Both the position numbers and the translations under genes were made by a program. The notes under the pieces are model-generated. The model did no database searches and was not told the DNA's origin. It worked only from the letters and a program-made list of their open reading frames with translations. DNA of 64,000 nucleotides, from positions 77,322-141,321 of IMG/VR virus record IMGVR_UViG_3300021354_000450. One strand, given 5' to 3'. Shown here piece after piece: positions 1 through 64,000 of the stretch (position 1 is its first letter; each line of letters opens with the position of its first letter). The stretch comes from a virus.

Positions 1-2181
1 AGCTCAAAAGAAGGCGGAGGATTACGTGCAAAATACGAACCGGTTCTTGATAAACAAGGTCTTCCATTGTTAATTGATGGGTTACAGGTAATGCGAGAAT
101 TACCTACATCAAATTATGATCACGATATTGATAAAATCTTTTTAACTTTATTTGGAGATCGTATCGGTCCTAAACAGGCAGCCGCACTTTCACAAGACTT
201 TTGGTCGTTTACTGGTTTATTAAAAGTTATGAATCAAATTTTAAAACCTGAAGAAAAAGAACGAGTTGTTAAGAGTTTTATTTCAAAACTTTTCAACATA
301 GGCGCACAGTGTTTATATAAAGATGATCCTGATAGAGATTCAGTAGAAAAATCAGTTGCTGTAGATTTAATGCTCAAAACATTACAAGTTTCTGCTCCGG
401 ATTATTTAGATGAGTTAAAACAGGATTATATTACCGATGTTAAAACTCCTAAAGTTAAAAAAACTAAAAAGGTAACTGAAGCTGATGCTCCAAATTATAA
501 ACGTCAAGGTATTCAACATATCTACAATCCAGGATCAACTGTTGAAATGAAGAACTTGGACTTTATTGATATGTGTAAAGAAATTGCTGATAATGGCGGT
601 ACATTAGATGGTATGGCAATTAACTTAAAAGCAGACGGTGCTGGGATTCGCTTTGGAAAAGATGAAGCAGGCCGCCCGTTCTTTATGACTTCAAAAGTTA
701 CTGAACCAAAATATGTAGATAATATCGGTGATTTTGAAAGATTTGGTAAAGAATCAGGTCAACCACCAGATCGTTTAGAATTTACTAAAAAATACGATGC
801 TGCTATGAGTTTGATCTTACATAGTAACTTTATTAAAGTATTACCACCTGATACAATTGTACAAGCAGAAATGATGTATAATGATATGGCACAACAAACA
901 CCACAAGGATTAAAGTTTGTAAACATTCCATATGATCCTAAAAAATTAGGTAAATCAATGACACTTGTGCCGTTTATTTTTAAAAAATATAGCACTGGCG
1001 AGAATCTACCTGATGCAGATAAAATCAAAAAAATGCTGTTGTCAAAAAGCGATGCAAATATCAAAATGGTTAACAATCAACTTGAACAAAAAGGTGTTAA
1101 TGTTAGTAAGATAATTGCTCCTGTTGTAAACATGAAACCAGATCTTGTTGCTTCATTAACAGCTCGTACAAGAACTAATCCACTTAAAGACCAAGCAATT
1201 GAAATTCTTACAAAAGCAAGAAAAGAACTTTCGGATACAATTATAAGCAGTCCAAATATTGTAGGGAAAGACCAATTAGGTAGCCACATCGAAGGATTGG
1301 TGTTTAATTTACCAAGTGGAAGACTTGCTAAAGTTACAAGTCAGTTAATGAAAGATACAATGGCTTCAAAAAAAGTGCAACCTGCTCCAGCGAAAACAGA
1401 TGGTAAGACTGCTGTTGTTGCAATCGGAAGTTTTGTTGGACATATTGGCCATGAACAATTATTTAACTACACAATTAAAAAAGCAAATCAACTAAATGCT
1501 GTTCCATATTTGTTTATTGGCAATGCAGTAGGTAAAGCTGATCCTATTCCGGTAAATGTAAAAGTTCAAACTTGGCATAAACTTTATCCTGAGTATGCAA
1601 ATCATATTTCTGCTGTTACGCATGAAGGCGGAAACTTAATGCAAAAGATTAAACATGAATTAATCAATCCAATGCCAGGTCAACCACCTAAATATGATAA
1701 TATCATTATTATGGTCGGTGAAGATCAAGCAAATATGCCAATTGCACAAGCTTTAATGAAAGCTGTTAACAAATTCCAAGGGTATGAACATGTTAAAGTA
1801 AGTTTAGAAGTTACTCCGCGTGGTACAGGAATAAGCTTTTCAAAATTACGTGATATTTTAAAAGATCCAAGTGCAAGTACTGAACAACAATATGAAGTTT
1901 GGGCACAAGGATTTGATGAAAAGAAATTAGGTAAACCTTGGATTTTAAAATTAATGGAATTGACTAAACACGGAATGGGGATAACAAAACCTACTCCTGC
2001 TGTTACAACTCCTGATCCTATTGCTGAAGAAAATACTCGACTAGATTCTAAATGTTGGAAAGGTTATAAAAAACAAGGTACTAAAATGAAAGGTGATACT
2101 CGTGTTAATAATTGTGTTAAAGTTGGCGAAGCATGGGAATCGGAAATTGGAAAATTAATCAGGTTGCTTGAAAACAAATGA
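1..2181 (+). CDS. Multidomain protein (5' end outside window): ATP-dependent ligase-like nucleotidyltransferase domain plus HIGH-motif (cytidylyl/adenylyltransferase-like) domain
   Basis: Frame 1 is open from base 1. Ligase-superfamily motifs NLKADG (KxDG, nt 628), IVQAEM, HIEGLVF and LAKV; then GSFVGHIGH (HIGH, nt 1441) and GISFSKLR (ISSTxxR-like). Confidence 0.6.
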   Translation, partial: SSKEGGGLRAKYEPVLDKQGLPLLIDGLQVMRELPTSNYDHDIDKIFLTLFGDRIGPKQAAALSQDFWSFTGLLKVMNQILKPEEKERVVKSFISKLFNIGAQCLYKDDPDRDSVEKSVAVDLMLKTLQVSAPDYLDELKQDYITDVKTPKVKKTKKVTEADAPNYKRQGIQHIYNPGSTVEMKNLDFIDMCKEIADNGGTLDGMAINLKADGAGIRFGKDEAGRPFFMTSKVTEPKYVDNIGDFERFGKESGQPPDRLEFTKKYDAAMSLILHSNFIKVLPPDTIVQAEMMYNDMAQQTPQGLKFVNIPYDPKKLGKSMTLVPFIFKKYSTGENLPDADKIKKMLLSKSDANIKMVNNQLEQKGVNVSKIIAPVVNMKPDLVASLTARTRTNPLKDQAIEILTKARKELSDTIISSPNIVGKDQLGSHIEGLVFNLPSGRLAKVTSQLMKDTMASKKVQPAPAKTDGKTAVVAIGSFVGHIGHEQLFNYTIKKANQLNAVPYLFIGNAVGKADPIPVNVKVQTWHKLYPEYANHISAVTHEGGNLMQKIKHELINPMPGQPPKYDNIIIMVGEDQANMPIAQALMKAVNKFQGYEHVKVSLEVTPRGTGISFSKLRDILKDPSASTEQQYEVWAQGFDEKKLGKPWILKLMELTKHGMGITKPTPAVTTPDPIAEENTRLDSKCWKGYKKQGTKMKGDTRVNNCVKVGEAWESEIGKLIRLLENK

Positions 2182-2495
2182 GACAGTATAATATAACAAG
2201 TGAACATATTCCTCAAGATAGTTCAGATGATGCGTACCTTGCTCCAGATGATCCTTTACAAGAATTAAAAATTGTTCAATATCTTGCCGGATTAGGTGCA
2301 GAAGCACGTTTACAAGAGTATCGTGCAAAAAATGCACACAACAATGAAATAAATAAGGGAAGTAATGTTTCGTTAACTGGAAATGAAAAAGGTGAGTTAA
2401 TGAAGAAAAACAATATTAAACCAGGTACTGATGAATGGTTTAAACTTTGGTTTAGTAGACCATATCTCACAAATGAAAAGCCTGTAGGAAAATAA
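2178..2495 (+). CDS. Hypothetical phage protein
   Basis: ORF overlaps the upstream stop (ATGA coupling); 105 aa. Confidence 0.6.
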   Translation: MRQYNITSEHIPQDSSDDAYLAPDDPLQELKIVQYLAGLGAEARLQEYRAKNAHNNEINKGSNVSLTGNEKGELMKKNNIKPGTDEWFKLWFSRPYLTNEKPVGK

Positions 2496-2861
2496 ATGAG
2501 AGCAAGAGAATTTATAGAAGAAAGCAAACTTCGTAAAAGTGCAGTTTCAAGTATACCCGGTGCTCAACAGTATCCTGAATTAGATAATAGCAATCCTTAT
2601 CATTCTTATAGATTTGGGGTAGCAATGGCAGGGGCTCCTGACTTCATGGCAGATAAAGACGGTCCAACTGGACAACATTTGGTTACAATTGGATACACAA
2701 GTGCATGTGATGAAATTACAAATGCGGCGTCAAAACATTTAGGTTTTAAATCAAAAAAATTAACACCTAAAGATAGTACAGAAGTAGATACTACAGGTAA
2801 ACATAGTCCGGTTTCAAATTGGTTGAAACCTACAAAAAAAGAGAAGAGTAAAAAGAAATGA
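2496..2861 (+). CDS. Hypothetical protein, possible head-internal protein
   Basis: Abuts the upstream stop; N-terminus MRAREFIEE resembles a short Glu-terminated propeptide. Confidence 0.55.
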   Translation: MRAREFIEESKLRKSAVSSIPGAQQYPELDNSNPYHSYRFGVAMAGAPDFMADKDGPTGQHLVTIGYTSACDEITNAASKHLGFKSKKLTPKDSTEVDTTGKHSPVSNWLKPTKKEKSKKK

Positions 2862-3646
2862 AAAAACCAAACGTTTATTTAGACATGGATGGCGTATTAG
2901 CAGACTTTTTTACAGAGTATGCAAAACTTGCCGGAGTTGAAAGTGGAAACTATAGAGAAATTCCACCAGCAAAAACAGATCCTACATTAAACAAAATGAT
3001 AGGAACTGATTTCTTTGCTAGATTACCAAAATGTCCAGCGGCTGATCAAGTTGTTGGTATGTCGGTTAAGTTATTTGGCAAATACTATATTTGTTCAAGT
3101 CCTTTACGAGGCGATCATGAAGGTTCAGAAAAATGGAAAAAAGTTTGGATTAAACAACACTTAAATCCACAACCTGCTGAAGTTATCATTACTCCAAACA
3201 AAGCAAAATATGCAAAACAACCAGATGGTACTCCTAACATCTTAATCGATGATAGAGGAAGTAACATCAGTGCTTGGGAAAATGCAGGTGGTATTGGTAT
3301 TAAATATCAAGCAGATGAAGATAGTTTACAAGTAATTGTTGATGGATTTGCTCGTGCAAGAAAAATCCTTAAAGGTCAAGAAGAACACAAACCACAACAG
3401 TTAAAAAGTTTAGACCGTAGTTCTGGTAAACTTATTGCTAAAAGTGGTGACGAAGATGAACATCCTACTTCAGCTGCTGATTTAACAGTTAAAGAATCTG
3501 CAAGTGCTGGTGCAAGTGGTTCAGGCGGAATTGCGTCAAATTCAGCTACAGGCGGTTATGGTAATGGTTTTGTAAATGGCGGGCCAGGTGCAGAATCAAT
3601 TGCACAAAAAAAGAAAAAATCAAAACAAATTAAGAGGGTGTCATGA
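2858..3646 (+). CDS. HAD-superfamily 5'(3')-deoxyribonucleotidase-like protein with low-complexity tail
   Basis: HAD motif I YLDMDGVLADF, motif II SSP, motif IV ILIDDR; Gly/Ser/Ala-rich C-terminus. Confidence 0.8.
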   Translation: MKKPNVYLDMDGVLADFFTEYAKLAGVESGNYREIPPAKTDPTLNKMIGTDFFARLPKCPAADQVVGMSVKLFGKYYICSSPLRGDHEGSEKWKKVWIKQHLNPQPAEVIITPNKAKYAKQPDGTPNILIDDRGSNISAWENAGGIGIKYQADEDSLQVIVDGFARARKILKGQEEHKPQQLKSLDRSSGKLIAKSGDEDEHPTSAADLTVKESASAGASGSGGIASNSATGGYGNGFVNGGPGAESIAQKKKKSKQIKRVS

Positions 3647-4380
3647 ACGAAGGTAAAAAAGCAAAAACTGAACAACCAGATAATCGAAATTGGGTTGCAA
3701 AAAATGCAATAGCAACAACTAAAAGTGCTGCAGGTTATCAAAAAGATCGTAAAAAAGCCGATAAACGCGGTGAAACAAAATACAAAGAAAAGTATACCGA
3801 AAGTAATGAATACTCTGACGAAGTAGGTATGGTTAAAAGCAATTTACACACAATTATTCGTATGTGTAAAGAACTCGATGATCATATGATTAGTGATGAA
3901 AATTTACCAGAATGGGTTGAAGAAAAAGTTAGTCAAGCAAAAGCTATGATTGTTTCTGCAGGTGACTATATTATTAGTCAACACGAAATGGGAAATATTC
4001 AAAAAACAGATGAAGGATGGAAAGATGTTGCAAAAGGAGCCGGTCGAGGTTTGGCTGCTGCGGCAATTATCGGAGGTGCTTCTGGTATCGGAAGTCATTT
4101 AGATAAAACTCATCCAAGTCAATTTAAATCTAATAACACACGATATACAATTTCACATAATCCACAAGACGCACAAGGTCGTGATGCTCAAAAAACAATG
4201 TTAAATGGTAAACCATACCTAGTTTGGCATTGGAAAGGACAAGATTTTGCTTATGCATTACCAGTAAAAGAAGGATTTTGGACACACGATACATTAGCAG
4301 ATCAATTATTTGAACACGAACGCACATACGAAGAAGTGTTAGAAAATAAACTCAACAAACAACTCAAAAAATATTCTTAA
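3643..4380 (+). CDS. Hypothetical protein, possible head-internal protein
   Basis: Coupled ORF of 245 aa; modular, with a hydrophobic Gly/Ala segment after DE|GW. Confidence 0.55.
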   Translation: MNEGKKAKTEQPDNRNWVAKNAIATTKSAAGYQKDRKKADKRGETKYKEKYTESNEYSDEVGMVKSNLHTIIRMCKELDDHMISDENLPEWVEEKVSQAKAMIVSAGDYIISQHEMGNIQKTDEGWKDVAKGAGRGLAAAAIIGGASGIGSHLDKTHPSQFKSNNTRYTISHNPQDAQGRDAQKTMLNGKPYLVWHWKGQDFAYALPVKEGFWTHDTLADQLFEHERTYEEVLENKLNKQLKKYS

Positions 4381-4386
4381 CCTATA

Positions 4387-4425
4387 TTGACATTGTATTA
4401 TTGAGATATTATAATACAATGTCAA
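4387..4425 (+). promoter_or_regulatory. Consensus sigma70 promoter embedded in a 15-bp inverted repeat
   Basis: TTGACA (4387-4392), 17 bp, TATAAT (4410-4415); arms TTGACATTGTATTAT / ATAATACAATGTCAA. Confidence 0.85.
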
Positions 4426-4447
4426 CCTAACCTGAAGGAAAATAAAA

Positions 4448-4717
4448 ATGTCAAAAGTATTTGGTGCCCCAGAACAAGCAAAAATCCGTCAATTAATCTC
4501 AGAAGGCGTAACTGTCTTACAAGAAGTTCAAGATTTAAACGAAGGGTTAAATGATACGATTAAAGCTGTAGCAGAAGAACTCGAAGTAAAACCAAGCATT
4601 ATTAAAAAAGCAATTAAAGTTGCAATGAAAGGTGATTGGGATCGTGTATTTACAGAATTTGACGATTTAGAAACTATCGTTGAAATTAGCGGTCACGCTA
4701 TTCGTCCAGATGAATAA
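4448..4717 (+). CDS. Small dsDNA-binding protein (T4 DsbA / GapR-like)
   Basis: 89 aa, helical, with the pattern EVQDLNEGLNDTIKAVAEELEVKPSIIKKAIK; AAGGA SD; lies directly upstream of the DNA polymerase. Confidence 0.55.
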   Translation: MSKVFGAPEQAKIRQLISEGVTVLQEVQDLNEGLNDTIKAVAEELEVKPSIIKKAIKVAMKGDWDRVFTEFDDLETIVEISGHAIRPDE

Positions 4718-4743
4718 CAAGTTTTAAAGCAATACAAAAATTA

Positions 4744-4802
4744 AAGGTCCGGCGAGCCATAAATCGCAACTTAGAAGGTCAGTGAGCCATAAATCACGAG
4801 GA
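4744..4802 (+). promoter_or_regulatory. Two tandem RNA hairpins with identical 8-nt loops, next to the polymerase RBS (putative translational operator)
   Basis: GCGA-GCCATAAA-TCGC (4752-4767) and GTGA-GCCATAAA-TCAC (4782-4797), each preceded by AAGGTC; SD GAGGA at 4798-4802. Confidence 0.65.
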
Positions 4803-4807
4803 TAAAA

Positions 4808-7654
4808 ATGAGTTATGTAGATGCCATCTGGAACCGTGACGAGGATATCGTCCGTGTTGTTGAAAGAGATCCAGTTAAGGGTCGAACCTATCAAGAATTT
4901 CCCGCAAAGTATATGTTTTATTACCCTGATCAAAAGGGTAAGTATAGATCAATCTATGACGATTCTTTAAGTAAAGTTGTCTGTAAAAACTGGAAAGACT
5001 TTATTAAAGAACAAAAGATTCATAGTACACACAAGTTATTTGAATCAGATATTAATCCAGTATTTCGATGTTTAGAAGACAATTATCTTAATCAAGAAGC
5101 TCCAAAACTAAATGTAGCGTTTTGGGATATCGAGGTTGACATGCAACCATTTGCTGTTTCAGGACAACACCTGGTAAAGATTCGAAAAATAAAAACAGTA
5201 GTGGATGAAAAAGAAATAACAGTATTTAAATTAAATGAATTACCAAATAAAGAAGAGTATCAAGTATGGGATGATATTAAAAAGGAATGGGTTGATATTT
5301 ACGGATGTAGATATTTAGAAGCAGGACCTGGCTATGCAAGTCCAGAAGATGCATTTATGCCTATTACTGCAATTGCTGTACACCTACAATGGTTAGATAT
5401 GCTGGTGTGTTTAGCTGTTCCACCTAAAACTCTTAAAATGGAACAAGCACAAGAATTAATTAAAGATATTCCGAATACTTTTCTATTCGACACAGAAGCA
5501 GAAATGTTAGAAACATTTTTAAATTTAATTGAAGATGCTGATGTACTAAGTGGGTGGAATAGTGAAGGCTTTGATATGCCGTATACTGTTAATCGTGTAA
5601 TAAAAACTCTAAGTAAAGAAGATACTAGACGTTTTTGTTTGTTTGACCAATTTCCAAAGAAACGTGAATACGAAAAATACGGAAAGAAAGCAAGTACATA
5701 TGATCTTGTCGGTCGCGTACATCTTGATAGTCTTGAACTTTATAGAAAATATACCTACGAAGAAAGACACACTTATCGATTAGATGCAATTGGTGAGATG
5801 GAAGTCGGTGAAACTAAAACTGTTTATGAAGGTACACTTGATCAATTATACAATAATGATTTTCGTACATTTATTCTTTATAATAGACAAGATACCGCAC
5901 TATTAGACAAGTTAGATAAAAAACTTAAATTTATTGACCTTGCTAATACAATTGCACATGAAAATGCAGTTTTGATTGCAACAACTATGGGTGCAGTTGC
6001 AGTAACAGAACAAGCAATTATAATTGAATCACATTCAAAAGGTTTAATTGTTCCAAGTCGTCCAAGAAAAGATGATACTGCTGATAATCAAGCAGCAGGT
6101 GCTTATGTTGCTTATCCAAAAAAAGGATTGCATGATTGGATAGGGTCAATGGATATAAACTCTCTATATCCGAGTGCTATTCGTGCATTAAACATGGGTC
6201 CAGAAACTATTATTGGTCAACTAAGACAAGATTATTCAAAAGAAGAAATTGCTACCAAGATGGCAAAGAATGGCGGTAAGTTTGCATTAGCGTGGGAAGG
6301 AAAGTTTGGCAGTAATGAATATGAATTTGTTATGGCAAAAGATAAATCACATGATATAATTGTTGATTGGGAAAACGGATCAACTGATGTACTAAGTGGT
6401 GCTCAAATCTACGAAATGATTTTTAATAGCAATCAACCTTGGATATTAAGTGCAAACGGTACAATCTTTACTTATGAAAAAGAAGGTATTATTCCAGGTT
6501 TGTTAAAAAGATGGTATTCCGAACGTAAGTCCCTTCAAGCAAAACTTAAAGATGCAATTAAAGCAGAAAACGAAGTTGAAGAAGAATATTGGGATAAACG
6601 ACAATTGGTAAAAAAGATTTTGCTAAACAGTTTATACGGTGCTATTTTAAATTCAGGATGTAGATTCTTTGATAAACGGATCGGTCAATCAACTACATTA
6701 ACTGGTAGACGTATCGCTCGTCATATGGCTGCAAAAGTAAATGAATATGTTGCAGGCGAATACGATTATATTGGAAAAAGTATTATATACGGTGATACTG
6801 ACTCTGTTTATTTTAGTGCATGGCCAATTTTAAAACATGATATCCAAAAAGGACTTATTCCTTGGAACAAAGATACAGTTGTTCAATTATATGATCAAAT
6901 TTCTGATGAAGTTAATGCTACATTTCCAAAGTTTATGCTTGATGATTTTCATGTGCCAAAATCACGTGGTGAAGTAATTAAAGCAGGACGAGAAATTGTT
7001 GCTATCAAAGGTTTGTTTATTACTAAGAAAAGATATGCTGTATTATATTTTGATAAAGATGGTAAGAGACAAGACCAAGACGGAAAACCTGGAAAGATCA
7101 AAGCAATGGGTTTAGATTTAAAACGATCAGATACTCCAGAATTTATGCAAAACTTTTTGAGTGAAGTATTAGAAAAAGTTTTAAATGGTGCAGAAGAACC
7201 GGAAATTTTAGAAATGATTTGTAATTTTAGAACTGAATTTAAAGCAAGACCTGGCTGGGAAAAAGGTAGTCCAAAACGTGCCAATAAAATAACTGATTAT
7301 CAAGCTAAAGAAAAGAAACAAGGTAAGGCAAATATGCCGGGTCATGTTCGTGCAAGTATTAATTGGAATACTTTAAAAACAATGCATGGTGACAAATATA
7401 GTCAACAAATTGTCGATGGTATGAAAGTTATTGTTTGTAAGATTAAAGACAATCCACTCGGTTTTACAAGTGTTGCTTATCCAGTTGACGAATTAAGATT
7501 ACCTAAATGGTTTCAAGAATTACCATTTAATCATAGTGAAATGGAAACTGCAATTATTAATAACAAGTTAGACAATTTAATCGGTGTACTTGATTGGGAT
7601 TTAAGTTCAACAACACAAGATAATAACTTTAACAGTTTATTTTCATTCAATTAA
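4808..7654 (+). CDS. Family B DNA polymerase (T4 gp43-like)
   Basis: ExoI DIE, ExoII WNSEGFD, ExoIII YNRQD, region A DINSLYPS, region B KKILLNSLYG, region C YGDTDS, KKRY. Confidence 0.97.
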   Translation: MSYVDAIWNRDEDIVRVVERDPVKGRTYQEFPAKYMFYYPDQKGKYRSIYDDSLSKVVCKNWKDFIKEQKIHSTHKLFESDINPVFRCLEDNYLNQEAPKLNVAFWDIEVDMQPFAVSGQHLVKIRKIKTVVDEKEITVFKLNELPNKEEYQVWDDIKKEWVDIYGCRYLEAGPGYASPEDAFMPITAIAVHLQWLDMLVCLAVPPKTLKMEQAQELIKDIPNTFLFDTEAEMLETFLNLIEDADVLSGWNSEGFDMPYTVNRVIKTLSKEDTRRFCLFDQFPKKREYEKYGKKASTYDLVGRVHLDSLELYRKYTYEERHTYRLDAIGEMEVGETKTVYEGTLDQLYNNDFRTFILYNRQDTALLDKLDKKLKFIDLANTIAHENAVLIATTMGAVAVTEQAIIIESHSKGLIVPSRPRKDDTADNQAAGAYVAYPKKGLHDWIGSMDINSLYPSAIRALNMGPETIIGQLRQDYSKEEIATKMAKNGGKFALAWEGKFGSNEYEFVMAKDKSHDIIVDWENGSTDVLSGAQIYEMIFNSNQPWILSANGTIFTYEKEGIIPGLLKRWYSERKSLQAKLKDAIKAENEVEEEYWDKRQLVKKILLNSLYGAILNSGCRFFDKRIGQSTTLTGRRIARHMAAKVNEYVAGEYDYIGKSIIYGDTDSVYFSAWPILKHDIQKGLIPWNKDTVVQLYDQISDEVNATFPKFMLDDFHVPKSRGEVIKAGREIVAIKGLFITKKRYAVLYFDKDGKRQDQDGKPGKIKAMGLDLKRSDTPEFMQNFLSEVLEKVLNGAEEPEILEMICNFRTEFKARPGWEKGSPKRANKITDYQAKEKKQGKANMPGHVRASINWNTLKTMHGDKYSQQIVDGMKVIVCKIKDNPLGFTSVAYPVDELRLPKWFQELPFNHSEMETAIINNKLDNLIGVLDWDLSSTTQDNNFNSLFSFN

Positions 7655-7657
7655 TGC

Positions 7658-7686
7658 TTGACCATAACTACTTTTGGTTGTATAAT
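7658..7686 (+). promoter_or_regulatory. Sigma70-type promoter
   Basis: TTGACC-N17-TATAAT. Confidence 0.7.
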
Positions 7687-7714
7687 AATAAAACATTTAA
7701 AAAAAGGAAAAATA

Positions 7715-8449
7715 ATGATTGATTTACTTAAAGACATTGTATCACACACTCATAACTTAGGTTTTTTAGATACTGTTAAAATTACAGGTGACGATGAATC
7801 AACTAAAGTTGATAGTATGGCTGCTGACCGTTCAGTAATTTTATATGGAGAAGTAAACTCACCCGTGCCAGAAATGAAAGGTATTTTTGGTATGCCACAA
7901 CTTAACAAATTAAAAATACATTTAGATTGTCCTGTTTATAAAGAAAATGCAAAACTTGAAATTGTTACAGCAGATCGTAATGGTGAAACAGTTCCAGTCG
8001 GTATTCATTTTGAAAATGATCTAGGTGATTTTAAAAACGATTATCGTTTTATGAACACCGACATTATTAATGAAAAACTAAAAACTGTAACATTTAGAGG
8101 TGTTACTTGGCATGTAGAAGTTAATCCTACAATTACTTCAATTCAAAGATTTACTTTTCAAGCAAATGCAAATAATGAACATCCAACATTCTTAACAAAA
8201 GTAGAAAATGGTAATCTAAAGTTTATATTTGGTGATCAATCAACACATGGTGGCGAGTTTGTATTTGCATCAAATGTTGTAGGTAATTTAACTAAAGCAT
8301 GGACTTGGCCGGTAAGTCAAGTATTGAGCATTTTAAAAATTGCTGATGCAAACAATGCAAAATTAAGTATTAGTAATGACGGTGCAATGCAAATTACTTT
8401 AGACAGCGGAATTGCAACTTACAAATACATTATTCCAGCTCAAGCATAA
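7715..8449 (+). CDS. Putative sliding clamp (gp45/PCNA-like)
   Basis: Start moved to ATG 7715 (AAGGA SD; the track start lies on the promoter). 244 aa, two-domain beta-rich pattern, directly after PolB. Function inferred from size and position. Confidence 0.5.
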   Translation: MIDLLKDIVSHTHNLGFLDTVKITGDDESTKVDSMAADRSVILYGEVNSPVPEMKGIFGMPQLNKLKIHLDCPVYKENAKLEIVTADRNGETVPVGIHFENDLGDFKNDYRFMNTDIINEKLKTVTFRGVTWHVEVNPTITSIQRFTFQANANNEHPTFLTKVENGNLKFIFGDQSTHGGEFVFASNVVGNLTKAWTWPVSQVLSILKIADANNAKLSISNDGAMQITLDSGIATYKYIIPAQA

Positions 8450-8606
8450 TGGGAAGTATAAATCCTACAAACAGGTTTTCTATCTTTTACGGAACAATTC
8501 CATATGTTCTATATATTTCACAGAACCTTGCCAATCCGTTTTAAGGAATATGAACTTTAGTAAGGTGACTCTGGCGGGTAATAAATAATGAAAAAAGGAA
8601 TAAAAT

Positions 8607-10115
8607 ATGACAATATCATTATGTAAAATCTGTGGTGCACCCGTTGTTAAATTTATCAAATCAACAAATAAATGGTGGGATTGGTGCTCAAACAAATGTA
8701 TGGGTGCTGATCCTTCAATTTTAGAAAAAAAGAAACAAACAAATTTAAAGAAGTTTGGAGTTGCTCATCCGATGGAATTAGTAGAAATACGAGATAAAAT
8801 TAAAACAACAAATTTAGATCGTCATGGGTATGAAAATCCATTTAGTGATAAAGAAATTCAGAAAAAATTAAAACAAACTTATATTGATAAATTTGGAGTT
8901 AATAATCCATCAAAAAATAAAGAAATAATTAAAAAGATCAGTGAATCTGCAATTTTAAGATATGCCGATTCAAAAGAAGAAATTCTTAACAAACGTCAAG
9001 CTACTTCTCTTAAAACATTAGGTGTTGCTTCAAATAAGCAATTACATATTCCAAAAGAATCTATTCGTTTAATGAAAGATTTAGAATGGTTAAAAGATCA
9101 ACATTTTATTCAAAAGAAATCATGTCAACAGATTGCAAATGAATTAGGAGTGTCTGCAACTCCGATCTTAACATTTATGTCAAATAACGGAATTGAGATA
9201 ATTCGCCATTCCGTTTCACAAGTTGAACATGAAATAAGAGAATTTGTTAGCACGTTAACTGATGATGAAATTATTTTTAATGATCGATCAATTTTATATC
9301 CAAAAGAAATAGATGTATTTTTTCCAAGACAACATTTAGGAATCGAAGTAAATGGTGTTTTTTGGCATTCTGAAGAAAGAGGAAAAGACAAGTATTATCA
9401 CATTAATAAGACAAAAAAATGTGAAGATAAACAAATTCAACTATTACATATATATGATACTGAATGGGCAAACCCAATTAAGCAAGAAATTATTAAATCA
9501 AAATTAAGACATAAATTTAATAAATCAATAAGAATTTTTGCAAGACAGTGTCTTATAAAAGAAGTTGATAATAAACAAGCAGAAGAATTTTTAATTGCAA
9601 ATCATTTACAAGGAAATGTATCTTCGCGTTTTAAAATAGGATTATTTTATAATAATGAATTAATTTCAATTGCAACACTTGGAGTTTCTCGTTATAATAA
9701 ATCATATCAATTAGAACTTTTGAGATATTGTAATAAATTAAATCACACAGTTGTTGGCGGCTTAAGCAAAATATTAAAGTATGTTGCTAATAGAAATAAT
9801 ATCGATTCAATAATCTCATATGCAGATAGAAGATGGACTGCTAATTTAAATCATAATTTGTATGAATCATCAGGATTTACATTTTTACACGAGGCATTAC
9901 CTAATTACAAATATTTTAAAATAACTGATATAAATTTAACACTTCTTTCAAGAAATCAGTTTCAAAAACATTTACTTGAATCAAAATTACAAACATTTGA
10001 TAGCACACTTACAGAATATGAAAATATGACCATAAATGGATATTTTAGAATTTGGGATTGCGGCAATTTAGTATATATTTGGAAAAATAACAAAAAGGAA
10101 AAACATGAAATATAA
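8607..10115 (+). CDS. Free-standing homing endonuclease-like protein: Cys-rich N-terminus, KxTxxxxxGxxxP repeats, HTH, Vsr/PD-(D/E)xK-like nuclease, C-terminal GNAT/Mom-like domain
   Basis: CKIC...WCSNKC; repeats KQTNLKKFGVAHP / KTTNLDRHGYENP / KQTYIDKFGVNNP; QIANELGVS; EIDVF...IEVNGVFWHS; ELLRYC...GGLSK...SYADRRW...YESSGF. Confidence 0.65.
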   Translation: MTISLCKICGAPVVKFIKSTNKWWDWCSNKCMGADPSILEKKKQTNLKKFGVAHPMELVEIRDKIKTTNLDRHGYENPFSDKEIQKKLKQTYIDKFGVNNPSKNKEIIKKISESAILRYADSKEEILNKRQATSLKTLGVASNKQLHIPKESIRLMKDLEWLKDQHFIQKKSCQQIANELGVSATPILTFMSNNGIEIIRHSVSQVEHEIREFVSTLTDDEIIFNDRSILYPKEIDVFFPRQHLGIEVNGVFWHSEERGKDKYYHINKTKKCEDKQIQLLHIYDTEWANPIKQEIIKSKLRHKFNKSIRIFARQCLIKEVDNKQAEEFLIANHLQGNVSSRFKIGLFYNNELISIATLGVSRYNKSYQLELLRYCNKLNHTVVGGLSKILKYVANRNNIDSIISYADRRWTANLNHNLYESSGFTFLHEALPNYKYFKITDINLTLLSRNQFQKHLLESKLQTFDSTLTEYENMTINGYFRIWDCGNLVYIWKNNKKEKHEI

Positions 10116-11739
10116 ACCACCAGTAGATCTAACTCAAGGCGTTGGCGATTCGGCTGTATTTTTGCCAGCTATCAGTTCGTTTTATTCAACATATATTGCA
10201 AAACAACGACTTGAAGAATTTGTTCCAACTGATCGAATCCCAAAAGGATTCGATCGTGGGATCGAAGGAATGAATTTTTTAAATCCAGAAGACGGATACT
10301 TTACTTACAAGTACGGGCTATATTCAGCAGGACATGCACAATTAGATCTTAATAAAAGTCTAATTCAAGAATCAATGATTCAACAACGCGATAGAAAAAA
10401 CACTATGATTCTAGGTGACTCAGGTGGTTATCAAATAGGAAAAGGTGTTCTTAAATTTGATTGGTTAAACTTCGATGGTCCTAGTGCAAATAAAACTCGT
10501 CAAAGCATTTTAGAATGGTTAGAATTAACTGCTGATTGGTCAATGATGCTTGACGTGCCGACCTGGGCTTGTGATCATATTCATAGTCCAAAAACAGGTT
10601 TAAAAACATTTGAAGACTGTTTAGAAAAAACACGTTTTAATAATGATTACTTTTTACAAAATCGGTTAGGACAAACTAAATGGTTAAATGTATTACAAGG
10701 TGGTGATTGGGATACTGCTGAAAAATGGTATCTTGGTGTAAAAGAGTTTAGTGATCCAACCGGTCCTTATGCTGGTAAAGAAGCAGAAGGATGGGCATTT
10801 GGAGGTGCTAACATGTGTAAAATGGATATCACTTTAAAACGTCTAATGACCATGCGTGAAGATAAGTTATTAGATGGAAAAAATTGGATTCACTTTTTAG
10901 GAACAGCACAGTTAGATTGGAGTTGTTACTTAACATCAATTCAACGTCAAATTAGAAAACATATAAATCCAGAACTTACTATATCATTCGATTGTGCAAG
11001 TCCTTTTATCGCAACAGCACATGGTCTTGTTTATACTAATGCACAACACACAACTAAACGTTGGAGTGTTATTATGGATAAAGCAATGGATAATAAAGGA
11101 CTTGCCGGCAGTGAAATTCCATTTCCATTTGAAAGTGAATTTGGTAGACGGTTAACAGTTGGTGATATTTGTTATTATGATTTAGGTGTTCCAAAAACAC
11201 AACAAGAATTAGGCGAAGGTGTTAAATTTAATCACGTTGATCCTAATCATTATACTGTTGTTCCTAAACTTAATAAGTTGAATAAAATTCCAAATAAAAC
11301 TTCTTGGGATAGCTTTGCTTATGCATTAATGATGGGACATAATGTATATTGTCATATTGTTGCTGTACAACGTGCAAATCAATTAATGGATATCGAACGT
11401 GCAAAAGCAGAACCAGATTGGCGTTATTGGAACAAATTAAATGCAAAACAAGCAGGTCAAGATGAATATAGTGATTGGGTTCCAAGAAATATTTTATATT
11501 TTGATCGTTTTGTAACTGAATTGTTTGAAACAACTACTAAAGAAGAAGCATTTGAAATGATTGAACAAGCAATGCCATTCTTAAAATCGTTAGAAGGTGC
11601 AAGATTACAAGGTGGGCCTGCACAAAATACATTTAGTAATTTATTTGAAGTTGAAACCGTAACCAATGCAGAAGAAATCGATCTTGCGAATCCAGATGAC
11701 GATGACTTACGTGCTTTAGAAGAAAGTATATCAGAATGA
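10105..11739 (+). CDS. tRNA-guanine transglycosylase-family protein, probably a DNA deazaguanine transglycosylase (DpdA-like)
   Basis: TGT motifs GDSGGYQ, MLDVP, VLQGG, GWAFGG, IHFLG, SFDCAS; clustered with folE and queE. Confidence 0.8.
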   Translation: MKYKPPVDLTQGVGDSAVFLPAISSFYSTYIAKQRLEEFVPTDRIPKGFDRGIEGMNFLNPEDGYFTYKYGLYSAGHAQLDLNKSLIQESMIQQRDRKNTMILGDSGGYQIGKGVLKFDWLNFDGPSANKTRQSILEWLELTADWSMMLDVPTWACDHIHSPKTGLKTFEDCLEKTRFNNDYFLQNRLGQTKWLNVLQGGDWDTAEKWYLGVKEFSDPTGPYAGKEAEGWAFGGANMCKMDITLKRLMTMREDKLLDGKNWIHFLGTAQLDWSCYLTSIQRQIRKHINPELTISFDCASPFIATAHGLVYTNAQHTTKRWSVIMDKAMDNKGLAGSEIPFPFESEFGRRLTVGDICYYDLGVPKTQQELGEGVKFNHVDPNHYTVVPKLNKLNKIPNKTSWDSFAYALMMGHNVYCHIVAVQRANQLMDIERAKAEPDWRYWNKLNAKQAGQDEYSDWVPRNILYFDRFVTELFETTTKEEAFEMIEQAMPFLKSLEGARLQGGPAQNTFSNLFEVETVTNAEEIDLANPDDDDLRALEESISE

Positions 11740-12272
11740 AAAGAGATTATGAGTCAGGTTCAAAAGAAGGAGTAACGTTCTTTGTCGGTAAAGAAATTGA
11801 ACAAACTCCTGCTTTTGGAAAAATAACTTTATTTGTGGTTGGAGTACAAGATGTAGAAGAAATTTTACATCTTGTAAAAAACTATCCTTATGGTCCTATC
11901 GAACACATTTATTTTGGTGCAAATCAAAGTTTTCCAAAATTAAGATATGATGATGTAGAACGTTGGTCAAAATGGGAAGTTATGATCAAACAATGTTTAG
12001 ATGCAGGATATCTTTGTACATTAGATTTTGATGTTGAGCAAGTTGAGGGATTATTAGAAAGTTGTTTAGTCGAACATCATTTGTTTATTCCGCAAATTTC
12101 GGTGAAAATTCCTTACTTGACACAGTTAGGATATAATGCTACAATTAAGATAGACGATAAGGATTTTAAAGCTACAAATCCCGGCGTTTGGTGTTTACCA
12201 ATAAATGATGTAACACAACGAAAGTATTTTACTAATTGGTTTGAATATAAAAACGATGAGATTATAAAATGA
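11736..12272 (+). CDS. Hypothetical protein translationally coupled within the dpd cluster
   Basis: ATGA overlaps at both ends; motifs FFVGKEIE, HIYFGAN, KIDD..F.ATNPGVW. Confidence 0.6.
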   Translation: MKRDYESGSKEGVTFFVGKEIEQTPAFGKITLFVVGVQDVEEILHLVKNYPYGPIEHIYFGANQSFPKLRYDDVERWSKWEVMIKQCLDAGYLCTLDFDVEQVEGLLESCLVEHHLFIPQISVKIPYLTQLGYNATIKIDDKDFKATNPGVWCLPINDVTQRKYFTNWFEYKNDEIIK

Positions 12273-12691
12273 GCATTGCGGCGACAATAAGAAATGCAAA
12301 TCGACAAATTTGGGTAACTTTCAAAAAGGAAGGAATTCACTGTTTTCCAGCGGCAAAAAGCGATCCGAGGTTAAATACAAATGATGAATACGATGTTTCG
12401 TTCCTTGCGAGTCCACATCGTCACATTTTTCACTTTAGAGTGGCAATTGACGTTTTTCACAATGATCGAGATATTGAGTTTATCCAATTTAAACGCTGGC
12501 TAGAAAATTTATATGCCAGTTCTCTCAATAATTCTATTTTAGAACTTAACAACAAGAGTTGCGAAATGATTGCAGATGACTTGTATCAGCAAATTGCACA
12601 ACGATACCCTAATCGTGATGTAGTAATTGAAGTATCCGAAGATGGTGAAAATGGATGCACAATTTCATATAATGGAACAACCGTAATTTAA
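12269..12691 (+). CDS. QueD-like T-fold protein of the DpdL type (putative CDG decarboxylase)
   Basis: EGIH...LASPHRHIF (LxxxHRHxF in place of the QueD CxxxHGH motif), SCEMIA, VSEDGENG. Confidence 0.65.
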   Translation: MSIAATIRNANRQIWVTFKKEGIHCFPAAKSDPRLNTNDEYDVSFLASPHRHIFHFRVAIDVFHNDRDIEFIQFKRWLENLYASSLNNSILELNNKSCEMIADDLYQQIAQRYPNRDVVIEVSEDGENGCTISYNGTTVI

Positions 12692-12702
12692 AGGAAAGCG
12701 AA

Positions 12703-12930
12703 ATGGCACAACCCAAATGGCTCAATAAGTATTTGGTTATGAAACCAGATGTCATCAGGATTTATAACGATCTTGAAACTTGGCACAATCATTGTCGTAT
12801 TGAATTGATTGATTTTAATCCAGCAGATTTATACAAATCTAAAGCTTATAAAGATTGGCAACGAACGCAAGAATACTTGCAACGTAAAGCTCGTCGAGAA
12901 GCAAAAGCGAGGCAAAGTAATCAGATTTAA
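12703..12930 (+). CDS. Hypothetical protein
   Basis: AAGGA SD; 75 aa. Confidence 0.6.
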   Translation: MAQPKWLNKYLVMKPDVIRIYNDLETWHNHCRIELIDFNPADLYKSKAYKDWQRTQEYLQRKARREAKARQSNQI

Positions 12931-13742
12931 TCTGTATAGTCTCTGACCTTACATAGTTTATTAAACTCCCAGAAGCCCCTTAAATGGGGTTTCGTTGTAT
13001 CAAGTGATGGGCCGATTCCTTGTTCTTTACAAAATTGTATTCGATTGCCTTTGATTATAAAAACTTCCCCAGTCGGAGATGTTGCCTGCCATACATAGGC
13101 ATTATAGTTTTGTTCAGCAAATGAATCTCGTTTAGGACGTCTACGATTAGATTCTTTAGATTTAATTTTTCCCTCTTCTAATCCTGCCTGCCTAACCGAT
13201 TCTACCCATTCTTTTCCAAAGTTATTGATAAGTAAATGCCGTATAGTATATTGTGCGTGGCCTGTTTTTTCAGCAGTAGTTTTAATGGTTTTGTATTTTT
13301 CAAAAAATGATTTAATAGAAGCGACATAAGTTTGATGATCAACATAACCGATTTTCTGTGCTATTGAATCCAAATGTTTGATCTTAACTTTTGGACAACT
13401 CATCGAATTTGGAAGAGCAGCAGTTAGTTCTCTAATAGTTTGATATTGTCGGGCTGTTAAAGTCCTTTGTGTTCCAGGCTTGGTCATCTTAAAAGCATCA
13501 ACAGCTCTAAGCATCTTAAACCTAAATACTCCAGAAGTCATCTTTACTAATAATAGATGACATATATAATGTTCTCGAGCAGTTAGTGAAACAAGATTAC
13601 TTTGGTCATTAGATCCCCCAAGACTCTTTGGATGTATATGATGTTTCTCAAAATAGCCAGAAGGAGCATTACCAATACGGCGATTGATAATGTTGTAATA
13701 CCAACGATGATATTTATTGACGATGAAGTTGTTATGACCCAT
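12927..13742 (-). CDS. HNH homing endonuclease, inverted within the dpd cluster
   Basis: EKHHIHPKSLGGSNDQSNLVSLTAREHYICHLLL. Start likely ATG 13742, 5 nt after a GATAAATA box. Confidence 0.85.
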   Translation of the reverse strand: MGHNNFIVNKYHRWYYNIINRRIGNAPSGYFEKHHIHPKSLGGSNDQSNLVSLTAREHYICHLLLVKMTSGVFRFKMLRAVDAFKMTKPGTQRTLTARQYQTIRELTAALPNSMSCPKVKIKHLDSIAQKIGYVDHQTYVASIKSFFEKYKTIKTTAEKTGHAQYTIRHLLINNFGKEWVESVRQAGLEEGKIKSKESNRRRPKRDSFAEQNYNAYVWQATSPTGEVFIIKGNRIQFCKEQGIGPSLDTTKPHLRGFWEFNKLCKVRDYTD

Positions 13743-13773
13743 ACGATTATTTATCAATTCGATAGAAAAATGT

Positions 13774-13813
13774 TTGACTTTAAGAAAATTGTGTTGTATA
13801 ATGTGTTGTATAA
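13774..13813 (+). promoter_or_regulatory. Sigma70-type promoter with a duplicated -10 region
   Basis: TTGACT-N17-TATAAT (13797-13802); 12-bp direct repeat TGTGTTGTATAA twice (13790-13813). Confidence 0.7.
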
Positions 13814-13832
13814 TATAGTAAAGGAGAAAAAA

Positions 13833-14924
13833 ATGACTGTATATATTGTGGATTTAGAAAAATTAGAAACTCGCTATACTAAGCAATGGGCCATTCATGT
13901 GCCTAATTTAATAACACAACACGGGCACGAAGTAGTAGTCATCAGTGGTCCAGATGATATTCCATCTATTCCGACTCCTGGAATGTTTTTAAACTTTTCT
14001 GCTACCAATGTATACAAAGCAGTTCAAGTAGAAAAAATCAGCAGATTATTTTGCGAAGGTAAAATTAAAGACGGTGATTATTTTCTCTTTACCGATGCTT
14101 GGCATCCCGGTGTTATCAATCTAAAATACATGATTAACTTGTTAGGTATTAACGCAAAAATTGGAGGTCTGTGGCACGCAGGATCTTACGATAAATGGGA
14201 CGGATTAGGTCGTCTTGTTGGTAATGAACCATGGGTCCGTCACGCTGAGAAAAGTTTTTTCTGGGCATTTGATCATAACTATTTTGCAACTGATTTTCAT
14301 ATTAACATGTTTGTTACTAATTTACTAAATAATGGGTTTAATGTTGGTGAATGGAAACAAGAAGATGTTGATAATTTAAAAAAATCAGGAAGGATTGTAA
14401 GAACAGGTTGGCCAATGGAATATATGGAAAATGCATTAGTAGAATATAAAAATATGGAAAAACGCGACCTTATTTTATTTCCACATCGTATTGCTCCAGA
14501 AAAGCAGGTTGAAATTTTTAGAGATTTAAAAGAACACTTACCACAATATGAATTTGTTGTTTGTCAAGATCAATACTTAACAAAAAATGAATATCATAAT
14601 CTATTAGGCGAGGCTAAACTTGTGTTTAGTGCAAATTTACAAGAAACTTTAGGCATTAGTTGTTACGAAGGTGCTGTTGTAGATGCTATCCCAATGGTTC
14701 CTGATCGTTTGAGTTATTCTGAAATGTATTATAGTGCATTTAAATATCCAAGTGAATGGACCGAATCATTTGAATCATATGAAAAAAATCGTACTGCAAT
14801 TTGTCATAGAATTAACCAATATATGGACAATTACAACCAATTAAAAGCAACAGTACGTAAACAAACATCTGACCTTACTGAGCAATTTTTTAGTTGCAAT
14901 GTTTTATTAAAGATGTTAAAATAA
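13833..14924 (+). CDS. GT-B fold glycosyltransferase (GT4-like)
   Basis: Start moved to ATG 13833 (AAGGAG SD). ILFPHRIAPEK and SANLQETLGISCYEG (Ex7E) motifs. Confidence 0.75.
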   Translation: MTVYIVDLEKLETRYTKQWAIHVPNLITQHGHEVVVISGPDDIPSIPTPGMFLNFSATNVYKAVQVEKISRLFCEGKIKDGDYFLFTDAWHPGVINLKYMINLLGINAKIGGLWHAGSYDKWDGLGRLVGNEPWVRHAEKSFFWAFDHNYFATDFHINMFVTNLLNNGFNVGEWKQEDVDNLKKSGRIVRTGWPMEYMENALVEYKNMEKRDLILFPHRIAPEKQVEIFRDLKEHLPQYEFVVCQDQYLTKNEYHNLLGEAKLVFSANLQETLGISCYEGAVVDAIPMVPDRLSYSEMYYSAFKYPSEWTESFESYEKNRTAICHRINQYMDNYNQLKATVRKQTSDLTEQFFSCNVLLKMLK

Positions 14925-14930
14925 AAACAC

Positions 14931-14958
14931 AATGTCATCCACGACATTAACTCGGAGA
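14931..14958 (+). promoter_or_regulatory. Small hairpin next to the folE RBS
   Basis: AATGTC-ATCCAC-GACATT (14931-14948), then AACTCGGAGA and a GTG start. Confidence 0.4.
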
Positions 14959-14965
14959 AATATAA

Positions 14966-15658
14966 GTGTCAAATCAAACAGTAAGCGAAAAAATTCGCAC
15001 TCAATTAAAAACTAGCGGAAAACGTTTTTGGGCAGGAGATAATATCTCTGAATTTGTTAGTGAAAGCGATAAAATTAATCTTATCATTGAAGCAACACGT
15101 GCTTTCGAACTTGTTTTAGATTCATTACTAATAGACCGTGAAACAGATCCAAACTCACAAGGTACTGCCCGCAGGCTTGCAAAAATGTACTTTAATGAAA
15201 TTATGGCTGGACGGTATGATCCGGCTCCGGATGCAACAAGTTTTCCTAATGATAGCGATGACCGGTATGAAGGAATGTTGGTTGTACGAAGTGAATTAAA
15301 GTCAATGTGTTCACATCATCACCAACCTGTTAGTGGTGTAGCATATATCGGTATTATTGCTGCACAAAAACTTATTGGTTTATCAAAATATTCTAGAATT
15401 GCACAATGGTGTGCAAGACGTGGAACACTTCAAGAAGAACTATGTAACGATATTGCACGTGAAATTAGTCTAGCAACAGGCAGTGATAATATTGGTGTTT
15501 ATTTAGAGGCCGAGCATGGCTGTTGCCTAAATAGAGGTATAATGGCTCACTCGAGTTTAACTCAAACAACTGTGCTTAGAGGAGCATTTAGAACTGATCC
15601 AAGTACTAAGAAAGAGTTCTTTGATAACATCAAACTTCAATCAAGAAACGGAAAATAA
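14966..15658 (+). CDS. folE: GTP cyclohydrolase I
   Basis: TARRLAKMY, SMCSHHHQP, GLSKYSRI, QEEL, AEHGCCLNRG. Confidence 0.95.
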   Translation: MSNQTVSEKIRTQLKTSGKRFWAGDNISEFVSESDKINLIIEATRAFELVLDSLLIDRETDPNSQGTARRLAKMYFNEIMAGRYDPAPDATSFPNDSDDRYEGMLVVRSELKSMCSHHHQPVSGVAYIGIIAAQKLIGLSKYSRIAQWCARRGTLQEELCNDIAREISLATGSDNIGVYLEAEHGCCLNRGIMAHSSLTQTTVLRGAFRTDPSTKKEFFDNIKLQSRNGK

Positions 15659-15659
15659 T

Positions 15660-15950
15660 ATGATTTTTAAAAAATGGTTTAATCGTAAAGTTAAAGAAGC
15701 AATCCAATCAATCCAATCAGATAATCAACGAACCCCTAAACCAATGGAAAATTATGTCAATCAGTCAATTGACTGTGATAAAGGTATTCGATTTAAAGTT
15801 TTAAAAGCACAAGGTGGAACCATTATAGAAACAACTTTGTGGGATAATCGAAAATCTGACAATAATTTCGGACTTTATATTATAAGAGATGATGAAGATC
15901 TTGGTCAAGGTATTGCAAAGATTATAACAATAGAATCATTAAAATCATGA
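15660..15950 (+). CDS. Hypothetical protein
   Basis: ATG at 15660 just after the folE stop is a more plausible start than TTG 15621. Confidence 0.55.
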   Translation: MIFKKWFNRKVKEAIQSIQSDNQRTPKPMENYVNQSIDCDKGIRFKVLKAQGGTIIETTLWDNRKSDNNFGLYIIRDDEDLGQGIAKIITIESLKS

Positions 15951-16132
15951 TCTGTTATATGAGTGAAGAGATTGATGAAGATTTTGGCGATCTTGACAAG
16001 CAAAATAAATGGTTTCAAACCTATAAGCTTGATCCTATTAAATTAGGATATATGTGTGAAGAATATCCAGCTTTACAAAAAAGTTGGAATGAATTTATGA
16101 TAATTTATAATTTATGTAATGGTTTAAAATGA
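15947..16132 (+). CDS. Hypothetical protein
   Basis: Coupled at both ends; contains MCEEYPALQKSW. Confidence 0.55.
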   Translation: MICYMSEEIDEDFGDLDKQNKWFQTYKLDPIKLGYMCEEYPALQKSWNEFMIIYNLCNGLK

Positions 16133-16629
16133 ACAAATTAATTTTAGATGATGCAAAATTTAAAAACTTAGTTGCAAATCTCTGTAGAGAAATTTCACTT
16201 AGTAATTGGAAACCTGACTATGTTGTTGGGCTAACACGCGGTGGTTTATTACCTGCTGTTATGATTAGTCATTACTTTGAAATTCCGTGTGAAACTTTAA
16301 AAGTAAATTTACGAGATCATAAAACTGGATTAGAATCAAATTGTTGGATGGCAGAAGATGCATTTCATAACAAAAAAATACTAATTGTTGATGATATTAA
16401 TGACACCGGTGCAACTATTAATTGGATTATGCAAGATTGGCCACAAGGTTGTTATCCAAATAATGAAGTTTGGGAATCAATTTGGAACAACAATGTAAAA
16501 TTTGCAGTTGTGGTTGATAATTTATCAAGCGACTGTGAAGTTAAAATAGATTATGCAGGTATGGAAATTAACAAAGCCGAAAATGATGTTTGGGTTGATT
16601 TTCCTTACGAAGAATGGTGGACAAAATAA
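16129..16629 (+). CDS. Purine (xanthine/guanine) phosphoribosyltransferase-like protein
   Basis: VVGLTRGGL, PRPP-binding loop ILIVDDINDTGAT, C-terminal WVDFPYE. Confidence 0.85.
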   Translation: MNKLILDDAKFKNLVANLCREISLSNWKPDYVVGLTRGGLLPAVMISHYFEIPCETLKVNLRDHKTGLESNCWMAEDAFHNKKILIVDDINDTGATINWIMQDWPQGCYPNNEVWESIWNNNVKFAVVVDNLSSDCEVKIDYAGMEINKAENDVWVDFPYEEWWTK

Positions 16630-16998
16630 ATGGCAAGATTAGAAGGATTTGTTGAGAAAGGTTGGGGACACGAAATGATCTGGTCAACTAATGACAAGTA
16701 CTGTGGGAAACTTATGCACTTTAATGAAGGTGCAAAGTTTTCAATGCATTTTCATGCTGAAAAAGACGAAACTTGGTTAGTGCTAAGTGGCTGTTTTATT
16801 GTTGAATATATCGATACAACTGATGCATTAGTTCGTTCAAAAACTTTAACAAAAAATAGTGTTTGGAGGAACGAACCGTTAGTTCCTCACAGACTTATTT
16901 GTGTTGAGAAAGGTGATATTATTGAAGTATCAACTCCGGATAGTGTTGAAGACAATTATCGTATATTACCAGGTGATAGTCAAAAATTAATAAAATAG
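16630..16998 (+). CDS. Cupin, sugar isomerase-like (type II PMI C-terminal / D-lyxose isomerase-like)
   Basis: KGWGHE, SMHFHAEKDETW, PHRL, IEVST. Confidence 0.75.
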   Translation: MARLEGFVEKGWGHEMIWSTNDKYCGKLMHFNEGAKFSMHFHAEKDETWLVLSGCFIVEYIDTTDALVRSKTLTKNSVWRNEPLVPHRLICVEKGDIIEVSTPDSVEDNYRILPGDSQKLIK

Positions 16999-17027
16999 TT
17001 GATTTTATTTTAAAGTTCATGTATAAT
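16999..17027 (+). promoter_or_regulatory. Sigma70-type promoter
   Basis: TTGATT-N17-TATAAT. Confidence 0.6.
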
Positions 17028-17047
17028 AAATTTTTTTAGGAGGTTGT

Positions 17048-17206
17048 ATGAGTTGTGGTTGCGGTCGTAGTCCAACAGGTGAGTGTTGCGGTTGGCATGG
17101 TTTATCTGAAGATGCTTATAGACAAAAATTAGCTGAGTATGATAATAAAAATGTCGAAGTTCAAACTGAAGTAAACAACTCTGGAAATGATAGTGAGCAA
17201 GATTAA
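17048..17206 (+). CDS. 52-aa CDGSH-like iron-sulfur/zinc mini-protein (not in the ORF track)
   Basis: AGGAGG SD; MSCGCGRSPTGECCGWHGLSEDAY...; overlaps the queE start. Confidence 0.7.
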   Translation: MSCGCGRSPTGECCGWHGLSEDAYRQKLAEYDNKNVEVQTEVNNSGNDSEQD

Positions 17207-18035
17207 AGTAGCGGAACTTTTCTACTCAATTCAAGGTGAAGGAAGATATATGGGAGTACCATCTATCTTCTTACGTACTTTTGGTTGTAATTTTTCTTGT
17301 AAGGGATTTGGTATGCTTCGAGGTAATATAAGTGAAGAATACTTGACTGTTAATCCAGAACTATATACAAAATACGATCAGCTGCCATTAGTTAGCACAG
17401 GATGTGATAGTTATGCAAGTTGGGATCCGAGATTTAAAAATCTTAGTCCTTTACTTGATACTGATGAAATTGCTGAAAGTATTATCGAAATGTTACCATT
17501 TAAAGAATGGCGTGATGAACATCTTGTGATTACAGGTGGTGAACCGTTATTAGGTTGGCAACGAGCTTTTCCTGATTTACTTGACCATCCTAAAATGCAA
17601 GGATTAAAAGAAATTACATTTGAAACAAATGGTACTCAACCGTTGACTGATCAATTTAAATTGTATCTTTATAATTGGCAATTACAACAACCTGGAAGAG
17701 AAGTTACATTTAGTGTTAGTGCAAAATTAAGTGTAAGTGGTGAACATCCTGATCAAGCAATTCGTCCTGAGATTGTTTGTGGCTATGAAGATGTTGGATA
17801 TACTTATCTTAAATTTGTTGTTGCATCTGAAGAAGATGCAGAAGAAGCATTAGAAGCAGTTGACATTTACCGTGCCGAAGGATTCATTGGGCCAGTTTAT
17901 TTAATGCCCGTCGGTGGTGTTGAAAGTGTTTATACTTTAAATAATCGCACAGTTGCAGAATTAGCAATGAAAATAGGGTTAAGATATAGTGATAGATTAC
18001 AAGTGCCGTTGTTCAAGAACGCGTGGAGTACATAA
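17187..18035 (+). CDS. queE: 7-carboxy-7-deazaguanine synthase (radical SAM)
   Basis: ELFYSIQGEG, FLRTFGCNFSC...GCDS, ITGGEP, ETNGT, SAKL. The start may be GTG 17193. Confidence 0.9.
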   Translation: MIVSKIKVAELFYSIQGEGRYMGVPSIFLRTFGCNFSCKGFGMLRGNISEEYLTVNPELYTKYDQLPLVSTGCDSYASWDPRFKNLSPLLDTDEIAESIIEMLPFKEWRDEHLVITGGEPLLGWQRAFPDLLDHPKMQGLKEITFETNGTQPLTDQFKLYLYNWQLQQPGREVTFSVSAKLSVSGEHPDQAIRPEIVCGYEDVGYTYLKFVVASEEDAEEALEAVDIYRAEGFIGPVYLMPVGGVESVYTLNNRTVAELAMKIGLRYSDRLQVPLFKNAWST

Positions 18036-18437
18036 ATGATATTAGATGGAATATTTGATCTTTGGAACAATTATCGTTCTAAAAGAAAAGCAAAAAAAGA
18101 AGCAAAGAAATACAGAACAGCTAAAACAGACGAAGTTAAAGATCCGAAAACTCAAGCAACTGAGAATAACGAACCGTGGGTTACTGTTTTAAAAACACAT
18201 GTTGATCCAACAAGTCCACGTAATGGGTTTTTTGAACTTGATTGGAATGAACAGTTTGTTTCAATGTTGCGTGGTAATGGTTATACTGGGGTTACTGAAG
18301 AAGAAATTGTAGACCAATGGTTTAGTGATCTTTGTAGAGAAGTAGGTAGTGAAGAAAATGTTCCTGGATTAGATCGTAGAGGATCTGGGTACATTAATGT
18401 AAACAAATTAAGCAACGGCAGAAGCGAGGTAAGTTGA
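18036..18437 (+). CDS. Hypothetical protein
   Basis: Abuts the queE stop; contains GFFELDWNEQF. Confidence 0.6.
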   Translation: MILDGIFDLWNNYRSKRKAKKEAKKYRTAKTDEVKDPKTQATENNEPWVTVLKTHVDPTSPRNGFFELDWNEQFVSMLRGNGYTGVTEEEIVDQWFSDLCREVGSEENVPGLDRRGSGYINVNKLSNGRSEVS

Positions 18438-18695
18438 TTAAATAGAAACTATAATATATCCTTTATAGCTTTTTCCTAATTTTGCATTTTTATGAATTGT
18501 GTCTTTTGATTGCGGTCCTCGTTGTCTATTACGTTCTCCAATCTGCTGTTTTTCCTCTTCAGACCACATTTGTTTACCTTTATTCCACGGAATTCTTCCT
18601 TTACCTGCTTCACTGATACGTTTTCGTACTTCTTCACTTTGGCGTCCACCGTCACCACATTCATTTATATTAAAGTTGACTTTTCCTGAAATATA
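18438..18695 (-). pseudogene. Remnant of a NUMOD3-type homing endonuclease DNA-binding tail
   Basis: A minus-strand frame with no ATG/GTG/TTG upstream of the motifs reads NINECGDGGRQSEEVRKRISEAGKGRIPWNKGKQMWSEEEKQQIG...stop. Confidence 0.65.
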
Positions 18696-18704
18696 TTATA
18701 TAAT
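18676..18704 (+). promoter_or_regulatory. Sigma70-type promoter
   Basis: TTGACT-N17-TATAAT. Confidence 0.7.
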
Positions 18705-18715
18705 GTATTTTTTTA

Positions 18716-19726
18716 ATGAAGAGAAGTAACTACATGAACAGAACATTTTTAATTATTGATGCGGCTAATTTATTTTATCGAAGTAGGCATTCAGTTAGAG
18801 GAACTTCTGAAGAAAAAGTAGCAATGTCATTACATATCATCTTATCATCAATAGCAAAATGTTGGCGTGAACAAAAAGCAAACCATTGTGTCATTGCATT
18901 AGAAGGTCGAAGTTGGCGTAAAGACTATTACGAACCGTATAAAAGAAATAGACAAGTTGCTCGTGATGCCTTAAGTCCAAAAGATGCAGAAGAAGACAAA
19001 GTGTTTTGGGAAACGTTTGATGACTTTAAAACATTTATTCAAGAAAAAACAAATTGCACCGTATTACAAAATCCTCAATTAGAAGCAGACGATTTAATTG
19101 CAGGTTGGATTAAAGCTCATCCAAATGATAATCATGTTATTATTAGTACAGATGGCGATTTTGCACAACTAATTGCTCCGAATGTTCGTCAATACAACGG
19201 TGTTAGTCAAGTAACAACTACACACGAAGGCTATTTTGATGAAAAAGGTAAACGTGTTAAAGACAAAAAAACAGGGTTAGAAAAACCTGCACCGGACCCA
19301 GAATGGCTGTTATTTGAAAAATGTATGCGTGGCGACACAAGTGATAATGTGTTTAGTGCATATCCAGGTGTTCGTACAAAAGGTACAAAAAATAAAATTG
19401 GTTTACTTGAAGCATACGCTGATCGTAAAACAAAAGGGTTTAATTGGAATAACATGATGTTGCAAAAATGGGTTGATCATGAAGGAGTTGAACATAGGGT
19501 TCTTGATGATTATGCTCGTAATGTTACCTTATGTGATTTAACTGCTCAACCAGGTATTATTCAATTAGAAATTAAAGATACAATTCAGAATGAAATTGAT
19601 AAAGAAAAGAATATTAGTCAAGTTGGTATTAGATTAATGAAATTCTGTGGATCTTATGATCTAGTTAAAGTATCTGAACAAATAACTTCATTTGTTGAAC
19701 CTTTAAATGCAAGGTATCATCAATGA
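18716..19726 (+). CDS. RNase H / 5'-3' exonuclease (T4 Rnh-like, FEN family)
   Basis: LIIDAANL, YKRNR, LEADDLIA, STDGDFAQL, GDTSDNV. The start may be ATG 18734. Confidence 0.9.
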   Translation: MKRSNYMNRTFLIIDAANLFYRSRHSVRGTSEEKVAMSLHIILSSIAKCWREQKANHCVIALEGRSWRKDYYEPYKRNRQVARDALSPKDAEEDKVFWETFDDFKTFIQEKTNCTVLQNPQLEADDLIAGWIKAHPNDNHVIISTDGDFAQLIAPNVRQYNGVSQVTTTHEGYFDEKGKRVKDKKTGLEKPAPDPEWLLFEKCMRGDTSDNVFSAYPGVRTKGTKNKIGLLEAYADRKTKGFNWNNMMLQKWVDHEGVEHRVLDDYARNVTLCDLTAQPGIIQLEIKDTIQNEIDKEKNISQVGIRLMKFCGSYDLVKVSEQITSFVEPLNARYHQ

Positions 19727-20193
19727 CTACAATAGCAAAAGTATTAGTTCCGAATAAATTTTGGATAATCGAAAATGATGGAGAAAAGTTTGGAACACTT
19801 AGCAAAGAGAAAAAAGGATATAGTATTCTTTGCAAAGGTCAAAAAATTGAATTTCATGATTTAACTGAAATTAAAGAACGTTTTGGTATTACAATTGATC
19901 AAAGCGAAATTAAAAAAGAAAAGAAAACTCTTTCAAATGACATTTATGGTTTTCCGGTAAATGGTCGGGCATACGAACCACTTTGGAATGTTCAGAAAAA
20001 ATTACCAATATATGCAAAAAGTGGAAAAAGTAAAAGTTTATATTGTGCAGGATATTATGTTATTCAATTCCGTAAAGGTTGGGTTAAATCATTTTGCCCA
20101 AAACTAATAACGCTCGATCGGTATCCTTTTAAAGGTCCATTTAAAACTGAGTTTGAAATGCGTTCTATATTAAACAATGTGAGTAAAGCCTAA
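19723..20193 (+). CDS. Hypothetical protein
   Basis: Coupled ORF, 156 aa. Confidence 0.6.
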   Translation: MTTIAKVLVPNKFWIIENDGEKFGTLSKEKKGYSILCKGQKIEFHDLTEIKERFGITIDQSEIKKEKKTLSNDIYGFPVNGRAYEPLWNVQKKLPIYAKSGKSKSLYCAGYYVIQFRKGWVKSFCPKLITLDRYPFKGPFKTEFEMRSILNNVSKA

Positions 20194-20420
20194 TGAATCA
20201 ACCATTGAACACATTACCAATCGAAATGTACTTAGAAAAGGTCAGAATCGCACGAAAAAGTGGTCAAAAGAGCATCAATTTGTCAATAAATGATGCTTCT
20301 TTGTTAGAAGATAGTTTAGCTGTAGTAATGACACGTCTTGCAGGCAATTTTGATGAAATAATTAGAAATAATCAACAAAGTGACGATATTGTTATTAAGA
20401 TGGATGGCGGAGGTTTATAA
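20193..20420 (+). CDS. Hypothetical protein
   Basis: TAATG coupling; ends in MDGGGL. Confidence 0.55.
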   Translation: MNQPLNTLPIEMYLEKVRIARKSGQKSINLSINDASLLEDSLAVVMTRLAGNFDEIIRNNQQSDDIVIKMDGGGL

Positions 20421-20462
20421 AAACAAGATAAATAACTGCGTATATTAAGGAGGATACGCATA

Positions 20463-20750
20463 ATGGCGCGGCCAAAACCTAAAGTATTAATCGAAGTAAC
20501 GAGCAAAAAAACATATAAGACTGAACAGGTATTAGAAGCTGAAGCTATTTGGGCTGTATTTTATCAAGGTAAACCTGTTAACTTAAAAACAACAAGTTTA
20601 ATTGCACAACAAGTAGGTCCTAAGTACAAAAAAATATCATTTTCAAACTCCGGTCATGCTATTAATCTTGCAGAAAAACTTAATAAAATGTTTAACTGCA
20701 CAGATTTTTCAGTGTTTAAATTAACAACGGGTGAAGAACTTAAGCAATGA
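20463..20750 (+). CDS. Hypothetical protein, probably late
   Basis: AGGAGG SD; GATAAATA box at 20427-20434. Confidence 0.6.
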   Translation: MARPKPKVLIEVTSKKTYKTEQVLEAEAIWAVFYQGKPVNLKTTSLIAQQVGPKYKKISFSNSGHAINLAEKLNKMFNCTDFSVFKLTTGEELKQ

Positions 20751-21133
20751 ACTTTAAAAAACCGTTAACCAAACTTGTTTGTACACAGCTAGGATGGTTA
20801 ACAGATCTAAAAACTTTTCAAAAATGTTATAACCTAATTTGGCAAAATCCACGTGACAAAGATCAAGGTGGGATGCGATTAACTGATCAAGGTTTTACAA
20901 TCTTTACTGAAAAAATGGAAATGAAATCATATGAAATTCAGTTTCCAAAAGACTTAATATTTACAAATCAAGTTTTAGTTTGGTTAGATCGTTTTATTGA
21001 CGGTCCTTATTATATCACAAAATCTTCAATTATTGTTTTTAAAGAAAAAACCGCTGTTCAGTTAATATTGTTTAACGGAGATATCCAAAGATTTGGACAA
21101 GCAAAAATAATGTCTTTGGAAAATAATTCTTAA
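20747..21133 (+). CDS. Hypothetical protein
   Basis: Coupled ORF, 128 aa. Confidence 0.55.
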   Translation: MNFKKPLTKLVCTQLGWLTDLKTFQKCYNLIWQNPRDKDQGGMRLTDQGFTIFTEKMEMKSYEIQFPKDLIFTNQVLVWLDRFIDGPYYITKSSIIVFKEKTAVQLILFNGDIQRFGQAKIMSLENNS

Positions 21134-21141
21134 ATCTTTTC

Positions 21142-21179
21142 TTGACTTTTACCACAGTTGGTCTTATAATATACACATA
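21142..21179 (+). promoter_or_regulatory. Early sigma70-type promoter
   Basis: TTGACT-N17-TATAAT followed by ATACACATA. Confidence 0.8.
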
Positions 21180-21226
21180 TTAAAGAAACAACAAATTTTT
21201 AAATCCTTAACACAGAGAGAAATAAA

Positions 21227-22309
21227 ATGGCTGAATCAGTAAGTTCAAATCGTACTCAAACTCCAAACGAAGCAAAGGCAGCAATTCGAAAATGTTTTGC
21301 AATTAAGCGTCCAGTATTCTTATGGGGTGCACCTGGAATTGGAAAATCAGATATTGTTAAGCAAATTGCGGCTGAAACTAATCGTGAGGTTATTGATATT
21401 CGGTTAAGTTTATGGGAACCAACAGATATTAAAGGTATTCCATTTTATAATCCAGAACTGCATACAATGCAATGGGCGGCTCCTTCGGAATTACCAAGTG
21501 ACCCAAATTCAACTGCTATTTTATTTTTAGATGAGCTTAATTCAGCAGCTCCTGCAACACAAGCGGCAGCATATCAGCTTATTTTAGATGGTCGCGTTGG
21601 TACTTATCGTTTACCTAAAGGTGTTAGCATTGTAGCGGCAGGTAACCGTGAAAGTGATAAAGGTGTTACCTACAGAATGCCTGCTCCGTTAGCAAATAGA
21701 TTCTTACACTTAGAATTAAAAACTAATTTTGACGATTGGCAAGAATGGGCTGTTAAAAACAAAGTTCATGAACAAGTTGTTGGTTATATCGGTTTTGCTA
21801 AACAAGATTTATATGACTTTGATCCAAGAAGTTCAAGCCGTTCGTTTGCAACTCCTCGCTCTTGGAGCTTTGTATCAGCATTATTAGGTGATGATGATTT
21901 ATCAGAAGGTACTTTAACTGATTTAGTTGCAGGTGCGATTGGTGACGGGTTAGCTGTAAAATTTATGGCGCATCGTAAAATTGCAAATCAACTTCCTAAA
22001 CCAGAAGAAATTTTGCAAGGTGTAGTTAGAAAATTAGACATTAAAGAAATTTCAGCAATGTATTCTTTAACAATCTCAATGTGCTATGAATTACAAACTG
22101 CACATGAGAAAAAAGTTAAAAATTGGAATGACATGGCAGATTGTTTCTTCCGTTTTATGATGGACAATTTCCCAACTGAATTGGTTGTAATGGGTGCAAA
22201 AGTTGCATTAACACAATATGCATTACCGTTTGATGCATCCAAACTAAAAAGTTTTGATGAGTTTCACGAAAAATACGGCAAATACATTATTTCAGCAATG
22301 GAGAACTAA
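21227..22309 (+). CDS. MoxR-like AAA+ ATPase
   Basis: Walker A GAPGIGKS, Walker B LFLDE, AAGN, LANRF, TPRSW. Confidence 0.9.
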   Translation: MAESVSSNRTQTPNEAKAAIRKCFAIKRPVFLWGAPGIGKSDIVKQIAAETNREVIDIRLSLWEPTDIKGIPFYNPELHTMQWAAPSELPSDPNSTAILFLDELNSAAPATQAAAYQLILDGRVGTYRLPKGVSIVAAGNRESDKGVTYRMPAPLANRFLHLELKTNFDDWQEWAVKNKVHEQVVGYIGFAKQDLYDFDPRSSSRSFATPRSWSFVSALLGDDDLSEGTLTDLVAGAIGDGLAVKFMAHRKIANQLPKPEEILQGVVRKLDIKEISAMYSLTISMCYELQTAHEKKVKNWNDMADCFFRFMMDNFPTELVVMGAKVALTQYALPFDASKLKSFDEFHEKYGKYIISAMEN

Positions 22310-22313
22310 AATT

Positions 22314-22340
22314 AATGGGCCTTACGGGGCCCATTTTTTT
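22314..22340 (+). terminator. Rho-independent terminator
   Basis: ATGGGCC...GGCCCAT stem followed by a T run. Confidence 0.85.
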
Positions 22341-22347
22341 GATACAT

Positions 22348-22620
22348 ATGATTAATTTAAATTTTTCTATTTCAAATCCATGGAGCGATCGATGGAATGC
22401 AATTTGGTGTAAATCAGGAAGTCTTTGTAAATTTAAAGGGTGGGAATTTAATATATATAAAACACATTACCTAATTAATGTAGATCTAAGTTTAAATGTT
22501 AGATGTGATCATGCAGGATTTCAAATTATGTTAGGTTTGTTTGGATATAGTGTAGAATTACATTTTTATGATTCTCGTCACTGGAATTATGAAAATAATT
22601 GTTGGGAAGTTTATGATTGA
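22348..22620 (+). CDS. Hypothetical protein
   Basis: The track start lies inside the terminator, so ATG 22348 is more plausible. Confidence 0.5.
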   Translation: MINLNFSISNPWSDRWNAIWCKSGSLCKFKGWEFNIYKTHYLINVDLSLNVRCDHAGFQIMLGLFGYSVELHFYDSRHWNYENNCWEVYD

Positions 22621-22813
22621 AAAAGATAAAGTTACATCAAATGATATTTTAATGTTAGGTAGTTCAGTAACAATAATTGAAGCTGAAATAGTCGGAAAAG
22701 TTGATGCAATTATTCAAGAACGCACAGGAATTTCGTACCGTATAAAATGGTGGAGTGGAAATACTAGATCTTCTATTTGGTGTTTACCTGATGAAATTAT
22801 AATCAATGATTGA
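22613..22813 (+). CDS. Hypothetical small protein (SH3/KOW-like pattern)
   Basis: Likely start ATG 22613; GSSVTI...GKV...YRIKWW pattern. Confidence 0.4.
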   Translation: MIEKDKVTSNDILMLGSSVTIIEAEIVGKVDAIIQERTGISYRIKWWSGNTRSSIWCLPDEIIIND

Positions 22814-22847
22814 CAAAACATCAATTTGACCTTATAATATACACATA
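22810..22847 (+). promoter_or_regulatory. Early sigma70 promoter
   Basis: TTGACA-N17-TATAAT followed by ATACACATA, the same tail as the 21142 promoter. Confidence 0.8.
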
Positions 22848-22868
22848 CACTAACACAAAGGAATTAAA

Positions 22869-24077
22869 ATGGCAACAATGAAACAAAAGAAAACTGAAAA
22901 AACACGTGAGTTTACTTCTGCAGAGAAAAACAAAGTTATCGAAAAACTTACCACTGCAAGAGTTGGTTTGCTTTTAAGACATCCGTTTTTTGGTAACCTT
23001 GCAACACGATTAAAATTAGTTGATGCTAGTCATTGGTGCGAAACTCTTGCAACTGATGGAAGAACATTTTATTACAATGTTGGATTTGTTGATCGTCTTA
23101 CTCCTAAACAAGCTGAATTTGGTTTTGCACATGAAGTATTACATAATGTGTTTGATCATATGGGTCGTCGAGATGGACGTGATCCAAAGCTTTCAAACAT
23201 TGCGGCTGATTATGCAGTTAATCAAATTCTTAAAGATGAACGTATCGGAGAAGTTCCTGATTGGATTAAAATATTTCAAAATGACAAATATCGTAGTTGG
23301 TCATATGAACAAATTTACGCCGACCTTGACGAAAATGCAATTAAAATTGATTTTAATTCATTAGGTGAGTTATTTGATGAACATTTAGACGGAGATGAGG
23401 ACGGTGACGGTCGTCCAAAATTAACTCCTGAAGAGAAAAAAGCAATACGTGATGAAATTAAAGAAGCTATGGTTTCGGCTGCACAATCTGCAGGTGCTGG
23501 TAAAGTTCCAGGTAGTATTGCTAGACTTATTTCAGATTTTACTGAACCAAAAATGGATTGGCGACAAATGTTGCGTATGAATATTCAAAGTATTCTAAAA
23601 AGCAATTTTAGTTTTAGTCGTCCAAATCGTAAATCACAGATGTGCGGTGCTATTTTGCCAGGCATGATGAATGAAGAAACAATTGATGTTTGTTGTGCAA
23701 TTGATATGTCAGGTTCTATTAGTGATAAAATGGGAAATGACTTTATCAGTGAAGTAAAAGGTATTATGGATGAATATCAAGATTTTAAATTAGATCTTTG
23801 GTGCTTTGATACACAAGTTTATAATCATGTAAAATTTAGTGGTGATAACGCAGGCGATATTTTAAATTATAAATGTATGGGCGGTGGTGGTACTGATTTT
23901 AATGCGAATTGGGAATTTATGAAAGAAAATGATATTAATCCAAAACGCTTTATTATGTTTACTGACGGTTATCCGTGCGGAAGTTGGGGTGATGAAGATT
24001 ATTGTGAAACATTGTTTATTATTCACGGTGACGATTCCATAAATCCACCACACGGCCAGGTTGCTTATTATAAATAA
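22869..24077 (+). CDS. DUF2201-type metallopeptidase plus VWA domain protein (MoxR partner)
   Basis: HEVLH zincin motif, MIDAS DMSGS, GGGTDF, FTDG. Confidence 0.85.
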   Translation: MATMKQKKTEKTREFTSAEKNKVIEKLTTARVGLLLRHPFFGNLATRLKLVDASHWCETLATDGRTFYYNVGFVDRLTPKQAEFGFAHEVLHNVFDHMGRRDGRDPKLSNIAADYAVNQILKDERIGEVPDWIKIFQNDKYRSWSYEQIYADLDENAIKIDFNSLGELFDEHLDGDEDGDGRPKLTPEEKKAIRDEIKEAMVSAAQSAGAGKVPGSIARLISDFTEPKMDWRQMLRMNIQSILKSNFSFSRPNRKSQMCGAILPGMMNEETIDVCCAIDMSGSISDKMGNDFISEVKGIMDEYQDFKLDLWCFDTQVYNHVKFSGDNAGDILNYKCMGGGGTDFNANWEFMKENDINPKRFIMFTDGYPCGSWGDEDYCETLFIIHGDDSINPPHGQVAYYK

Positions 24078-24089
24078 AGTAGGTACATA

Positions 24090-24365
24090 ATGGCATTAGT
24101 TAGAGGAACAATTAATCCACTAAATGTATTAGGAGCAAGGCGTTTAACTTTTATACCTAAACACTTTGCTTCTATGACAATTAAAAATAATTGGGATAAA
24201 ATAGACAGTTGGATTTATAAAAATTTAGATAGTAGATATGCAATCATTCAAGATTTAGAAGTTGATCAAAATAATAAAATAGTTGAGATCCACAAATTAG
24301 GTGTTGAAGATCCAAAAGAACTAACTATATTAAGTTTATCATGTCCGTACTTAGACAAAAATTAA
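24090..24365 (+). CDS. Hypothetical protein
   Basis: TATAAATA at 24069-24076 upstream; 91 aa. Confidence 0.55.
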   Translation: MALVRGTINPLNVLGARRLTFIPKHFASMTIKNNWDKIDSWIYKNLDSRYAIIQDLEVDQNNKIVEIHKLGVEDPKELTILSLSCPYLDKN

Positions 24366-24377
24366 TAGGAGAAAGAA

Positions 24378-24599
24378 ATGTCTGAACAAGAAAATCAAAC
24401 AGCAGCAACTGAAACATCGCAACCTGAATTAACTATTCAAGATTTAGGTAACTTACGTGCAATTATCGATGTTGCAAGTCAACGTGGTGCATTTAAAGCT
24501 GCAGAACTTCAAGCGGTAGGAACAGCATTTAATAAATTAAATGATTTTTTAAATTCAGTTGCACCTGCACAAACTGAAGAAGATCAACCAACTGCCTAA
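24378..24599 (+). CDS. Hypothetical protein
   Basis: AGGAG SD; contains LTIQDL...IIDVASQRGAFKAAEL. Confidence 0.65.
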   Translation: MSEQENQTAATETSQPELTIQDLGNLRAIIDVASQRGAFKAAELQAVGTAFNKLNDFLNSVAPAQTEEDQPTA

Positions 24600-24612
24600 A
24601 AGGAGATCTTAA

Positions 24613-25221
24613 ATGAAACATGTTGGCAAAATGAAAAACAATGGGGCAAAAATAGTTATTGCATATCGAACTATCCCAGGTGATCCAAATTCTGCACTTG
24701 TTGTAGGTACGCAAGCCCTTATGGATTCGTACCACGACTCATTGATGAGTTTAGTTGAATCAGATGCTGGTCAACAAGCAGATGAATTAGCAGATGTAAT
24801 GGCTGTACGTAGATTTCCTGATGGTACTGGCATGTTGCAATATGTCCATGCCAACGGTTATTTAACAAAGGTTCCTACTTCTGGAGTATTAGTTACTCCA
24901 GATAACAAAACATCTGTTCCGTTAGATGAATTAAACAATATTATTGCACAACAAAAAGGCGTTACATTAAACGAACTTGCAATTAAAGATGGTTCTAATT
25001 CAACTGTACCAACAATATCAAATACTGATGTAGTAACAGATTATACAAACGAAATTGTTATTGAAGATTCTCAAACTTCTGTTACATTAACCCCAGCAGA
25101 AATGCGGTCACGTGCAGATGCTTTATATAAAGAAGCAGCAAAACTTCGAAAATCAGCAGATGAAATTGATCCGCCAAAAAGTAAAAAAACAAAAGAAGTT
25201 GTTTCTACAGAAACTGCTTAA
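24613..25221 (+). CDS. Hypothetical protein
   Basis: AGGAG SD; 202 aa. Confidence 0.65.
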   Translation: MKHVGKMKNNGAKIVIAYRTIPGDPNSALVVGTQALMDSYHDSLMSLVESDAGQQADELADVMAVRRFPDGTGMLQYVHANGYLTKVPTSGVLVTPDNKTSVPLDELNNIIAQQKGVTLNELAIKDGSNSTVPTISNTDVVTDYTNEIVIEDSQTSVTLTPAEMRSRADALYKEAAKLRKSADEIDPPKSKKTKEVVSTETA

Positions 25222-25233
25222 TAGTTTTAAGAT

Positions 25234-25259
25234 AAAAACCCGCATTATGCGGGTTTTTT
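25234..25259. terminator. Bidirectional intrinsic terminator between convergent modules
   Basis: AAAAACCCGCA-TTA-TGCGGGTTTTTT. Confidence 0.9.
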
Positions 25260-25266
25260 ATTGATA

Positions 25267-27348
25267 TTATACAACTTTAACTTCAATAACTCCATCAACT
25301 CCGTTAAAATCTTCTAGAGCACGAGCTAATATTGCATTAGGATTGTCATTTGCAAATGCACGTTCAGCATATCCAGGTTTTGATGATGTAACTAATAAAT
25401 CACCTTTAGTGATAGGACCGACTACTTTACAAGGAACACGACCTGCAATTGCAATGTAAGGGTGAGTGTCATTATCTCCTGCATCAATATTTAAAGTATA
25501 TGCAGGATTAGTTGAAACGATTCCAACTTGTGCTGGATTACCATGACGATTAGTTGTAGTTACTTCTTCTTCCCCACCTATAATTAAAACTGTTCCTGGT
25601 TCATATATTTGATCAGCTGCATATCGTTCTGCTAAATCTGCATATGTTGCATTTAAAGTTGCTCCGCCATTTAAAGTCCATGCTCCACTTATTTGACTAC
25701 CATTTGCATCTGCAATTAATGTACTTATTGTTAATCCGTTAAATGTTGGACTACTTGATGTTGCAATAGATTGAGGAAGAGATAAAGTTACTGCTCCGGC
25801 ACTTGAAGAAACATTAATTTGATTAGCAGTTCCTGTTAATGATGATACCCCATAAGATGAAAGAGATGCTTCTGTAATTACTCTCGAATTGTTATCATAT
25901 AAGAAATCTGCATTAACTCTTTTAAAAGTAACAGTTGCAGTTGTATTAATTGCTTGTGGTAAAGAAAGTGTTGGATTTTGTCCAGTTGAAACATTAATTT
26001 GATAAGTAGTTCCAGATAACGATAAAATTCCTGTATTAGTTAAACTTACATTTAGTGTATTAGCATAAGATAGCGTTCCTCCGCCAGTTAATCCAGTTCC
26101 TGCTGCAATTGTAACACTTGTTAAAACTCGTTTAGAACCTTCGTATAATAGATCACCAGAAATATTATTACCATTAATTGTTGGTCCATTAAATACAGAA
26201 CAAGTAATTGTAGTACAATCAACCCACTGACTGTTAACTCTAGTTCCGTTAACTGTAGTTCCGTTAACTGTAGTTCCGTTAAATGTTGTTCCATTAATTG
26301 TAGTAGCAGATATTGAATTAAAATATCCAAATCCAAACTTTTGATTTGAAGCACCTAAATTTACCGATGCTGCTGACGGATTTGGTAAAATGTTACCTGT
26401 ATTATTTGATCCGGTTGAAATATAAAAAATATTAAAATAATCATTTTCATTTGTTGAAACTTTATTACTTGTTGTAATATTAAAATACAATTTATTACTA
26501 GTATTATTTCCAACATGACTTATGTGTGCAGCTCCATTGATGATATGAAGTTTTAAAACACCTTGTTGACCAATCAATATTCCTGAATCATCTGCAACTG
26601 AAATTGAACCACTTAATGACGAAAGTTGACTAGATAATAAAAAATCATCAGCTGAATGATACGTTCCATTTGCTTTAACTAAGCCTAAAGAAGTTGCCGC
26701 AGTTCCCCAAAGAATATGACCCCCATTTAAAGGTGTAAAACTAATGCCGTGAATATCACTTGAAGGAAAAGTTATACCTTTTTTAACTAACGGAAATAAC
26801 GAATATGATTGATCAGATGATTTTGTTGTAAAGTCAATTGAAGATGAAACAAACGTATCTTCTGAGTTAACAATCATCTTAATAACTGTCTGTTCTACCT
26901 CTGCATTATTAACTATAATTGATTCAATTGCACCACTTGTATTTGATCTTGAAGTTAGTGGTCCGACAATTACCCAATTTGTGCCAACTCCGGTATATGC
27001 ATATAATCGATTTTCATTTTTATCAAACCATAAATCACCTGCATTATATCCAGATGATGGTCTTACCGTTCCATTTTCAATAATACCTAATGATTTAAAC
27101 TGTGTTCCGTCAAAAATTTTAAATTTTTTGTTAGCGGAATCAAACCATGCCTGACCAGTAAGGCGTTTACTTGGGGGTGTTGTATTTGAAAAATTTTCTA
27201 AAATCTTTACAAAATTTTCATTAAATGCTTCTCCATACCCTAAGAAGTTTTTTCCTATTAACGTAAGATCAAGTGAATTAGTATCAGCTGTTCCATCTTG
27301 AATAACTGCTATCTTTGTACCGTTTGTTTTGTTTATAATATATGGCAT
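25267..27348 (-). CDS. Tail fibre/spike protein with C-terminal intramolecular chaperone (autocleavage) domain
   Basis: Shared N-terminal module LTLIGKN..GYGE..NENF..ILENF..P..GQ.WFD; C-terminal ADLAERY...GIVST.P...GRVPCKV.G.I.KGDLLV. Confidence 0.75.
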   Translation of the reverse strand: MPYIINKTNGTKIAVIQDGTADTNSLDLTLIGKNFLGYGEAFNENFVKILENFSNTTPPSKRLTGQAWFDSANKKFKIFDGTQFKSLGIIENGTVRPSSGYNAGDLWFDKNENRLYAYTGVGTNWVIVGPLTSRSNTSGAIESIIVNNAEVEQTVIKMIVNSEDTFVSSSIDFTTKSSDQSYSLFPLVKKGITFPSSDIHGISFTPLNGGHILWGTAATSLGLVKANGTYHSADDFLLSSQLSSLSGSISVADDSGILIGQQGVLKLHIINGAAHISHVGNNTSNKLYFNITTSNKVSTNENDYFNIFYISTGSNNTGNILPNPSAASVNLGASNQKFGFGYFNSISATTINGTTFNGTTVNGTTVNGTRVNSQWVDCTTITCSVFNGPTINGNNISGDLLYEGSKRVLTSVTIAAGTGLTGGGTLSYANTLNVSLTNTGILSLSGTTYQINVSTGQNPTLSLPQAINTTATVTFKRVNADFLYDNNSRVITEASLSSYGVSSLTGTANQINVSSSAGAVTLSLPQSIATSSSPTFNGLTISTLIADANGSQISGAWTLNGGATLNATYADLAERYAADQIYEPGTVLIIGGEEEVTTTNRHGNPAQVGIVSTNPAYTLNIDAGDNDTHPYIAIAGRVPCKVVGPITKGDLLVTSSKPGYAERAFANDNPNAILARALEDFNGVDGVIEVKVV
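26231..26305 (-). repeat. 15-bp in-frame tandem repeat encoding NGTT(V/F/I)
   Basis: GTTCCGTTAACTGTA units, about 4-5 copies, partly degenerate. Confidence 0.75.
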
Positions 27349-27361
27349 AATTTTGTCTACT

Positions 27362-29635
27362 TTAATATTTTATAATTGGTAACAATGCAATGTTTCTTGG
27401 GCGAGTTTCAGTTCCACCTATAGGTTGTATATCTGCCGAATCATTGACACCAACTGCTTGTTCAGCTCCTGAACCTGTAACATCGTTTCCGGTGAGAGAA
27501 CCTCCATATGGAGGTCGTAGTAATCTTGTAAAATTTCCATTTGCATGATTATGTGACTTGAAGTCATCAGTTTGATGTGAACCTAATACACGACCTGTAT
27601 CAACTCCTCGACCAAGATCTGCACCTCGGACAAATTCGCCTCTTAAATCAGGTACACGAAAATTTGCACCACTACCTCCATATGTATATCCGATAACTTC
27701 AAATAGATCTGGAAAAGATGCAGTTGCATATGATGCGCCATTTGCAACAAGATATCCTGTAGGCGGTGTTGTTCCTGCTGAATAAAAAATTGATCCAACC
27801 GGAACTGTTTTAATATTTGATAATGCTAATTGAAGTTGACTTGCAATCTGATCAATATAAGTTTTAACTGCTTTTTGGGTTGATAATCTATTATTAGAAT
27901 CAGCAGTCAATGTTCCATCAGTATCAAACTTGTTAATAAGTGTGCTATCTCTATCTAAAATATTCGTTGCAACAATTGTATTTGTATCAATAGTATCAAA
28001 TTGCGTATCTGTAATAGTTGCAAATGTAGCTGTAATATTATTTACAAACACATTATCCCATTTTAAACTATTTGATCCAATTGAATATAAATTAGGTGTG
28101 TTTGGAAGGAGATTTCCTTCAATTAACGGTGTTCCAGTAAATAAAATTGATGATAAGTGTGATCCTGCAGAAATTTCCGATGTGTGTACCACATTTTCAA
28201 TCCATAAGTCGGTAATTGTCGCACTTGATGATTTAATATTATTTGCAATTACATTATTCCACTTTAAACTATTTGTTCCTAATGAATATGTATTATCTGT
28301 CGAAGGAACAATATCTCCCGAAACATGCGGAGATCCTGTAACTACAATTGACGAAACAGCAGAACCTGCAGAAATGCCTGTAGTATACACAATATTAAAT
28401 CGGTTACTAGATGTTCCTAAACTATTTGATAAATCAGTTTCTGGAGAAAGTGTAGATAGTGGTGATAGCTTCCACGCTCCGACTAAACTTGCACTATTTG
28501 ACGAAGTGCCTGCATTTAATGTTTTTGAATATACTGTATTAAATCTATTTGAAAAAGACCCTAAATCATTTTGAATATCACTACTTGGATTTAATTTGCT
28601 ATTAGTTGTTAATTTCCAATCACCTTCTAAACTTCCAACTGTAGATGAATTTCCACTACTTATTTTTGAAATGTATCCAATTCCAAATGGATGACTAGTA
28701 GTTCCTAAATTAACAACGTTAGTTAAAACAGATAAAGAATTACCATTAAATGTTAATTCTGAAGTACCTGACTTTAATTTAATATTGCTAGTCGAATCTA
28801 AAAATATAGATGATAAAGAATTATCCCAATAAATTGATGATTCTTCAGAAGTTCCAAAATAAAGTAAATTAGTTGAATCAATAGACCAATTTGATTGAAT
28901 ATGTTCTGCAAAATTTCTACGAACAAAAGTTTGATCTAATTGGTTATGAAGACCATAAAGACTTATGTCTGATGCAGAAGCAGTAAACGTGCTTGAACTA
29001 TAATTTTTAAATGTTATTCCACGATAAACTTTTGAAAATCCAGAAATCGGATTTTGTAAAGTTTGAACAAATGTATCAGGACTTTGAATACTGATAACTT
29101 CTCCATTAACAATCGTTTGAATAACTGCATGAGGAGTTCCTAGATTATCAAACATTTTAGCAGAAGACATTTTAGTTATTCCAAACCCTGCAACTGATTC
29201 AGGACCGATTAGTGTAGTTTGTGTTGCAACCGTTGTTCCACTTGTAACAACATGTAGTTGTTTATTAACGCTATCAAACCAAAAATCACCTGGTCGGCTT
29301 GCTGCAAAAGGAGCACCTTCTACATTAACTATTGTATCTGTAGGAGATGTTCCATACCACGAAATTGCTAAAGGACGCCAATTAGTATCATCAAATACTG
29401 CAGGACGAAATACTCTATCAGTTGTATTAAACCAAAGTTGCCCTTGAAGAGGACTTCGTGGTTCAAAATTATAAGAAAAATTTTCTAATAAATGAAGGAA
29501 ATTTTCATTTTGAACATCTCCAAAGTTTGAAACATTTTTTCCAATTAATCCAACTGACGTTAGTTCGTTATCAATTACTCCGTCATTTAAAAGAACAAGT
29601 GTTCCACCATCAGTTTTACTTAAAGTATATGCCAT
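27362..29635 (-). CDS. Tail fibre protein with phage tail-collar domain
   Basis: Start moved to MAYTLSK (29635). Same N-terminal module; internal LG....F..VY repeats; collar PVGSI...PTGYLVANG...FRVPDLRGEFVRG. Confidence 0.8.
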   Translation of the reverse strand: MAYTLSKTDGGTLVLLNDGVIDNELTSVGLIGKNVSNFGDVQNENFLHLLENFSYNFEPRSPLQGQLWFNTTDRVFRPAVFDDTNWRPLAISWYGTSPTDTIVNVEGAPFAASRPGDFWFDSVNKQLHVVTSGTTVATQTTLIGPESVAGFGITKMSSAKMFDNLGTPHAVIQTIVNGEVISIQSPDTFVQTLQNPISGFSKVYRGITFKNYSSSTFTASASDISLYGLHNQLDQTFVRRNFAEHIQSNWSIDSTNLLYFGTSEESSIYWDNSLSSIFLDSTSNIKLKSGTSELTFNGNSLSVLTNVVNLGTTSHPFGIGYISKISSGNSSTVGSLEGDWKLTTNSKLNPSSDIQNDLGSFSNRFNTVYSKTLNAGTSSNSASLVGAWKLSPLSTLSPETDLSNSLGTSSNRFNIVYTTGISAGSAVSSIVVTGSPHVSGDIVPSTDNTYSLGTNSLKWNNVIANNIKSSSATITDLWIENVVHTSEISAGSHLSSILFTGTPLIEGNLLPNTPNLYSIGSNSLKWDNVFVNNITATFATITDTQFDTIDTNTIVATNILDRDSTLINKFDTDGTLTADSNNRLSTQKAVKTYIDQIASQLQLALSNIKTVPVGSIFYSAGTTPPTGYLVANGASYATASFPDLFEVIGYTYGGSGANFRVPDLRGEFVRGADLGRGVDTGRVLGSHQTDDFKSHNHANGNFTRLLRPPYGGSLTGNDVTGSGAEQAVGVNDSADIQPIGGTETRPRNIALLPIIKY

Positions 29636-29646
29636 TATGTTTTTCC

Positions 29647-31686
29647 TTAAATCCAAGTTCCGTCGTTGTACACTGTATTTGATGTACCTGAATAAGTTGA
29701 TCGAACCCAAGTTTGTGCACCTGCTGATCCAGCTACAGTATATTGTTTAATACATCGATTAATACCTAAATTTGCTGCAGGAAGATCAATGTTTACACTA
29801 TAATTCGGTGAATATTGAATAACCCTTTCTGCATTTTGAACTCCTTCTTTATCAACAAAAACAGGAATAGTGTCAATTGCTTTACTTTGAACATCAAGTA
29901 CTTTTGGAGTGGTATATCGTGTACATAAAACTCTTGCTCTTGATCCTGACGGTGTATCATATGGAATCGGAGCATTAGGATCAAGCAAATAACCTAACAT
30001 CTGAATTACAAAAATATCAAGTTCCGGATCTTCAGGATTAGTTGCATGACCTGTAACATCAATTGTTAGTGCAATTTTTTGATTTTGTGAAATTCCAACT
30101 TCAGATCGAACAAAATCTACAGTTGCAACTTCTTGAAGAAAATTATTCCATAAAGTTCCAGATGAAACACCTGGTGGAGTAGGAGTACGGGCATTTGTTA
30201 ATTTGGTTCCATTAAAATTAATATTTGAAGTAAGATTATCACCTATTACAATCGAACTAAGTTGTCCATTTGTTATATCCGAATTAATTCCAAAAGTTGT
30301 TTCTCTCGACCCACTTCTATAAATTTTAACATCACAAACAGTGGTAGATGTTGATACAATAAGATTTTCAAGTCCCAATGCATTTTTAATATCAAGACCT
30401 AACGAATCTTTAGTAAGAACTATGTTTCCATCAATCATATAAGTTGATGTAGACCCTCTTAATTCAAAATTATCAGTTGCTTGCCATACATTTGATGAAT
30501 TTGTATTTGGTCCAAGTTGATCAATTTGATCAGCAGTTTGAAACCATTTAATATATCTATTATAAGGAAAACTTTGAAGGATGATTCCGCCTCCAGTTGA
30601 TTTAATATTATTTGATACATTTGTCGCTGAATACGCTAATGTTATTGTGTTATCAAGAATTAGTAAATCTTGAGATTCAACATTAGAAGTTGCTCCTAAA
30701 ACAAATAAATTTCCATCAATTGTAACATCACCTTTAACTGAAAACTCACTTTTAGGAGTAGTTGTAAAAACTCCAACCCTACCATTAACTGAATCAAGGT
30801 GAAGTGCAGGGTCAGATGTTGCAAACGAATTCATTTGTAATTGAAATGGTTGTTCTTGTTTAGCAATTTTCAAAACAGCAACATTGTTTACAACTGAGAA
30901 TTTAAAGTTTTCAACATAAACATTTGATGACGGATGCGTCCCAATAGAAAAATTATTAAAAACTCTAACAGAATTAGAAAAATCGATTTGTTTATTATCA
31001 ATAATAACTTGTTCAGGAGTGATTATACGGCCTAAACTATCAGTTAGTGATTCAGCACTTGTTGCAGTTCCGATAAATTTAGTTTTTAAAGTTGAATCAT
31101 AACGTGCATTATATCCAAGTTTAATACTTTTAAAATTTATATAATTTGGATCAGAAGGTGCAACAGAAAATGTAACATTACTTGCTACCCCAATGATGTT
31201 ATTATTCGAATAAAGACTTAAAACAGATGAAGTATTTCCAGTATTAGTCTGCCAAATTTCTTGAATCCATCCTGACTTTCCTGATGAAGAAGTATATTCA
31301 GGACCAATTACAACAATTGTGCTTGGATCTTTTTGAAACTTTAATTGTGAAGTTGTTGTATCATACCATAAATCGCCGACTGTTAATGTATTTGGTTTTG
31401 TTGCACTAATAATTGGAGAACCAACTTGTTTAAATTCATTGTTTACCGTATATACTTTAATTTTTTGAGTAACTGTATCAAACCAAAGTTGTCCTTGAAG
31501 AGGTGCAACTGGTTCTGTCGAATTAGCAAAATTTTCTAAAATTCTGATATAGTTTTGATTAATATCAGTTCCATAGGCATTTACGTTTTTGCCAATTAAA
31601 GTTAAACTTGTAGAAACACTATCCGATGTTTGATCAGGAAGTGTTAATAATATCTTACCATTTGTTAGTTTTAATGTATATGCCAT
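29647..31686 (-). CDS. Tail fibre/baseplate-associated protein (paralog)
   Basis: Same N-terminal module (LTLIGKN...ILENFA...GQLWFD...GDLWYD). Confidence 0.7.
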   Translation of the reverse strand: MAYTLKLTNGKILLTLPDQTSDSVSTSLTLIGKNVNAYGTDINQNYIRILENFANSTEPVAPLQGQLWFDTVTQKIKVYTVNNEFKQVGSPIISATKPNTLTVGDLWYDTTTSQLKFQKDPSTIVVIGPEYTSSSGKSGWIQEIWQTNTGNTSSVLSLYSNNNIIGVASNVTFSVAPSDPNYINFKSIKLGYNARYDSTLKTKFIGTATSAESLTDSLGRIITPEQVIIDNKQIDFSNSVRVFNNFSIGTHPSSNVYVENFKFSVVNNVAVLKIAKQEQPFQLQMNSFATSDPALHLDSVNGRVGVFTTTPKSEFSVKGDVTIDGNLFVLGATSNVESQDLLILDNTITLAYSATNVSNNIKSTGGGIILQSFPYNRYIKWFQTADQIDQLGPNTNSSNVWQATDNFELRGSTSTYMIDGNIVLTKDSLGLDIKNALGLENLIVSTSTTVCDVKIYRSGSRETTFGINSDITNGQLSSIVIGDNLTSNINFNGTKLTNARTPTPPGVSSGTLWNNFLQEVATVDFVRSEVGISQNQKIALTIDVTGHATNPEDPELDIFVIQMLGYLLDPNAPIPYDTPSGSRARVLCTRYTTPKVLDVQSKAIDTIPVFVDKEGVQNAERVIQYSPNYSVNIDLPAANLGINRCIKQYTVAGSAGAQTWVRSTYSGTSNTVYNDGTWI

Positions 31687-31697
31687 TTATTTTCTCT

Positions 31698-33428
31698 TTA
31701 GATCAATCTTTCAACTATTAAAGAAGCTGAATTTGGGCTGCTAGTACGCAAACATGTTAATCTGTATATTTTTTCTTCTGTTATATTTTGAATATGAACA
31801 ACCATCGAACTCCCAATCGCTGTTAATTGTGTATTTGACACAGGTGTCCACGTTGATAGGCTAGAAAACCGATTAACTACTCCGGCAGGCGTTGGATTAT
31901 ATAAAACAAGTGCTGAAAAAGCAACATCAAGTATTCCAGAAACCGAATTGATCTGAACAATTCCTCCAGTTGTTACTCTTGCCTGTAAATTGTCAAAGCT
32001 TACTACTGTATCAAACGGAACATTGTTATTAGTTCTTATTTTAGTAACAACATTTGTAGCAGACGTTGCTGATACTACAACAAGATCATTATCAACATAT
32101 AAATTTCCACCAATTCCTACTCCGCCACTAACTGTTAATGCACCAGTTGTTGTGTTTATCGAAGTTGTTGAATTGTTTATAAAAAATGGTTGAGTTGTTC
32201 CTGCTAATGCAGCCCATCGAACTCCGGTTCCGTCTGTAATAAGAACTTGTCCAGATACTCCAGATAACCCATTTATCCAAATTCTTTTATTTGCATTAAT
32301 ATACAATTCATTTCTAAGATTTAAATTTCCGCCAATACTAACTGAATTACTAATTGTTGCAGAATTCGAAACAATAATATTTGCAACAGTTACTGTATTT
32401 ACAGTATTTGTTAATAGTAAATTTCCACCAATAATTAAATCACCACCAATTCCTACTCCGCCACCGACTACTAATGCTCCAGTACTGGTAGAAGAAGCAG
32501 TTGTTTGTGAATTAATTTTAACCTGTGTAGGATTCCCACCAATTTCAACAATTTTAATATTGCCAGCATTGTTATTTTTAATATTAAATGCAAACGAACC
32601 ATAACTATTATAAGAATTGACAAAATTTGCAACTGAATTATTACGTTCGATAATAAAAGTTGGATCTGTTCCTATTCTTAAAGCATTTCCATCCGTTGCA
32701 ATTGTAAATTGACCATACAATGTTTGATTAAGATCTTTTCTTAAAAATGAATTCCCGTTAACAGAAATTCCATTTTGTTTTAAATTATTTGACGAGTATG
32801 ATGTTCCATTAAAAATTGCACCTTCAGCAAGATTAACACCAAATTGAAGTGTTGTTGACCCTGAAAATCCATCAATAACATTTTTTGCAATGAACGCTTC
32901 TGATGCGATAACCGAAACAACGTTACCTCCAACAATATTTTTAATAATGTAATGTGGTTGACTTGTAACATCTTCAACTATTAATGGTACTGCTCCTGAT
33001 TCAACTGATCCGAAACTTTGATCACCGATTGGTTTCCAAATACTGCCGGTATAAAATTTAACTATATAGTTATAGGTATCAACCCAGATATCGCCTGCAC
33101 TAACATTTGTTGGTTCAGTTTCTTGTTGAAATAAACCATTAATTGGTTTCCAATTTGCATTACTTGCAGCACCGTCATTAATTCGTAACTTTTTGGTACC
33201 ACTATCAAACCATAGTTGTCCTTCAATTGGATTAACCGGAGGAAATGTATTTGAAGAATTTTCTAACAAATGAATAAAATTTTCTGCAATTGATTGACCG
33301 TATGTTGGAAAATTTCTTCCAACAAGTGTAAGACCACCAGTTCCGACACCGTTGTATTGAACTTCATCTTGTACTACAATAGGATAACTATATTTTGCCG
33401 GATCTGAATAAAAAATAGAATAACTCAT
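31698..33428 (-). CDS. Tail fibre protein (paralog)
   Basis: Same N-terminal module; two STSTGALxVxGGVGIGG repeats. Confidence 0.7.
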   Translation of the reverse strand: MSYSIFYSDPAKYSYPIVVQDEVQYNGVGTGGLTLVGRNFPTYGQSIAENFIHLLENSSNTFPPVNPIEGQLWFDSGTKKLRINDGAASNANWKPINGLFQQETEPTNVSAGDIWVDTYNYIVKFYTGSIWKPIGDQSFGSVESGAVPLIVEDVTSQPHYIIKNIVGGNVVSVIASEAFIAKNVIDGFSGSTTLQFGVNLAEGAIFNGTSYSSNNLKQNGISVNGNSFLRKDLNQTLYGQFTIATDGNALRIGTDPTFIIERNNSVANFVNSYNSYGSFAFNIKNNNAGNIKIVEIGGNPTQVKINSQTTASSTSTGALVVGGGVGIGGDLIIGGNLLLTNTVNTVTVANIIVSNSATISNSVSIGGNLNLRNELYINANKRIWINGLSGVSGQVLITDGTGVRWAALAGTTQPFFINNSTTSINTTTGALTVSGGVGIGGNLYVDNDLVVVSATSATNVVTKIRTNNNVPFDTVVSFDNLQARVTTGGIVQINSVSGILDVAFSALVLYNPTPAGVVNRFSSLSTWTPVSNTQLTAIGSSMVVHIQNITEEKIYRLTCLRTSSPNSASLIVERLI

Positions 33429-33431
33429 TTA

Positions 33432-34079
33432 TTATGTCCCACTTGTTAGACTTTGAATTCTAACTGTATAATCAATTTGTAATAGTCTGTTTAATGATTT
33501 TTGAACTGGATGAAAAATAACATGTGTTAACAACATCCCTGTTCCTGAACCTTCTAAACTATAACCTTTAAGCCCAATTTCGTCAAATACAAAATCTGAT
33601 TTTAAAGTACTTGTATCAAATGCTTCTTGTCCTGACGGTTCACCAAAGTCGAGCAAGCAACTTACAAGAATATCAGAGTATGCTGTTCCTGTAATATGTC
33701 TAACTTCCATAAAATTTCTTGAAGGATCTAAGTTTGTTTCATTAAATGCATCGATATTTTTAATATAAGTTTGATTGTACAAACTTGCATTTAACCCTAC
33801 AGAATTTGGTGTAAGATAGGTAATAATTCCAGTAGGATCAATTCGACTCCCACCATTTCCAAATGCCATTTCACTTATGAAACCTTTTCCTTGATTGCTC
33901 ATAGCTTGAGCTAGTCCAATACTAAAGTTTTCATAATGAATTGCATTTCGTTTGTCAATGAAGATCTCTTGAGTTTCAGGGTCAAAAATCCTGATGTGAC
34001 CTTGAATATGAAGATTTCCGTGTTCGTTAGTTTGTGAATTTTGATTTATAGTCATAATATTATCTGTTGGTTCTTCCAT
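33432..34079 (-). CDS. Putative baseplate/tail structural protein
   Basis: Lies in the structural operon; GHIRIFD...KRNAI, FDEIGL, HPVQKS...IDYTVRI; AATAAATA box 5 nt upstream. Confidence 0.55.
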   Translation of the reverse strand: MEEPTDNIMTINQNSQTNEHGNLHIQGHIRIFDPETQEIFIDKRNAIHYENFSIGLAQAMSNQGKGFISEMAFGNGGSRIDPTGIITYLTPNSVGLNASLYNQTYIKNIDAFNETNLDPSRNFMEVRHITGTAYSDILVSCLLDFGEPSGQEAFDTSTLKSDFVFDEIGLKGYSLEGSGTGMLLTHVIFHPVQKSLNRLLQIDYTVRIQSLTSGT

Positions 34080-34117
34080 ATTGTTATTTATTCGCTTGTT
34101 AACTTGTTTGTTTACAT

Positions 34118-37100
34118 CTAATTTTTTGGTAACTTAGCCAATGCTTTAGCAATAAATTTTGCTTGCGGAGTAGTATTTTTAGCCAAAGTACTATTTGAAT
34201 CATACCACGAACTTGCAAATCGTTTAATAACTTCAAGTTTTGCACCTTCGATGATTGTAACTGATGCGGTATTAAGTGTTAAAATTCCTGTTGAAGAAAT
34301 ATTAAAATCAGAAGGAACACTAATATCAGCTGTAGATGTTGAATCATAGGCAATTTCTAAATCATGTTTAACAGTTAATAACCCTGGTTTTAATAATAAT
34401 TTTCCTTGGTATCTTACTTCTACCTGATCAGTAAAATTTGCATCTGAGGTAAAAGTTATACCTGTTAACAAATACGAAGGCGTTAAAACCGAAGTTGAAG
34501 TTGTATATTTTTGTGTTTCTTCAGTTGACAAAATTGTCTGATCTGTTCCTTGATCAATAACTTCGTAACCTGCATAATAAATTTCAGCAGGTGCTGTTCC
34601 TAATGTACTTCTACGTAATTGGCTAAGAGTATTTCCTTGTTTAATAAAAAATTCAATCCGTTCTTTTTGAATCAACACAATTCCTGGACGATTATGACTA
34701 GGATCTGGTTCAGTTAAAACACTTGCATCTTCAACTTCTATTGTTTGATCATTTAAAGAAAAATTTCGAACCAATACCGTTGAGTTTGATTGACTTAATC
34801 TCTTATAATGGGTTCTTCCTAAAATATCACGAAATAATCTGTAAGCAACTGTTGATTCTCGATCTGCAAAACTTGTGATTAAAACATAATCTTGAGAATT
34901 TTGATAAAAACCATTTCTTATCGTAACGGTTCTGTTATCAGGTCCAATTGAATAATCTAAATTTACTGTTAACGGACTTCCGTTATATGTAACCCAGACA
35001 TAAGATGCATCAATACACGAACGTTGCATAACATATTGGCTACTTTCACTTACATTAAATCTTTCTGTTCTAATAAAATCAGGATCGTGATTTGTAAATG
35101 TTGTAACTACAATTGAAGTTCCAGTTGAAGCAGGAGTTGTTAAATTTAATTGGTTATCTTGAATCAAATACTCTTGCCCTTCTTTAACTACAACTGCAAT
35201 ACTGTCACTAATTGACAACACTCCAGGAAAAAATTCAATTTGATTTGTTTGTTCATTTAAATTCCATTCTCGTAATGCAGCAACTTCGATACCATTGATA
35301 TAAACTTCAATTTGAGATTGATCAATTCTTCCTAATTTAAAATCAATCGACTTACAAATATCAAATGTTGTTTGCTCATTCTCAACTTCGTAATAAGTTA
35401 AAACAGGAGGTTTCAATCTTTTTCCATTTTTTGTTACAAAAACTTGATTATGTAACGGTTTTGCATTTCCTGGAATTGGATTTAAAGTAAAAATTGACCT
35501 ATTACTTGACGGAACTGTAATAATTTGATCAGTAATTTCACTAAAAGATTTTGTTGTTTCTAAAAACAAATATACTTGTATTGTGCCTGATCTTTTAACT
35601 GTTATTCTTGCAGAACCACGATAATTTGTAAATGAATATTCCGGAGGGCTTATACTAACTCCATTAACTGAAACAAAAATACTACCAACTTCACTATATC
35701 TAACAAACGAAGTAAAAACAGTTTCAGATAACGACGAAATCGAAGTTAATGAATCTAACAATTTAACCGTTCCTATTTGCATAGATGTAATACTTAGCCA
35801 GCCAGTTATTGGTGTAACTGAATTAAAAGTAAGTGTGTTATTTTGATAGTTAATTGTATAATTGTTTGAAGTAACAATCTGATCATTTAATAATACAGAT
35901 ACAGATTTTTCAGTTGATGGACAAATTCCAAGATCAAATGTTCTTATTGTTCCATCTAGATAATATTTTTTATTAATAATCAACGGAGAAGAACTTACAG
36001 GTTGTGAATATACACTAATTCCAAATGCTTCTTGTATTTGTCCAGGAACGCATTCTTCAGGAGCAAAACTGTTAATTGAATTTAAAAATCCATCATCATT
36101 CATTCCGGTAATATGTCTTGTTGAAGACGATCCACCATCTAAAATAATTTCACTTGGTGAAAGACCTAACGCGGTAGTATTCTCTAAATTTCCACCGTTA
36201 ACAATTGCATCTAAACTATCTTGATCAGATGGAACAACAGTACCGTCACTTGTTGAATATCTTAATACTACCTGTGTCGAAGATGTTGTGAATGCAACCT
36301 TTGGAATTGTAATTGTTGATGTTGTGATGTTTGAATTAATTTCAGTAAATTCTGATTTTAATGTTGCTCTTGCATACGCACGAGTAGTTACAGAACTTGA
36401 AGTATGATTTGGGTTTATTGATTCTAGAATTGTTATAACCGGAGCTTCAGTATATCCACTTCCTGGATTTACAATTTGAATATCAACCAATCCATTTGTT
36501 ATTGTTGCAGTAACTGTTGCATTAATTCCGTTAAGCGTATTTGGAGCAGAAACAAAAACAGTTGTATATTCTGCAACATAACCCGATCCAGGAACAATCA
36601 TTGTTACTGTAGAAATAGCACCAGTTCCTAATCCAATTAATGTTTTAACTATAGAAGTCGAATTTACTCCATCAATACGTTTTCCACTTGCACTAGAATC
36701 TAAATTACTTTTTAAATAAACATTTACTTCTGTTCCAGAAGAAATAATCGTCGGAACTATAAATGTCTGTGTTGATGTAGACGTTGTTTTATAAGAAGTG
36801 TATCCTTCTTCAAATCCAAAATTATCCCAAGGAGTTGTTGACCACGGAATGTTGTTTGCATTCCACCCACCTGATGAATCAAAAGGTAATCCAGTTACCT
36901 GTAATCCAGAATATTCGATACCAGTCATTAATTGAGCAAGATCTTTACCTGGCATTCCATATGAAGGGTTATAATAATCTTCGATTCGACTTGCAGCATT
37001 ATATAAATCTAAATTTTTAGGATAGGTAATTTCAAGTATATCACCTGCATCTGGAATAAAAGATAACTTTAACGATGCAAATAGTTTTGAATATTCAGTA

Positions 37101-40100
37101 TTTGGTTGAGGATTGTATAATTCAGTTGAAAACACAATAGTAAAAGAATCAATCAATTGAAGAATACCATTTTTTGTAAATGTTATTAATTCTTTTTTAG
37201 TAATAGGAGGCCAATCTAATTTATAAGAAGTATCTATTCCATCACTTATAAAACTCTGTGTAACATATTGTGTTCCAATTTCACGCTGTTTAGTAATTCT
37301 ATCAAATTTTAATCTAATATAATTAGATCTCACAGGGCAGTTTCCAAGTTGAGCATATGCTCTTGCTGAAATTAAACTTGTACTTCCTCCACCATTAATA
37401 ATTACAGTTGGTGTTGCTGTATATCCTTGACCTGGATTCGTAACAATTATTTGACTAACTTTTCCTAGACTAATAAAAGCAACTGCTGTTGCTCCAAATC
37501 CAGTATCACCATATGCAGGAACAATAGTAATATCAGGAGTTGAAGTGTATCCGCTTCCGCCTGTTGCAAGAGAAATAGTTTCAACTTGATATGTAAAATT
37601 ATTAAACCATGCTTTCCATGGATATTGTAACAACATGTTATTTTCAAATTCAACTTTTTCAAATTTTGCAGTTGCTTCATTATAATACAATGGCATATCA
37701 AAATCAGTATTAAATGTATTTGTAAGTTCAGTTGTTGTATATTGTTCTGTAAATTTTCTAATTTTAGTATGATACGGTTTAGCTTCTTTTAAGAAATCTT
37801 CAAAATAAGAAACATTTTGAAGATTAAATGTTGAAACTTGATCTAAGCTACCGGCTTGATTAACAACACTAATAAATGTTGTTTTAAATGCCCAGTCTAA
37901 AAATTTCTGTTCGCTCATTGCATAACGAACTGCTTTAAAAAATAGTTGATTCCAATATATTTTACATTCATTTATAAAAATGTCATTTTTTATTGCATTT
38001 AAAATAAATGAAATTTCTGTATCTGGTGATTGATCAAATTGACTTTGATCCCATCCAAAATTTTGATCCCATCCAAATAATGACGCAGAAGAATTCCATA
38101 AAGAATCTAAGAAATAAATGGTTCCATTTTCAGAATATACAATATCCCAATAAGGATCAAATGATCCTTGACTTCCGTTTGTTTTACGTAAAATTAAATA
38201 ACGACCATCTCCACCATTTTGGACTTTAACATAACTGCCTTCTTCAATTGTTTGAAGAACTTGTAATGCATAAGGTTCTGCAACTGAAGAAACAATATTC
38301 TGAAAAGGATCAAAGTCTTTTGCTTTCCAATCAACATATTTCCAATACAACGGAGTATTATACGATTGAGTACGTGGTTTGATCCATTTAGACTCAGAAG
38401 AATTCCATTCATAAACTGCCCATTTTCCTCCAGAATTAACATCTGTTTGAACTACAACAGTATATGGTCGAACAACTAATTCAGTAGTTGAATCATAATT
38501 TTTTCCACCATTAATAATATCAACAGATGTAATTCTTCCAAACATATCAATGTTTGCATATAATTCTGCTCCCGTTCCGTTACCTAAAATTGTAATTGTT
38601 GGAGAAGTTTTATACCCAAATCCTTGATTTAACAAAGTATTATTAGAATTTCCAGTTGTTCTAACATTAACAATAGTTCCGTTTGAATCAATTTCTGCTT
38701 CGATATATGCAGTTACTAATGAGTTTGTTGATATTAATTCAAAATTGTAAATATCTTCAACAATTGTATCATACGAATCACTTGCCGGAATTGATTCAAT
38801 TTCATTAAGATTTGAAAAATTAACTTTTCCTGTTACTATTTCATTAGCTAAAACGAAGTTTGTAAATTCAATAATATTACGTAATGCTTCTTTACGATCA
38901 ACAAATAAACTTTGACGAGGTCTGACTTCAATTCCATATTTTAATTTATTTGGTAACGAAGGATCAGGTACCGCATTACCAAGACTATCATGTCCTAATA
39001 AACTATCAATTAATTTTTTCTCTAATAACCAATTTGGTTTACTATTTGGATCATTTTCTTGTAATAATAACCACTCAGTATGTCTATTAGCTGAATCAGT
39101 TATTGTATCAAACGAGATGTTTAAATTAATTTGTTCAGACGTAATTAATGGTTTTGTATTTGCAAGTATAAATGCCGAAGGGCTAATAACAACTAAAAAC
39201 TTAGCACCTGTGCTTTTAGGATCTGCAATTTGTTGAGCAACTTCATATGCAGGTTTTTTACGATTTCTTACGTTAGCAGGAACTGTGGTTTTATTTTTAA
39301 CCCAATAATAATACACGTTTGAAAATGAATTTGAAACATTATTATAAACTTGTTTAACTGAAATTATGTTGTTATCATAAAATTTAGGTTGACCGCTTAT
39401 TCCTTGCGTAAGCCCATCTGCTGTATCTGCTAATTGACTCCATTCTGAAGGAAGATATTCAGTACGAACCCATTCATACACATCAATACTACTTCCTGGA
39501 AAGAGATTATTCCAATTATTTTTTCGATATTCAAGTTCACCTTGTTCTGACCAAACAAATTTAACCGTTGATAAATCCCACCAAAGTTCTCCAACATGTT
39601 CATCAATCCAATTTGTATTTGGATCAATATTAACTCCAGTAATGCCTAAACTATAAATTGCCGGATCGTAATGTGTGATGTATCGTAATTCTTCAGCCGC
39701 TGTTCCTAATATATTCCCTTTAATAGGATCAATAACATCGATATAATCTTTAATTTGTTCTGAATTTGAATCAATTGTTATTGCACGTTTAATTGGTGAA
39801 ATATCAACTAACGGAATTTGAGATCGATGAACTGCCCAAGAATTAATTAATTTATTAATTTTATTAAATTCAAAAATTTGACCAATTCCAAAATTAACTC
39901 CGTTATCAATTTGTGACGGAGCTCCGACATAAATTTTATCATCTAATGTAAGAACACTTGTTCCAAACATTGTATTTGATGTTATTTTATCACTTGTTAA
40001 TTCTTGAGCATAAATCCATTTTGTTGAATTTGTTCCAAGGCGGTTATAAACATGCGCAGAACCAGCATTCGTATATTTTGAGGAAAATCTAGTACTTCCA

Positions 40101-43100
40101 CTATCAAATGTTGTTGTAAGTTTACGTGCAATTGACTCAGAATTATTAACATAATTTGATTCAAATCCTAATGTTGTTATTGTTGACGTTGAAAATCTTT
40201 CAGTATAATTGTCAAAAGTCGGACGTTTTGATTTTGCTCCGCCAATTGATGTTATAACAAGAGTATCAGCTGAATCATTTAAAGAAATATCATAAGCAAA
40301 TGTTGTAGTTGATGTAATTGATGATAACGGTAAACTAATACGTTGATTATGATTAAATTTTGTTCCGTTCCAAACAAATGTATCAACAACACCTGTTTTA
40401 ACTCCAAGCCCGGGATCAAATGCTATCGGACTTGCAACAATTAAAAATTGCCCATCCTGTGACATCTTAACTTTTGTTCCGAAAATATCACCAATTCCCA
40501 TCGGAATTGATAGATCATTGCCGGTAATAATTGTCGGTGAAGTTTGAAGATTATTATATATGTAAACTGCACCTATTGAAGTTAATTCTGCTGAAGTATA
40601 ACCTGGAGCAGAAACAGCAATTCTTGATAAGGAATTATTACCTGCAATATCATATCCAAACTTATCTGACAAGTCTTGTGGATGAGATAAAAGAAAATCT
40701 TGTGTTACAGTAATAGCAGATGAAGTAACGCCAACTGTAAACACATATACTTTACCAGGTGATGAAGTTTCAATTGCTGGAGCTCCAACAATTAATTTAT
40801 TAGTCGATGTTGAATATGCAATACTCCATCCAAAATTTACATTTGAACTAAGAGTTGGTAGTGTTATTACAACAGAAGCATCTAATAAATGAAAAGTACT
40901 TTTATTAATTAAAGAAAGTTTAACAACTCCTGTTTTAATAAATGCAGAACTTTCACCTGCTGGATTAACTTTATTTGTATTAGGAATTAATGCTTTTACA
41001 CGTGAAGTAAACGGTGCTCCTGCAATGATTAATCCAAAATTTGGGTCAAATGCAAGACTTTGTCCATATTTTGTTGTTTCGTACCCCGGTACTTCTGCAT
41101 AATAACTAGCATATACATCATTAATTGTAAAATTATCATACATTTGAAGATTACCAAAACTATCAGTAACCATAACATATACTCGACCATAACTATTTGA
41201 TGTTAATGGAATATAATCCGGAGCAGATATAATTGTAATATTAGAACTTGCATGACTTGCAATTGAAGTTCCAAAATGTTGAGCAGTAATTGAAGACACT
41301 TCAGAAGAATATGCTGTTCCTATATAATTATTTGTTTTTTTATAAACTTCCCAATTTCCTGTGCCGTTATCATCAACCCAAATATTTTCTCCAAAATTCC
41401 ATCGATCAATAAATGGAATGTTATCAATTTCATCAGTTGTTTTAATACGTGACGATTTAAAAACAGAAACTAATCCTAATACAGGATTATCTAATGATGG
41501 CAACGAAGTTATTGTTGATAATACTACAAATTGATTATCATTTATTACTTCTTGAACAACATAACATTGATTAATCTCTGTTGCTATATTTGTAACACTA
41601 ATTAATTCATTAGGTAACAATTGATGAGCATAATATGTTGTAAGTAAAATTGATTGACCTGGAATATTAATAGAAACTGCGCTAATAAATGTAGGAATAT
41701 CTGTAACTCGAAGAACATCCCATTCGCCATTTTCTAAAAATCCTAACCAAATTGTATTTCCAATTTTAAGACTTGAATTATTTGCAATATCTAATACACT
41801 ATTCTTATTATAAGCAGTAGCTGTAATATCATCAAATCTAACATAACCTGCAACAGGCACTTTAAAGATAGTATCATCATATACAGTTGTTTGAAAAATT
41901 GATGAAATATTAAAATCTTCAGAAGTAAGAATAAAATCAGATTGATCTTTATAATAAATCATTGTTTCTGAGTTAACAGGTTTTTCTTGAACAAACTCAA
42001 CAATTTGTGGGTTTTCTAAAAATTTTGACGATTCTAAATTTATTTCTATTTCTTGAAATGTATTATATCCACCATAATAACCGATACGGAATGCCCATTC
42101 TTCATTAAAATTAAGACTACTACGATATCTGTTAAGACTTGCTTTACCTAAATTTGTTAAAGATTGTTTGGTACCTTTTTCACGTATAAAACCTTGATAA
42201 AATTTATATTGTGCAATCGAATCACCAATAATATAGTTTAAATATGGACGAGGAGTATATCCAGTTAAATGTTGAGCCATTGATTGTTGAGCAATATCAA
42301 AGTTATCAATGTCTAACGAATAAAAATCTTCAAACTGATTTATCTTATAATCAAAATTTGGTAAAAGTTGTGAAACAGGTTTTTTATCTAAAAATGTCCA
42401 TTGAGTAATATCAAATGCTTCTGAACCAGAAATTGACTTATTTGCAGAATAATAATTTCCTGAAAAACGAACAACATCACTGATACTGTAATCAACAAAT
42501 TTTTTCCAATCACTAATTTTAGCTTGATCAAAAACAAAACCTGGACTAAAAAAATCACCATTCCAATTATCTGTAACAAATCCTTTTAATTTAACTCTAC
42601 GTTGACGATATCCTGTTTCTTTATCATATATAACATCATTGAACAATGTAAAGTTTTTAAAAACAATTGCATGTTCTTTTTGTGTAACATTAATTTTTGC
42701 AAAGAAAATTCCTTCTTGTGTATTAATTGTCGAAATTGAAAATTCACCATCTAATCGAACAATTGAAAAATTATGTTTTGAAAAAGGAAACCCGTCTGCT
42801 TTTAATAAACTATATTCATAAAAATTATTAACAATACTATCAACAATACCGATATTAGAACGGAAAGTTAATTTATTAGCAAATGGACTTATTGTAATAA
42901 CTGCATCTTCGGCCCAATTTTGTGTTGTCCAATATAAAAATTCTTTTGAAGAAAAATTATAATTTAAAATTTGATCTAATGTTGAATTGTATTCATCAAA
43001 TACAAATCCTTTTGTTTCTAACCATTTTCCATAACCTAATATTAAATCATACACTTCTTGGTGAGTTTGATATTCTTTACCATAAGGAACTATAGTTTCA

Positions 43101-46100
43101 ACAGTTTCAAATGAAGTTCTACGCAATACTCCTATTCCACCTTTTGTTGGTAAAGAAGGAAGTCCTTGATAATAAGAAGATGTAAAAATTGTTCCACTAT
43201 TATGTTTTTGTTTTACTCTATAATATCTGTCAACATAAAAAACAATTTCATTTTCATTATAGGTTGTATTTGAATCCCACAGAACATATGTTTCACTTTC
43301 TCCGCCGACTCTTTCGATTTGAGTCGAGTTACCTTCAAACGGTTTAAAAATTGTAAAGTATGGACAGTATCTATCATATCCTCTAACAGTCCATCCTATT
43401 TTAGTTTTTTGAATAATAAATCCAGAAATTCCTAAACTTTGAATAGGATTACTTTTATTGTAAAAAATTTGATAATCTTCTGCAGGAATTAACGACCCGG
43501 GATAAGGACTTGACGGATCAACTGCATCAATAACAACAGATAATTTATCTTTACTTACAAATGACCCAAGTTTAACCATTAATCTATAATCTAAATTTGC
43601 AAGATCATGTTTAAGTTCTGTTATATAATTTGAATTTTTAGCAGTACCTGTTTCAATAAGCATAACACTATAACCTGATGCTAGAACCCGAGTTCCGTCA
43701 TCTAATGTGTTATTAAACAAAACAACTTTTGAAGGATTTAAAAAAGATCCTTGGTATCTATATTCACCTGATATATTTTTTTCAAGTCGACTTGGATCAA
43801 ACATTAATGCAGAATATGATGCAGGAGATGTTAGTGCTAATAGTAACTGACAAGTAAATGGCCACCAACTGCTTCGACGCCATGCAGTTTCTGCAGGTGC
43901 TTGATCACCAACTTTCCAATTTGAAGAAATTTGTTCACTTCTTAACAGAATAATACGATCTGGATCATCAACATTAATAATCGGTGTAGTTGCTAACTTT
44001 AAATCAACTGGACTTATTAATTCTCCATATTCGTTTACAGGAATTATATTACTTAAACCAGGTCGAGCAAACATAGGATTAATAATACCTGTATTTGCGT
44101 TTAGACCTTTTTCAAGATCATTCCACATTACAAGATTACCACTTGTATATGGTGCTTCACCATACGTAGTTTTCCACCAGCTAGGTTCTTCACTTAACCC
44201 AAGCATTTCCCACGGATGTGAATGAGGACGATCAGTATCATAAAAATACTTATAAACACTTCTCCAATAACCCGTTAATGGATTTTTTGAAAGCGTGTCG
44301 ATGCTTCCTGTATAATTGAATGTAAATGAATCTAATTCGTCAAATATCGAATTAGAAATATAATCAACCCCAAAATATCCTGCCCATTTTAGAAAATCAG
44401 CAGACAGAAGATTTGTAATTTCTATCTGAGAAAAATTATCAGTTCTAAATGCACTTGGCATAATTGTTAAAATATCTAACAACTCTGAATTATATTCTGT
44501 TTTAATATTGTTATAAATTCGAGTTTCATATTCTAATAAAATAGCATCTCGGTAATCACCATATGTTAATGTTATACTTCCGTCATGCCCTTGAAGAACT
44601 TCACGTGGTTCACCAACAAACGTATCATCTAAATAAATCTGAGGTTTAAATTTTGGAAAAAGACCAAGTTTAGTCGGTGTAGGCGGAACAAAACTTCCAT
44701 CTGTATTTGAAAAATCCAAAATTGTGATTATATCACCTTTTGTTAAAGAACTTATAATTCTAATGCTAGGATCATATTTTTCAACGATATAATCATATCC
44801 TTTTGTTAATAAAATATCATTTTTATAAACTAAAACTGATCGTTGACTTAAAATTGTATCATCAAATATTGTTGAAATATTATAACGAACACTTTTAATA
44901 TCATTAACTGTAAAAATTTTAGTTGTGCAATTGTTTCCAAAAGCCAACATATCTGAATTTTTATAGCTTGTAAAATCATCTTTTGTAGAATTCATCGATA
45001 TTAATGCAATATCTAATGATTGAGCTGGTGTAAAGTTTCCTTTTAAATTTGTTATGTTTCTTAATAAATTTGATTTAAATTGATTATAATCAATTGCAAC
45101 CTTTCGTATACTTGAAATAAGATTATCTGAAACTTCTCCACCTAAGAAATAATGAGCAAAACTTATCGGATTGCAATGACTTACTAATCTTGAACCAAAA
45201 GAACTTACATCTGAAATATCTCTTAGATTACTTAACCCAGGAAAAACTCCATTAAATGTTTGAATAGAATCAACCATTGTTTTTACATGATCACTAATTT
45301 CAGTAAATGTAAATTCTTCAATTGATCCATTGAGTGGATTGTTGGTTAAATTAGTCGGTGGTTCATAAAATCCATTTGCATTTGGTGTGTTATTAGTGTA
45401 TAATTTTAAAAGAACCTTATCATTTTTTGAAAAAGTTGTTGTTGAAACAATAAAAGAACGGTTAACATTGTTTGTTTTAATGTAATCAACATTATGAATT
45501 TGTTTAACATCATTAATAAAAACTTCAACTGTTAAATCTGAAACATATCCAGGTTCGTTAATTGAATTAATTTCAATAAATGTTAAATCTTCAGTAAGAA
45601 CTTGATATTGTAATATCGGAATTGCTTTGTCAACTGTTTTAGTCCAAACTGTTTTAAAAGTTTCTCCTGTTAACGAATTTATTTTTAAAAACCCGTTTGA
45701 AACATTTCTTACTTCGGTAGTATTGTTTACAAAATTTGTAAAAGAATCTATCATATAGAAATTCTTAAATAGATATTCACCAACATTTGCAACATTTTTA
45801 TATGCTAAATTAAATCCTAAAACAGAGTCATAAACTGTGCCAAGTTCATACCCGAACATTTTAGTTCCTGCAAATGAACTATCATATATTGCCGTATCAG
45901 AAAATTTATTTCCACTACTATCGTATAATTCCCATAATGGTGCTTGATTTAATCCTGTTTTTTGTTGAGAAAAAATCCAAGTTGTTCCATCAAACCACCA
46001 ACTAGTTCCTGCAAATTCAGTTCCTTGTTTAACTGATACTGCTTCAAACAATTTTGGTTCTGAATCAAATACTTCTTCTAAATTAATTCTTTGTTTATTA

Positions 46101-47587
46101 TTAACAATCGAAACTTTTACTTCATATACTTTTCCACGCACTAATGAATCTTTATCAGCATTAAAAATAACTCGATATCCCGGTTCTATTTCAACACCAT
46201 CGATAAAATATCCAGGTGAGTTTTCAACTTGTTTAAATGCATCAGTAGTTGTTGTATCGATTAAATTAATATCATCTTTACCTATATTACCAAATTTATA
46301 TAGTTGAAGACCTGCAATAAATTCAATAATCGGACGTTGCGCTCTTTTATCTGCAGGAAATACAACAGGAACACCGTTTGCTTTTGCAGTTGCAGAAATA
46401 ACATCAGAATGAACCCACCGATTATATTTTGACCAAGGATTTCTATCTAATGAAGCACGATTAATTGTAATATAATCAGGAGTCATTGGAACAAAACTAA
46501 AATCGTCAAACGGGTACTCATCAAAAGGTTGAGCATCAAAATTAACATCAAGATTTGTTGTTTCGACACCGATCGGTTGTAATTTTGAATAGTCAACTAA
46601 TGTGATCGATGTTCCAACTCCTTCAACAATCCAATCTTTGTTAAGATAAGTTTCAGGTAAAATATTTCCTGAAAAACGAACTTTCATTCCATTTGAAAAA
46701 GAAACGCCGTTGTTTGATTGGTAAGTTTGTTTTCCGATAATATCAACTTCAACATCAAGTACAGTATTTTCTGAAAGAGATTTAATTGCAAATCTGCCAA
46801 CTGCGGTCGGATTGCCTTCTGCATAGTAAAATAAAGAGGTTGGAGTATAATCATCAATTTTAATAATTACTTGCCCGGTACTAACTCCGTTGTTTATTGT
46901 TCCTTCAAATAAATTGTCAATCCCTGAAACATATGCAGTTTTAATATAAAAAGGATATACACTATTAACATCAAAAACATAGGTTAATCCTCTATATAAA
47001 GTTAATAAAGGATTTGTTGTTGCTCCGTCTGGTGAAAAAATTAAACTTTCACCATTTTCAGAATCAGTTACTGTGTATGTGCTGATAGCATCTTTTTGTT
47101 TTCCTAAAATCTCAATTGCATCCGGACCAGTTGGCATCCAATAATATTGACGGAAATTAACAAATTTATCCCAATCAATATGTGGATCAAAAGAGTAAGA
47201 TTTAGGACGAAATAATTTATCTAAATTTGAAACATTTGCATTATTGAAAGCAAGTTGATTAATAAGATCATCAAAACCTAAGGACATGTTAATATTGTTA
47301 TCAATATCACTAAGAACTAACGACGGTTCAAGTTGATAATCTTTTCTTAATTTTGTAGTATCTTCGATATATTCATCAGTTGTTGGATTATAATTAGGAC
47401 TTAATCTACTTCCAACAAATCCGTTTATTCTTTTAATTTGCGGTTGCTGAATAAATTGATCAAGTGTACTTGCTAAAAATTTTGTATTTTTTTCTGTTCT
47501 ATGATATGTAGGTAAAAGATCAGCCGATCTACGAGTTGCTGAAGGATTATTAATATCTACTGGATTTATGATATCTTTACTGGCCAT
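34118..47587 (-). CDS. Giant (4489 aa) baseplate wedge-like protein with FG-GAP-like beta-propeller repeats
   Basis: Uninterrupted 13.5-kb ORF after the gp6-like gene; FG.S.A...AP...G.VYVF repeats, GxGYT.xP repeats, KPYHTKIR. Confidence 0.7.
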   Translation of the reverse strand: MASKDIINPVDINNPSATRRSADLLPTYHRTEKNTKFLASTLDQFIQQPQIKRINGFVGSRLSPNYNPTTDEYIEDTTKLRKDYQLEPSLVLSDIDNNINMSLGFDDLINQLAFNNANVSNLDKLFRPKSYSFDPHIDWDKFVNFRQYYWMPTGPDAIEILGKQKDAISTYTVTDSENGESLIFSPDGATTNPLLTLYRGLTYVFDVNSVYPFYIKTAYVSGIDNLFEGTINNGVSTGQVIIKIDDYTPTSLFYYAEGNPTAVGRFAIKSLSENTVLDVEVDIIGKQTYQSNNGVSFSNGMKVRFSGNILPETYLNKDWIVEGVGTSITLVDYSKLQPIGVETTNLDVNFDAQPFDEYPFDDFSFVPMTPDYITINRASLDRNPWSKYNRWVHSDVISATAKANGVPVVFPADKRAQRPIIEFIAGLQLYKFGNIGKDDINLIDTTTTDAFKQVENSPGYFIDGVEIEPGYRVIFNADKDSLVRGKVYEVKVSIVNNKQRINLEEVFDSEPKLFEAVSVKQGTEFAGTSWWFDGTTWIFSQQKTGLNQAPLWELYDSSGNKFSDTAIYDSSFAGTKMFGYELGTVYDSVLGFNLAYKNVANVGEYLFKNFYMIDSFTNFVNNTTEVRNVSNGFLKINSLTGETFKTVWTKTVDKAIPILQYQVLTEDLTFIEINSINEPGYVSDLTVEVFINDVKQIHNVDYIKTNNVNRSFIVSTTTFSKNDKVLLKLYTNNTPNANGFYEPPTNLTNNPLNGSIEEFTFTEISDHVKTMVDSIQTFNGVFPGLSNLRDISDVSSFGSRLVSHCNPISFAHYFLGGEVSDNLISSIRKVAIDYNQFKSNLLRNITNLKGNFTPAQSLDIALISMNSTKDDFTSYKNSDMLAFGNNCTTKIFTVNDIKSVRYNISTIFDDTILSQRSVLVYKNDILLTKGYDYIVEKYDPSIRIISSLTKGDIITILDFSNTDGSFVPPTPTKLGLFPKFKPQIYLDDTFVGEPREVLQGHDGSITLTYGDYRDAILLEYETRIYNNIKTEYNSELLDILTIMPSAFRTDNFSQIEITNLLSADFLKWAGYFGVDYISNSIFDELDSFTFNYTGSIDTLSKNPLTGYWRSVYKYFYDTDRPHSHPWEMLGLSEEPSWWKTTYGEAPYTSGNLVMWNDLEKGLNANTGIINPMFARPGLSNIIPVNEYGELISPVDLKLATTPIINVDDPDRIILLRSEQISSNWKVGDQAPAETAWRRSSWWPFTCQLLLALTSPASYSALMFDPSRLEKNISGEYRYQGSFLNPSKVVLFNNTLDDGTRVLASGYSVMLIETGTAKNSNYITELKHDLANLDYRLMVKLGSFVSKDKLSVVIDAVDPSSPYPGSLIPAEDYQIFYNKSNPIQSLGISGFIIQKTKIGWTVRGYDRYCPYFTIFKPFEGNSTQIERVGGESETYVLWDSNTTYNENEIVFYVDRYYRVKQKHNSGTIFTSSYYQGLPSLPTKGGIGVLRRTSFETVETIVPYGKEYQTHQEVYDLILGYGKWLETKGFVFDEYNSTLDQILNYNFSSKEFLYWTTQNWAEDAVITISPFANKLTFRSNIGIVDSIVNNFYEYSLLKADGFPFSKHNFSIVRLDGEFSISTINTQEGIFFAKINVTQKEHAIVFKNFTLFNDVIYDKETGYRQRRVKLKGFVTDNWNGDFFSPGFVFDQAKISDWKKFVDYSISDVVRFSGNYYSANKSISGSEAFDITQWTFLDKKPVSQLLPNFDYKINQFEDFYSLDIDNFDIAQQSMAQHLTGYTPRPYLNYIIGDSIAQYKFYQGFIREKGTKQSLTNLGKASLNRYRSSLNFNEEWAFRIGYYGGYNTFQEIEINLESSKFLENPQIVEFVQEKPVNSETMIYYKDQSDFILTSEDFNISSIFQTTVYDDTIFKVPVAGYVRFDDITATAYNKNSVLDIANNSSLKIGNTIWLGFLENGEWDVLRVTDIPTFISAVSINIPGQSILLTTYYAHQLLPNELISVTNIATEINQCYVVQEVINDNQFVVLSTITSLPSLDNPVLGLVSVFKSSRIKTTDEIDNIPFIDRWNFGENIWVDDNGTGNWEVYKKTNNYIGTAYSSEVSSITAQHFGTSIASHASSNITIISAPDYIPLTSNSYGRVYVMVTDSFGNLQMYDNFTINDVYASYYAEVPGYETTKYGQSLAFDPNFGLIIAGAPFTSRVKALIPNTNKVNPAGESSAFIKTGVVKLSLINKSTFHLLDASVVITLPTLSSNVNFGWSIAYSTSTNKLIVGAPAIETSSPGKVYVFTVGVTSSAITVTQDFLLSHPQDLSDKFGYDIAGNNSLSRIAVSAPGYTSAELTSIGAVYIYNNLQTSPTIITGNDLSIPMGIGDIFGTKVKMSQDGQFLIVASPIAFDPGLGVKTGVVDTFVWNGTKFNHNQRISLPLSSITSTTTFAYDISLNDSADTLVITSIGGAKSKRPTFDNYTERFSTSTITTLGFESNYVNNSESIARKLTTTFDSGSTRFSSKYTNAGSAHVYNRLGTNSTKWIYAQELTSDKITSNTMFGTSVLTLDDKIYVGAPSQIDNGVNFGIGQIFEFNKINKLINSWAVHRSQIPLVDISPIKRAITIDSNSEQIKDYIDVIDPIKGNILGTAAEELRYITHYDPAIYSLGITGVNIDPNTNWIDEHVGELWWDLSTVKFVWSEQGELEYRKNNWNNLFPGSSIDVYEWVRTEYLPSEWSQLADTADGLTQGISGQPKFYDNNIISVKQVYNNVSNSFSNVYYYWVKNKTTVPANVRNRKKPAYEVAQQIADPKSTGAKFLVVISPSAFILANTKPLITSEQINLNISFDTITDSANRHTEWLLLQENDPNSKPNWLLEKKLIDSLLGHDSLGNAVPDPSLPNKLKYGIEVRPRQSLFVDRKEALRNIIEFTNFVLANEIVTGKVNFSNLNEIESIPASDSYDTIVEDIYNFELISTNSLVTAYIEAEIDSNGTIVNVRTTGNSNNTLLNQGFGYKTSPTITILGNGTGAELYANIDMFGRITSVDIINGGKNYDSTTELVVRPYTVVVQTDVNSGGKWAVYEWNSSESKWIKPRTQSYNTPLYWKYVDWKAKDFDPFQNIVSSVAEPYALQVLQTIEEGSYVKVQNGGDGRYLILRKTNGSQGSFDPYWDIVYSENGTIYFLDSLWNSSASLFGWDQNFGWDQSQFDQSPDTEISFILNAIKNDIFINECKIYWNQLFFKAVRYAMSEQKFLDWAFKTTFISVVNQAGSLDQVSTFNLQNVSYFEDFLKEAKPYHTKIRKFTEQYTTTELTNTFNTDFDMPLYYNEATAKFEKVEFENNMLLQYPWKAWFNNFTYQVETISLATGGSGYTSTPDITIVPAYGDTGFGATAVAFISLGKVSQIIVTNPGQGYTATPTVIINGGGSTSLISARAYAQLGNCPVRSNYIRLKFDRITKQREIGTQYVTQSFISDGIDTSYKLDWPPITKKELITFTKNGILQLIDSFTIVFSTELYNPQPNTEYSKLFASLKLSFIPDAGDILEITYPKNLDLYNAASRIEDYYNPSYGMPGKDLAQLMTGIEYSGLQVTGLPFDSSGGWNANNIPWSTTPWDNFGFEEGYTSYKTTSTSTQTFIVPTIISSGTEVNVYLKSNLDSSASGKRIDGVNSTSIVKTLIGLGTGAISTVTMIVPGSGYVAEYTTVFVSAPNTLNGINATVTATITNGLVDIQIVNPGSGYTEAPVITILESINPNHTSSSVTTRAYARATLKSEFTEINSNITTSTITIPKVAFTTSSTQVVLRYSTSDGTVVPSDQDSLDAIVNGGNLENTTALGLSPSEIILDGGSSSTRHITGMNDDGFLNSINSFAPEECVPGQIQEAFGISVYSQPVSSSPLIINKKYYLDGTIRTFDLGICPSTEKSVSVLLNDQIVTSNNYTINYQNNTLTFNSVTPITGWLSITSMQIGTVKLLDSLTSISSLSETVFTSFVRYSEVGSIFVSVNGVSISPPEYSFTNYRGSARITVKRSGTIQVYLFLETTKSFSEITDQIITVPSSNRSIFTLNPIPGNAKPLHNQVFVTKNGKRLKPPVLTYYEVENEQTTFDICKSIDFKLGRIDQSQIEVYINGIEVAALREWNLNEQTNQIEFFPGVLSISDSIAVVVKEGQEYLIQDNQLNLTTPASTGTSIVVTTFTNHDPDFIRTERFNVSESSQYVMQRSCIDASYVWVTYNGSPLTVNLDYSIGPDNRTVTIRNGFYQNSQDYVLITSFADRESTVAYRLFRDILGRTHYKRLSQSNSTVLVRNFSLNDQTIEVEDASVLTEPDPSHNRPGIVLIQKERIEFFIKQGNTLSQLRRSTLGTAPAEIYYAGYEVIDQGTDQTILSTEETQKYTTSTSVLTPSYLLTGITFTSDANFTDQVEVRYQGKLLLKPGLLTVKHDLEIAYDSTSTADISVPSDFNISSTGILTLNTASVTIIEGAKLEVIKRFASSWYDSNSTLAKNTTPQAKFIAKALAKLPKN

Positions 47588-47589
47588 TA

Positions 47590-50500
47590 TTATGAGCTCG
47601 CTGTATTGGTAATAATTGATGCTGCAGAATTAATTTCTAACGAAGTTATTGAATCTATAATTTCAATATCATTAGCAGTTGCACCACTGATTAATATTTC
47701 ATTTAATTGACATGATATTTCAAATAAACTACCAAATGGAATATTAGGATTCTTAGGAACAATTATAAAGTTTACAATATCAGGTGTTAATTGATTTAAA
47801 ACAAATGTTGCTAATTCTGTAAAATTAAAAGATTGACCAAACTCCCATTTATCTAAACTAAAAAATGAATTTATTGAATATAAGATTCTAGTTTTTAAAT
47901 CATTATCACTTGTTGGTCTTGCTGGATTACGAACAGCTTTAAATGTTCCTTGTAAATTTGCAGATGCTTGTGTTCCAAACAATATTTTATAATTTGCAGG
48001 ATGATAAACTAATGTATCAGAAATTGATTTAATTGGTTCTAATGAAGAAGAAAAATCATTTTCAAGACTTTGACTAGTAGGCGGAAGTGGTGCTGCTCCG
48101 CTATTTGTTGTTTGAAGCCATTGTCGGTAAGCAGTATCGTATGCCGATGTTAAAACATAAACATCTATAATATTTGACTTACTCGGATCTATTCTACGTT
48201 CTTCTCCACTATTATGCATATAATGAAATTTAATTTTAGAACGACCTGGTCTTGCAAAATAGTTAGTGTTTAACACAAATTCATTTGAAGTATATGTTTT
48301 AATAACATCAGAACCGTAAAAATAAAATAAATCACCTTCTGATATTGTTTGATAATCAACCCGAGATTCATCAAATAAAGGCGTAATTGTATCTGTATCT
48401 ACTAATGAATATCTATTACCATCACTCGACATTTTAAAATAAACAAAATTTATTAAATTTCCTGTTAATGTTCCATCATCTGTTGTCGACGGAGAAACAA
48501 TTATATCAAATGCATCAGGATTATCAATCTGTCCGTCATTATTTGCATCATAAAAACTAACAACAACTTTTTTAGGTTCAATATACCCGTCAGTTTCAAT
48601 TATTGAACTACTTATGTGCCATCGAAAATCTTGTGCCAAACCAACTGAATTATTATTTGGAATAGAATTTATTCCTAATACTGAAATTTGATCTTTTATT
48701 AAAGTATCTGTAGTGTAATCATAGTTTAAATTTGAATAATCAACAAAGAATGCTGTTTGTTTTTCACTTTCAAAAATATATTCTATCAGTCTATAAGAAA
48801 CTTTGTATGCCGAACCGGTCCATTGGAATAAAATAAGCCAACTTGAATCTTTTTGTGTATTCGATGTATCACCTTGAAATGTTAAATTAAAATCATTAAT
48901 AATATTAAGATTTGTTTCAAGAATAATGAACCATTGACGTGTAATTTTATCAAATCCTAACCCAAAATTCTTTTCTGCTAAACATAAATTAACAATTTGT
49001 GTTTCTAATGCATAACTAAAAACATTAACAAATGTCGGAATAATTGTTTCTGGAATTGAGCCTGTTGGAATTTTACCTGATAAAATTATCGGACCAGTAC
49101 CATCATTTAAAACACCGCGTAACTGATTTGATCCATCACCTACAACCTGAATTACTTTTGACCACAAATAATTTACTTGTTCAGTATCTAACGGATTTGT
49201 ATTAACAAGTTGTCCACGTCTAAAACTCTTACCAATCGGTGGAATAAATTTTATAAGTGCACCAGCTGTAATATATGAAGCATTATTACTACTAAAATAA
49301 CCTGTTTGAACTGGAACATTTAATAGGTTTTGAAAATATCCGGTTGTTTGGTCTGATGATTTCTTAGTAACTTGTTTCCAACTATATTCTAAAGAATCAA
49401 AAGTCGGACGAGGATAGTTTTTAAAATAGAAATTTTTAAATGTACTTGCTAAAACAATCGGTTCAAGTTGTGATTTAATTGCCGCAAATACTTGATTTCG
49501 TGATTGAAACTTAAATTCAAATGTCGGAATTTTATTTTCATAATACAAAATTCCATCTTTTGCAAAAATGTCTGTGCTTGAATATTTCCCGCTAATATCA
49601 CTTAACTCAAAGTATTTTGAAACTCCACTCGAAATTCTGTTAATACTTGTTACTTTTAAAATATTAGTCCCAGCAGTTAATGGAGCAATATTATAATCTT
49701 CAGCAGTAATCATACGATTTTGAAGATAATATGATTGTGGTGCTTTTGTTTTAATACTTGAAATTGATTCTGGACCACTACTATTAGTTACTGTATATTG
49801 AAGACTTAAGGTTAAAGTTAACTTATGAATTACACCTGATTTATTTGCATACGGTATAGTAATATTAATACCTGCCATCTGATCAGGTGTAATAGTATAT
49901 GTTTGCCCATTACTTTGACGATAAAATAATTGAAAATTACCTTTTGGCAAATCACCAAAAGAACCATCTGCAAAATTTAAATCAACTTGATCATTTGATC
50001 TAGTACTAACTGAATAAAATGTTCTTACATTATTAGAAATATTATTATAAATTGCATTATTTCCAACTAATGCATCAACTTGTGTCCAAAGTGTATCATA
50101 TGTACCAGCAGAACTTAATTGCCATAACCATATGTCTGTATTGTTGATGCCATTTCCATTAATACCAATAATTTCATTCGGAACAGGATTTGTTACATTA
50201 AAACTTGACGAAGCAATACTACCTTGTCGAAAATGTACAAAAAATCCAGAGTTTGCTGATCCTGCTCCTTGATTGTCATTTTGAAAAATATAACTAAATG
50301 CGCCACCCGGAACTGGAGGTTCTTCATAAATGAATGTCTTTCCTAAAAACGTTGCTCCAGCAAGTTCAAAAGACATCATAGTGCCATTTATAGATTTGTT
50401 TAAAGTATAAATTGGAAGATCTGTTCCTTGGCTATTGATTCTATATTGTTCTGTTGAAATTCCATTAATTACTGCAGAATCAGTTGGACGTCCAAATGAT

Positions 50501-51000
50501 TGTGTTCCTGGCATAGCAGAATTTAAAATACTAATAAATTGTTGATACCAATTTGTATTAGTCGGATCGTTCCATCCAATCACTTGATTTGCTAAATTTA
50601 CACCATTTGCATCAATAACACTCTCTGTTGTACTAATTGCAGAAATTTTTAATTGCCCATGTGCAGGAATATTACGTTTTGGATTATAACTTATTAGTTG
50701 TGCTAATCGTAAAACACTATCTTTTCTTTGAGCTGTTTCTAAGAAATTTTCACGGGCATTAAGGTCAATTCGAAAACTTAAATTTTGACCTAAATATGCA
50801 ATGAGATCAATTAACGCAATATACTCACTTGAGTCGATGTAATCGTTAAATTCTTCTGGATATGTTTCACGTAGATACGTGATCATTGTTCGACGCAACG
50901 TATCAAAGTCGTAACTTTGAAAATCAGCGTTGCGGAAACTTTGATATATTTTAGTCCAATCTTCTGCGACTAGTAATTTTGATTTTGTTGACGGTATCAT
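47590..51000 (-). CDS. Baseplate wedge protein (T4 gp6-like)
   Basis: DFDTLR..MITYL, LIDLIAY, ENFLETAQRKDSV, FADG.FG, RMITAEDY. Start moved to ATG 51000 (GAGG SD). Confidence 0.85.
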   Translation of the reverse strand: MIPSTKSKLLVAEDWTKIYQSFRNADFQSYDFDTLRRTMITYLRETYPEEFNDYIDSSEYIALIDLIAYLGQNLSFRIDLNARENFLETAQRKDSVLRLAQLISYNPKRNIPAHGQLKISAISTTESVIDANGVNLANQVIGWNDPTNTNWYQQFISILNSAMPGTQSFGRPTDSAVINGISTEQYRINSQGTDLPIYTLNKSINGTMMSFELAGATFLGKTFIYEEPPVPGGAFSYIFQNDNQGAGSANSGFFVHFRQGSIASSSFNVTNPVPNEIIGINGNGINNTDIWLWQLSSAGTYDTLWTQVDALVGNNAIYNNISNNVRTFYSVSTRSNDQVDLNFADGSFGDLPKGNFQLFYRQSNGQTYTITPDQMAGINITIPYANKSGVIHKLTLTLSLQYTVTNSSGPESISSIKTKAPQSYYLQNRMITAEDYNIAPLTAGTNILKVTSINRISSGVSKYFELSDISGKYSSTDIFAKDGILYYENKIPTFEFKFQSRNQVFAAIKSQLEPIVLASTFKNFYFKNYPRPTFDSLEYSWKQVTKKSSDQTTGYFQNLLNVPVQTGYFSSNNASYITAGALIKFIPPIGKSFRRGQLVNTNPLDTEQVNYLWSKVIQVVGDGSNQLRGVLNDGTGPIILSGKIPTGSIPETIIPTFVNVFSYALETQIVNLCLAEKNFGLGFDKITRQWFIILETNLNIINDFNLTFQGDTSNTQKDSSWLILFQWTGSAYKVSYRLIEYIFESEKQTAFFVDYSNLNYDYTTDTLIKDQISVLGINSIPNNNSVGLAQDFRWHISSSIIETDGYIEPKKVVVSFYDANNDGQIDNPDAFDIIVSPSTTDDGTLTGNLINFVYFKMSSDGNRYSLVDTDTITPLFDESRVDYQTISEGDLFYFYGSDVIKTYTSNEFVLNTNYFARPGRSKIKFHYMHNSGEERRIDPSKSNIIDVYVLTSAYDTAYRQWLQTTNSGAAPLPPTSQSLENDFSSSLEPIKSISDTLVYHPANYKILFGTQASANLQGTFKAVRNPARPTSDNDLKTRILYSINSFFSLDKWEFGQSFNFTELATFVLNQLTPDIVNFIIVPKNPNIPFGSLFEISCQLNEILISGATANDIEIIDSITSLEINSAASIITNTASS

Positions 51001-51054
51001 ATATGTTATGCCTTCCTCGGATAACATATTTATTAAAATTATAAACTGGGTAGA

Positions 51055-51495
51055 TTATTGCTGTGACACGATTCCAAGCTCTTTGTCAAACGCAAAACTC
51101 ATGTCTTTACTAACATTTTGCTGTTTATAAAATAATGTTGCTTCGATAACCATTCCGTACTCAGCTTCTACAATGTTGATCTGTGTTGGAGTAACTCTTG
51201 GATCGTAATTAAGAATAAATGTAATGTCTTCACTTATTAATTGTTTAATATCCGCAGTAAATGGCTCATAAATTAAACTCCAAATAATTGTTCCAAACTC
51301 TGGATTCATTACTCGTTCACCTTTTCTTGTTTGAAACATATTCATAATATCTTGTTGAATAAGATCAAAATCAAAAATTTTATGAGTTAAACTTGAATCA
51401 TTTGCAGTACTAAACCCTTTATAAAATTGGCTTTGTTGTGCATTTGCTTGATTGCTAACATTATTTGGAGTGATAACTAAATTTTTATATGCCAT
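51055..51495 (-). CDS. Baseplate wedge subunit (gp25-like)
   Basis: TRKGERVMNPEFGTIIWSLIYEP, YDPRV. Confidence 0.9.
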   Translation of the reverse strand: MAYKNLVITPNNVSNQANAQQSQFYKGFSTANDSSLTHKIFDFDLIQQDIMNMFQTRKGERVMNPEFGTIIWSLIYEPFTADIKQLISEDITFILNYDPRVTPTQINIVEAEYGMVIEATLFYKQQNVSKDMSFAFDKELGIVSQQ

Positions 51496-51508
51496 AGTAT
51501 GCTATTTA

Positions 51509-53635
51509 TTAGCTTGATGAAATTGGATTTGGCGACGGTTGTATGCCAGATGTTGTAAATTTTGTTTTATATTCATCAAAAAATTGTTGACGTCTTGCAA
51601 GCGCATTTGTTCCGCCATTAACAATTTTTGTAACAGCTAAACAATTACCCCAATCAACCGTTGCTGTACGACCCTTTTTATAAACATTAAAGAACCAAAG
51701 CACACTTTTTGCTGCCCATTCTAACTGTTCGACTAATTGAGGTTGAGAAATAAAGTCAACATTAAAATAAGAACTCATACTCTTATAATTGTCCTTACCA
51801 GTACATTGAATAAATCCACGACCTTTATATTTTACACCATCACCTGGACTTGTATTTCCAAGATCTTTACGTCCTTCATATTCTGCTCCACTTGCATATT
51901 CACGTAATGCACGGAAGAAATCACTTTCAACTTTACATTGTGCCATCCATGCAGCAAGTTTAATAGGATCAGTAACACCACCTTGAATTAATACTGCTTG
52001 CAAATAAGCCTCATTAGCAGCAGAAGATTTTGAGCTCGGAGTTGCAATAGGTTTTGAGTTTGTCGGAACATAACTTTCACCACCGGTAGGATTGCCTTTT
52101 TTATCCGCGGGTTGATTTACCTGCACGTCTGTATTTGATGAAGAAAATTGATCTGGATTAACATTTTCATGTTGATCCCATGGTTCATGAGTCGGAACAC
52201 GTTGCATGATACTTGTTATACTTCCTATCTTATAAAAATTTCCATTTGCCCATCCAGCGGCAGATGTTCTATTTGGAAGATCGAATGTTACAAGTCTATC
52301 TGGCGAAACTGCATCAGTTGCTCCGTTTGCAGCAATCGGGGCAACTCCGCCATTCATATAAATTTTACTAGCACCTTCAACATGATTTCCAGATGCAAAA
52401 ATGTTTGTACTTCCGCCTGCAGAAGCTTTCCAATTTGCACCTGCTTTTAAGTTTGTATCAGATGCTGATTCAATGTTCACATTTGATCCGCTTTTGATAT
52501 TTGCGTCTGCACCAGAAGTTAATCGAAATTCTGAACCAACTGAAACTTGAAGATTACTTGCAATTTGAATTTTACCTTCATTATCGCATATGAGATAAAA
52601 TCTATCAATGCAGTTTACTTCAATGCCGCCGCCGGCACTAACATTTAAATTTCGTCCTGCTTCTAAATTAATATCTCGGTCTGCACGAAAGTTAAAATCT
52701 TGTTCTGTATGGATACTAATACTATCCTCAGCATATACATCAATTTTTCCATTTGATGTTAATTCGATCCACGCACTTCCTTTACTATTTGCAATGTAAA
52801 TTAAATCACTGCTATTATGTAAAAGAATCTGATGACCTGTTCTTGTTCTAATTCGGACGAGTTCATTTTGTCCGTCTTTATCACCATCATCCATTACAAA
52901 CTGTGTTCCACCGAGACGACTTACAGGTATTCTTACAGAACTGCTATCTTTAAATCCAATTGCAGCTCTCGGAGCATTAACACTTGTATCAACTGGACCA
53001 GGAGTTGAAATACCAAATACCATACTCGGAACTTCTCTTCTAGCAGAACTTGAAGTTACTCCTCTAATAGTATCTAATAAAAGACCTTGTTGTAAAAGTC
53101 TATCAGCAAACGGATGAATTGGTTTTGTAAAAGTGTCAGGATTTGGAATTTTCATATCACGACTAGCTTTATGAAATTCTGCAACTGGTAATAACTTTGT
53201 TCCATACTTTGCTTCATCACCAGGACCAACTGCAGAATATTGACTTGCTGCAAGACCTGGAACCATTTGATTTTGATATAAGTTTTCACTTGGAACACAT
53301 CCAAACCAATATCCTTGGTTAATATCACCGTCAATTAACAGAACCATAACTGTAGTTCCAATATCAGGTGGTATCATCCAAAATCCGTAAGATTTTTGAA
53401 CATCTTTAAAATCTGAAGAATTATTTCCTTCAAATTTTGAACCTGTTGTTCCAAAAAATGGACTACAGTATCTTACAATAATATTAGAACTTTGTGTTTC
53501 ACTTAATCCCGGAATAGCTTTTAATAGTGTTACTTCAAGATTACCCATATAGGTAGGATCGAGATGATTTACAACCTTTGCTAAGTAAGGGCCATTACTT
53601 GTTCTAACATCATTTGTTCGTGTATTTGTTGCCAT
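51509..53635 (-). CDS. Baseplate central spike (gp5/VgrG-like) with C-terminal GH19 lysozyme/chitinase domain
   Basis: OB-fold (DPTYMG...PPDIG..V.V), RTRTGHQI, beta-helix repeats, then AQ..VES...EYASG..YEGRKDLGN...YKGRGFIQ.TG..NY...VNGG. Confidence 0.85.
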   Translation of the reverse strand: MATNTRTNDVRTSNGPYLAKVVNHLDPTYMGNLEVTLLKAIPGLSETQSSNIIVRYCSPFFGTTGSKFEGNNSSDFKDVQKSYGFWMIPPDIGTTVMVLLIDGDINQGYWFGCVPSENLYQNQMVPGLAASQYSAVGPGDEAKYGTKLLPVAEFHKASRDMKIPNPDTFTKPIHPFADRLLQQGLLLDTIRGVTSSSARREVPSMVFGISTPGPVDTSVNAPRAAIGFKDSSSVRIPVSRLGGTQFVMDDGDKDGQNELVRIRTRTGHQILLHNSSDLIYIANSKGSAWIELTSNGKIDVYAEDSISIHTEQDFNFRADRDINLEAGRNLNVSAGGGIEVNCIDRFYLICDNEGKIQIASNLQVSVGSEFRLTSGADANIKSGSNVNIESASDTNLKAGANWKASAGGSTNIFASGNHVEGASKIYMNGGVAPIAANGATDAVSPDRLVTFDLPNRTSAAGWANGNFYKIGSITSIMQRVPTHEPWDQHENVNPDQFSSSNTDVQVNQPADKKGNPTGGESYVPTNSKPIATPSSKSSAANEAYLQAVLIQGGVTDPIKLAAWMAQCKVESDFFRALREYASGAEYEGRKDLGNTSPGDGVKYKGRGFIQCTGKDNYKSMSSYFNVDFISQPQLVEQLEWAAKSVLWFFNVYKKGRTATVDWGNCLAVTKIVNGGTNALARRQQFFDEYKTKFTTSGIQPSPNPISSS

Positions 53636-56600
53636 TAAACAATTCCTTGATTATTACTCGTTTGTATTAATTTAGCCAACGGACTTGATTGAAGACTACC
53701 AAATTGATTTGAAACAGAAATTCCTAAATTATTTGCCCCTTGTGCAGGACTTTGAACAAGATTTGAAACATTTGTTAAATTACTTTCAACCGAGCCTAAC
53801 CCAAGACTTGCCGGACTAAATCCGTCAATTGCATTCTGTCCTAACGATCCAACATTATTAGTAACTCCTAATGCTGATCCAAGTGTATTATTAACATATG
53901 AGTTTGCTGCAGAAACTGAACCAATTGTTGATTCTGCAAAACCAACTGCACTGTTTAATCCTGCAGAAACTGTTCCTAACGGATTAGTCGCTTTTGCAAT
54001 ATCAGTTAGATTTGGTAAATTTGTTTTTCCTGAAAGCACAGATTTAACATTTGTATATTTTGAAGAAATTTCCTCATACGCAGAATCAACCAATGCTGCT
54101 GGTGCTTTAACAATTGGCTGAATTGCAGGTAAATTTGAAAGTTTTGATCTTGTAATATTAACAAAACTTATACCTTGTTCTTTTAAACTTGTAAGGTTTG
54201 TATTTTTTGGAATATTTTTAGCAACATCTTCTAATTCAGTAACCATTTTACTCAATAAATTTGGCGACAATCCTGCAATTGCCGAAGGATCAATTCCTAA
54301 TTTTGCACCAACTGCATTAATATCAGCAGGGATTGTATTTTGTAATCCTGTAATGGAATTTTTAGCATCACCAACTAATCCATTTACATTAGTATTTGCT
54401 AATTGATCAACATTTTGAACTAACGAATTAACCCCTGTCGTTGGTAATGATGAAACTGCGTCTACAACATTACTTGCTAATTTAGTCGGAGCACTTGCAA
54501 TTGCGGTAATATCTCCGATCGAATTTCCAGCAACTGTAATATTTGCAGCTGATAAATTTGTAACATCACCAACTGAACTTAATCCTGAAGCAGATAATCT
54601 TATTCCACTTGTTAATGCATTTAAACCACTTACTGGATCGATTCCTAATTGGCTTGATAAGTTACCAATCTCTCCAGTTAATCCATTAACTTGATTTAGA
54701 ACCCCTGATGCTAAACTTGATGCACCATCAACAAGTGAATTTGTAAAATTACTAACACTTCCAGGAAGGTTAAATGTCGGTAAACCCCTTTTTAATAAAG
54801 TTGAAAGACTAAAATCACTTGCTCGAATTCCATTTCTTAAAATATTTGCTGGTGCTGTATCTTTAACAACTTGTTGACCTGCAAGTGGTGAAGTTTTTAT
54901 GTTTGATGGTAAAACTTCTTTTTCAGAACCTAAAATTTGTCCAGGCACTCTCATAATTTCCAATGCTTGAGTAAACATACCATCTTTAAAATTATTTTTA
55001 AGTGTTAAAACTTGAAATATTCCGCTAAAAGACACAGGTTGATTTCCAAAATCTAATAATCCTGTTTTAGAATTAATATCAATCGGATTTCTAAAATTAA
55101 TATTAATATACAAGGCACCTTGTGTTGTTGGTGCTTGTCCATCATTTGTTAACATAGGTTCTTTTAGATTTAAATCAGTATTTCCCATTCCGCCAGTAAC
55201 AAGATAATAAGGATCACCTAAAATATCAAGTGTACCACCAATCATATCAACTCCATTTAATACTGCATCATGTAAATTTACCGCCATTCTTGCATAAGGA
55301 GTTTGCTGAGGTTGTCCACCTGTAGCTTTTGAAGTAAAATTATTCTGACTTGAATCAACTTTTATTGAAGCATTTGGATTTGAATTTGCCGGTTGTTTTG
55401 ACGTATCAATATTTGTTCCTTCTTGTCTTGCTTCAACTACATTATCAGGAGCAGCACTTTTTGCTTTTGCATCATCTGCCGATCTATTTCCAAGCATTGC
55501 CGGAATAGCAGAAAAATATAAATTATCAAATTTAAGATTAAACTTTATTACATCTTCGTTCTTACCTGTGTAAATGTAATTGTATTCTCTTTTAATTTTT
55601 TTCTTTAATTCAGACATGTCAATCGAACCTTGCTCTTGACCAGGAATGCGAGAATAATGCATTTGATAAGGTTCTAAAACATATCTGTAACGTTGAAACT
55701 TTTTATTACCTACTTTATCATCACCGAGAATATCAGTTTCCATTCGTACTGTAAAATATGTAACTAAACCATCACCTTTTTTAACTTTATCTAAATTTTC
55801 CGGTAATAATAAATTTTTTACATAAGAACTATCACGAACAATTGCCGAGATACAATCATGTATTTGAGCACCTGCTGTAAAAACAACTGTTGCTGTTTTA
55901 GGTGTTAGTTTACCAGTCGACGGATTTGATGTTGCATTTGTAGAAGTTGAACCAGGAACAGTTGCTGCAACATATCCATTTTTAAATTGAGAAGGATCTC
56001 CCATTTTAAAAACATTAGCAGATGTTAGTTCATCATTTATTTTTTCATTAATAATCTCACTAACATACTGTTGATTTGATGTTGCACCTGTGAGATTTAA
56101 AACTGCTTGCTTTGTATTCTGAGGATTACCAACTGTTGAAAGTTTTGGACAAGATATCTCATACATATCTTGTCCAGATTTATCAGTTTGCTGTTTAGTT
56201 CTATCTGAAACCATTTGGTTAATTGCAAGGAAAAAGTTTGAAAGAACTTCACCAATAGAATTTCCTGCTACTTTAATATCTGATGTAAGTTTATTTGGTT
56301 CACCAAATGCCATTTGATTAACAGGAACCGAATTAATTTTATATCGAGTTCCTTCTTCAGTAACATCAACTTCAACTTGTGTAATTGTGATTGGAAAATA
56401 TCTTGTACACATTGGTATTATTTCAGATTGTAGTTGTGCAGTTGTTGCAGAATCTGGATAACCTTGAAATTGAACACGAATTACATAAGCTGCTTTCATA
56501 TAATCAGAATATCCAGCTGCTCTTCCTGCAACTTGAAGTGCTTCGACAAACCCATTCATACTCAACGGTTCAAAAACTTCAAATCCAATATTTGTAGCAA

Positions 56601-56976
56601 CTGATGCTCCTGTTTTATTACTTCCAGCAGTAATAAGGCTATCAACTGACAAATTATCAATATACATATCAAATCTACCAGGACTATTTGCATTAAATTC
56701 ATTAATAAGATTAAGTGAATCTTGAAAATTAACATTAGTTGCATTTAAACCTTGCGCACTCATGCCAATTCCTTTTGTACCTTTTCCTGCTGAATTTAAA
56801 ACAGTGTATGCATTAATATCACGTTCAAGAAATTTATGATCCGAAACAGCTTCAGGTGTTATTGCACCTATACAAAAATTATAAGTCCAAGATCTATAAT
56901 TATGAAGAATATTTCTTTCAGCTGATGGTAATAAAGTATTTTCATTAGTTGGAGAAGTTGCTGAAAAAATTGCCAT
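53635..56976 (-). CDS. Baseplate hub-like protein with a long low-complexity C-terminus
   Basis: Position between gp53-like and gp5-like genes; LDILGDPYYL and FSGIFQV...F.QAL hub-like motifs. Confidence 0.55.
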   Translation of the reverse strand: MAIFSATSPTNENTLLPSAERNILHNYRSWTYNFCIGAITPEAVSDHKFLERDINAYTVLNSAGKGTKGIGMSAQGLNATNVNFQDSLNLINEFNANSPGRFDMYIDNLSVDSLITAGSNKTGASVATNIGFEVFEPLSMNGFVEALQVAGRAAGYSDYMKAAYVIRVQFQGYPDSATTAQLQSEIIPMCTRYFPITITQVEVDVTEEGTRYKINSVPVNQMAFGEPNKLTSDIKVAGNSIGEVLSNFFLAINQMVSDRTKQQTDKSGQDMYEISCPKLSTVGNPQNTKQAVLNLTGATSNQQYVSEIINEKINDELTSANVFKMGDPSQFKNGYVAATVPGSTSTNATSNPSTGKLTPKTATVVFTAGAQIHDCISAIVRDSSYVKNLLLPENLDKVKKGDGLVTYFTVRMETDILGDDKVGNKKFQRYRYVLEPYQMHYSRIPGQEQGSIDMSELKKKIKREYNYIYTGKNEDVIKFNLKFDNLYFSAIPAMLGNRSADDAKAKSAAPDNVVEARQEGTNIDTSKQPANSNPNASIKVDSSQNNFTSKATGGQPQQTPYARMAVNLHDAVLNGVDMIGGTLDILGDPYYLVTGGMGNTDLNLKEPMLTNDGQAPTTQGALYININFRNPIDINSKTGLLDFGNQPVSFSGIFQVLTLKNNFKDGMFTQALEIMRVPGQILGSEKEVLPSNIKTSPLAGQQVVKDTAPANILRNGIRASDFSLSTLLKRGLPTFNLPGSVSNFTNSLVDGASSLASGVLNQVNGLTGEIGNLSSQLGIDPVSGLNALTSGIRLSASGLSSVGDVTNLSAANITVAGNSIGDITAIASAPTKLASNVVDAVSSLPTTGVNSLVQNVDQLANTNVNGLVGDAKNSITGLQNTIPADINAVGAKLGIDPSAIAGLSPNLLSKMVTELEDVAKNIPKNTNLTSLKEQGISFVNITRSKLSNLPAIQPIVKAPAALVDSAYEEISSKYTNVKSVLSGKTNLPNLTDIAKATNPLGTVSAGLNSAVGFAESTIGSVSAANSYVNNTLGSALGVTNNVGSLGQNAIDGFSPASLGLGSVESNLTNVSNLVQSPAQGANNLGISVSNQFGSLQSSPLAKLIQTSNNQGIV

Positions 56977-57270
56977 TTAGTTTCCTAATGCTTGTCTTAT
57001 CGAATTAAGTTGTGGAAGAAATATAACTTGTCCTGGAACAAAATCATATATCGGATCTTTTAAAACTTCTTTATTTCGGACAGCAAAAACCCACCATAAC
57101 TGACTATCTCTATATATGTCGTACGCTAATAAATCCGGACGATGCATGTACAAACTTGTTATTGTAAACTGAACATCATTAGTTTGCCCAGGAATATCTA
57201 TAAAATTAATAACATCTAGATAGCCATTAATCATACTTGTTTTTATATAAGGACTTTGTTTATTATACAT
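56977..57270 (-). CDS. Baseplate wedge gp53/LysM-like protein
   Basis: RPDLLAYDIYRDSQLWWVFAVRN. Confidence 0.8.
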   Translation of the reverse strand: MYNKQSPYIKTSMINGYLDVINFIDIPGQTNDVQFTITSLYMHRPDLLAYDIYRDSQLWWVFAVRNKEVLKDPIYDFVPGQVIFLPQLNSIRQALGN

Positions 57271-58019
57271 TATAAGTAACCTTTAGATTGTAATCCGCCA
57301 CTTAACCAATCTTTAACATTATATTTTAACATTTCACTTCGACTATACATAACATTAAATGTTAAAGTTATATTACTTAAGGTCGGAACCATACTGTGAC
57401 CGTATAAAGTTGGACTGCCTGGTCGACCTACAGAAATATAATCAACTCCATCAGAAAGTTCGTGTCTCCAACTTGCAATCGAAACTGGAACATTATACAT
57501 CATAAAATCCCCATAAGCATCAAATCGACAAACAGGCGGCGGACTTCCAGCATCAGGATCATCACCAAACTTCATTTTTGTTAATGCTCTTAATAAATGA
57601 ATTACTCCAAGTAAAACAGCACCTTCAAATTCATTCTGGACTGTAAATTTAGCAGTTACTGAAATTTGTCCAATTGAACTATTTTTATAAAAGTATAAAG
57701 GATAGTTTGAATGCATCGGGTTTTGATTTGCGTAATTTACTGAATTATCTACACCAATTGTCGGAGTATAAGGAAATAAAATGCCACCATTTTTTTGAAT
57801 AATATTTGCAGGTCCAGCACTTGGTAAATTTGTAGGAATATACTCATTCGGAACTCTTAATTTTGCACGAAGATCTTTTGCTCCTGCCCATTGTGCTTGT
57901 GCTGCAAAGGGAATTGCAGGAGTTCCATTCAACGGAGCTCCTGATCTAAGATTAGGATCAAAACCACCACCACCAACAAGGTCATTCCATCCATTTTGTA
58001 TACTATTAAAAATTGTCAT
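57270..58019 (-). CDS. Tail tube initiator / baseplate protein (gp48/gp54-like)
   Basis: FPYTPTI, GSPPPVCRF..YG...NVPV; first gene of the structural operon. Confidence 0.6.
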   Translation of the reverse strand: MTIFNSIQNGWNDLVGGGGFDPNLRSGAPLNGTPAIPFAAQAQWAGAKDLRAKLRVPNEYIPTNLPSAGPANIIQKNGGILFPYTPTIGVDNSVNYANQNPMHSNYPLYFYKNSSIGQISVTAKFTVQNEFEGAVLLGVIHLLRALTKMKFGDDPDAGSPPPVCRFDAYGDFMMYNVPVSIASWRHELSDGVDYISVGRPGSPTLYGHSMVPTLSNITLTFNVMYSRSEMLKYNVKDWLSGGLQSKGYL

Positions 58020-58080
58020 TAATATATTCCTCTATTCTATATTTAACCAATTAAATAATATGCTAATTTAATATTTTTGG

Positions 58081-58109
58081 TTGACTTCATTGTAACCTTA
58101 TGTTATAAT
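58081..58109 (+). promoter_or_regulatory. Sigma70 promoter with extended -10
   Basis: TTGACT-N17-TATAAT with TG at 58101-58102. Confidence 0.8.
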
Positions 58110-58137
58110 TTAATTCTAAAAAGGAGGGTGCGCAAAG

Positions 58138-59052
58138 ATGCCCAATACAATAATAACACAGCCGAGTGGCCGTAGACAAAAGTATCTAAACAATAAAGAT
58201 TTGTTAGCAGAGATACACAAAAGTAAAGCAACATTTTCAAGTTATACAAGTAAAGATTATATCCAACATGATATTATCATAAACTCATTAAATGAAATTA
58301 ATGATGAGATAATCGCAGCCGCAAGAAAAAATCGTGCAAAACGGTATGGGATCGAAGCGTTTGCAGTGGCAAGACTCGCAGGTGATAAAAAATCAAAGTT
58401 GATCGAACTTACACCTGAACTAGAAACTATTAATAAAACTGAGTTAGTCATTAGACTAATGACATTTGACCATATTCCAGAATCGCCTGGTCGTAAGAAA
58501 ACAACAAAAACTGTTGCAGATGCTCACGAAAAAGTAAATTTCCCTCCATATCAACATTGGAAATTTAATGATCAAGATATTTTAGAATGTGTTGGTAAAA
58601 GTCACTGGAAAGGTGATATCAATACAGGCAAATTCAGCAAAGATCATGGAAGAATTACAGAAAATCTTGGTAAGATGTTTATCAAGTTGTCAGAACGATA
58701 TGCACAACGAAGTAATTGGCGTGGATATACCTATCTTGAAGAAATGAAAGGTCAAGCTATTTTACAACTTAGCCAAATTGGCCTTCAGTTTGATGAAAGC
58801 AAATCAGAAAATCCATTTGCTTACTATACTGCCGCAGTTACAAATAGTTTTACACGAATTCTTAATCTAGAAAAGAAAATGCAAAATATTCGCGATGATT
58901 TATTAGAAGTTGCTGGGCTAACTCCTTCGATGACTCGTCAAAATAGTCAAGAATTTGCAGAAGAAGTTTCTCGCCAAGCAGATATGTACAAAAAGTTTAG
59001 AATGCCAAAAAGTGATGAAGAAGCAGTTGAAGATGGAGAAGACAATTCTTGA
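58138..59052 (+). CDS. Late-transcription sigma factor (T4 gp55-like)
   Basis: YLNNKDLL, RSNWRGYTYLEEM, FDESKSENPFAYYT; immediately upstream of gp47/gp46 as in T4-like phages. Confidence 0.8.
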   Translation: MPNTIITQPSGRRQKYLNNKDLLAEIHKSKATFSSYTSKDYIQHDIIINSLNEINDEIIAAARKNRAKRYGIEAFAVARLAGDKKSKLIELTPELETINKTELVIRLMTFDHIPESPGRKKTTKTVADAHEKVNFPPYQHWKFNDQDILECVGKSHWKGDINTGKFSKDHGRITENLGKMFIKLSERYAQRSNWRGYTYLEEMKGQAILQLSQIGLQFDESKSENPFAYYTAAVTNSFTRILNLEKKMQNIRDDLLEVAGLTPSMTRQNSQEFAEEVSRQADMYKKFRMPKSDEEAVEDGEDNS

Positions 59053-59095
59053 TTTTAACCGGTACCATAATTAAACAACATTTCGGAGTTGAAGA

Positions 59096-60112
59096 ATGAG
59101 CAACTTGTTCAAGAAGGTTGCTGCCTTCACCGACATACATTTTGGATTAAAATCAAATTCAGCAACACATAATCAAGATTGTGAAGATTTTGTTGATTGG
59201 TTTATTGCAGAAGCAAAATTAGAAGGTGCAGAAGCCTGTATCTTTTTAGGTGACTGGCACCATAATAGAAATAGTATTAATTTAACAACTTTAGACACAA
59301 GTCTAAGATGTTTAGAAAAATTAGGTGCCGCATTTGAAAATTTCTTTTGGTTTCCTGGAAATCATGACTTATTTTACAAAGATAAACGTGATATTCACAG
59401 TTCTGCATTTGGAAAACATATTCCCGGTGTGACAATTGTTGATAAAGTAACAACAATAGGTAATGTAACATTAGTTCCGTGGCTAGTAGGAGAGGAATGG
59501 AAAGAAATTAGCAAAGTTAAAAGCAAATATATGTTTGGACACTTTGAATTACCATTATTTTACATGAATGCAATGGTGCAAATGCCAGATCATGGTGAAT
59601 TACAGATTAATCATTTTAAACATCAGGATTATGTTTTCAGCGGTCACTTCCATAAACGGCAATCACGTGATAAGATCGTATACATAGGAAATGCATTTCC
59701 GCACAATTTTGCAGATACGTGGGATGATGAAAGAGGTATGATGTTACTTGAATGGGGTGAGGTTCCTCAATTTAAAACGTGGGAAGATGCACCTAAGTAT
59801 AGAAATATTAAACTGTCAGAGCTTATTGATAGAAAAGATGAACTAATGAAGTCAAAAATGTACTTAAAAGTTAATCTCGACATTGATATTAGCTATGAAG
59901 AAGCAACTTTTATTAAAGAAACCTTTATAGGCGAATATGATATTAGAGAAATGAGTTTAATACAAGAAAAAAATAATATCGAAAGTGTTGCAGATGATAA
60001 TTTAGAAACTAACTTTAAAAATGTTGATCAAATTGTAACAGAACAATTGATTAGTATTGATTCAGATGCATTTGAAAAAAAACTTTTACTAGATCTTTAT
60101 AATAACCTATGA
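59096..60112 (+). CDS. Recombination nuclease subunit (gp47/Mre11/SbcD-like)
   Basis: DIHFG, GDWHH, GNHD, GHFE, SGHFH. Confidence 0.92.
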   Translation: MSNLFKKVAAFTDIHFGLKSNSATHNQDCEDFVDWFIAEAKLEGAEACIFLGDWHHNRNSINLTTLDTSLRCLEKLGAAFENFFWFPGNHDLFYKDKRDIHSSAFGKHIPGVTIVDKVTTIGNVTLVPWLVGEEWKEISKVKSKYMFGHFELPLFYMNAMVQMPDHGELQINHFKHQDYVFSGHFHKRQSRDKIVYIGNAFPHNFADTWDDERGMMLLEWGEVPQFKTWEDAPKYRNIKLSELIDRKDELMKSKMYLKVNLDIDISYEEATFIKETFIGEYDIREMSLIQEKNNIESVADDNLETNFKNVDQIVTEQLISIDSDAFEKKLLLDLYNNL

Positions 60113-61902
60113 ATTTTTCAATTGATAATTTAACTGCAAAAAATTTTATGTCTATTGGCAATCAAACACAAGCAATAGACTTTAACAAAGAACATCTTAC
60201 ATTAGTTCTTGGTGAGAATTTAGATTTAGGTGGGGATGATAGTGGTTCAAGAAACGGAACTGGTAAAACAACTATGATTAATGCCTTAAGTTATGCATTA
60301 TATGGTCAAGCACTTACTAATATCCGTAAAGAAAACTTAATTAATAAAACAAACGGAAAAAATATGCTTGTAACTACTAGTGGACAAGCAAATGGTCAAT
60401 TTTATCGTATTGAACGAGGAAGAAAACCAAATGTTCTTAAGTTATTCATCAATGATCAAGAACAACAGGCATCTGATGACAAAGATGATAATGCACAAGG
60501 TGATTCAAGAGAAACACAAAAGCATATTGAACAGTTATTAGGTATGAGTCATACAATGTTTAAACATTTGGTTGCTTTAAACACATATACTGAACCGTTC
60601 CTTTCAATGAGATCAGCAGATCAACGTGAAGTTATTGAACAGTTACTTGGAATTACTGTATTATCAGAAAAAGCTGAGAATTTAAAGGTCCAAGTTAAAA
60701 CTATTAAAGATAGTATACAATCAGAGTCATTTAAAATTGATAGTATCAAAGCTGCAAACGAAAATGTTCAAAAAAGTATTGATAGTTTAAAAATTAAAAG
60801 TTCTGTTTGGGAATCAAAAGTAGAACAAGAGCTTGAAAATTTAGGTAAAGCAATAATGCAGATTGATTCTGTTGATATTGAAGTTGAATTAGAAGCTCAT
60901 ACGTTACTTAAACAATGGAATGACAATAATAACAAGCTAAAAGACCTTAATAAACAAAAAGCAACATTAGAATCAGCATTTAGCCAAGCACAAAAGACAC
61001 GAGATCGGTATGTTAACGAATTAGAAAGTTTATCAAATAAAACATGCCATGCATGTGAACAATCACTTCATGATGAAAAACATCAAGAAATGACTAAAAC
61101 TGCAACGGGTCATGTAATAGATGCACAAAAATATTTCGATAAAGTCAGCACTGATCTTTCAAAAGTATGTGAAGACATTGAAACTTTAGGTATTTTACCA
61201 CGTCCTCCTACGACTTTTTATGAAACTGATTTAGAAGCACTAGGACATAAGAATAATCTTTCAAGTTTAGAACGAAGTTTAGAAGCAAAAGCAAACGAAG
61301 TTAACCCATATAACGAACAAATTGAAGAACTTAAGCATACTGCGATTCAAGAAATTACATGGGACACTATAAATGAATTAACTACAATTAAAGATCATCA
61401 AGAATTCTTGTATAAACTTTTAACAAATAAAGATAGTTTTATCCGTAAAAAGATAATTGATCAAAATCTTAGCTATCTTAACAAAAGATTAAGTTACTAC
61501 ATTGATAAAATGGGATTACCACATCAAGTTATTTTTCAAAATGACTTAAATGTTGAGATAACGCAATTAGGACAAGACTTAGATTTTGATAACCTAAGTA
61601 GAGGTGAACGTAATAGACTTATTTTAAGTTTAAGTTTTGCATTTAGAGATGTTTGGGAAAACTTATATCAACATATTAACTTATTGTTTGTAGATGAGTT
61701 GATTGATGCAGGAATGGATTCTGCAGGAGTCGAAGCAGGATTAGGAGTTCTTAAGAAAATGGCACGTGAAAGAAACAAAAATGTATTTTTAATCTCTCAT
61801 AAAGATGAACTTATCGGACGAGTAAACAATGTTTTACGTGTAGTTAAGGAAAATGGTTATACAAGTTATGATACAAATCCAGAATATGTAGAGGCCACAT
61901 GA
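60109..61902 (+). CDS. Recombination ATPase (gp46/Rad50/SbcC-like)
   Basis: Walker A NGTGKTT, coiled coil with CHAC zinc hook, LSRGE signature, Walker B FVDE, SH. Confidence 0.93.
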   Translation: MNFSIDNLTAKNFMSIGNQTQAIDFNKEHLTLVLGENLDLGGDDSGSRNGTGKTTMINALSYALYGQALTNIRKENLINKTNGKNMLVTTSGQANGQFYRIERGRKPNVLKLFINDQEQQASDDKDDNAQGDSRETQKHIEQLLGMSHTMFKHLVALNTYTEPFLSMRSADQREVIEQLLGITVLSEKAENLKVQVKTIKDSIQSESFKIDSIKAANENVQKSIDSLKIKSSVWESKVEQELENLGKAIMQIDSVDIEVELEAHTLLKQWNDNNNKLKDLNKQKATLESAFSQAQKTRDRYVNELESLSNKTCHACEQSLHDEKHQEMTKTATGHVIDAQKYFDKVSTDLSKVCEDIETLGILPRPPTTFYETDLEALGHKNNLSSLERSLEAKANEVNPYNEQIEELKHTAIQEITWDTINELTTIKDHQEFLYKLLTNKDSFIRKKIIDQNLSYLNKRLSYYIDKMGLPHQVIFQNDLNVEITQLGQDLDFDNLSRGERNRLILSLSFAFRDVWENLYQHINLLFVDELIDAGMDSAGVEAGLGVLKKMARERNKNVFLISHKDELIGRVNNVLRVVKENGYTSYDTNPEYVEAT

Positions 61903-62150
61903 CTAATTTGATAAACAAGTATATTGAAGAGCATGAAAAATTTATTGATGCTTTAGTCAAATATTATCCTGCACATGAAGATTTTTTAGCAAGACAAAGT
62001 CCAAAACGTACAGGTAATTTACGTAAGATCTATAAAGAAATGCGAATAGCATTACGAAATATGGAAAAAATATCTCAAGCAAGAATGCAAGAACGCAGAA
62101 TTGAATGGGGTTTAGTTAACAGAATAAAAAAGGAAAATAACAATGAGTGA
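61899..62150 (+). CDS. Small basic helical protein, possibly a divergent Hc1-like paralog
   Basis: Coupled ORF; F..RQSPKRTGNLRKIYKEMR resembles the next gene. Confidence 0.5.
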   Translation: MTNLINKYIEEHEKFIDALVKYYPAHEDFLARQSPKRTGNLRKIYKEMRIALRNMEKISQARMQERRIEWGLVNRIKKENNNE

Positions 62151-62337
62151 AACAATTCAAGCAATTAAAGAAGCAGTAACAGCATGGACTACAGAAGATG
62201 CAAAATTTGAAAGCGGCAACAGTGCAGCAGGTACTCGTGCTCGTAAAGCTTTAGCAGAAATCGGAAAGTTAATCAAAGCTCGTCGAACCGAAATTACTGC
62301 AGAAAAAAACGCACGTAAAGAAGCAAAAGGTTCTTAA
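62143..62337 (+). CDS. Histone H1-like protein (Hc1 family)
   Basis: KFESGNSAAGTRARKALAEI...R.EI..EKN. Confidence 0.8.
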   Translation: MSETIQAIKEAVTAWTTEDAKFESGNSAAGTRARKALAEIGKLIKARRTEITAEKNARKEAKGS

Positions 62338-62347
62338 GGTTAACTAA

Positions 62348-63073
62348 ATGAAAAATAAATTTTTAGGACTTCGTTGTAAAATTTGCGATGCAAAAACATC
62401 AATTTTAGGAGTTTGTGACTTCAATAAAACATGCGAAGAAGAAAAAAATAAAAAAGTTTTTTCTTGGATAGGATTTCCTGTTTATTATCATCAATGTGAA
62501 AATTGTAATTTTATTTTTACAACCGATTTTGATCAATGGTCAATTGAAGATTTTATTTTAAATATCTACAACGACGACTATATCAAAGTTGATCCAGATT
62601 ATAACGGAGAACGTCCTAAATTTTGTTTTTCATGGTTTTCTCCAATGTTAAATGGTGATAAATCAATTAATATTTTAGACTATGGTGCTGGAAACGATTT
62701 ATTCAGTAAAGAACTTAATAATCACGGTTACAAAGCAACAGGATGGGATCCGATGTGGCAAAAAGAACCAACATTTAATTTAGAAACAAAATTTGATGTT
62801 GTAACTGCATTTGAAGTATTAGAACATACTCCAACTCCTTTAGAAACATTAGATCAAATGATTAAATTTATTGATTCAGAAAGTGGACAAATTGTTTTTA
62901 GTACGCTGGTAAATGATATCATCGGTGATCAAGGTTTAAATTATTGGTATCTTGCTCCACGCAATGGTCATGTTTGTATGCATTCTCAAAAAAGTTTACA
63001 AATTATGTTTGATAAAGTAGGAATGGATTTTCAAAGTTTTAGTCCTAGTCAACATATTGCATTTTGGAAATAA
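62348..63073 (+). CDS. Class I SAM-dependent methyltransferase with N-terminal Cys pairs
   Basis: CKIC, CENC, ILDYGAG, FDVVTAFEVLEH. Confidence 0.85.
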   Translation: MKNKFLGLRCKICDAKTSILGVCDFNKTCEEEKNKKVFSWIGFPVYYHQCENCNFIFTTDFDQWSIEDFILNIYNDDYIKVDPDYNGERPKFCFSWFSPMLNGDKSINILDYGAGNDLFSKELNNHGYKATGWDPMWQKEPTFNLETKFDVVTAFEVLEHTPTPLETLDQMIKFIDSESGQIVFSTLVNDIIGDQGLNYWYLAPRNGHVCMHSQKSLQIMFDKVGMDFQSFSPSQHIAFWK

Positions 63074-63507
63074 TATTGTCTTGGTCGTATCAAGGAACAA
63101 TAGTCGAAAACCTACCTGAAGACTGTGTAGGTTTTGTCTATTTGATAACAAATACAACCAACAACAAAAAATATATTGGTAAGAAGTTAGCAAAGTTTAG
63201 TAAAACAACTTACAAAACTATAAAGCTAAAAAACGGCACAAAAAAGAAAAAGAAAATACGAAGTAAGGTTGATAGTGATTGGAAAGAATATTTTGGTTCC
63301 AATATTCATCTTAACGAAGATGTAAAAAACTTAGGCACTGACAAATTCATACGCGAAATTTTATTTTATTGCACATCAAAAGCAGAATGCTCTTATATCG
63401 AAGCACGTGAACAATTTACTCATAAAGTTTTAGAATCACATGATTATTACAATGGTCAAATTGCTGTACGTGTACATGGCTCACATATTTTAAAGAAAAA
63501 ACCTTAA
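63064..63507 (+). CDS. Minimal GIY-YIG nuclease (Seg-like) with a Lys-rich insertion
   Basis: GFVYLITN...KYIGKK, Y.GS, EAREQ, YYNG. The start may be TTG 63076. Confidence 0.8.
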   Translation: MEIILSWSYQGTIVENLPEDCVGFVYLITNTTNNKKYIGKKLAKFSKTTYKTIKLKNGTKKKKKIRSKVDSDWKEYFGSNIHLNEDVKNLGTDKFIREILFYCTSKAECSYIEAREQFTHKVLESHDYYNGQIAVRVHGSHILKKKP

Positions 63508-63890
63508 GGCAACATTTTACATATTATGCTCGCACCGGCAATCGGGTGCCTAGAGACAACCTGCAGAATAGTAGGGGACGGAAGACTCTGCGATGTACAG
63601 AGCACTTAGCAACTATCCTTAACAGGACGACGATCGCAAAAATGCCGCGGTTTTGCTATTTGAATAGAGTAACTAACGAGCTAAAAGAGAGGACAGTGAT
63701 CCTCAGAATTAATATTATGTTAGCGTATAATATTAATTTACCGTCATATTAAGAACGTGGCTAGGGGTACCGGATGACCGCCTCAGTAATGCTATAACGC
63801 TAATGACTAATAAAGAACTCAGATAATGTTTCTTTTTTCTCTTTACCCGTCCTGGGTAAAGTATGACCATTGAATCTAGATAATACTTAA
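63508..63890 (+). ncRNA. Candidate large structured non-coding RNA (family unassigned)
   Basis: Richer in GC than its flanks, no credible ORF, at least 9 hairpins and a loop-distal 7-bp complementarity. Strand and ends are inferred. Confidence 0.55.
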
Positions 63891-63966
63891 CATCTTTAAA
63901 GGTTTTAAAAAATGCTTCGAATATGAGTGTAAACGAATATGAAGAAGCATATGAGCGTTAAGCTCA

Positions 63967-63982
63967 TATAAATATATAAATA
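63967..63982 (+). promoter_or_regulatory. Tandem T4-type late promoter boxes
   Basis: TATAAATA twice, back to back. Confidence 0.55.
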
Positions 63983-64000
63983 ATAATAACACATTATAAG

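What the first reader, a model, noticed from the sequence alone, without database searches (positions are those of the whole stretch)
63064..63890. Minimal GIY-YIG nuclease immediately followed by a large ornate RNA: candidate nuclease-RNA system
Seen, protein: the ~145-aa nuclease is a catalytic domain only, with no NUMOD or HTH tail, but has a very basic insertion (KFSKTTYKTIKLKNGTKKKKKIRSK). Seen, RNA: directly after its stop is a non-coding tract, richer in GC than its flanks, with stems GCACC/GGTGC (63532-63549), CCTGC/GTAGG (63560-63575), CTCTG/CAGAG (63586-63602), TCCT/AGGA (63616-63627), GCAAAA/TTTTGC (63636-63656), GAGGA/TCCTC (63689-63704), a 12-bp stem (63707-63738), CGG/CCG (63771-63780) and CTTTACCC/GGGTAAAG (63841-63861). 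The loop of the 12-bp stem, TTAGCGT (63720-63726), is complementary to ACGCTAA (63797-63803), next to GTCA/TGAC (63743/63804), which suggests a pseudoknot. I could not match it to tRNA, tmRNA, RNase P or group I/II intron hallmarks. Known: compact nucleases such as IscB and TnpB use adjacent structured RNAs, and phages encode large RNAs of unknown function. Inference: this may be an undescribed ribonucleoprotein, possibly RNA-guided, or a new large ncRNA class.
Basis: partly seen in the sequence, partly recalled or inferred. Interest (0 to 1): 0.85.

Follow-up and report, generated by a model that had tools for sequence, protein, structure and literature searches.

The report
Full-length Polynucleobacter-1 twin-box phage RNA
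The gene-free stretch behind a small nuclease gene of this uncultured T4-like phage encodes a real, knotted non-coding RNA of about 440 bases whose first third is an orphan motif catalogued in 2010; it does not need the nuclease, it also sits in chromosomal islands of culturable Polynucleobacter bacteria, and its job is still unknown.

Summary
A 147-aa SegE-type GIY-YIG gene (63064-63507) is followed by a conserved, GC-richer, ORF-free tract. Bases 63527-63661 are Rfam RF01718 (Polynucleobacter-1, 75 bits against a cut-off of 37). Weinberg 2010 already placed that motif downstream of homologues of this same gene. The uncatalogued rest (63686-63968) is just as real. It also holds a hairpin flanked by two copies of one 7-nt word (AGATAAT, at 63821 and 63878). 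The two copies are identical in all 140 distinct relatives, although 10 different words occur.

The nuclease-RNA system is not supported. Ten of 80 close GIY-YIG homologues lie elsewhere without the RNA. One RNA follows a PD-(D/E)XK nuclease instead, and one follows an amidoligase gene. Ten full copies in Polynucleobacter chromosomes have no GIY-YIG gene within 8 kb. There the RNA stands between a divergent DUF6641 gene and a 188-aa tyrosine recombinase, inside an integrase-bearing island.

I found no partner for the words, in cis or in eight phage contigs. This scan has reported the same RNA family on other DNA several times. The chromosomal-island copies did not turn up in my look-ups of earlier notes. 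Function: unknown; my best guess is a self-standing RNA read by base pairing.

The parts
63064..63507 (+). SegE-type GIY-YIG nuclease gene, 147 aa, catalytic domain only; a neighbour of the RNA, not shown to be its partner
   Evidence: PF19835 E 1.9e-32 and phrog_447 E 2.2e-36. Y26, Y37-I-G39, R97-E98, E113 and N130 are invariant in 7 homologues down to 40% identity.
63527..63661 (+). Domain 1: Polynucleobacter-1 RNA motif (Rfam RF01718), full model 1-141
   Evidence: 75.1 bits against a gathering score of 37, E 4e-14. Covarying pairs include 63611-63654, 63610-63655, 63609-63656, 63607-63658, 63635-63649 and 63532-63549.
63689..63704 (+). Hairpin H1 (GAGGA/TCCTC)
   Evidence: Pairs change on both sides: GC 26 / CG 12 / UA 4 and GC 20 / UA 9 / AU 5.
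63707..63738 (+). 12-bp hairpin H2; its loop 63720-63726 is the 5' strand of pseudoknot PK1
   Evidence: RNAalifold finds 12 pairs, most with compensatory changes.
63720..63803 (+). Pseudoknot PK1: 63720-63726 (UUAGCGU) pairs with 63797-63803 (ACGCUAA)
   Evidence: 94.9% paired; 6 of 7 pairs changed on both sides, for example GC 42 / AU 10 and CG 41 / UA 11.
63744..63777 (+).
   Evidence: 95.3% paired; UA 33 / CG 20 and GC 37 / AU 15.
63758..63794 (+). Nested helices H4 (63758-61 / 63791-94), H5 (63764-67 / 63781-84) and H6 (63771-73 / 63778-80) around the invariant GGUACCGG...ACCGCC
   Evidence: H4 is 99.1% paired with four pair types (GC 20, CG 18, UA 10, AU 4). H5 is 96.7% paired.
63803..63828 (+). 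Twin-box unit 1: AUGAC, spacer, GAACUC, then the word AGAUAAU (63821-63827)
   Evidence: The word is identical to the copy at 63878-84. Identity holds in 140 of 140 distinct RNA loci with 10 different words.
63841..63861 (+). Hairpin H7 between the two boxes (CUUUACCC/GGGUAAAG)
   Evidence: The stem varies with pairing kept (GCCC/GGGC, CUCCCG/CGGGAG, CACCG/CGGUG) in alignment A1. Its GC pairs are invariant.
63863..63885 (+). Twin-box unit 2: AUGAC, 6-nt spacer, AUCU, then the word AGAUAAU (63878-63884)
   Evidence: Mutual information 0.99, 0.97 and 0.78 with 100% identity for 63821/63878, 63825/63882 and 63827/63884.
63914..63948 (+). 3' hairpin (GCUUC/GAAGC) holding a 9-nt direct repeat CGAAUAUGA (63918-26 and 63934-42)
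   Evidence: Read from the sequence. Pair 63918-63944 covaries, 95% complementary.
63950..63968 (+). Last hairpin (UAUGAGC GUUA GCUCAUA); probable 3' end of the RNA, and terminator-like for the minus strand
   Evidence: Terminator-like hit on the minus strand at 63970-63948. The stretch is conserved.
63967..63982 (+). Two tandem TATAAATA motifs (63967-74, 63975-82), the T4 late-promoter consensus; probably serve the variable gene beyond the contig end
   Evidence: Read from the sequence. The consensus comes from established T4 knowledge, so the function is inferred.

Best explanation
SHOWN. 63527-~63968 (+) is a gene for a self-standing structured non-coding RNA of about 440 nt. It is the full-length form of the Polynucleobacter-1 RNA. 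It has four parts:
- a 5' domain that is Rfam RF01718;
- a doubly pseudoknotted core with the invariant GGUACCGG...ACCGCC hairpin;
- a 'twin-box' tail, in which hairpin 63841-61 is flanked by GAACUC+AGAUAAU and GAAUCU+AGAUAAU;
- two closing hairpins.
The RNA is anchored to the junction between the gp47-gp46 recombination genes and the late baseplate genes. It is not anchored to the GIY-YIG gene, which is one of several interchangeable cargo genes upstream. A homologous RNA, with its own twin boxes, stands as its own unit in an integrase-bearing island of Polynucleobacter chromosomes.

INFERRED. The knotted body is a scaffold that shows two single-stranded copies of one word to a single reader. 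The word may be almost any sequence, but the copies must match. That pattern is what base pairing or copying by a nucleic acid gives, and not what a protein with fixed specificity gives. In both settings the RNA lies beside DNA-metabolism genes: gp46/47 in the phage, and a clamp-loader-like ATPase plus recombinases in the island. I therefore lean towards a role in DNA replication or recombination of mobile elements. Tight adjacency to the GIY-YIG gene in this clade most likely reflects shared transcription.
For: - RF01718 scores 75.1 bits with full model coverage.
- Conservation and covariation reach well beyond the Rfam model. The whole structure is 79% paired against 44-49% when partners are slid, the covariation score is 0.333 against 0.07-0.18, and 0 of 500 shuffles reach it.
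- G-U pairs fix the strand as +.
- Twin words are identical in 140 of 140 distinct loci with 10 words. A tree built without the boxes needs at least 21 word changes.
- Independence from the nuclease. Ten of 80 close GIY-YIG homologues lack both the RNA and gp46/47. Melnitz and P-SSM2 homologues have no RNA. The RNA follows a PD-(D/E)XK nuclease in L146 and an amidoligase gene in L166.
- The downstream gene is variable, absent or convergent.
- 13 of 121 Polynucleobacter genomes hold RF01718. Ten copies fetched from large chromosomal contigs all have twin boxes and a fixed neighbourhood: DUF6641 on the minus strand, then the RNA, then a 188-aa tyrosine recombinase, a clamp-loader-like AAA+ protein and a 423-aa integrase. 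In L399 a terminator-like hairpin sits at +470.
Against: - There are no expression data.
- No partner for the words was found in cis or as a co-varying orthologous site in eight phage contigs that are 12-65% complete.
- In 4 of 10 island copies the boxes differ at the word's edges, which leaves a 6-nt identical core.
- 52 of 55 phage RNA loci do have the GIY-YIG gene within 1.5 kb upstream, so a clade-specific functional tie cannot be excluded.
- The replication/recombination role rests on gene neighbourhood only.
Confidence: 0.6

Rival explanations
1. One reading: the RNA is the partner (guide or scaffold) of the adjacent minimal GIY-YIG nuclease, whose basic loop binds it.
For: The gene stop and the RNA start are about 20 nt apart. 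52 of 55 phage RNA loci have the gene within 1.5 kb upstream, and about 70 of 80 close homologues are followed by the RNA. The protein lacks any DNA-binding domain and has a lysine-rich loop.
Against: Ten of 80 close homologues (68-79% identical) sit elsewhere without the RNA. So do the Melnitz and P-SSM2 homologues, and no cultured phage matches the RNA tract by blastn although 514 records hold the gene. The RNA occurs behind a PD-(D/E)XK nuclease, behind an amidoligase gene, and in ten bacterial islands with no GIY-YIG gene within 8 kb. The basic loop is family-wide.
Confidence: 0.07
2. The linkage reflects homing. The small nucleases upstream (GIY-YIG, or PD-(D/E)XK in L146) are free-standing mobile endonuclease genes that settled beside a highly conserved RNA gene, because its DNA offers a conserved cleavage target.
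For: The protein belongs to a Seg-type family. The gene is found in at least four genomic settings. A nuclease of a different fold occupies the same slot in L146. From established knowledge, T4 segB lies among tRNA genes.
Against: There is no DNA-binding domain. The gene is near-universal rather than sporadic in this clade and is present in 514 phage records, which fits a housekeeping enzyme better than a selfish one.
Confidence: 0.15
3. The RNA is a replication element: a structured primer or origin transcript, in the manner of ColE1 RNA II or the T4 oriF/oriG R-loops. The Polynucleobacter island carries its own copy so that a phage-type replisome replicates it.
For: The RNA lies next to gp46/gp47 in phages. 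In the island it lies next to a T4 gp44-like clamp-loader ATPase, phrog_168 E 1.8e-22. It is the only element shared by phage and island.
Against: This is neighbourhood evidence only. Nothing in the model requires two identical words. No AT-rich unwinding element was tested.
Confidence: 0.15
4. The tract is a cis-regulatory leader (riboswitch or attenuator) of the gene downstream, as the Weinberg 2010 table tentatively marked it.
For: It lies upstream of a + strand ORF in many relatives. Two similar boxes could in principle be alternative pairing partners.
Against: The downstream ORF belongs to more than ten unrelated families, or is missing with a convergent baseplate gene next. No third segment complementary to both boxes exists. 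TATAAATA motifs lie after the RNA. The island copy L399 ends in a terminator-like hairpin.
Confidence: 0.04
5. The twin words act in DNA, as the identical crossover cores of two tyrosine-recombinase sites.
For: Identity without conservation is the rule for recombinase overlap regions (established knowledge). All ten island copies have a 188-aa recombinase 0.8-2 kb downstream.
Against: A spacing of 47-72 bp is too short for excision. No recombinase gene was found in the phage DNA held. The recombinase family is in 60 of 121 genomes, mostly without the RNA. The surrounding sequence evolves under RNA pairing rules.
Confidence: 0.03

Closest known systems
Polynucleobacter-1 RNA motif (Rfam RF01718; Weinberg et al. 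2010, PMC2864571, Additional file 1)
   Same: 63527-63661 matches the whole 141-position model at twice the gathering score. It lies downstream of a PSSM2_218 homologue, exactly as the paper noted.
   Different: The Rfam model covers only the first third. The pseudoknotted core, the twin boxes and the 3' hairpins are not modelled. The paper found the motif in no purified phage and did not recognise the upstream gene as a GIY-YIG nuclease.
cow-rumen-2 RNA motif (Rfam RF02947)
   Same: The layout of the core is shared: a hairpin with a YUAGC loop, a GCCGCC strand, an ACMGGAUGACC hairpin and GUAA. Matches run both ways but are weak: 21.4 bits, E 0.19 on the window, and my core model gives 14-20 bits on rumen-phage loci. 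Those RNAs also carry repeated words around a hairpin.
   Different: The score is far below the gathering score of 66, so this is not a member. The words are different, there are up to four copies per rumen phage, and the PK1 partner is not evident.
GOLLD and ROOL, large orphan ncRNAs often carried by phages and prophages (from my own knowledge of the literature)
   Same: All are large, elaborately folded RNAs linked to mobile elements, with no known function.
   Different: No sequence or Rfam relation. Twin identical words are not described for them.
IscB/TnpB omega-RNAs
   Same: A structured RNA encoded next to a compact nuclease gene.
   Different: The nuclease fold differs. Co-occurrence is not obligate. 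No guide-target relation was found, and the RNA also lives without any nuclease gene nearby.
Template RNAs whose ends repeat: the telomerase RNA template, and the DRT2 ncRNA used for rolling-circle reverse transcription (from my own knowledge)
   Same: Two short identical direct repeats bracket a segment, and only their identity matters.
   Different: There is no reverse transcriptase nearby. The unit length is 47-58 nt with no multiple-of-three rule, and no frame of the concatenated unit stays open across relatives.

Membership tests
Rfam RF01718 Polynucleobacter-1 | Score at or above the curated gathering score (37 bits) over the full model | tested here: met
   75.1 bits, model 1-141/141, 63527-63661 +
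Rfam RF01718 Polynucleobacter-1 | Consensus helices kept by covariation in relatives | tested here: met
   Complementary co-variation at 63532-49, 63534-47, 63607-58, 63609-56, 63610-55, 63611-54 and 63635-49
Rfam RF01718 Polynucleobacter-1 | Lies downstream of a GOS11034 / PSSM2_218-like gene (Weinberg 2010) | tested here: met
   The window protein and PSSM2_218 are 37% identical, E 7e-20
Rfam RF02947 cow-rumen-2 | Score at or above the gathering score (66 bits) | tested here: not met
   21.4 bits, E 0.19 at 63706-63810
GIY-YIG nuclease superfamily, SegE-type (PF19835) | Profile match above the cut-off, with conserved GIY and YIG tyrosines and Arg/Glu/Asn | tested here: met
   112.5 bits against a cut-off of 25. 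Y26, Y37-I-G39, R97-E98, E113 and N130 are invariant. Which of these residues are catalytic is inferred.
Seg-type free-standing homing endonuclease | C-terminal DNA-binding domain behind the catalytic domain | tested here: not met
   147 aa, and the profile covers 7-133; no other Pfam, NCBIfam or PDB match
Seg-type free-standing homing endonuclease | Sporadic presence among close relatives | tested here: inconclusive
   The gene is present in 52 of 55 RNA loci, but it occurs in several genomic settings and is replaced by a PD-(D/E)XK nuclease in L146
RNA-guided nuclease system (IscB/TnpB-like) | Nuclease and RNA always occur together | tested here: not met
   Each occurs without the other
RNA-guided nuclease system (IscB/TnpB-like) | A variable guide segment with a matching target | tested here: inconclusive
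   The twin words vary, but no complementary or identical co-varying site was found in 8 incomplete contigs
Group I intron carrying a GIY-YIG gene | Intron core match and a split host gene | tested here: not met
   No intron family down to E 5. The flanking ORFs are complete.
tRNA / tmRNA / RNase P | Detection by ARAGORN or Rfam | tested here: not met
   No such gene in the window
Cis-regulatory leader / riboswitch | A conserved regulated gene downstream | tested here: not met
   The downstream ORFs fall into many unrelated clusters, or the next gene is convergent
DRT2-like template RNA | An adjacent reverse transcriptase, and an open frame across the repeated unit | tested here: not met
   Pfam and PHROG scans of flanking ORFs showed no reverse transcriptase. 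Spacing modulo 3 is 13/19/24, and all frames are closed in most relatives.

The most novel reading that the evidence does not exclude
The twin words are the two alignment sites of a copying or bridging mechanism. Either a polymerase realigns from one copy to the other and so copies the hairpin segment again and again, or the RNA holds two DNA partners by the same short core for a recombinase that lacks its own DNA-binding arm. The island's 188-aa tyrosine recombinase has only the catalytic domain. Either way this would be a new kind of RNA-programmed DNA transaction, shared by giant T4-like phages and a bacterial island.
Probability: 0.04. Interest if true: 0.9.

Novelty: new variant of a known kind. 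Interest (0 to 1): 0.6.

Why it matters
An RNA of about 440 nt with two pseudoknots that is kept in well over a hundred uncultured giant T4-like phages is in the size and complexity class where ribozymes and ribonucleoprotein scaffolds are found. Only a third of it is catalogued. The rule 'two copies, any sequence, always identical' is rare, and it points to a base-pairing or copying step that nobody has described for phages.

That would allow the RNA to be detected, deleted and mutated in a bacterium, without first isolating an uncultured phage. It also corrects the attractive but unsupported idea of an RNA-guided GIY-YIG nuclease.

Tried and rejected
- A cis partner for the words. No positionally conserved reverse complement lies within 3 kb, and no complementary co-varying column exists.
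- A trans partner. I compared all occurrences of each genome's own word, on both strands, across 8 phage contigs with 6 different words. Only the two boxes themselves are orthologous. One two-genome hit lies in a coding region and fails in other genomes. Extended copies of the word in this record occur at chance level, 10 seen against about 8 expected.
- Bypass or concatemer coding. Box spacing is 47-58 nt with no multiple-of-three rule, and frames are closed.
- A mini-ORF from the AUG/GUG of 'RUGAC' to the stop inside the word. By my reading of the box sequences, it is in frame in unit 2 only, and is broken by internal stops in some relatives.
- A helix between the two spacers. It is no better than in shuffled pairings, 4.81 against 4.80.
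- A mini-CRISPR array or type III antitoxin repeats. The units are only about 65% alike outside the word.
- A single-box (deleted) allele. None was seen.
- Sigma-70 promoter reading of the boxes. The spacing to the GUGAC element is 10-11 nt, and T at -7 is not kept.
- CsrA sites. 40% of the words lack GGA.
- My phage core model R1 did not detect the island core. Homology of that part rests on RF01718, the boxes and reading by eye.
- The PDB sequence search gave nothing for the nuclease.
- blastn of the RNA tract against cultured phages gave no match.
Full report
WHERE WE ARE. The window is the last 64 kb of a 141,321-bp IMG/VR virus record, and it ends at the contig end. The record is rated about 40% complete and is AT-rich, with GC 0.33. 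The genes before the finding are those of a T4-like phage:
- gp47 (59096-60112) and gp46 (60109-61902);
- an Hc1-like histone-like protein (62143-62337);
- a methyltransferase (62348-63073);
- the 147-aa ORF at 63064-63507.

THE PROTEIN. The ORF matches PF19835 (SegE GIY-YIG domain) end to end, E 1.9e-32, and phrog_447. It has no other domain and no PDB relative by sequence. Y26, Y37-I-G39, R97-E98, E113 and N130 are invariant down to 40% identity, so it looks like an active nuclease. Homologues are in 514 cultured-phage records, mostly cyanophages. The nearest, at 54%, is in Methylophilales phage Melnitz, where the gene follows nrdB.

THE RNA: KNOWN PART. Rfam places 63527-63661 (+) in RF01718, Polynucleobacter-1, at 75.1 bits against a gathering score of 37, with the full model covered. 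The supplement of Weinberg et al. 2010 (PMC2864571) says most examples lie downstream of GOS11034 genes 'with possible homology to PSSM2_218', and that none was seen in a purified phage. PSSM2_218 of P-SSM2 is a homologue of the window's nuclease, 37% identical, E 7e-20. ARAGORN finds no tRNA or tmRNA.

THE RNA: UNCATALOGUED PART. I fetched 80 viral contigs through the protein, at 68-79% identity. Most have a conserved ORF-free tract of 450-515 nt right behind the gene. On a 53-sequence alignment I counted pairs for a structure with two pseudoknots.
- 79% of cells are paired, against 44-49% when the partners are slid.
- The covariation score is 0.333 against 0.07-0.18, and 0 of 500 shuffles reach it.
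It is 94.9% paired, with 6 of 7 pairs changed on both sides.
- H4 (63758-61 / 63791-94) is 99.1% paired, with four pair types.
63744-47 pairs with the loop 63774-77 (UA 33 / CG 20; GC 37 / AU 15).
- Frequent G-U pairs fix the strand as +.
- The window's 444 nt fold with z = -2.99.
- Two more conserved hairpins (63914-48, 63950-68) close the RNA. Two TATAAATA motifs follow.

THE TWIN BOXES. Hairpin 63841-61 is flanked by GAACUC+AGAUAAU (word at 63821-27) and GAAUCU+AGAUAAU (word at 63878-84). Across relatives the two words co-vary by identity, not by complement. Mutual information is 0.99, 0.97 and 0.78, with 100% identity. In 145 distinct loci that hold the core motif, 140 have identical words. 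The other five are three chance or coding matches, one RNA with a long insert that does have the pair further on, and one unclear case. Ten words occur by that count, and variant RNAs add others such as ACATGAA. A tree built without the boxes needs at least 21 word changes. Recombination may inflate this figure, but nine is the floor for ten words.

I tested and rejected several explanations:
- a complementary partner in cis;
- a third co-varying site in eight phage contigs with six words;
- translational bypass or a concatemer reading frame;
- a helix between the spacers;
- single-box deletion alleles.
Identity without conservation is what base pairing or copying demands.

IS THE NUCLEASE A PARTNER? 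Within this clade the pair is tight. Of 55 genuine RNA loci picked by an RNA motif alone, 48 have the gene directly upstream and 4 have one gene in between. But the two parts separate in every other comparison.
- Ten of the 80 close homologues sit in another setting, with no RNA within 3 kb and no gp46/47.
- The Melnitz and P-SSM2 homologues have no RNA.
- In L146 the RNA follows a PD-(D/E)XK nuclease (PF24608) behind gp47-gp46. In L166 it follows an amidoligase gene.
- The stretch between gp46 and the RNA holds changing cargo, including Hc1, a methyltransferase and radical-SAM genes.
- Downstream, the next gene is one of many unrelated ORFs, or the convergent baseplate-hub gene. This also argues against a leader function.
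- Some relatives (L012, L013, L058) keep the core and boxes but carry a different 5' domain that RF01718 does not see.

A SECOND HOME. A motif scan of bacterial genomes hit contigs binned with Polynucleobacter. A family search then found RF01718 in 13 of 121 Polynucleobacter genomes, several on contigs of 2.0-2.2 Mb, with one or two copies each. All ten chromosomal copies I fetched have domain 1 and a diverged core; in the copy I read through (L399) its hairpin loop again pairs with a downstream strand. All ten also have twin boxes with the same GAACUC and GAAUCU flanks but other words, such as AGCGAAAG, ATCAAAAG, AGAGAAAG and GGAGAAAG. In four copies the boxes differ at the word's edge.

The neighbourhood is fixed in all ten:
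- DUF6641 on the opposite strand;
- then the RNA, which in L399 ends in a terminator-like hairpin at +470;
- then a 188-aa tyrosine recombinase that is a catalytic domain only;
- a clamp-loader-like AAA+ protein;
- and a 423-aa integrase.
There is no GIY-YIG gene there, and none of the island proteins occurs in the phage DNA held. The small recombinase family is in 60 of 121 genomes, mostly without the RNA. So the RNA is not its obligate partner either. My phage core model did not detect the island core. That part of the homology therefore rests on RF01718, the boxes and reading by eye.

RELATION TO COW-RUMEN-2. The core gives a weak full-length match to RF02947 (21.4 bits, E 0.19). My core model finds rumen-phage cow-rumen-2 loci at 14-20 bits, which is the same range as bona fide divergent twin-box RNAs. 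Those RNAs are multi-copy in phages of about 415 kb and carry their own repeated words around a hairpin. A distant common origin is likely but not shown.

EARLIER NOTES OF THIS SCAN. After I had seen the boxes myself, the look-ups showed that this family has been reported repeatedly on other DNA, with the same reading: a real RNA, an extension of RF01718, twin words and an unknown reader. My look-ups for a chromosomal-island copy, by keyword only, returned nothing.

VERDICT. The nuclease-RNA system is not supported. What is there is the full-length Polynucleobacter-1 twin-box RNA, a partly catalogued, widespread, self-standing RNA of mobile elements. Its mechanism is open. My lean is a base-pairing or copying role in DNA replication or recombination, held with low confidence.

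Noticed in passing
L398-L407 (Polynucleobacter chromosomal loci), RNA at locus-specific positions: Full-length twin-box RNA inside an integrase-bearing chromosomal island. The gene order is fixed: DUF6641, RNA, 188-aa tyrosine recombinase, clamp-loader-like AAA+ protein, 423-aa integrase. It is in 13 of 121 genomes, with up to two copies. It may be a satellite of T4-like phages.
   Followed up: partly
Polynucleobacter genomes G012-G131: A family of catalytic-domain-only tyrosine recombinases of about 188 aa is present in 60 of 121 genomes, with up to six copies per genome, mostly away from the RNA. What element they belong to is unknown.
   Followed up: no
L146:3963-4484: A 173-aa PD-(D/E)XK nuclease (PF24608) sits exactly where the GIY-YIG gene usually is, between gp46 and the RNA. 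Two unrelated small nucleases therefore use the same slot.
   Followed up: partly
L166:3911-4304 and 5169-5240: A phage contig with the twin-box RNA also encodes a permuted (two-piece, alpha-type) tmRNA (RF04321, 92.5 bits) and a tRNA.
   Followed up: no
window 62143-62337: A 64-aa homologue of the chlamydial histone-like protein Hc1 (PF07432, E 5e-14) in a T4-like phage. tblastn gave 19 matches for it among the related contigs and loci held.
   Followed up: no
L243-L305 (rumen phage contigs): cow-rumen-2-type RNAs occur up to four times in one 415-kb phage. They carry their own repeated words around a hairpin (ACGGAATAT, ACAGATAT, CCAAAAG). In L251 two different words are nested in the order A-B-hairpin-B-A.
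   Followed up: partly
window 63918-63926 and 63934-63942: A 9-nt direct repeat, CGAATATGA, inside the 3' hairpin 63914-63948. I did not check whether relatives keep it.
   Followed up: no
window 35955 and G000:C1:37569: A 12-nt copy of box 2 (ATCTAGATAATA) lies ahead of an RBS-like GGAGA, and there is a perfect palindrome ATTATCT-C-AGATAAT elsewhere in the record. The overall count of such words is at chance level, so these are probably coincidences.
   Followed up: partly
L012:2913-3250, L013, L058; L022 and L072: Relatives that keep the twin boxes behind the same nuclease gene have a different 5' domain that RF01718 does not recognise; L012, L013 and L058 also keep the core motif. The 5' domain therefore seems exchangeable.
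   Followed up: partly
window 63967-63982: Two tandem exact T4 late-promoter motifs, TATAAATA, directly after the last RNA hairpin and pointing off the contig end.
   Followed up: no
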